Shown in pieces: positions 1-34,035 of a DNA stretch of 34,035 bases (position 1 is the first letter of the stretch; every line of letters starts with the position of its first letter). Under the pieces are notes generated by a model that was not told the DNA's origin, searched no databases, and was given only the letters and a program-made list of their open reading frames with translations. Position numbers and translations under genes: made by a program. The DNA lies in assembly GCA_023515795.1 (NCBI GenBank), contig JALGPX010000118.1, positions 1 through 34,035 of the forward strand. Reading direction: 5' to 3'. Source of the stretch: Amoeboaphelidium occidentale. Taxonomy: Eukaryota.

Positions 1-1
1 T

Positions 2-1826
2 GTACAAGATCATTTACAAGATGTGATGAAACAAGGGAAGAGTGTTGTTCCTTCTGTTACAACTACTACTACTACTTCTGTTGTTAAGTCTGCTGTTGTT
101 AGAAATCCTTCTACTACTACTACTACTACTACTACTGCTGCTACTACTACTGCTACTGCTACTTCAATCCCTGCTGATGATTTGAAGTTTATTAATGGTG
201 CCCTGTTTCCTATTCAGTCTTTGAATCCTTATCAGAATAAGTGGACTATTAAGGCATTCTGTTTGAAGAAGAGTGATATGAGACAGTGGAGTAATGCTAA
301 GGGAGAAGGGAAATTGTTTTCTGTTACTCTTTGTGATGAGAGTGGGGAGATTAAGGCTACAGCGTTTAATGATGTTGCAGAGAGGTTGTTTAGTGTGTTT
401 CAGGAAGGACAAGTTTATTATTTATCCAGAGCACAGGTCAAGATTGCACGTAAACAGTATGCATCAAATGTACAGAATGAGTATGAGATATCAATGGATT
501 CATCAACAGAAGTTAATCCATGTTTAAGTCAGAGCGGTGGTGGTGGTGGTAGTGGTAGTGGTAATAATAATCAACAACCTTCTTCGATGTTGATGCAGTA
601 TCAGAAATTCAACTTTGTGTCTGGTATTGATGCTCTGTTGGTAAAGGAANGCATCAAATGTACAGAATGAGTATGAGATATCAATGGATTCATCAACAGA
701 AGTTAATCCATGTTTAAGTCAGAGTGGTGGTAGTGGTGGTAGTGGTAATAATAATCAACAACCTTCTTCGATGTTGATGCAGTATCAGAAATTCAACTTT
801 GTGTCTGGTATTGATGCTCTGTTGGTAAAGGAAAAGGATTCTATTGTTGATTTGATTGGAGTTCTTCGGAGTCAAGGTGAATTGGTTAGTTTTGTTTCCA
901 AGGCATCACAACGACAGATGCAAAAGAGAGAATTAGTTCTTGTGGATCAGAGTATGTATCAAGTTAAATTGACCTTGTTTGGAAAGCAAGCAGAGACATT
1001 TGATCAAAATGCTACACAAGGATCTGTGTTGGTGTTGAAGAGTTGTAAAGTATCAGAGTATAATGGTGGTAAATCATTGACTCTACTGAGTTCTGGTTCA
1101 ATGTTTGTTAATCCTGATATCCAACAAGCGCATTTATTGCGTGGATGGTATGAGAGTGAAGGATCAATGCAGAATTTTACTTCATTGGATGGAACAGGAG
1201 GAGCTTTAGGAGGAGGAGTAGGTGGTATGGATGCTGCTGCTGCAGGGTTGAGAAATTATGGTTGTTTGCAAGATATACAGGAAAAGAATTTGGGTTTGAG
1301 AGATAAACCTGATTATTTGAATTTGTGTGGTACTGTCACGTTTCTAAAGGGTGACAAGACAATGTATTATATGGCATGTCCAGGAGAGAATTGTAACAAG
1401 AAGGTTACTGAAGATATGGGTCAGTATCGCTGTGAAAAGTGTCAAAGAGTTTATAATTACTGTGATTATCGTTATATATTCTCTTTTCAATTGACTGATT
1501 ACTCTTCTTCGTCATGGGTACAGTGTTTCAATGAAGCTGGTGAAACAATGTTGGGAATGCCTGCCGAGGAGTTGCATCGCTTAAAAGAATCTCAACAAGA
1601 TGAAGAAAAGTATCAGAGTGTATTTGAAAAAGTGGCATACAAGAGGTTCAAGTTCACGATTAAAATCAAGCAAGAGAACTATCAGGTAAAAAGTGCTAAA
1701 AAAAGTGTAGGAAACTAATAGTTTTAGGATGAGGTCAAGGTTAAAAGTAGCGTGTTTCAGATTGAGAATATTGATTATGCTCAAGAGTCGCAAGTATTAT
1801 TGAAACTTGTAGAGCAGATGAGTTGA
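2..1826 (+). CDS. RFA1: Replication protein A 70 kDa subunit, 5'-truncated by the window. Contains an artefactual duplication at N650 and intron 1686-1727.
   Basis: DBD-A motif PIQSLNPYQNKWTIKA...GEGKLFSVTLCDESGEIKATAFN; DBD-B KRELVLVDQS; DBD-C zinc finger YMACP..CNKKV...RCEKC. The frame is open from base 2. Removing the 42-bp GTAAAA...CTAAT...TTTAG intron adds the terminal exon DEVKVKSS...VEQMS* (1728-1826). Confidence 0.95.
111..163 (+). repeat. (ACT/GCT)n coding microsatellite giving a poly-Thr/Ala linker in RPA1. A shorter (ACT)n run lies at 62-76.
   Basis: Seen directly in the sequence. Confidence 0.9.
461..833. other. Assembly artefact: 461-649 is repeated at 651-833 around a single N.
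   Basis: The copies differ only in the GGT/AGT repeat (6-bp length difference). Collapsing them restores one RPA1 reading frame. Confidence 0.9.
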
Positions 1827-2155
1827 ATTTAATTGAAGTGAGAAATAATAAAAAGGATTGTGACAGTGCTTTTATAAAGTGGTTTTTGTGTATTGGAATT
1901 ACCATGGAGTCAAAAGCTGTTGCAACAGCACAATAAACAAACCCTTTCTTTATTGAAGGGGAGACATTGCTGCTTTAGACGTACAAAGACTCCAGTTTTC
2001 TGTGGGTGACACTTTTGTTTGCATTTGTGGGGCTGGTTGGGGCACAGTTCCCCACAGCATGTGAAAGCGCGATTTTTCACTTGTGTGTTGCTGAGATAAT
2101 TGCGACGAGGCGCCGGTGCTTTTTCACATCAACAACAACAATATTAGTGAGCTCA

Positions 2156-3481
2156 ATGATTACTTTGCCTTTGTTGCTGCTATTCAATCTAGCTTTTGGT
2201 ACGCCTATTGCTGATGAATTCCAATTTGGTCTGGTCCTGGAGGCGGAGAATAAGACTTTGGCTGCACAGTATTTGGCTGAGATTGAGGATATACAACAAT
2301 CTCAGTTCGCGGAATCTTTTATGGAAACATCGGTACCACCACCACCATCACCGCCAGTAGTGCCACCTGGTGAAATATCAAATGCTGATGAATTTACTGT
2401 GAATCGCCTGTTGCTATTTGGAAAATTGGCTGCTGCTTCGTATTGTATGCGTCGCAATGTATTTCCGGATTTCAAGTGTGGTTCGCGGTGCTCTGATGAC
2501 CTTTTGACCCTTGCTTCGATGGTTCCCGGAATAACGGCTGGTCGGTCAAATGAAAATATCCTAAAGAATACCGTCACGGAAAAGTATATTGATGCTCCTG
2601 ATTCTGGTAGTGTTGGTTTCGTTGCGACAAACAGTGTGCTAGATGGAATGCAAGATTCTAAAGCTGTCATCATTTCATTCCGTGGCTCGCTGACACCAAA
2701 GAATTTTTATCATGATTTAATGCTGGCGCAGGTCGAGCACTTCTTTCCATTTGGCCGCTTTGGAACCAAGTTGCATTATGGTTTCTTGAAAACGTGGAGA
2801 AGTGTCCTTAAAGACGTAGTAGAAGGTGTTCGTAAGGTTGTTAAGAGAGAGTTACATGAAGGCAAGAAGAGAAAGTTTACAATTTATATCACAGGACATG
2901 TATGTTTCGCGTTTTGGTTGCTTTTTTTTTCTAATTGAATTTTTTAGAGTCTCGGCGGAGCTGTTGGTACTATTGCTGGAGCTGAGCTTGTTAGCATGGG
3001 TTTAAGTGGTGCTTTTCCTGGTCTCGAAGGTTTGTTTGGATGGTCTTCTCCAGATTCACAGGAAATTACGTTTGAGTGTCCAAGAAGCTTCCTTGTACAA
3101 AAAGCTGAGTCTTTCGAGCAGGTTCCTGCTGGTGAAGAAAAGAACTGCAAGATCCAAGTGAATTTCGAAATTTACACTTATGGTGAACCAAGAGTCGGTA
3201 ATCATGTATTTGCTGAATGGGTATCTTCCATTCCGTCGATTCGTATCTACAGATCAACTTACTACAATGACTTGGTTGTTCATCTTCCACCAGAATACAC
3301 TCCTATCTCAGATCTGTACAGACATCATTTGTCAGAATACTTTATCCACCACAACCAAAAGACTACTTCCATTTGCCGAGCAATGGTTGAGGATGATACA
3401 AGATGTTCTCGTGGTATCAGGGCATTGAATCCCTTCTCACACTTGACCTACTGGAATATCATCTTTGGGCCCTTCTGTTGA
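2156..3481 (+). CDS. Secreted class 3 (fungal-type) lipase; intron 2900-2947
   Basis: Signal-like start MITLPLLLLFNLAFG; motifs AAASYC and ISFRGS. Splicing the 48-bp GTATGT...TTTAG intron restores the nucleophile elbow ITGH|SLGGA. Also YTYGEPRVGN, DLVVHLPP, and a C-terminal HLTY. Confidence 0.92.
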
Positions 3482-3706
3482 ATGCAATCGGCTCATATGA
3501 GGTCCTTGTGAGACTAGTCTTAGAAAATTTAATCAATATAAATATGCTTTAATAATTTATGTTTCTCTAAAACAGGTATTGATTACTCTAGCCAAGGTTG
3601 TTAGAATTTTCTACATGAATATCAATATGCAACATTCATTGTTGAAAAAAAGCTTGACTTCTCTTGTCTTGCGGCAACCTGCAGTGCGCCCAATCACTTT
3701 CGCACA

Positions 3707-4912
3707 ATGAAGTTTCTTATTTTCGCACCAGCGCTTTTGGCATCCACCGCTTTGGGTGGCCTGATTATTCAGAAGGGCGGTGATATTTCGTCTTCTGAGT
3801 ATTCTGGTAAGAGGTTTTTGAGATTATCACAGGATTACACTGAGTGGGTCTCTGAAGATCTCGTGAATGATTTGGTCACTGATAAGGCTACGGCTATCGC
3901 AAGCCCTCTGTTCAAATCCCTGTCTCCTTTGGCTCAGGCCTTGTTGAAGGAACCATCGCTTGGTCCTGGATTCATTGATGAGACTGTAGATTTCCACGAA
4001 GGTCAATTGTATTCACCTCAGCAGCAGTTTTCGTACTTTCAGGAAGCATTCCCAAAATCGATTGCTCACAAGAAGATGGTCTTAAGTGTTCTAGACCAAG
4101 TTTCCGAGGATAATTTGAGAGATACTATCACGTTCTTGTCTACGAATTTTACTTCAAGAGGTGCTCGTTCTTCTGAAGGTGCTAAAGCTTCTAAAGCAGT
4201 TTTCCTTGCATTTGAGAGGCTTATCAAGGAATCTGAACGTGCTGATGTAACTATTGAGCAATTCACTGGTAGAAGCACAGGTCAGCCTTCTGTAATTGTA
4301 CGGTGGGAAGGTTCCGATAGGAAAGACGAAGTTGTTGTTATTGGATCTCATTTGGATTCAACAGCAGGGTTCTCTTCTAGAGCTCCTGGCGCTGATGATG
4401 ATGCTAGCGGTCTTGCTTGTGTATTTGAAGTTTTGAGAATCTTGCTGAATGATCCTAACTTTAAGCCAAGTCGTTCCATTCATTTTATGGCTTTTGCGGC
4501 TGAAGAGTTGGGTCTTTTGGGTTCGAAAGATATTTCTAAGAAGTACAGCACAAGTAATGTTAACGTTTACGCGATGCTTCAGATGGAAATGGCTGGCTAT
4601 GCAAAGAGTGAACACGTTACAATATTGACAGATGCTTCAAAGGAACAGGCCGAGTATTTGTCACTTTTGGCTGGTGCGTATTTGGGTAAACAAAGTTTCA
4701 GGTTCGGTAAATGCGAGTATGGTTGCAGTGATCACGCATCATTCTTTGCTGCTGGATACAGAGCCGCTTGTATTGCAGAAGCAGGTCCATTTGACAAAGA
4801 CTTGAATCCACACATTCACTCATCTCAGGATACTATTGATAAGTTGGACATGAAATTCTTGTCAAAGTTTGCAAAGCTTGGCTTGGCATTTGTAATTGAA
4901 TTAGGCATGTGA
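3707..4912 (+). CDS. Secreted M28 family leucine aminopeptidase-like zinc peptidase
   Basis: Signal peptide; motifs GSHLDS, APGADDDASG, AAEELGLLGS, CSDHASF, HIHSSQD. Confidence 0.92.
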   Translation: MKFLIFAPALLASTALGGLIIQKGGDISSSEYSGKRFLRLSQDYTEWVSEDLVNDLVTDKATAIASPLFKSLSPLAQALLKEPSLGPGFIDETVDFHEGQLYSPQQQFSYFQEAFPKSIAHKKMVLSVLDQVSEDNLRDTITFLSTNFTSRGARSSEGAKASKAVFLAFERLIKESERADVTIEQFTGRSTGQPSVIVRWEGSDRKDEVVVIGSHLDSTAGFSSRAPGADDDASGLACVFEVLRILLNDPNFKPSRSIHFMAFAAEELGLLGSKDISKKYSTSNVNVYAMLQMEMAGYAKSEHVTILTDASKEQAEYLSLLAGAYLGKQSFRFGKCEYGCSDHASFFAAGYRAACIAEAGPFDKDLNPHIHSSQDTIDKLDMKFLSKFAKLGLAFVIELGM

Positions 4913-4935
4913 AAAATATAATCAATGTAACATTT

Positions 4936-7626
4936 TTATGTTTTGTCTTCGTTCTGAAGTTGTTTCATCCATAATTCATGGTATAATCCGTTCTGACCTA
5001 AAGCCATCAACTCTGCATGACTACCTTTCTCTGCAATGTTTCCATCCTTGATCACAAGAATCATGTCAGCTCCTACGATAGTGCTCAATCTATGCGCGAC
5101 CACAAGTGTAGTTCTTCCTGATGTCATCTTGTTTAGCTCTCCTTGAATGGCTCTTTCTGTGTTTGTATCTAATGCGGAAGTTGCTTCATCGAGCAAAACT
5201 ATCTTTGGATCTTTTAATAGTGTTCTTGCAATTGCAACACGCTGTTTTTCGCCGCCACTCAATCTAAGGCCTCTCTCGCCTACTTTGGTTTGATATTGCT
5301 CGGGGAAACTCATAATCTTTTCATGTATCTGTGCCATTTGTGCCGCTTTTTGTACTTCCTCCACAGATGCATCCGTTTTACCGTACCTGATATTGTACAA
5401 GACGGTATTATTGAAAAGAACAGTATCTTGTGGAACAACTCCCATCGATCGTCGAAGAGAGCTTTGAGAAACGTATCGAATGTCTTGACCATCAATTAGA
5501 ATTCGGCCTTTGGATACGTCGTAAAAGCGAAATAGTAATCTGAGTATAGTAGATTTTCCACCGCCCGAAGGTCCAACCAGTGCAACTGTTTTTCCAGGTG
5601 GAATTTCGAATGATATGTTTGAGACGCTTGCTGAATTCGGTTTTGCAGGATCATAAGTAAAGGAGACGTCCTCAAAAACCACATGCCCTGAATTGACAAC
5701 TAAACTTGTACAGCNNNNNNNNNNNNNNNNNNNNNTTTTCCAGGTGGAATTTCGAATGATATGTTTGAGACGCTTGCTGAATTTGGTTTTGCAGGATCAT
5801 AAGTAAAGGAGACGTCCTCAAAAACCACATGCCCTGAATTGACAACTAAACTTGTACAGCCCGGCAAATCTTTGACTTCTACATTCTCATAAAGAAGTTT
5901 TGTCATTTTCTCCATGTCGATAAAATTCTGATTTATCACACCTACGAAATAAGATTGTTAGTCAAAACATCAGCTTACGATAAATGGTTCCAAACCATCC
6001 AAGAGGCTGGTACAGCTGTTGCAAATAAGTGATAAAAAGAACAAAATCTCCGACATTCAAAGTGCCTTGAATTACTCGAGCAACACACAGCAATCCCCCT
6101 GTAAGTAATCCAAGAGTAATTACAAAGTTTTGAGCACAATTCAAAACTTTGAGTGATAATTGTGAAACTAAATCAGCAGTTTGGTATTGCATGATGCAAT
6201 CTTTGTAATTGTCAACTTCAAACTCTTCGTTTCCATAATACTTGACAGTTTCGAAATTCAATAATGAATCAACTGCTCTCGTATTGGTCTTGTTGTCTAA
6301 ATCAATCATTCTTCTTCTGTACTTGGTCCTCCATTCTGTGATATAGATAGTGACAACTAAGTAGAATACCATAGTAACAAGAACAATGATGCCAAAGTAA
6401 ATATCAAACTGAACGACAAAGAAAACAACAGCAATAGAAATATCAGCAAGAACCGGAACAATATTGAACCAGAGATAAGAAAGTAAGGAAGTAATCGCTT
6501 GAGTTCCTTTATCCATTACTCGTAGAACTTCACCAGTTTTTCTGTTAAGATGCCATCTTAGCGATAGATTATGCAAATGTCTAAACACGTGTATAGAAAC
6601 TTCTCTAGTTGCATACTGTTCCACCGGTATCCACAGAGATGACTGAAGAATTGAAACTAAACCATTGCTTCCTTGAAAGAAGTAGAAGAGCACGTACAAA
6701 AGGACAGGCTGTAAAGGAAACTCAATCTTTTTGGTACCATCTTTTGAAGGCGTAAGAGCATCAACTATACGTTTGTACTGTAGAGGCATAAGTAGATTTA
6801 CAAACCTGCCTGCAACCATCAGCGCCACACAAGAATAAATCAATAGTTGAAGTTTCAATTTCCCTTTTGGCCATACGAATGGGAGGACGTCTTTGATCTT
6901 CTTTGCGATATTTGAGAATGCAGATTTTCTACTATTGACGTATTCCTGGTCCAAGAACTCATCTCCAGCACCTTCTTCTGCTCGTGCATCATCTTGCTCA
7001 GCAGCCAAAAGCGTGTAGGAGGACAATGAGCACCAGTCAAGTAAAACGAAAATCATCAGCACAATAGACATGAGCACCTTGAGAGCAGTGAAGCCCAAAT
7101 CAGCCGCGGTGTTGTTGTCAAAGAGGTCAGGGTCTGCGCTAGAAGGAGTGAGCACCATCTTGATACGAGTGAATAAGACATAACCATCACACACTAATGC
7201 CAAAGTAGAAAAGCACAACAGACTTGCATTCACCAGAGCTAATCTCATCTCTACTATATTCACTTTGTACAGAAAGAACCATGATAAACCGTTGAAAGCG
7301 TTCACAGCGACGTAATAATAAGAACTTTTACCAGAAGAAGAACCACTGGAAAATAGAATTATCAACTGCATAATGGCTAATATGAAAGATAGAAAGCTCA
7401 TAGACAAAATAATCCGCGACCTCCAATTCAGAAAGCTCTTCTTTCCGAGCAAGTCTAAAGTGTGCGTGCTTTGTCGTGTGGAAGCATAAGTTGATTCTCC
7501 AAGTAGCCTGAACGTAATGTATAATGCAAGAGAGATAAGCAGTAAAGAACCACTTAAGACACTCTCCAGAAGACACGGGGCAATTCTTCCGTCATAGAAC
7601 AACGGATCAGCACAAAAACCAGACAT
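4936..7626 (-). CDS. HMT1: ABCB6/HMT1-type heavy-metal-tolerance ABC half-transporter; intron 5942-5978; artefactual duplication at the N gap
   Basis: N-terminal TMD0; [37 protein letters not shown]; Walker [10 protein letters not shown]; signature [23 protein letters not shown]. The 37-bp intron joins [15 protein letters not shown]. Confidence 0.9.
5590..5860. other. Assembly artefact: 125-bp overlap (5590-5714 = 5736-5860) across a 21-N gap
   Basis: The copies differ by one synonymous SNP (Pro CCG/CCA). Confidence 0.9.
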
Positions 7627-7786
7627 GGCCGCACAGAAAACCAGGCGCGGAAGTTATTAATAGCAAAGAATTTCAAGCTCAGGAGTTAGCGCACCACTTA
7701 AATATCTGCAAAGGAACTTATAACCTACGTTATCCTGTTTCGCAACCTTAAAGATCTTCTTTACAGTTTGATCTTGTCACTATCAA

Positions 7787-9538
7787 ATGGATATTGGCGA
7801 AAAGCTTTTAGTTAATCAGAGCAATTCTCTTTACGCACCTCCCGAGGAAATTGCGGAATCCACCGGGTTTATGGATTCCTTAAAAGGTCTTCTTAAGCGG
7901 AAACGAGAGCCCGAGGAAGTAACAGAGGATCGATCAGGTTCAGGGCATCCAGTGATCGTATTTGCTGAGAACGAGGATGATAGTGAAAACGAAGCGTCTT
8001 CAGGCTCAGAGGATACCGACAGTTCGGATGATAGCTCTTCATCTTCGGAGGAAGACGTTCTTGAGCAATTGGTGCAAAAGAATGATGAATTTGGGCAGAA
8101 AGACGGATTCATAAAATTCCACGGTGATACTCCACCAGAGAAGAATTTGAATAATGAAAGTAGTTCTGCAGAGTCCGATTTGGATGACGCCATTCCGGAG
8201 AAGCAGCCTGTTCATTTAAGGAAGAAATTCGAGTGGAAGGAAGGCTTGACTTTTGCTCAAATACGGCAGAAGTACGAAGCTATCGTCGATGAGCTCTGCC
8301 TGATAAGACAACCACAAGTATGGACACATTACAGGATAAATCACGATTCTGCTTCTGTGGAGAACAGCCCTGCGTATTATGTCGCGAATGATTTGGCTCG
8401 ATTGCTCCATGAAGAGATACTTGATTTCGTAGCTTACTTATCGCCAACTGATGAGGAGCATTCTGTCAGAGTTCACGTGGTTGAAAGCATAAGAAATATT
8501 GTAAAAGATGTGTTTGGGGGTGATGCAGATGTTCACGTATTTGGTAGTTTTTCTACAAAGCTTTATCTGCCCTCAAGTGATTTAGATTTGGTTATACTTG
8601 GTCCGGAAACCATTCCAGCCGGGCATGCTGTTCCGACTTCGTATTACTACAAGCTTGCTAATGCGCTTAAAAAGGCCAATCTTACACAGGGAGATTCACT
8701 TCAAGTTATTACAAAAGCAAGAGTGCCCATAATTAAGTTTGTTGATGCACACGGGCATTTCCAGGTTGATATTAGTTTTAATGTGGAAAGTGGTATAAAC
8801 GCGTCAAACATTGTGCAGGATTTGATGGCAAAGTATCCTGCGCTGAAACCATTAACGTATGTCTTGAAGCAGTTTCTGCTGATACGAGGCTTGAATGAAG
8901 TTTACACCGGGGGTCTCAGTTCTTATGGGCTGTCTGCTATATTAACTTCTTTCTTGCAAATGCATCCTTTAATTCAAAGTGGTGAAATCAAACAAGAAGA
9001 GAATCTTGGTGTATTGCTGATAGAGTTTCTAGAATTCTATGGTAAATGGTTTAATAATGACGAGTAAGCCTTCTTTGAATAGCAATTAAATTGTGTTAGA
9101 GTTGGAATTAATTTGAATGATAATGGATCTTACTTTCCAAAAAGGAAGTTGGGAGCGTTCTCTATGAATCAGTCTAATGATTTCAAGAAAGACTCGCTAA
9201 CAGTTCAAGATCCTGAAAACAATGACAACGATATAACAGGTGGTACATGGAAACTATACAATGTCAAGAAAGCATTTACTTCTGGTTTCAATGTCTTAAC
9301 TGGTGCCATGCTTGAGATCTACGAGAAGCATCGTCAAGAGGTTATTGCAAGAGATGGAAATTCTCCATCCAACAAAAGACAGAAAACTTCTAACGATGAT
9401 TCATATACTATTCACCAAGAGCCAACCTTATTTAGAGCTTATTCTATCTTGGCGACCGTAATAAGGGTCGAAGAAAACGTTATTAAACATCGCGAACATA
9501 TTCGCGGTTTGTTTAGGGAAATTAAGAATGTTAATTAA
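7787..9538 (+). CDS. TRF4: Non-canonical poly(A) polymerase Trf4/PAP2 (TENT4-like); intron 9064-9099
   Basis: LHEEILDF; nucleotidyltransferase motif FGSFSTKLYLPSSDLDLV; KARVPIIKF; LNEVYTGGLSSY; NLGVLLIEFLEFYG. The 36-bp intron joins to EVGIN...QDPENNDNDI. Confidence 0.92.
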
Positions 9539-9551
9539 ACACATTTACCGT

Positions 9552-12500
9552 TTATTGCTGTTGTTCTTTACCGGATATTATCCTTTCTAGTTTTTGCTCA
9601 AAAGTGTCCCAAGGCAGAACCAAGTATGGCATATCCTTCTTATCTTCTGTTGTCAACAAAGATGTTTGCCTCTTTTGTAAAGTGGGTTCTTCCGGTGGAT
9701 TTTGAAATTCGATAGAATTGGTCCTGGGAGGAGGAACAGGTTCTGGCTGAGCCAGTTGATTCAACCTGTCATTTGTTGGAATCTTCCTCGGAGGAGCGGT
9801 CGGCCGAGGAACTGATGGTATTGAAGGCAGCTCTTTACTCGGAGGTCTCGTTAGCTTTGGCAGCGTTAGACTACTATAGTATTCCGCTTTCGAGCGTAAT
9901 TCTGAGATCAATTGGCTCAAATTACGGATTTCTTCGGATTCCATACGCCAAGCTTTAGCCAATTCTTCGTGAGATTGTGAACCTAGAGCTTGTTTCGAAT
10001 GTATCTCTACATCATTTTGCTTCTTTAGTAAATCAAATGAAGACCTTGATGTTTCGCTCTTTTTCTCAACTGGAGATTCTGCGACAGAAACGGAATCCTC
10101 TGCCAAACTCTTATCCCATCGCTCAACAAAATCCGCGACATCTTTCTCCAATTCTCCAAGTGCGTCAGTTATATCCGACAAGAATACGACAAGATCATCA
10201 CGGCCCTCCTTTGACAATGATTCATAGTGCGTAACGAAACCTGTGTAATCATCCAAAGCCGCTGTTTCATCCTTCTTTAGGGTAAGCCGTTGATCTAGTG
10301 CAGAAAAGGAAGATCTCGCTACTTGCTGAATATTCCCATAGTCAAACCATGAATGTTCTTCTAATTCGCTTAAAATTGATTGCAGTTGAGCGTAGACAGA
10401 ATCCAGGTCTTGGAAAAAATGTTTAGGATTTACAGGCGATGTTTCTCCTAACTGATGACGGTTTGTTGAAAAGGCGGAAGACTGCGAACTTGGAGACCTC
10501 TTCATTTGTTTCACTGTAAGAGACTGATTTTCAGGAACTTTCTGCGGAATGAAACGATTTGCTCTTCGAAGCTCTGTAGTATCAGGCTTAGGCTGAGATT
10601 TGCTTCGAGCATGTCCCATTTTAGAGGAATTGTTTCCTACTGGAAATACAGGCCTTATCACACTGTCTTTGAGCCACTCTGCAAAATACTCCATTTTCTT
10701 TTGGTAAGCACCTTCTTTCGATTGATTCTGTTCCCATCTGTGTTTCCGGAGAACAGCATTAGTGTAGATTCTCAGTCTAATATTATCCTTCTCGTTAATT
10801 AAAGGCTTGAACTTCCGTGGAGCGAGAATCTGTGAAGAATCCAGAGAGTTTGGAAACCCTTCTGAGTAAGAATAGAAAGTGGACGTCATTCCTTTCAAAT
10901 TCGGTGTCATCGCTTCTACAACCTTCTGAACTTTGTAGTGAGAATCATTTAAGAAAGGAGTCGCATCCTTCTGAACTTTGACTTTGGAACGATTGCGCTT
11001 CAGTATAATAGCTTCATCAAACAAAAGAGATTCATAGTCTTGTGACTGACTCTTGTCATAAAGAAACTGTACAAATTGTTGAGTGCATATGAGTCCGCAC
11101 GAGTATGGCTGATGATCAGATGGAGATGCCATGATGAAGTCCTTCACATTAAAAAATGGAACATCGGGTATCTGAGAGCTATCCTGTTTCGTGGCAAGGT
11201 TAACTTCATTTCCTGACACCCATCGTCCAATCTTGTCAATGCTTGATTTGATTCCAAACAATCCGCCATGTTTCCTACCATCTTGGGAAGCAGCAGAAGA
11301 CGATGAAGACTCTATCGCAGAATCATCCTTGGAATAAGTCATGAAGTTTCTGTAATCTTTCAAAATTGAGATCCAAAATCTAAAGAAAGACGCTTGAATA
11401 CTTTGTTCGTGTATGCATGAAGGACATCTAACAAAGCAGCGCGGAACACAATCTCCATGAACGAGCTGGCCACAGCTTCTGCATTGTAAATTCTGATGTA
11501 TTATTGTGGACTCTAACAGCTTTTGAGCCGATCCACGGGTTGTCAAAGGAGCTTTGTCTCTTGGGCCCATTAATCGAGACTTTTCAACAAACAGTTTATG
11601 TCCAGCTTCTTGGTCAACATGTAGCGGAGTGCATTTAATTTCTGAATTGCATACGCTACACAGCCCGATAGAGAGATTTTCTTGAACAGAAATAACTGCT
11701 TTTGGACTTTTGTAAGCCAGCAGCACAGGCACAAAATCGTGTCCTTCAGCTAAAACAGGATCTTGATGTTCCACAGTCGTCCTTACGAAAGACGTGTTCT
11801 TTACGTGACAAAAATAGGGATAGCTGCGCATTTCTTGTGTGTCGTATACCAAGTTTCGCTCCTCAATATCGTCTAGATCAAGTTGATGCTGCGAGGTCAA
11901 ACTTTGTTGAGCTGAACTCTCTGGAATATTCAGATTGATGAGAGTAATAACGTTGGATCTATCATGAACATTATTTGCTGTAATTCCTTTGACAGATATT
12001 AGCTTGGTGTGATTGTCAAGCTTGTTCGGACTGACTGATAATTTATGAGGAAATTCTGGAGACAGTGCAGAAACTTTTAAACTTTCAACCGAGTTGTTAC
12101 CAGAATAACTGCTTGTTCCACTCTTTGCAATTTTTTCAGATATATCACCAGTCGAAATCCTTTCTGGAGATCCAGCTGGCGGCAAAGGAAGCTCTTTGTC
12201 GTCTTCAAATTGTGTCGTTCTTAATCTGCTTTGGAATTCTCTAGAAAGTAAATGAAATTCTGTCTCTACCTTTTGAAATTTCAGTTTCTGAAGATGCAGC
12301 TCTTGGGATTGAAAAGAATTCCAGTCACATGGTTGCTTGATGTCGTTAGGTACAAACTTTTTATGAGAAAGCCTGACGGCCTTTCCAATTCTTTGTACAA
12401 GCTTTTTGCGTTCTTTCAGAGGAAATCCAATCTTCTTTGTCCTTATTGCTTCAAGTGCCATCATATCAGCAGATTCAAAGTTGGAGTGTGCTCGATGAAT

Positions 12501-13721
12501 TAGTCTTTCATTGACTACATTGTTATCGATGTCTATGATTATAACATCTTCAGGAACATCAACAGCTGTTCCATCGACTTTACATATACCAATTATAAAA
12601 GGGACGGGCGCCTGCAAAACATCAATAAGACTGTTGCATAAGACTGGAATATAAATGTGTTGCCAATAAAAAGGATATAAAAAATGCATTAGCGATTCCA
12701 TAACTGGCGTGAGAAGACTGACATGAGTAGAAAGAAATACCATCTTGCTTTCCAGAGAGATAAGTTCAACTATTCGAACAATATTCTCAATTGATAGACA
12801 AGCAAACAATGGATAATAAGAGAAATTCTTGATAATCGGAATACAGTTCAGGGGAGGTCGTACTATTTTGAGAGAATACTTTTCATCCATTTTGAGAACC
12901 AATTCCAGTTTACCTGAAGGAGGCAATGGAATTTCATCAACAAAGTTTACAAGATACCTCTCTAAAGGCGCCTGAAGTCTCTTTTCCACTAGCACATTGT
13001 ACAAGACATACTGCAGCCAGTTTTTATGCACTTTGAAGAACGGCCAATGGCTTTTGACGCCTATACAGATCGGTAATCGCAGATCATCCAATGATACCAG
13101 ATCTTTTTCATACGTAGCGAGCTGAGCAGAATACAATGACAATCTTTCTTCCAGAGCAAGCCGATTCTCTTTATAAAAAGGATCGTTTCCCATGCTTTGC
13201 AACTTTCGATGATCTTCCTTCCACTTTTCAAGAACTGCAGCTGCGTATTCCATCTCAGAGGAATCCAATTTCTGTCGATGCTTATCAATAATAGAACTTA
13301 TTTTCTTGCGCAATGAGGGTAGTTTGATTTCCTCGTAGAATGTGATAGTTGTGACATACTGTTTCATACCAGATTCGTCTGTAAGAACGAATGAATGAGA
13401 TGAAGGTAGAGAATGATCATGAAAAGGTCCCACAGATTTTCGCCCCATCTTGAGCCCACAAGGGAAACAGAACATTGAGACATTGGCTAGTACTTGATCT
13501 TTCTTATGACTATCACCGGAAGCTTTAGCAGGATATTGATACAAAAGTGACGGACTGAATCGAATATCCACAGGATGAGTCTTTCCTTCTTCGTATGTCT
13601 GCTGAGACCCCTCTGTTACCCCGTATGCAAAGAACCCATCGATCAGCTTTAGGTTTCCACTGTTAACACTCATAACCTTGAAACGATCTACGAAGTCGCT
13701 TGATTGATTTTGCGCACGCAT
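9552..13721 (-). CDS. DENN-domain Rab GEF-like protein with an embedded C1-type Cys/His domain and a proline-rich C-terminus
   Basis: uDENN MFCFPCG/HSFVLTDESG; cDENN YPFYWQHIYIPVL...LQAPVPFIIG; C1-like H...CSVC...CRSCGQLVHGDC...C; dDENN TQQFVQFL. Confidence 0.85.
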   Translation of the reverse strand: MRAQNQSSDFVDRFKVMSVNSGNLKLIDGFFAYGVTEGSQQTYEEGKTHPVDIRFSPSLLYQYPAKASGDSHKKDQVLANVSMFCFPCGLKMGRKSVGPFHDHSLPSSHSFVLTDESGMKQYVTTITFYEEIKLPSLRKKISSIIDKHRQKLDSSEMEYAAAVLEKWKEDHRKLQSMGNDPFYKENRLALEERLSLYSAQLATYEKDLVSLDDLRLPICIGVKSHWPFFKVHKNWLQYVLYNVLVEKRLQAPLERYLVNFVDEIPLPPSGKLELVLKMDEKYSLKIVRPPLNCIPIIKNFSYYPLFACLSIENIVRIVELISLESKMVFLSTHVSLLTPVMESLMHFLYPFYWQHIYIPVLCNSLIDVLQAPVPFIIGICKVDGTAVDVPEDVIIIDIDNNVVNERLIHRAHSNFESADMMALEAIRTKKIGFPLKERKKLVQRIGKAVRLSHKKFVPNDIKQPCDWNSFQSQELHLQKLKFQKVETEFHLLSREFQSRLRTTQFEDDKELPLPPAGSPERISTGDISEKIAKSGTSSYSGNNSVESLKVSALSPEFPHKLSVSPNKLDNHTKLISVKGITANNVHDRSNVITLINLNIPESSAQQSLTSQHQLDLDDIEERNLVYDTQEMRSYPYFCHVKNTSFVRTTVEHQDPVLAEGHDFVPVLLAYKSPKAVISVQENLSIGLCSVCNSEIKCTPLHVDQEAGHKLFVEKSRLMGPRDKAPLTTRGSAQKLLESTIIHQNLQCRSCGQLVHGDCVPRCFVRCPSCIHEQSIQASFFRFWISILKDYRNFMTYSKDDSAIESSSSSAASQDGRKHGGLFGIKSSIDKIGRWVSGNEVNLATKQDSSQIPDVPFFNVKDFIMASPSDHQPYSCGLICTQQFVQFLYDKSQSQDYESLLFDEAIILKRNRSKVKVQKDATPFLNDSHYKVQKVVEAMTPNLKGMTSTFYSYSEGFPNSLDSSQILAPRKFKPLINEKDNIRLRIYTNAVLRKHRWEQNQSKEGAYQKKMEYFAEWLKDSVIRPVFPVGNNSSKMGHARSKSQPKPDTTELRRANRFIPQKVPENQSLTVKQMKRSPSSQSSAFSTNRHQLGETSPVNPKHFFQDLDSVYAQLQSILSELEEHSWFDYGNIQQVARSSFSALDQRLTLKKDETAALDDYTGFVTHYESLSKEGRDDLVVFLSDITDALGELEKDVADFVERWDKSLAEDSVSVAESPVEKKSETSRSSFDLLKKQNDVEIHSKQALGSQSHEELAKAWRMESEEIRNLSQLISELRSKAEYYSSLTLPKLTRPPSKELPSIPSVPRPTAPPRKIPTNDRLNQLAQPEPVPPPRTNSIEFQNPPEEPTLQKRQTSLLTTEDKKDMPYLVLPWDTFEQKLERIISGKEQQQ

Positions 13722-14090
13722 GCTTTCATGCTTAATTGGAGACTATTTAAGATCATTACGACACTTCCTGTGTAAGGATAATACAAGAACGCTTTTACAT
13801 AAAATACGCCGTCTGCCTCTTTCTAGTACGAGAAAGCTTGGCTTCATGCTTGCGATTGATTTGAAACATGCCGAAAAGCGAAACCAAGATCTTGTATGGG
13901 CTTACCAGAACAGTCTGGTATACATAATTAGCAATTCTACCTTTCGACATACTCTAATTGACTTGAAACACAAAGACTATGATTATTGTCAAGATGTACA
14001 CGTGATGATCAGCTATATGGAGTGTCGGCACGTGTAAAATTTGATCAGTTTTTAAGCAGCTCCTGACAATATAAAACTTTTTTTACAAAA

Positions 14091-14465
14091 ATGAAAGCAG
14101 CATTTATCGTTTTGTTTCTACTTGGTTCAGTTCTTACAGCTCCAGCCAAACAAGGGAAAGGTAAAGCGCCGTCAAGCAGCAGCAGTCTGGGAGCATCAAA
14201 AAGTCAAGGAGTCAACAAGTACTTGTTCAATAAGAAAGGAAGAGTCTATTGGCGTAATGCAGAAGTTGCTGCTCTTACAGCTGGTGTTACCGCAGGCGGT
14301 ATCATTCTCAACAACTACATCATGGCAGAAATTGACAAAACAAAGTTGAGAAATGAAATTCAAGAATTGAGAAACGCACCTGGCGCAACACCTCCAACAA
14401 CTTCTCAGCCTGTTCTGCCACCAGGCATTCAAGCTCCTCCTGGGATTACAAACGGAAGAGTCTAA
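14091..14465 (+). CDS. Small secreted protein A (124 aa), paralog of 14720-14974
   Basis: Signal peptide MKAAFIVLFLLGSVLTAP; shared core W.N.EVAA...GV..GG.ILNNYI..EI...L...IQ.LR. Confidence 0.8.
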   Translation: MKAAFIVLFLLGSVLTAPAKQGKGKAPSSSSSLGASKSQGVNKYLFNKKGRVYWRNAEVAALTAGVTAGGIILNNYIMAEIDKTKLRNEIQELRNAPGATPPTTSQPVLPPGIQAPPGITNGRV

Positions 14466-14719
14466 TCCTTAAAGTTCTTCATTCTGATTAAAGCGTTTGA
14501 CACGTCTCTTCATTAATAAAAAAATCGTCTATATTACGAGCTTGTTATCGACTTTATTTGCCTTTTACTGCTCGTATCTATTGAGCTGAGAACCAAGTTT
14601 TGAGCATTTTTTGCCGTAGCCCCTTTGATCGCTGTACATGTGATCATCACGTTGATATTTGCGTATTTTTCACAGGGGCCAGACTCTTAGCATTTCCTTT
14701 TCTAAAAACCGAGTTTGAA

Positions 14720-14974
14720 ATGAAATCATCTACTATCGCATTATGCTTAATTGGCTCTTCTGTTTTGGTAAATGCTGCTCCGACCAGAATGATGGACGGA
14801 ACTAAAGTTGGTCCAAAGCTATGGAAAAACTGGGAAGTAGCCGCAGTTGCAACCGGTGTCGCAACTGGTGGTGTCATACTAAATAATTACATCAAGTCTG
14901 AAATTAAGCAAGCCAGACTTCAAGATAAAATTCAAAGGCTTCGTGAAAGACCACCGACAAGTGGAACATTTTAA
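14720..14974 (+). CDS. Small secreted protein B (84 aa), paralog of 14091-14465
   Basis: ATG at 14720 gives signal peptide MKSSTIALCLIGSSVLVNAAP; same conserved core; AATAAA downstream. Confidence 0.8.
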   Translation: MKSSTIALCLIGSSVLVNAAPTRMMDGTKVGPKLWKNWEVAAVATGVATGGVILNNYIKSEIKQARLQDKIQRLRERPPTSGTF

Positions 14975-15154
14975 TATTTCGATTCGGTGCAGGGCATCGA
15001 GAAAATTAATCTTTCTTATTCAATAAAAACGCTTTACTTCAGTCACCGTTTAAAGTTTGTCAACTGAATATGTGCTGAAATGATCGAATCAATTTATGTT
15101 ACATCTCGCGAAACGTGGTAGCGATCATGCAGAGAATAATATTTTCATTGTGCC

Positions 15155-15607
15155 ATGATAATGCGACTCGTATACCATTGCCTTATGGTGTTTTATCTAC
15201 TTATGGATGGTATTATTTGTCCTGCTGTGAGGCCAGTCTCTATTACTCGTCCTCAATCTGTCAACTACCATCACGAAATATTGAAGAACAGCAACAATAT
15301 GAAGCAGCTTAAACTACTGGAGAATCGCGCGTTAAGCTCGAGAAGATATCAAGATGCGATCACGTTCAGAAATCAACTATTGAAAGAACAAAGTTTCATG
15401 GAACAGAACCGTTTGCAAATCGCAAAAGCAAACAGAGTTTCTGTTGCTGGTGGCGCTTTGCTGGCAGGCGGTGTTGGTTTATCTTCTTTAGTTGTGGGAA
15501 CTCTTGTTGGCGCAAAACTAGCGATTGAAGCTTCAAAACATCAAGACAATAATTCTACGGTTGCTGCATCTTCAAATTCAACTGAAACAGCAACAAAAAA
15601 GCAATAA
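15155..15607 (+). CDS. Small putatively secreted or membrane protein C with a Gly-rich hydrophobic segment
   Basis: Hydrophobic N-terminus, a helical middle, then VAGGALLAGGVGLSSLVVGTLVGAKLA. No family recognised. Confidence 0.6.
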   Translation: MIMRLVYHCLMVFYLLMDGIICPAVRPVSITRPQSVNYHHEILKNSNNMKQLKLLENRALSSRRYQDAITFRNQLLKEQSFMEQNRLQIAKANRVSVAGGALLAGGVGLSSLVVGTLVGAKLAIEASKHQDNNSTVAASSNSTETATKKQ

Positions 15608-15624
15608 ACGCCACATTTTTATAA

Positions 15625-16776
15625 TTATTTAGTCTTTTTAGTCAGAGCGTTGTCTTCTTCCTTCATTCTCATATGTTCATATGTCTTCAAGGTCTTTCTC
15701 AATCCCTCTTCAACAGAGACTTGAGGAGCATATCCAAGTTCTTTCTTTGCACGCTCACATGAGTAATAATGGTGAGTTGCAGCAAGACAGATCTTAAACG
15801 GGCTCAAATCAGCCTGCTTTCCAAGTATCTGACAAACAAACGATATCAGATAACTCAAAGCCAAGATCAAGTAGAACGGCAAATGAACAGTAGGCCTCTT
15901 GTATCCCATAGCAACAATTAAAGCTACAACAAAACTCCAAAAGTGAACCGGCTCATCATTGGTAATATTATAAGCTTTTCCACAAACGCTTGTATCGCCT
16001 TGCAACAACTTGCAAGCAGCCAGACGTAATCCATACGTGACATTCCTGACATATGTGAAATCCACCAAGTTGGAGCCATCGCTAATCATCGTGTTACAAC
16101 ATGAAACAACAGTTAAAGTTACCCTATGATAAATTTCATCTTGCCTTCCTTTGCTTTCTTCAACATCTCGGAGACAGTGTGATCACCTTCGCCAAATATC
16201 CCATGCGGCCTGATAGCAACAGTATGCAGATCTTCGCAGTTTGCTTCTAGCACAACGCGTTCCTGTAGCATTTTTGTCTCCGTGTAGTAATCCAAAAAGC
16301 TTGAAGGATATGGTGTTGCCTCAGTAGCATCCTTCAAATCTGTTCCATTGTAAACTACACTACAACTGCTGACCAATACCAAATTCTATACAAGTTAACC
16401 CTAACAAGCTTTTTCATAATTGCGCACCTTGCAGCCAACTTGTTTGCAAACTTCAACCAAAAGCTCTGTGCCCTTCACATTAACTTTGTAAAAGACTTCT
16501 CTAATAAAGTATAAGCAGACCGGAATTATACAAGAACCTGTCATTCAAATGATATGGAGGCGATGCGCAATGGAACACGACATCCTGTCCAGAGACAACT
16601 TGGCGCAATTTTGTTAAGTCTTCAAGATTCCCATCAACGTGTTCAACATTCTCAGATACCGGAGCAGAACGATGAATAAGATCAAAGGAAGTTATTTTCT
16701 CATAGCCAGCATCAAGCAGCTCCAATATCAAATGCTTCCCAAGGAATCCCCCGCCGCCAATTACCAGCGCCTTCAT
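15625..16776 (-). CDS. ERG26: Sterol-4-alpha-carboxylate 3-dehydrogenase (NSDHL/Erg26); introns 16501-16537, 16386-16427, 16082-16122
   Basis: Rossmann motif VIGGGGFLG; VFHCASP; KVNVKGT; YxxxK (YTETK); IRPHGIFGEGD; IG|DGSNLVDFTYV. Three short GT-AG introns join the ORF pieces in frame. Confidence 0.9.
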
Positions 16777-16813
16777 TTCTTTGTCTCAACACAAAAAAAA
16801 TCAGATGAGATTT

Positions 16814-17723
16814 CTATTTTCCAGTGTAAACAGGTTCACGCTTTTCTTTGAATGCCAATAATCCTTCTTCTCTGTCTTTAGTTGGCACGACCATTTGATA
16901 ACATTCTTGTTCAACTTTGAGCGCATTCTCAATGCTTAATTGTTGCATACCTTCATCGATTGCCTTCTTTGCAGCTCTTAATGCAATTGGCCCATTCTTT
17001 GATATCTTTTCTGCCATTTGCATAGCCAAGTCTTTGCCACTTCCCTGCGGAGAGTACGCTGAAACAAGCCCAATATCAAATGCTTCTTTGGGTGCAAGTC
17101 TTTTCGCAGTATAAATGAGTTCCTTAGCTTTAGATACTCCCAATATCCGAGGAAGTCTCTGAGTGCCACCAGCCCTTCATGAGAAAATAATTATGCGCAT
17201 GCCTAATAGTAAATATTACCCTGGAATGATTGCAAGACCTGTCTCAGGCAAGCCAAACAATGCGCCACTGCCAGAAACACGTAAATCACAGCACAAGGCC
17301 AATTCTAAACCACCCCCTAAGGCAGCCCCATCTATAACAGCAACAGTTGGAATTGGAAGAAGTTCTAGGCGTCTGAATGCTTTCCGCAACTCAGACACAA
17401 ATAACGGAACCTCTTCCTTACTCATTCTAGCACGCTCTTTCAAGTCAGCTCCAGCACAAAACACTTTTTCTACTGTAGATTCCACAAGGAGCACACGGAT
17501 AGATGAGGGCTTTGATAATTCATTGAGACATTCATTCAATTGGGTCAAAGTTAACTTTCCCAAAGAATTTCTTGAAGCAGGCCTATTAAGACACAACGTA
17601 GCGATCCCTTAAATGTGAAATTTTTATGAGGCGATGAATACCTGGAGTGTTCTGCTGCAGAAAAACTTCTCTGCTCTTATCCGAGACCTGCGACAGGCAA
17701 CGACGCAAAACTTTTAAGATCAT
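16814..17723 (-). CDS. AUH: Methylglutaconyl-CoA hydratase (crotonase family); introns 17608-17641 and 17175-17219
   Basis: Mitochondrial-like leader MILKVLRRCLS; LNRPASRNSL; FCAGADLKER; ALGGGLELALCCD; GLPETGLAIIPG|AGGTQRL; DREEGLLAFKEKR. Confidence 0.9.
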
Positions 17724-18017
17724 TTGCACAAAATAAGCACGCGGTCATAGTCGAACCGTAAGGTAGATGTAGTCTATAGTAGGCGGACTGGTATTTAACT
17801 ATGACGATTTCACGAGTGTTTTTGGATATGATCATGCCGAACCTAAGTTTCATTGAACAGGAGCGCTTAGACAACGGAAACCAAAGGAAATCGCGTGTGT
17901 ACCAGATAATATATCGTCTAATTGAAGCGATTTAGCGTGTTGAATGATGATCTAATTGGCTAAACTTGCTCCGACAAGTTGTCCCACCTCAAACAAGAAA
18001 TTTTCTTTCATAAAATC

Positions 18018-20039
18018 ATGAATCGCGGTCGAGGACACAACAGAAATAATAACAGAGGCGGCGGTAACCGTTCGTCATATCATCACCAAAATCATCAGCA
18101 GCAGCAACCTGTAGCGCCTCAAAGCGGAATGGCCCCGCCTGTTGACCCTGTAATGCTTCAAATGTTGTTGACCCAAAACCCAGCGGCTGCAGCTGCTTTA
18201 GGACAAGCGGGACAGTATTCTTTAGGCGTACCTCAATTCCCCCAGATGGGATCTCAAGCGCAGCTTAACAATTGGATGCCTCCTGGCGGCGTAGCACCAC
18301 CTGCTCATCAACCTCAGCAAGATTATGGAAATCAACAACAATTCCCTTATCAGCCTCAAATTGATCCTCAACAATATGCTATTTGGTATGCGTCAATGCA
18401 GCAGCAACAACAACAGCAACAAACTCAGCCGTACATGCAAGCACCTCCTCCGATCGGTAGGCCTCCGCTGCCTCAACAACAACAGATGCCTTATAATCAG
18501 GATGGCGCAGGTAGAGGTGGTAACCAAGGCCAAATGCATTCCGGAAACTCTGCAGTTAGTATGCCATTGAATGATGACGGAGATGAAATTCCAAGTAGAA
18601 CGCTGTTTATTAGGAATATTGAGTACACCATCACCTGTGAGCGAGTTCGACAGGATTTCAGTCAATTTGGTGACATTAAGGAGTGCTATTTTCTGCAGAA
18701 TAAGAAAGGTCTGGCTTTCTGTACGTTTTTTGATATTCGCGCTGCTGCGAAAGCCAAGGAAACCATGCAGAATTACAAGTATAACGGTCGACCAGTAGAC
18801 GTTCATTATTCTGCGCCTAAGGAAGAAGATTTAAATGCCAAGAAATGTGAGAAGGATAAAAATCAAGCGTCTTTGTTGGTGAGCTTAGATTTGAATGATA
18901 AATCCCTTGGTGACGCTGATCCAAGTAAGCTTGTTAATTTGTCAAGACAATTCATAATTTTCCCTTATTTAGCTACCATTGACAATGAGCAATTGAAGCA
19001 ATTCTTAGAACAATATGGTGAAGTGAAAAGAGTGAGATATTTCAAGGAGTTTCAAAGAAAACGTTTTGTTGAATTCTACGATATTCGTGGCTGTGAAGCT
19101 GCATATGATAATGCTCAAGGCGCACCTTTCCAAAATGGGACGCTCCGATTTGAACTTGCATGGGATGTTCCACAGAAGATGAGACTAGAATTCGTGAGAG
19201 CAACTCAAGTTAAACGTGCACAAAGAGACTATTTGCATAAGCAAGGAAAAGGCATACCTGCACATCCTCCTAACATGATGCCAATGCCTAATTCTTATTC
19301 TTCGGGACCTCAGAACAAAAGAAAAATGGATCATGGGAGTGATGATAGTCGTGGTGGAAACAAGAGGAACTACAGACAACAAGGGTATCAACAGTCTCAT
19401 GGAACAGCACCAACCGGTTATTCTTCTGTACCTGTTCCGCCAGTTCCCGTCGCTGTTCCTCCACCTATGAATCACGGTTTGGTACCTTCTTACAGCGTGT
19501 CAGGATGGGATAATAGCGGCATACCTCAAGATAAACCGGCTCCTCCAGTCTTACCGGTCGTTCAGCAGCCAATTGTGTCGCCTATAACGGCACCTCCACC
19601 GCCTTTTGGTAATCAGCAAAATGAAACGAAACCATCTCTGCCGAAACAAGCAGCACAACCAGCATTTGATCCTCAGAAGTTAATGAGCTTGATTTCTAAA
19701 GGAAGCCTTCCAACTCCAGCAAGTTCTGTTACAAAAGAAAGTGAAGCAAAGAAGGAAAATAGCAATGGTGAAACTAAGAGTGAAGAAGTGAACAAATCGA
19801 CGGAAAAGTCCAGTGAACAGGATAATAATCAACTGAGCCAAATATTAGGTTTAATTAGTAGTGCTGCAGCATCATCTAGCAGTGTAAAAAATAGGACCAC
19901 TGATACTAAACCTAAATCCCCTGAAAGGCCAAAAGACCCTAGACTTGCTCAAGTCGCGAGTTCTAGCGTGCCTGCTTTAGAACTTTTAACTACAAAGGAA
20001 ACTAAAGAACCTAGCAGTGATGGCGAAGTTTACGATTAG
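18018..20039 (+). CDS. Mei2/AML-like two-RRM RNA-binding protein with a Q/P-rich low-complexity N-terminus; probable in-frame intron 18925-18972
   Basis: PSRTLFIRNI, FFDIRAAAKA, DVHYSAPK, NQASLLV and FVEFYDIR resemble Mei2-family RRM1/RRM2. No RRM3 motif recognised. Confidence 0.75.
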   Translation: MNRGRGHNRNNNRGGGNRSSYHHQNHQQQQPVAPQSGMAPPVDPVMLQMLLTQNPAAAAALGQAGQYSLGVPQFPQMGSQAQLNNWMPPGGVAPPAHQPQQDYGNQQQFPYQPQIDPQQYAIWYASMQQQQQQQQTQPYMQAPPPIGRPPLPQQQQMPYNQDGAGRGGNQGQMHSGNSAVSMPLNDDGDEIPSRTLFIRNIEYTITCERVRQDFSQFGDIKECYFLQNKKGLAFCTFFDIRAAAKAKETMQNYKYNGRPVDVHYSAPKEEDLNAKKCEKDKNQASLLVSLDLNDKSLGDADPSKLVNLSRQFIIFPYLATIDNEQLKQFLEQYGEVKRVRYFKEFQRKRFVEFYDIRGCEAAYDNAQGAPFQNGTLRFELAWDVPQKMRLEFVRATQVKRAQRDYLHKQGKGIPAHPPNMMPMPNSYSSGPQNKRKMDHGSDDSRGGNKRNYRQQGYQQSHGTAPTGYSSVPVPPVPVAVPPPMNHGLVPSYSVSGWDNSGIPQDKPAPPVLPVVQQPIVSPITAPPPPFGNQQNETKPSLPKQAAQPAFDPQKLMSLISKGSLPTPASSVTKESEAKKENSNGETKSEEVNKSTEKSSEQDNNQLSQILGLISSAAASSSSVKNRTTDTKPKSPERPKDPRLAQVASSSVPALELLTTKETKEPSSDGEVYD

Positions 20040-20104
20040 GGCATAGTAATAAATGTGACAGAGATTAAGATTGCGACGAGGAGTAACTTGTTTTATTCTC
20101 GCGG

Positions 20105-20173
20105 ATCCGGTCGGTGTTGTCTGGAAAATCCGGTCGGTGCGAGCAGCTTACCGGATTGAGCCGGATTACACCG
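20105..20173. repeat. GC-rich direct and inverted repeat cluster (candidate transposon left end)
   Basis: ATCCGGTCGGTG at 20105 and 20128; CCGGATT at 20151 and 20161; 20127-20134 pairs with 20150-20157; 20112-20117 pairs with 20168-20173. Confidence 0.65.
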
Positions 20174-20328
20174 TATTTAGCCTTAAACCAATAGAGCTCA
20201 AGCGTACTAGACTAGTATCACCCCCTACCATACCCGGCTATAGATTATACCTGATATCTACCGGAAGGAAGGGTTACTGTGGTCACTAGCATCACTAGGA
20301 GCCATCTGACCATATGTCCTGCACATCC

Positions 20329-20511
20329 TGTTGAGAGTGCTTGAACCTTGACCACCACCATGATCTCCATTACATGAAACAGTACCGAAACTGTACAATA
20401 TTACACAACCAATAGTAAAACAATATCTGAAACTGTGTCCATTAACCATGAATATTTATGCACAGTCAGAATTAATCACAATAAAACAAGTGATAAATCG
20501 TAATTACAACA
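20329..20511 (+). mobile_element. 5' LTR of a Ty1/Copia retrotransposon (183 bp)
   Basis: Starts TGTTG and ends CAACA (terminal inverted repeat); AATAAA at 20480; followed immediately by a PBS and a gag ATG. No second LTR in the window. Confidence 0.8.
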
Positions 20512-20525
20512 CGTTATCAGCACCA
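20512..20525 (+). promoter_or_regulatory. Primer-binding site CGTTATCAGCACCA, complementary to the anticodon arm of tRNA-Ile(IAU)
   Basis: Reverse complement of the eukaryotic tRNA-Ile segment UGGUGCU-IAU-AACG, with I34 pairing to C. Abuts the LTR end. Confidence 0.7.
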
Positions 20526-20528
20526 ATA

Positions 20529-20830
20529 ATGAACTCCAAAGATAAAATTCTTGATAAAACCATCATGAAGTACAATGGAAACAACTTCTCCCTGTTCGAG
20601 AATCGTATCTCCGAATTACTTGAAGCCAACGGTCTTGAAGGGTTCTTGAATGATTCAGAACCTGAACCTGCATTGCCTGATAATCCCACGGATGCCCAAA
20701 AAAAAGACATACTCTATGGAAACAACGTAAAGCGCAAGCATTAGTTCTTATCAAAAACAACTGTGATGAGATGCGGCAAGCCATGGTTCAAACTTTGAGG
20801 GATCCTAAAGAACTTATGAATACAATTGTG
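20529..20830 (+). pseudogene. gag: Copia gag N-terminal fragment (DUF4219/Retrotran_gag_2-like), frameshifted at A8 20698-20705 and truncated
   Basis: KYNGNNFSLFENRISELLEANGLEGFLNDSEPEP, then in the -1 frame RHTLWKQRKAQALVLIKNNCDEMRQAMVQTLRDPKELMNTI. Both halves fit the Copia gag pattern. Confidence 0.8.
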
Positions 20831-20832
20831 CC

Positions 20833-21357
20833 ATGCAAAGAGAAATGGACCGCGTCTTGAATGCATTGATTTCAATGGTTGGCTTGAAACCGAACCAGAA
20901 AGTCAAAGGTAACAAGCGCATATATGTTGGAGTTGGAACTGGAGACTTCGATTCGACTGGCTCGTTTCATACCTCTTTCCTTAAATACTTTGTGAGAAAA
21001 GCAAAACCAATGGGTCTTACTATACTTGGTGTTGATGAATACTTTACTTCTCAAAAATGTGTTCGTTGTCACGACTTCACAGAATCACTGTCAATGAGAG
21101 CAAAACATTGCCCTAAATGCAAGGTGGTATTTCATAGAGATATATTGGCTGCTGGTAATATGTGTGCTGCATTATCTGCGATGTTGGAGAAGGGTGAACG
21201 TCCTGAATATTTGTGCAAGCCTCCTGATGATGAAACAGAAGAAGCGACAGAAGAACCTGTTCAAGATGTCAAGAAGAGTAGTATCAAAGGGCGCAACCCG
21301 AAAGAGAAAGACAAGCAAGAGGGTTTAAGAAGAAGCTCTCGACACAAAAAGCGTTAG
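20833..21357 (+). pseudogene. Fanzor (Fanzor1-like, TnpB-derived RNA-guided nuclease) C-terminal fragment, 174-aa open frame
   Basis: YVGVGTGDF; RuvC-II VDEYFTSQKC with the Glu next to the zinc finger; CVRC...CPKC; RuvC-III HRDILAAGNM. REC/WED and RuvC-I are missing. Confidence 0.87.
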
Positions 21358-21359
21358 AA

Positions 21360-21450
21360 AATACCGCAAAAAAGAAAAAAGGCCAACTGTCACGGAATCT
21401 GAACCGGATCGGCAGTCGGGAAACCCTTTTTAACATTGATCATGGATCAA
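21360..21450 (+). ncRNA. Candidate Fanzor omegaRNA scaffold / element right end plus flanking guide
   Basis: Directly 3' of the Fanzor stop. Nested stems: AAAAAGG 21376-82 with CCTTTTT 21425-31; ACTGTC 21386-91 with GGCAGT 21411-16; ATCTG 21397-401 with CGGAT 21405-09. Function is inferred only. Confidence 0.45.
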
Positions 21451-21810
21451 GTTGTCAGATTCAGTGGAACACTTATAAAAACTATCCATAGAGTCAGTTA
21501 CAGAATGCCTCAGATCGGCATATTGGATATCAAAGTATTTGCGAAACTAATAGAGGAACTATTCAAGTTGAAGAAATATATGGGCATCATCACTGTCATT
21601 TTCTCAATGATCAAGAGTATCACAGTGCGGAAACGGACAGAAGATCGTTGTTGTAAGGAATGCCAGCTGAGTAAAATGAGAGAAGAGAAGCTCAAGCTTA
21701 TTCTTTTTGTGCTTATGACTAAGAAGAATCAGGCGAAACGATGACAAGACCTCTCCATCTTCATGTGACTGAATTCTCACATTGATTTACTTAGACTTTT
21801 TACGTATATT

Positions 21811-24144
21811 CTATTGATCTTCTTCCGATTCTTTAATAAACAGGCTCTGTACTTCATTTCTTACATCTTGTAAGCGTTGGACTTGTCCTAGTTTGACCGA
21901 TAGCCCATCGCATGCTAATCCAACAGGAAAGTTGGTTTTGAGTTTTTCCTTTCCAGCTGAAGAATCCATGGCTTTTGGAAACCTTTGACTGAAATGTGTT
22001 AGCAATACTTCACTTGCTTCCATATCCCTCCCAATGTTCACTGCTTCACTGTAGGTGCTATGCATGCGCGCTTTGGCCTCTTGTTTCAAATCATCACTAA
22101 AAGTTGCTTCGTGTATTAAAAGAGTCTTTCCATTGAACCCATTACTTCTTAGTTTCTTAACACTGTTTACAAGATGGTGACATGGTCTGGTATCTCCTGA
22201 ATAAGTCACGGCAAACTGATTTTCTCCTTTGCTTCTTGCCATAGTAATTCCGTACGCATCCTCGCAATGGAACACAGGGAAACTTTCAATGGAATCTAAT
22301 CCAAGAACTTCTGCTGCGTCTTTCAACTCGCTCAGCGTTTGGTTATTATCTGTCATATTATTGTAAGTAATTTGATCACAAGTGATGAATTTCATTCTGG
22401 TCTCTGGCAAATCTTGGCACTGAGCATAGTCTCGAAGAAAAGCAGGAATTCCTTTCGGTGCAATAATGTGTAAAGTACTTTCCGTTTTTTCGGTAGCTTT
22501 CGACCATTCCAATAATACTCTAAGGAAACCCATATGATGGTCAGCATGCAAATGACTAACAACAATGCACTTCAATTGAGATAACGCATTCTTGATCATA
22601 TCTGGGCCAAATATTCTAGCCAACTGACCATAGCTTCCTTCGCCAACATCTAAAATAGCAGCACCTTTAGGAAAATTAACATAAATACCACTGACATTAC
22701 GATATTTTGAAGGAAGCATAGAGCCAGTACCTAGAAAAAGCACTCTGCAATCTGCCCTAGGATTTTGCGATATCATATCTGCTTTTCTATCACCAGAATA
22801 TAATCGAAACTTTGCTTCAGCTGGCCTAGCTTCCTCGTGGTTTAAGAATGACTTTGGCGTCACATCATAACGCAGAAGCAGGTTGCCACACTCAAAATTG
22901 AACCTAGCCTTCTTTCTAACAGATTCAATTTTTTCTTTGAAATCCTTCTTGCTCTGATGATACATAATTGGAAATAATTCTTTATCAATGCGATGTAGAT
23001 TAGTTTGCTGATTTGAAGCAGCTGTAAACTGCGGATAATCTCTGTTTGTATTCTTTGATAAAAGAATGTGTTCAACTTTAGTGCCGAATTGTTGAACAAA
23101 ACTATTGTACTCTTCATTAAATAAAAGCTGTTCATCATCTAGAATATGAACAATTGAAGAAACTTCTGCTCTTTTATCCAAAAGGGATTCTATATGAGAA
23201 TTAGCCAAAGATTTAATGTAGTGCCTTGATGGAAGGTGAAGAATTAGAATAATTTTTCCGGGTTGTGGAGGGCCAATAACATCTTGCGGTTTTATGATTC
23301 TCCCATCATTCAATGTTATTTCCTCGCCCTTCATCAGATTGCCTCTAATGGAACCATTAGGAACACCCAATTCTTTCGCCTTCTTGTTATCAAACTTTCC
23401 AATTAAATCATGCCCTTGTAGAATGTAACAAAGAGCACTATCATCTGGATACGTTTTAGGCAACTCTCCTTCTACAGCTGGAATAGGCCTACATGCAGAA
23501 TCTTCGCGACTGTGAACATGCTCCGACGTCCCAGAATCAACTTCCTTAGTCGTATTGGCATCTTCATCATGAGAAGCAAACAATCTACTCACGACTTCCT
23601 TGTTCTTTCTTACAGCATCCAAATGGCTTTCGTCGATAACTCTGAAATCATCATCCCTTCTAATAGGCACAGCCAGAATCTTAACATTCTCATCCTCGTA
23701 CTCATGCCCTTCAACACCAAACTCAAAGGTACTCAAAGGAAACTCTGGCCTGGACACAAAATGCCTGAATGACGCCATAAAGTGCGTTAAATTCGGTGGA
23801 CCAAAGAACCGAAACCCTTTGCGCGACATCGTTGCAGTCGCACCTTGAGATGTTTGATCGCTCTGTTGCGCTTGAATGCTATCCTGTATAGAACCAGACA
23901 TGGTCAAAATCAATCCGGGTATACCACCTGTATGTCTCCAGTCCATGTGTGTAATGAATATATTGCGCAACTTTCCCATTCTGATCTTGTGCGAGGACAG
24001 TAACCTCTGCGTGCCTTCACCACAATTGAACAGATACCTCTGAGAGTCAAAATGAACAACTATGGATGGCGTCGTGTCTGAAGTGTATGTGCCTAAGATC
24101 TGAATGTAAGATTTCATATTCCGTCTGCTTCTCAAAAATTGCAT
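21811..24144 (-). CDS. TRZ1: tRNase Z, long form (ELAC2/Trz1)
   Basis: YLFNCGEGTQR; exosite GKFDNKKAKELGVPNG; FLGTGSMLPSKYRNVS; SHLHADHH; YSGDTRPC; HEATF; HST; LTHFSQR. Confidence 0.95.
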   Translation of the reverse strand: MQFLRSRRNMKSYIQILGTYTSDTTPSIVVHFDSQRYLFNCGEGTQRLLSSHKIRMGKLRNIFITHMDWRHTGGIPGLILTMSGSIQDSIQAQQSDQTSQGATATMSRKGFRFFGPPNLTHFMASFRHFVSRPEFPLSTFEFGVEGHEYEDENVKILAVPIRRDDDFRVIDESHLDAVRKNKEVVSRLFASHDEDANTTKEVDSGTSEHVHSREDSACRPIPAVEGELPKTYPDDSALCYILQGHDLIGKFDNKKAKELGVPNGSIRGNLMKGEEITLNDGRIIKPQDVIGPPQPGKIILILHLPSRHYIKSLANSHIESLLDKRAEVSSIVHILDDEQLLFNEEYNSFVQQFGTKVEHILLSKNTNRDYPQFTAASNQQTNLHRIDKELFPIMYHQSKKDFKEKIESVRKKARFNFECGNLLLRYDVTPKSFLNHEEARPAEAKFRLYSGDRKADMISQNPRADCRVLFLGTGSMLPSKYRNVSGIYVNFPKGAAILDVGEGSYGQLARIFGPDMIKNALSQLKCIVVSHLHADHHMGFLRVLLEWSKATEKTESTLHIIAPKGIPAFLRDYAQCQDLPETRMKFITCDQITYNNMTDNNQTLSELKDAAEVLGLDSIESFPVFHCEDAYGITMARSKGENQFAVTYSGDTRPCHHLVNSVKKLRSNGFNGKTLLIHEATFSDDLKQEAKARMHSTYSEAVNIGRDMEASEVLLTHFSQRFPKAMDSSAGKEKLKTNFPVGLACDGLSVKLGQVQRLQDVRNEVQSLFIKESEEDQ

Positions 24145-24609
24145 AAACCAGAAATGATTTGTGAAGGTCCAGGGTTCAGCAAAAGGCTAGACAGGGAAAA
24201 TGCTAATGGGCAGCCGTCAAAAGTGCGTACGACGGAGCTTCCGTAATAACAAAGTTTAATTAGAAAGCTGTTTTATTTCTTTGCTTTGGTTGCACTCTTC
24301 TCAAGAGCCTTCAATGCCTCGACACCAGCAGGCTTATCCCCAGTCTAACAAAATGATAAATACTTTCGGAGCAATTCTAATAATTAAACCTTTGGCGTTG
24401 GTGGTTTGACATTCTTCAATTCCTTTAGGTATAATTCCTGAAGTAAATCTGGTTTACTTGCGCCTTAAACAGATGAGCGTGACCAGGAAATCTTTTAGAA
24501 ATACTTTTTGAAGAGAATCTGCGCAAAGCTGCTGTTGTGAGTCTGCTGGAAATCATTCTGCAAAATCAGAGTAAGTTTTTGCTTTTGGCTTGTCAAAGTT
24601 TTTGGGAGG

Positions 24610-25617
24610 ATGGAAAAGCTAAAAGAGAAATTATGCGCTGAGCTCAAACAGGGCTGCGGTGATATCGAAAAGTTTCTAGTGAATACCGGGAAGCAGGATA
24701 AGGCCAAGTTCTTGCACGATGTCGCTATAACATTTGTCGATTCTATTGGAGATTCGCGTCGTAGTGCTGATGAAGGTCAAGGTTATGGCGAATATGTTCA
24801 AGACTGCCGGATTATTGGTCGCTCTTTTCAGATTCTTCTTAGATCGAAAGCTATGATAAAGGACTTTCTTGTTTTGGAAACGCCCTGCTTAGATCATATC
24901 ATGTCAATGCAACTGTCATCCTCCTTGAGCAATACAGAGAACAGGAAGCAAAAGAATGAAAACGAAAACGATGCACTTATAAGAAACTACTTTCTTCAAA
25001 GTTATAACAGAAGGTCTACCGGAGACTCGATCATGGCTCAATGGTATGAAGGTTCAAATGCAACAACTAACGATGCCCTGATGCAAAAGCTTGAATTGTT
25101 CGAAAAACATTTCTTTGGTATTTATTCTGAGAGGTATCCGGAAGTTTCTGGTAATAATGAGAGAGCACATTTTCTTGCGCGCTCGGTGCTACGGCTGAAT
25201 GCATACATGAATGATCCACTGGTTCTAGATCCTCAAGAACATGAAAAGTTCCAAAAATACGTTTACATTCTGTACACTTACACAAAAGTACATTCCATCA
25301 CTTCTCAGGGCAGTGTTTCTACTACATTTGATACAGCCGAGTTAAATTTACCGCCAAAATGCCCAGAAAATTTAAAAGTGTTGATTTTATACTCAATTGA
25401 ATTGCTGTGGTTACTTAAAACTACTCCTTTGGCGCTGAGTATAATTTGTGATAAACTCTATCGATACTGCAAATTAGTTACTTCATGCTCTGGTTATTTG
25501 AGAGTGAAAGGGTTTGAAGCTAGAGAACCTTGGCGTTTAGCTTTCTTTCTAAAGGTCAAAGTCATTCTTGAGATTTTATTTGACTTGCTGCTTCTGGACA
25601 AAATAGATTTGATGTAA
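24610..25617 (+). CDS. Hypothetical protein, 335 aa. The true start may lie in an upstream exon.
   Basis: Long ORF whose stop lies 15 bp from the convergent neighbour, as for other real genes here. No family recognised. Confidence 0.6.
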   Translation: MEKLKEKLCAELKQGCGDIEKFLVNTGKQDKAKFLHDVAITFVDSIGDSRRSADEGQGYGEYVQDCRIIGRSFQILLRSKAMIKDFLVLETPCLDHIMSMQLSSSLSNTENRKQKNENENDALIRNYFLQSYNRRSTGDSIMAQWYEGSNATTNDALMQKLELFEKHFFGIYSERYPEVSGNNERAHFLARSVLRLNAYMNDPLVLDPQEHEKFQKYVYILYTYTKVHSITSQGSVSTTFDTAELNLPPKCPENLKVLILYSIELLWLLKTTPLALSIICDKLYRYCKLVTSCSGYLRVKGFEAREPWRLAFFLKVKVILEILFDLLLLDKIDLM

Positions 25618-25632
25618 ATCTTGCTCTGGGAA

Positions 25633-27654
25633 TTATCTTCGAAATCTACTAGCAACAAGAACTCCAAAGGCGGCAGCGCCAGCAATTCCAGTCCAAAATG
25701 CCCAGTTATTAGATAAGTTCAGTTTGTCTTGTCTAGTGCGATAATCGACAACAGTATCATCAACACTCCACAAATCTGGTGAAAGAGATGTACGTGAAGG
25801 CACTTTTCTATCCTGAGAGTTTGCTAGAACTGAGTTCAGAGGAACTTTCTTTCCGCTTTCAAATTCCACTAATCCTTCAACAAACAAGGACAAACGTGGC
25901 CAACCAAAGCTTCTAGCAATGTCAACAGCATCTAAAAGATCTCCATCAGCAACAATCAAAACGGGATCATTCTCTTCATCGCGATAAGAGAATCTGAAAT
26001 GATACATTAAGACTTTCTCATCTTCAGTCAATAATGGCAATTCTAGCTGAATTTTTCTTGCAGTTATAGACTGGAATTTGTAGTAATGATCCAAGATGCG
26101 TTCTTGCCTTTTCTCTGGTTCACATTCCATAACAAGCTCAAACCCAACCTTATTTAATACAGCCTCCAAAAGAGTAATAAACGGCGAACGACCCTCATCA
26201 GTGTCCATTCTATGACTGAATCTGTGCATTGTACCAGTAACAGGATCTCTGAATTTGAAAACAAAAGATGATCTATCCAATTGAGTAGGCATCATAGAAC
26301 TCATACCAGATTGAGATCCTTCCATGGATGGTGGTCGACCGATTAATCCACCTTTCTTGCGAACACGAGGACTATCGCCAGAATGATTAGAGACTGCACC
26401 AGAAACTTTCCTTGCAGTTCTTGTGCTACTGCCATCGTCAGAGTCTTCACCAGGAAAATCTGCAGCAGACCAAAACTGAGACCACAATGGATTATTTGTT
26501 CCATCAGTCTCATCCGAAGTTTTAGAAACAGCTGGAGTCAACGGGTTCATTGCCTGTTGCTTCAATAAAGTTTCCATAGTGGAATATGTCAAACTCAAAA
26601 CATCCACCATACCGACAACTTCATACGATGTCATGTCAGATGAAACGACAGGCAAATGCAAGTAGTGACCATCATGCATCTTTTTCAAAGCCTCATTAAC
26701 AGTCATACCATCTGTTGCAACATCAGGATTTGGAGTCAATACACGAGCAACACTAAGAGTTTTCGGATCATTATCGTTCGGTGCAAGAACTCTCAAGCAA
26801 ATATCTTTAGTAGTGAAGATTCCGCACAACTTTTGATTATTATAGACCAACACTGCAGTCTGTCTGGCCTGCTTCATCATAATTGCTGCATCCTTGACAC
26901 TTGTTTTGATAGTGACTTGTGGCGCTTCATGCATAGAATGCGTCAACATTGGTTCAACCATACGCGAACTCCAGTCCTGGAACCACGTCTCAACCTCAGG
27001 AGTGGTATGGAAATTCTGCCAACTTGAACGGAATTCTTGAAATGCTCTCTGCAACTGCTGAGCTTTGCCCCAAGAATTCTTGATCTTTGCCTGAATATGC
27101 TGAACAACTTTCGTAATATCCAAGAGCCCAACAATTTTAGATTCATCAACCACGGGTAAATGCCTGAAGTGCCCATTCAACATCTTATTCATAGCCTCAT
27201 CGACAGAAGCAGAGCTCTTCACAAACACAGGGTCTGGCGTCATGATCTTTCCAATTTTCGTTCTCAAAGGGTCCAGACCCTCAGCAACAACACGGTAAGT
27301 CAAATCTTTATCCGTAACAATTCCCAGCAAAGCAGATGCTGTTTCGGCGTCAGTAATTAAAACGGCGTCAACTCTTCGACCAGCCATCACACGAGCAACA
27401 TCAGTGACAGAGTCATTAACAGATGCAATAACAGGCAAACTCGGTTGCATGGCCATAACCGTTCCAGGGGTAACTATGGAGATCGACTTTAAGTTTCTTG
27501 CTCTCTGTCCAGAAGGCCCAGCAGGCAAAGGCGAATTCTCGTTTATGGGCAAAGAGCCTCCGTGCGAAGGAGAGCCTAAACTTTGCTTTCCATACTTTCT
27601 GCGCAAACTTTGGTCCTTTGATGATATTCTCTTCTTAGACTTTTCTGTTTCCAT
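25633..27654 (-). CDS. CBS-CBS-PB1 protein with a C-terminal membrane anchor (Mug70/CBSCBSPB-like)
   Basis: Four CBS repeats (GIVTDKDL, GHFRHLPVV, GIFTTKD, GHYLHLPVV); PB1 motifs FVFKF and SYRDEENDPVLI..DGDL; terminal hydrophobic helix. Confidence 0.9.
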   Translation of the reverse strand: METEKSKKRISSKDQSLRRKYGKQSLGSPSHGGSLPINENSPLPAGPSGQRARNLKSISIVTPGTVMAMQPSLPVIASVNDSVTDVARVMAGRRVDAVLITDAETASALLGIVTDKDLTYRVVAEGLDPLRTKIGKIMTPDPVFVKSSASVDEAMNKMLNGHFRHLPVVDESKIVGLLDITKVVQHIQAKIKNSWGKAQQLQRAFQEFRSSWQNFHTTPEVETWFQDWSSRMVEPMLTHSMHEAPQVTIKTSVKDAAIMMKQARQTAVLVYNNQKLCGIFTTKDICLRVLAPNDNDPKTLSVARVLTPNPDVATDGMTVNEALKKMHDGHYLHLPVVSSDMTSYEVVGMVDVLSLTYSTMETLLKQQAMNPLTPAVSKTSDETDGTNNPLWSQFWSAADFPGEDSDDGSSTRTARKVSGAVSNHSGDSPRVRKKGGLIGRPPSMEGSQSGMSSMMPTQLDRSSFVFKFRDPVTGTMHRFSHRMDTDEGRSPFITLLEAVLNKVGFELVMECEPEKRQERILDHYYKFQSITARKIQLELPLLTEDEKVLMYHFRFSYRDEENDPVLIVADGDLLDAVDIARSFGWPRLSLFVEGLVEFESGKKVPLNSVLANSQDRKVPSRTSLSPDLWSVDDTVVDYRTRQDKLNLSNNWAFWTGIAGAAAFGVLVASRFRR

Positions 27655-28056
27655 TCAAAGCGGATATGTTCCCAAAGGATTTCGACAAAGGCAAAACTCA
27701 AAGCGAAATCTGATTGGAGTTTCGACAAAACGGCAGTCACAAGTCCGAAGGGTTTCGAAACGAGAGTTAATAAGTGTAGCTAACTGTTACTGCGCTCAAA
27801 CTAAGTCCAGAGTGGATAATTAACACGGCGTATTAAATTCCAGCCTTACAAGAAACCACATCAAGGGAATGTTTCAGGTCATGCACACGAGATTCAATAT
27901 TTAACTCCAACTTAAAACATTGTTAAACTTCCTTTAAAAGAATAAATAGAATGATATCGCTTACAAAAGGAAATGTCTTTTGTGTTTTAAAGGCACATCT
28001 ACATGCGACATCGCCTATATTTGATTTCTTCAAGTTGAACAGCTGAGCCACTTAAA

Positions 28057-31000
28057 ATGCAACAGCCTCCACAGAGACCTCCGAATGGTTACGGTCCTCC
28101 TCCAGTTAATCAACCTGGACCACAGGGAATGAACAATAGGCCTCCTATGCCCATGAATCCGCAGAATCAGAGACCTCCAGGCCAGTTTCCTCCAGGGCAA
28201 CAGGGAATGTTTCGTCCACCGATGCCGCAGCAACCTCAACAACAGCCTCAATTTAGACCAATGCCAAGCATGCCTCCTAATGGACAACCTGTACAGCCTC
28301 CACCTGGACAGCCTCAAATGGGCCAACCGCAGTTTGGAATGAGACCGCCAATGCCTCAACAGCAACAAATACCACCGCCTGGGCCTCCTGGAACTGCTCA
28401 ACAAATTAATGATGCTGCAGATCAATTGGCTAGAATGCAGATGAGTAACGCAGTCGTTTCGGTATGTTTTCGATTAGGAAGTTGTTTTAATTTGTAGCCA
28501 CCATCGCACCGTCAAAGGAAGGCGTACCCATCACAAGCGCTTTCTCAGCAGCAGTCACAATTCTCGCCACAATTTGTTCCAACATCACAACAGTCAACGC
28601 CTTATCAGCAGCAGCCACAACAACAACCTGTTCCACCGCCACAGCAGCAGCAAGGTTATAATCAGTTCCAACAGCCTCCTGGTCCTCCTGGATCTCAATA
28701 TCCTCAACAACCACCTCAGCCTCATCCACAAAGTTCTGGAGCCGGTGCACCTCAAAGTTTCTTTGGTGCTTATTATAATCAGCCTCAGCAACAACAACCT
28801 CTTGGAGGCGGCCCACCGAAACCAAAAATTAATCCAGATCAAATACCTTCACCCGTAGTTGGACAATTGGCAGAGCAGGAAATGTGGCAGAATGTTGAGT
28901 ACAATACCGTTTCAGATGTTGTGCCTCCTGCTGCTTCAACAGACTTTGTTGCAATTGATAATGGTAACGCTAATCCAAGATTTATTCGGTCGACATGTTA
29001 TTCAGTTGCGACTACCAATGATATTGCGCAGGCTAGTCAAATACCAATAGGCTTGGTTATTCAGCCACTTGCTGAGATTAAACCGCAAGAGAGACAGATA
29101 CAACTAGTTGATCATGGGGAAACTGGGCCTATTCGTTGCAATCGTTGCAAAGCTTACATGAACCCAAATATGATTTGGTTGAATGGCGGTAGTAAATTTA
29201 TGTGTAACATCTGCGAGTTCACTAATGAAACACCTGAGAATTACTTTGCACCGTTGGATCAGAATGGTTACAGAGTTGACTGGCATCAAAGACCAGAACT
29301 TCAAGCTGGTGTTGTTGAATATAAGGCAACGAAAGAATTTAGTACAAAGCCGCCAGTACCAGCAAATTTTGTATTTGTTGTGGACGTTTCGTATCCTTCA
29401 GTTCAAGCGGGAGTTTTGGGGTCATTTATTGAGGCATTGGAAGAAATCTTGGAATATTTTCCTATGGATGAAGAGTCAGAGGAATCTCCATGTTCAATTG
29501 GATTGATTACATTTGACAGGGTATTGCATTTCTATGATTTAAATCCAAGTTTGAGTCAAGCTCATGTTCATGTTGTCTCAGATGTTGACGATGTTTTCGT
29601 TCCTATTCAAACAGGTTTCCTGGTAAACCCACACAAGAGCGGTGAAATTATCAAATTACTTCTGAAGCAACTTCATGGACTTCACAGCAATCCGCGACCA
29701 GGAGTTGAAAATTGTTTTGGAGCTGCGATGAAAGCTGCTCAAGTTGCATTACAGAAAACTGGTGGAAGAATTATCTGTTTAAACCATTCTTTGCCTACTG
29801 TTGGACCTGGTGCATTGAAGGCACGCGAGGAAGCAAAACTTATGAATACTGAGAACGAAAGACAGCTTTACGTTCCTCAAGATAATTATTACATGAAGTT
29901 AGCCGATGAATGTGTCAATGTCGGTGCTGCTGTGGATATGTTCTTGTTTCCATCTGCTTACATTGATGTCGCAACAATTGGTGTTTTGTCCGGACTAACA
30001 GGGGGAAGATGCAGAGTTTATCACAGATTCCATCAAGAAAAGGACGGATTGTCGTTTACTCAAGATTTTCAAAGAGCCATAACTCGTCCATTTGGATATG
30101 ATGCCTGGTTGAGAGTAAGATGCGGAAATGGTCTTCGTGTTCATGAGCATTATGGTAATTTTTCAATGAGGAACTCTACGGACATTGAAATGCCACTTGT
30201 GGACTCAGAGACGGCGTTTGCAGTTCAGTTCAAACATGATGGAAACTTGGGCGACAATAAGAGAGCACAATTCCAAGTCGCGATGCTTTATACAACTCCA
30301 TTGGGTGATCGCAGAATAAGAGTAATTAATTTGACGCTTCGATGTACTAATGAAGTTGGTCAAATATTTAAATGGGCGGATTGCGATGTTACTCTTAATC
30401 TATTGTCCAAAGCCGCAGTTTCTCAAACTACTTCCCTTACTTTGAAGAATATTAGAGATAGTATTACTGAGAAATGTATTCTTGTGCTGAGTGCTTACAG
30501 AAAAATCTGTGCATCTGCTTCTCCTCCTGGTCAGCTTATTCTTCCAGATTCTTTCAAATTTTACCCTGTTTATGCATTGTCGATACTCAAATCAAAAGCG
30601 TTTAAGGCTGCAGTTGATATATCTTCAGATACAAGAGTCGAAGAGATGCGTGCAATAAGAAACATGAACGTGAGCACATCGATATCATTTTTCTATCCTC
30701 GTTTGTATTCCCTACATGATTTGGATGAAAAGGTATCATTTATTCTTGTGTGATTAACATTTTAGGCATGTGAGTACGATACTACAAGTAAATTTGTATT
30801 TCCAACTAGGCTTCGTACCTCTTGGGAGAAATTCTCTATGGATGGAATCTACTTGTTAGAGAACACAAAGTCAGTTATCATTTGGATAGGTATTCAAGCA
30901 GAACCTAAGCTTCTAACACAGTTATTCGGTGTTGATTCTATCCAAGCTGTTAATCCAAGAATGGTATGTACTACTTCACATTGACGCTTATTCTTGTAGA

Positions 31001-31236
31001 AAGTTTTACCAAAGCTTGACAACCCATTTTCAAAGAAGATAAGAGAATTACTATATTACATTCAAGAACAAGAAAGAAAAGGCGTTTATCCTCCTTTGGA
31101 GATCATTCGGCAAGGAGAGCCTACTGAAATGTACATGAAGCAATCGCTGGTTGAGGATGAGGGTTATGAGAGCATGAATTATGTTGATTACTTGTGTTTC
31201 GTTCACAAGCAAATACAGACTGCTCTTTCAGATTAG
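28057..31236 (+). CDS. SEC24: COPII cargo adaptor Sec24 (SEC24C/D-like); introns 28462-28497, 30733-30765, 30964-30999
   Basis: P/Q-rich N-terminus; PDQIPSP; GNANPRFIRST; zinc finger RCNRCKAYMNP...CNIC; vWA FVFVVDVS; RRIRVINL; terminal YVDYLCFVHKQIQ. Confidence 0.95.
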
Positions 31237-31324
31237 AGCCAACATTGAATAGATACCAGAATGTAAAATTTGCTCTTTAAGGCTTGCAGATCAAGTGAAC
31301 GAAATCAAAATTTATATTCCTAAA

Positions 31325-31959
31325 TCATATCCATGTCATCGTGCAGACGTAATCGAATGTGTTATCAGTAACAATAGTCCTGTTCATCAAAGGATCTGAT
31401 GAGCTGTAAACCCCCAATGGTGAACACATTTCCATAAATTTCCCCACGGGGTTTGTTTGGACCGCGAGCCAAAGCGGGGTCGGTTGAAATCTTGTGGGGA
31501 GAAAATTCACGAGCATCATCGCAATCTTGGGCTGCTGATACATGAAATTCAACATATGGGGCACAAGAAGGGCAGCACATGAAGAAAATATGTAGACTGA
31601 TAACCTCCCAGACATTGAAGTCAATTGATACGAGATCCACACTATAATCATTAGAATCTGATGTGATATGATGATATCATGTTACCTCCGAGTTTCGTTC
31701 GTGCAACGATATTTTCCACTGACACAAGTTGCGTAAAGAACCCCTTCACCATTCCATTCACCCACTCAAGCAACTTAGACCACGGTAACCACTCGCCACT
31801 TACCTTAAACAGCTTCTGTAACACACCCCTGGCCGTTCCAGTCGGGAGCACACCAAACACGCAAGTGAGTGGCGACCAAGACAACATCAAATCTGAAAGT
31901 AGATTTGGCAACACATACAAGGCCAGTTGAAACAAGCCATTTTGTATTGAACCAATCAT
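31325..31959 (-). CDS. Hypothetical hydrophobic protein (196 aa) after removing intron 31642-31685; faintly reticulon-like
   Basis: The 44-bp GTAACA...CTAAT...TATAG intron joins ORFs 31651-31959 and 31325-31651 in frame (RTKLG-V-WISYQL). Confidence 0.55.
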
Positions 31960-32214
31960 TTCGTATCAACGGTACGCGCTGCAATGAATAGGTATATTCA
32001 CGCGATGCCTTTGTGGTGTTGTCTTGGGTGAACTGTCTGTACAAGCACTAACTTCCTACCTTGCTACTTCACAGCAAACACTCTCACAGAAGTCAAAAAA
32101 ACTTGTAACAGAAGTGTTGCATAAATTCCATCGAGTGACGCTGGTTGTAATCATACAGATTGGACAAATGAAGAAACGGGATAACATTGGTCCAAGTTTT
32201 AATAATCAATATAT

Positions 32215-33503
32215 TTAGTTACCACCTTGTTCGTGTTCATCAGATGATGGAGATGGTTTTGAAATACCTAGATAACTACCAAGAATATGTTTTGTGCGTG
32301 ATACTACCTCAATGCTCTCAGTGGAAGCATCAATAACACTAATAGATTTCTGAGTCAATGCTCGGACGTTTGCAAGTAAAGCCTCGACAGAAACGGTTTG
32401 CTAAAATGTCAAATTGTCATTAGTGTAAACTTACGCCTTCACCAGAAGAAGTTTGTTCATTGAACTTCTTTAAAGCGTCTTCCCAACGTTTGGAAGCAGT
32501 AGAAACAACATCAGAAACACCTAAACGTTAAAACTAACATGCTGGGAATGAGTAACTTACGTTCTTGAATATTAAAAGGGAGAGAAGGAACACGGTTGCG
32601 AACGGCATCAATGGAGTGAGTTACAGAGGATCTAACTTCAGCCAAAGCTTCAACCAATCTGTTCTGAACAATTAACACCGACTCAAAAGTAGGCTTCGCA
32701 ATCTTTTCCATTCCAAAATCTTTAGCATCTTGAACAGAAGTAGCCAACTTTTCTCTATCTGAAACAGTCTCTTGCAAATACTGTTGCGTTGCAGCCAAAG
32801 TTTCTCTGAGCTTCTGCGACGATGCCTCCAACTGAGCTTGATAATGCTGCAAAATTTCCCATGTAGCTCTCAAGTGCAATAATTCTTCAGTGCTTTCGTA
32901 TGCCTTCTGAGAGCGCGAAGTAATCACATTATAAACTCTTGTGCCAGCTTTCGTTGAGACTTCGTAAGCACGTTTTAAAGGAGCAGGTCTTGGTCCAACA
33001 GTAGATTCATTCTCAGGGAAGTCTTCAGTGGAAGCCTCGTCAGAAAGGTTGTCATTGGCATCAACAAACTGCTGCTCATCAAATTTGCGCTGTTCCTGTT
33101 CCGACGCAGGCAAAACCAAATCAACAACGTAGTCGACACCGTTAACAGCCTTCTCCAGCGGACTCAATAAAACCTGTTCAGCTCTCAGTGCAAACTTTGT
33201 TCCGGACTCGACAACGTTCTCTGCAACATCGACCAAACGATTTCCAACAGAATCGACTCTGTCATGGTACGGCTCGACAGTTTTTAAAACAGGCTTGACT
33301 ACAGCAGCGGCAACAGAAGCGGCAGTATCGGCAGCAAATTTCGTATAAGGATTGCTCTCTACGACAGGCAGAATCTTCTGATTCAACACCTCTAAGCTTT
33401 TGTTAACATACGAAATGTTGGCAACACGCTGAACGAATTCGTAGTCTGTTAATGCGAGTTCAGTGGAGGTCTGCGGTAATGTTGACTCAACTGGTTTAAC
33501 CAT
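32215..33503 (-). CDS. Perilipin/PAT-like lipid-droplet protein; introns 32521-32560 and 32401-32434
   Basis: FVQRVANISYV...PYHDRVDSVGNRLVDVAE and VDYVVDLVLP resemble PAT-family motifs; amphipathic helical composition. Two GTAAGT introns extend the frame to TAA at 32215. Confidence 0.65.
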
Positions 33504-34035
33504 TTTATGATTTTCTCTTGTTGTCAGTTGAAAGAGAAATTCCTGCGTTCCGGTTTGTGGTGCGTTCTGATCAGGTCTGCTGATCGGCAGCCAATTTTCA
33601 ACACGGTGAATGGGAAATTCGTCAAAGTCACAAGACCCGTGAGCGCGTGCGTAGATAGCTGGTGATTGAAGGACGATGCGTAACAGTGTGATTATGAGCG
33701 CAGAGATGCGTTCAGGTGTGTTTAAGTAACGGTTTATCTTCGGAAAAAGCATAGTAAAACTTTTGATAAGGAAGCTTTACTTACTGCGCCATAGTTTAAA
33801 CGCAGCCTGTTTCAATTAAAATATGGCTTCTTAATGTACTAAGGAGCGTGGCTTAGTTCTATTAGAAGAAATTGCTTGTGAGGCAGATAAAGAGGTTTTA
33901 CCCCGCATAAAATCAAGTTATCATGCTAGCCCCGCAAGCGGAGCAAGCTTGTCTGTTCGCGTAGAAGAGAATGGAACTCCTACTTGAAGTGGGCTGTTGA
34001 CGCATTCTTACTGTGTAGCACTGGAGTCAAGAATG

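Follow-up and report, generated by a model that had tools for sequence, protein, structure and literature searches.

The window analysed here, a stretch of 34,035 nucleotides from contig JALGPX010000118.1 of Amoeboaphelidium occidentale, is gene-dense eukaryotic DNA using the standard code. A gap of 1771 bp separates an RRM gene ending at 20039 from a tRNase Z gene ending at 21811, whereas the other intergenic gaps of the window (16 listed) measure 13-571 bp. Within this gap, an open reading frame on the forward strand (20833-21357) encodes 174 amino acids followed by a stop codon and carries GTGDF at residue 35, VDEYFTSQKC at residue 67, CxxC at residues 76 and 93, HRDILAAGNM at residue 101 and RRSSRHKKR at residue 166. 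A first-pass annotation made from the letters of the DNA had described this frame as the remnant of a Fanzor nuclease, and all seven motifs quoted there were found in it. The frame matches the Pfam family PF07282 (Cas12f1-like TNB) with E=1.3e-11 and 44.9 bits at a cut-off of 26.3. As had been proposed, the glutamate is shifted next to the zinc finger: E69 stands six residues before C76 and aligns with RuvC-II (codon 21037-21039), and D103 aligns with RuvC-III (codon 21139-21141). The spacing of E69, C76/C79, C93/C96 and D103 is that of the rearranged RuvC-II pattern of Yoon 2023, in which, according to the accessible text, a Glu six residues before the first CxxC is followed by CxxC-x(12-18)-CxxC and then by an Asp 4-8 residues on (PMC10711439). 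The features of the locus are collected in Table 1.

Table 1. Features of the Fanzor locus, in positions of the window.
Feature	Position	Strand	Remarks
GC-rich hairpin, possible left end	20099..20180	+	four ATCCGG/CCGGAT copies; weak candidate
Candidate single LTR, copia-type	20329..20511	+	183 bp, TGTTG...CAACA
Primer-binding-site-like 14-mer	20512..20525	+	right after LTR end; half-tRNA-Ile
Copia gag, 5' piece	20529..20826	+	frameshifted, cut at Fanzor junction
Fanzor1 3' fragment	20809..21357	+	RuvC-II Glu, C4 zinc finger, RuvC-III Asp, acidic and basic tail
Candidate omegaRNA scaffold and putative right end	21340..21432	+	protein-level comparison only, one sister past the stop
Putative guide position, 14-15 nt, if the right end is 21432	21433..21447	+	by analogy with SpuFz1

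Of 320 candidates examined for longer relatives, 4 proteins were retained, and three of these carry the name A. occidentale. The fragment is 94% identical over 185 amino acids to P0002 (1047 aa) and 89% identical over 200 amino acids to its sister P0159 (1144 aa); given the PF07282 score and the identity to P0002, the Fanzor-type signal of the frame is, at the sequence level, far beyond chance. The homology starts at 20809, eight codons upstream of the ATG at 20833, and this start corresponds to residue 945 of P0159, in which the ATG of the frame is the internal Met953. The frames of P0159 and P0002 look intact, in line with the earlier suggestion that intact relatives may exist elsewhere in the genome. 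The nuclear-localization-like tail had also been pointed out; its basic stretch is indeed present and common to P0002, but it is only one variant of the C-terminus of the family, P0159 and P0005 ending otherwise. Neither the RuvC-I profile nor the profile of the N-terminal head described below matched in the six frames of the window, and the REC and WED lobes upstream of RuvC-II are absent from all six frames, as annotated. By comparison with its relatives, the window copy has lost 83% of the protein, including RuvC-I and one of the three catalytic residues, and it is predicted to be inactive on the basis of the RuvC mechanism, as the RuvC-I Asp is missing.

Relatives were collected with HMMER against cluster representatives (374 proteins at E<=0.001, 150 of which were listed). 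A family profile of 43 sequences from the matches listed had SpuFz1 as its best PDB match (E=4e-13), followed by ApmFz2, LaTranC, GtFz1 and others. When the AlphaFold model of P0002 (mean pLDDT 70) was used for a Foldseek search, SpuFz1, PpFz1 and GtFz1 filled ranks 1-7, and Cas12f, TnpB, FEN1 and Exo1 came next. The family of the fragment is already catalogued as Fanzor1 in published tables, in the form of hypothetical proteins: KAI3659068.1, which is P0002, is a row of Table S2 of Yoon 2023 as a Fanzor hit, and KAI3658640.1, KAI3658407.1 (P0161, 71% identical to the fragment) and KAI3661525.1 are among the rows listed with an FZ1 label in the tree table of Saito 2023. The sequence listed for KAI3658640.1 spans the same motif as the N-terminus of the window fragment. 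Together, the profile, the fold search and the published FZ1 label of a close sister support the assignment of the fragment as the C-terminal piece of a Fanzor1. The likeness to Fanzor1 suggested by the first-pass annotation was thereby corroborated, the best profile and structure matches being Fanzor1 and not non-RuvC zinc ribbons. A phylogeny, which had also been proposed, was obtained as a quick tree of 130 columns, restricted to proteins covering at least 105 profile positions (113 proteins, the window row and 10 viral rows). It places the window row in a clade of nine rows (SH-aLRT 100) with the head-bearing P0159, P0002 and P0161, all three from A. occidentale; the tree holds no named Fz1 or Fz2 reference rows.

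A reading of the fragment as Fanzor2, IS607-type TnpB or a non-RuvC zinc ribbon is hardly tenable and was rejected: the fragment alone as query does retrieve TnpB/Cas12f-type chains first, if weakly, but the SpuFz1 profile match, the Foldseek ranks and the FZ1 label all point to Fanzor1, and none of 359 candidates from the prokaryote genome collection matches the family. In a metagenome scan, nine loci were retained from 134 candidate stretches, all of them distant (best 24-51% identity in short segments) and without detectable DNA similarity to the element ends. One metagenome stretch (L123:1-2315) is a degenerate relative, apparently with introns, which matches P0002 residues 339-1000 in several frames. 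Viral contigs contributed 20 loci from 104 candidates with short TnpB-like matches only, and a head was found in none of these 20.

In common with SpuFz1 of Spizellomyces punctatus (PDB 8gkh; PMC10432273, accessible text), and also with GtFz1 and PpFz1, the fragment has a RuvC-II Glu displaced to six residues ahead of the zinc finger, the RuvC-III RD and a C-terminal RPE motif; the full-length parent has the same fold. SpuFz1 likewise occurs, as far as the available part of PMC10432273 describes it, in multiple copies with partial copies and retrotransposon insertions. Unlike SpuFz1 and other Fanzor1 proteins, the window copy consists of the last sixth only.

Upstream of the fragment, features of a copia-type retrotransposon were observed which the first-pass annotation had not mentioned. 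The candidate LTR has no second copy in the window according to self-BLAST, and with a single LTR there is no target-site duplication to examine. It is followed directly by a 14-mer of which 13 bases are complementary to the anticodon arm of tRNA-Ile(AAT), pairing with positions 28-41 of the tRNA in L017 and 29-42 in L072; the one mismatch is the wobble A, which is edited to inosine. Among the 120 loci bearing the tRNA motif used as query, two are tRNA-Ile. For the Bianca elements of the copia group, the accessible part of PMC6317226 describes half-tRNA-Ile as primer, together with A-to-I editing. The gag frame opens with an ATG at 20529 and is shifted in an A run at 20698-20705. In the ESM Atlas, the piece before the run scores 0.94 to a DUF4219 cluster (12% of its members), higher-ranked clusters having no name, and for the piece after the run, 18 of 30 named hits are Retrotran_gag_2 clusters, with a score of 0.92. 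DUF4219 followed by Retrotran_gag_2 is the domain order of copia gag. Searched separately, neither piece was detected by the Pfam HMMs, and the first piece, used as query for homologues, gave no match. The LTR ends, the primer site and the gag N-terminus are those of a Ty1/copia element as judged from the DNA, and they resemble Bianca elements in the TG...CA ends, the half-tRNA-Ile primer site and the order of DUF4219 and Retrotran_gag_2 (PMC6317226, accessible part). Unlike in Bianca, only the 5' 500 bp remain and pol is missing. No pol frame is found in the gap, and paired LTRs with a pol carrying integrase before RT are lacking, which makes this a remnant: the broken start of a copia-type retrotransposon likely lies upstream of the Fanzor fragment.

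The three coding pieces lie in three frames, and neither gag piece is in frame with the Fanzor frame; therefore, no gag-Fanzor fusion protein is encoded. The gag and Fanzor frames overlap plausibly over 20806-20826, which suggests a deletion by microhomology; the overlap is short and imperfect, with DPKELMNTIV in the gag frame and RTYEYNCAM in the Fanzor frame. The locus has the look of a nested insertion with a subsequent deletion: the Fanzor element, or the DNA next to it, likely received a copia-type retrotransposon, whose gag was afterwards brought up against the Fanzor tail by a likely deletion. With good confidence, the open reading frame is regarded as what remains of the 3' part of an apparently multi-copy Fanzor1 gene, joined to gag in this way and predicted to be dead.

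At the 3' side, the window translation rejoins P0159 at KKANCHGI, and the stop of the family, as in P0159, falls at 21400-21402. The read-through copy P0005 remains in step for ten codons past this stop, to about 21432, and then diverges. By analogy with SpuFz1, about 21432 is the likely right end. In SpuFz1, the omegaRNA comprises the right end plus 14-15 variable bases according to the accessible text of PMC10432273. Folding of the candidate omegaRNA is no better than that of its shuffles (z -0.85 to -1.58), Rfam gave three sub-threshold matches on the window and none that is real for the candidate, and the putative guide has no second match with up to three mismatches in the window. An 18-base pattern of the right end occurs at three viral loci, where the similarity does not extend further; these were taken for chance matches. 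The roughly 380 bp (21433-21810) that separate the likely right end from the stop of tRNase Z hold most of a 113-aa frame at 21403-21744, which has no Pfam match.

The left side of the element is marked at best by the GC-rich hairpin. This hairpin (20112-20173), from one of six stretches folded, reached z -2.40 with 4 of 200 shuffles folding as well. An 11-bp inverted match between the hairpin and 21403-21413 is equalled in 330 of 1000 shuffles and hence not significant. The window locus shows neither 30-nt terminal inverted repeats nor other convincing terminal repeats, and its one tandem repeat is trivial. Helitron2 elements end in asymmetric inverted repeats of 8-15 bp, have 5' and 3' hairpins and insert after TTTT, as given in the accessible part of PMC3627910. 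The window locus resembles the Helitron2-borne Fanzor1 elements CRe-1,2,3 (Bao and Jurka 2013; PMC3627910, same part) in a 5' hairpin, a short asymmetric inverted match and T-rich flanks; unlike in these, the inverted match does not exceed chance, 7-8 bp separate it from the T run, and no RepHel was seen. A Helitron2-type carrier for the Fanzor element is a lead only.

Three other explanations of the locus were weighed. The copy could be dead as a protein and still make an omegaRNA, perhaps driven by the LTR, that intact Fanzors load in trans. The 3' end kept in step with one sister copy to about 21432 speaks for this, as do the ghost loci of S. punctatus, which yield working omegaRNAs according to the accessible text of PMC10432273; the candidate omegaRNA, however, has no significant fold, and a young copy keeps its 3' end without selection. 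This possibility is considered unlikely, and it is compatible with the favoured sequence of insertion and deletion. Still less probable is an assembly join of two repeats at the gag/Fanzor junction, in which case the real Fanzor copy may be longer. The window does contain two N-flanked duplications (461-649 / 651-833 and 5590-5714 / 5736-5860), and P0001 and P0003 carry internal duplications, from which it appears that the assembly handles repeats badly; against this, 20040-21830 contains no N, and the short, imperfect overlap at the junction would be more in keeping with a deletion by microhomology than with a k-mer join. Finally, it is very improbable that a copia retrotransposon has taken up the Fanzor tail and carries it along, be it as a chimeric element or as a fusion protein of gag and Fanzor; the LTR, primer site, gag and Fanzor tail adjacent on one strand might speak for this. 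The two duplications, at 461-833 (189 bp) and 5590-5860 (125 bp) around N runs at 650 and 5715-5735, sit inside RPA1-like and ABC-transporter-like genes and are likely scaffolding artefacts.

The long relatives of the fragment consist of two domains, a second feature beyond the first-pass annotation. P0002 was aligned with 11 relatives of at least 1000 aa among the matches listed, length being the sole criterion, and all 12 carry an N-terminal nuclease of the FEN1/XPG type. Over its first 250 positions, the profile matches structures of FEN1, Rad2/XPG and Exo1 (E-values from 4e-17 to 1e-15), the best match being archaeal FEN1 (4e-17), followed by Rad2, Exo1 and human FEN1; the result is similar with P0159 as first sequence. 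The RuvC residues D, E and D are kept in all 12. The head shows the fold, the seven acidic metal-binding residues and the two basic gateway residues of FEN1/XPG nucleases: the seven positions, labelled by human FEN1 residue numbers, are acidic in 9, 10, 11, 11, 11, 11 and 12 of the 12 rows, the other rows having gaps that stem from short gene models, and one gateway position holds K (10 of 10 rows), the other R (9 of 10 rows). Every one of the 13 proteins with at least 750 aa before the C-terminal block has the head (12 of them built the profile), and 11 proteins outside the training set (5 + 6) match it. In the quick tree, which does not prove a single origin, the 18 head-bearing rows are scattered across the clade. 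The named members come from Amoeboaphelidium, Actinomortierella, Dissophora, Mortierella, Entomortierella, Linnemannia and Synchytrium. Metagenome proteins also belong to the family, and one of 1256 aa was recorded from three sources, which argues against a merger of gene models.

The head is missing from relatives of 500-750 aa (P0152, P0013, P0092 and others), whereas in P0168 it is present and the zinc finger is not; these may be partial proteins or fragments, although headless forms could also be natural. Pfam XPG_I exceeds its cut-off only in P0042, P0159 and P0168 among the proteins scanned. A profile search for more full-length fusions, limited to 7992 candidates, returned at least P0002 and the head-only P0168. 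The fusion of FEN1/XPG and Fanzor1, with both putative active sites conserved over a wide clade, appears to be a new Fanzor1 architecture. No description of it is contained in the accessible parts of PMC10711439, PMC10432273, PMC10530073, PMC3627910, PMC13565253 and PMC11423790, and nothing bearing on it in that of bioRxiv 10.64898/2026.06.03.729735. Searches of the open literature under XPG, PIN, flap endonuclease, FEN1, Exo1, Mortierella and TnpB-fusion did not find it either, the papers obtained being reviews or, judged by title, unrelated. The terms XPG and FEN1 are absent from the text-searchable supplements of PMC10711439, PMC10432273 and PMC10530073, and PIN occurs there in species names only.

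Two A. occidentale proteins were noticed in addition. KAI3658238.1 (1219 aa; Saito 2023 supplement) lies outside FZ1 in that tree, and its N-terminus by eye resembles FEN1/XPG (VDV, YESDS, SDADL, GCDNY); judging from it, an older fusion or two origins of the fusion are possible. P0161 combines a proline-rich, WH2-like host N-terminus of about 420 aa with a complete head plus Fanzor and is either a merged gene model or an insertion into a host gene.

The head aligns over about 250 positions with FEN1, XPG, Exo1 and GEN1 (PDB 1a76, 4q0r, 3qea and 8yjh), including the N-terminal MG, the acidic motifs and the H3TH. Unlike in that superfamily, the head of the parent is fused to a Fanzor, and it is absent from the window. 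No FEN1/XPG subfamily stands out, archaeal FEN1, Rad2, human FEN1 and Exo1 lying within a few orders of magnitude of each other. The parent also differs from other Fanzor1 proteins in size, with 1000-1300 aa including the head compared to 600-700 aa for most of them, as stated in the accessible part of PMC11423790.

For an intact parent of about 1100 aa, a mechanism can be proposed from SpuFz1 and TnpB. The right end of the element with flanking DNA would form the omegaRNA and guide the RuvC body, which would cut the empty insertion site as in SpuFz1. Restoration by gene conversion from the filled allele would then keep and spread the element, as in the homing model given in the accessible part of PMC13565253. 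The head might then trim or resect the 5' ends of the cut in such a way that repair copies the filled allele, to which we assign about an even chance; removal of flaps during transposition of the element itself is a less likely role, some other function is less likely again, and trimming of the 5' end of the omegaRNA appears the least likely. Tentatively, and with somewhat more doubt than belief, the parent could be viewed as a natural two-nuclease editor, in which an RNA-guided Fanzor1 and an active FEN1/XPG 5' nuclease, ancestral to the aphelid/chytrid/Mortierellaceae clade, cut, process the ends and force homing or copying of a Helitron2-like carrier.

The fragment itself is ordinary, broken Fanzor copies with retrotransposon insertions being already known. 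The parent matters more: among the possible roles of Fanzors for eukaryotic transposons, one becomes directly testable in a clade where a nuclease for 5' end processing is part of the same polypeptide, namely cutting followed by resection in favour of repair from the filled allele. If both domains are active, it would be a natural counterpart to the fusions of a nuclease with an exonuclease by which editing outcomes are biased. P0159 looks complete and the A. occidentale copies are closely related, which provides a ready test case.

Elsewhere in the window, a reverse-strand region at 32511-33776 has a weak perilipin-family match (E=4e-5, under the cut-off). Three small tandem genes at 14067-15607 have signal-peptide-like N-termini, a glycine-rich hydrophobic stretch and no Pfam match; the first two share the motif W.N.EVAA...G..LNNYI..EI, and the three genes possibly represent a secreted family of this algal parasite.
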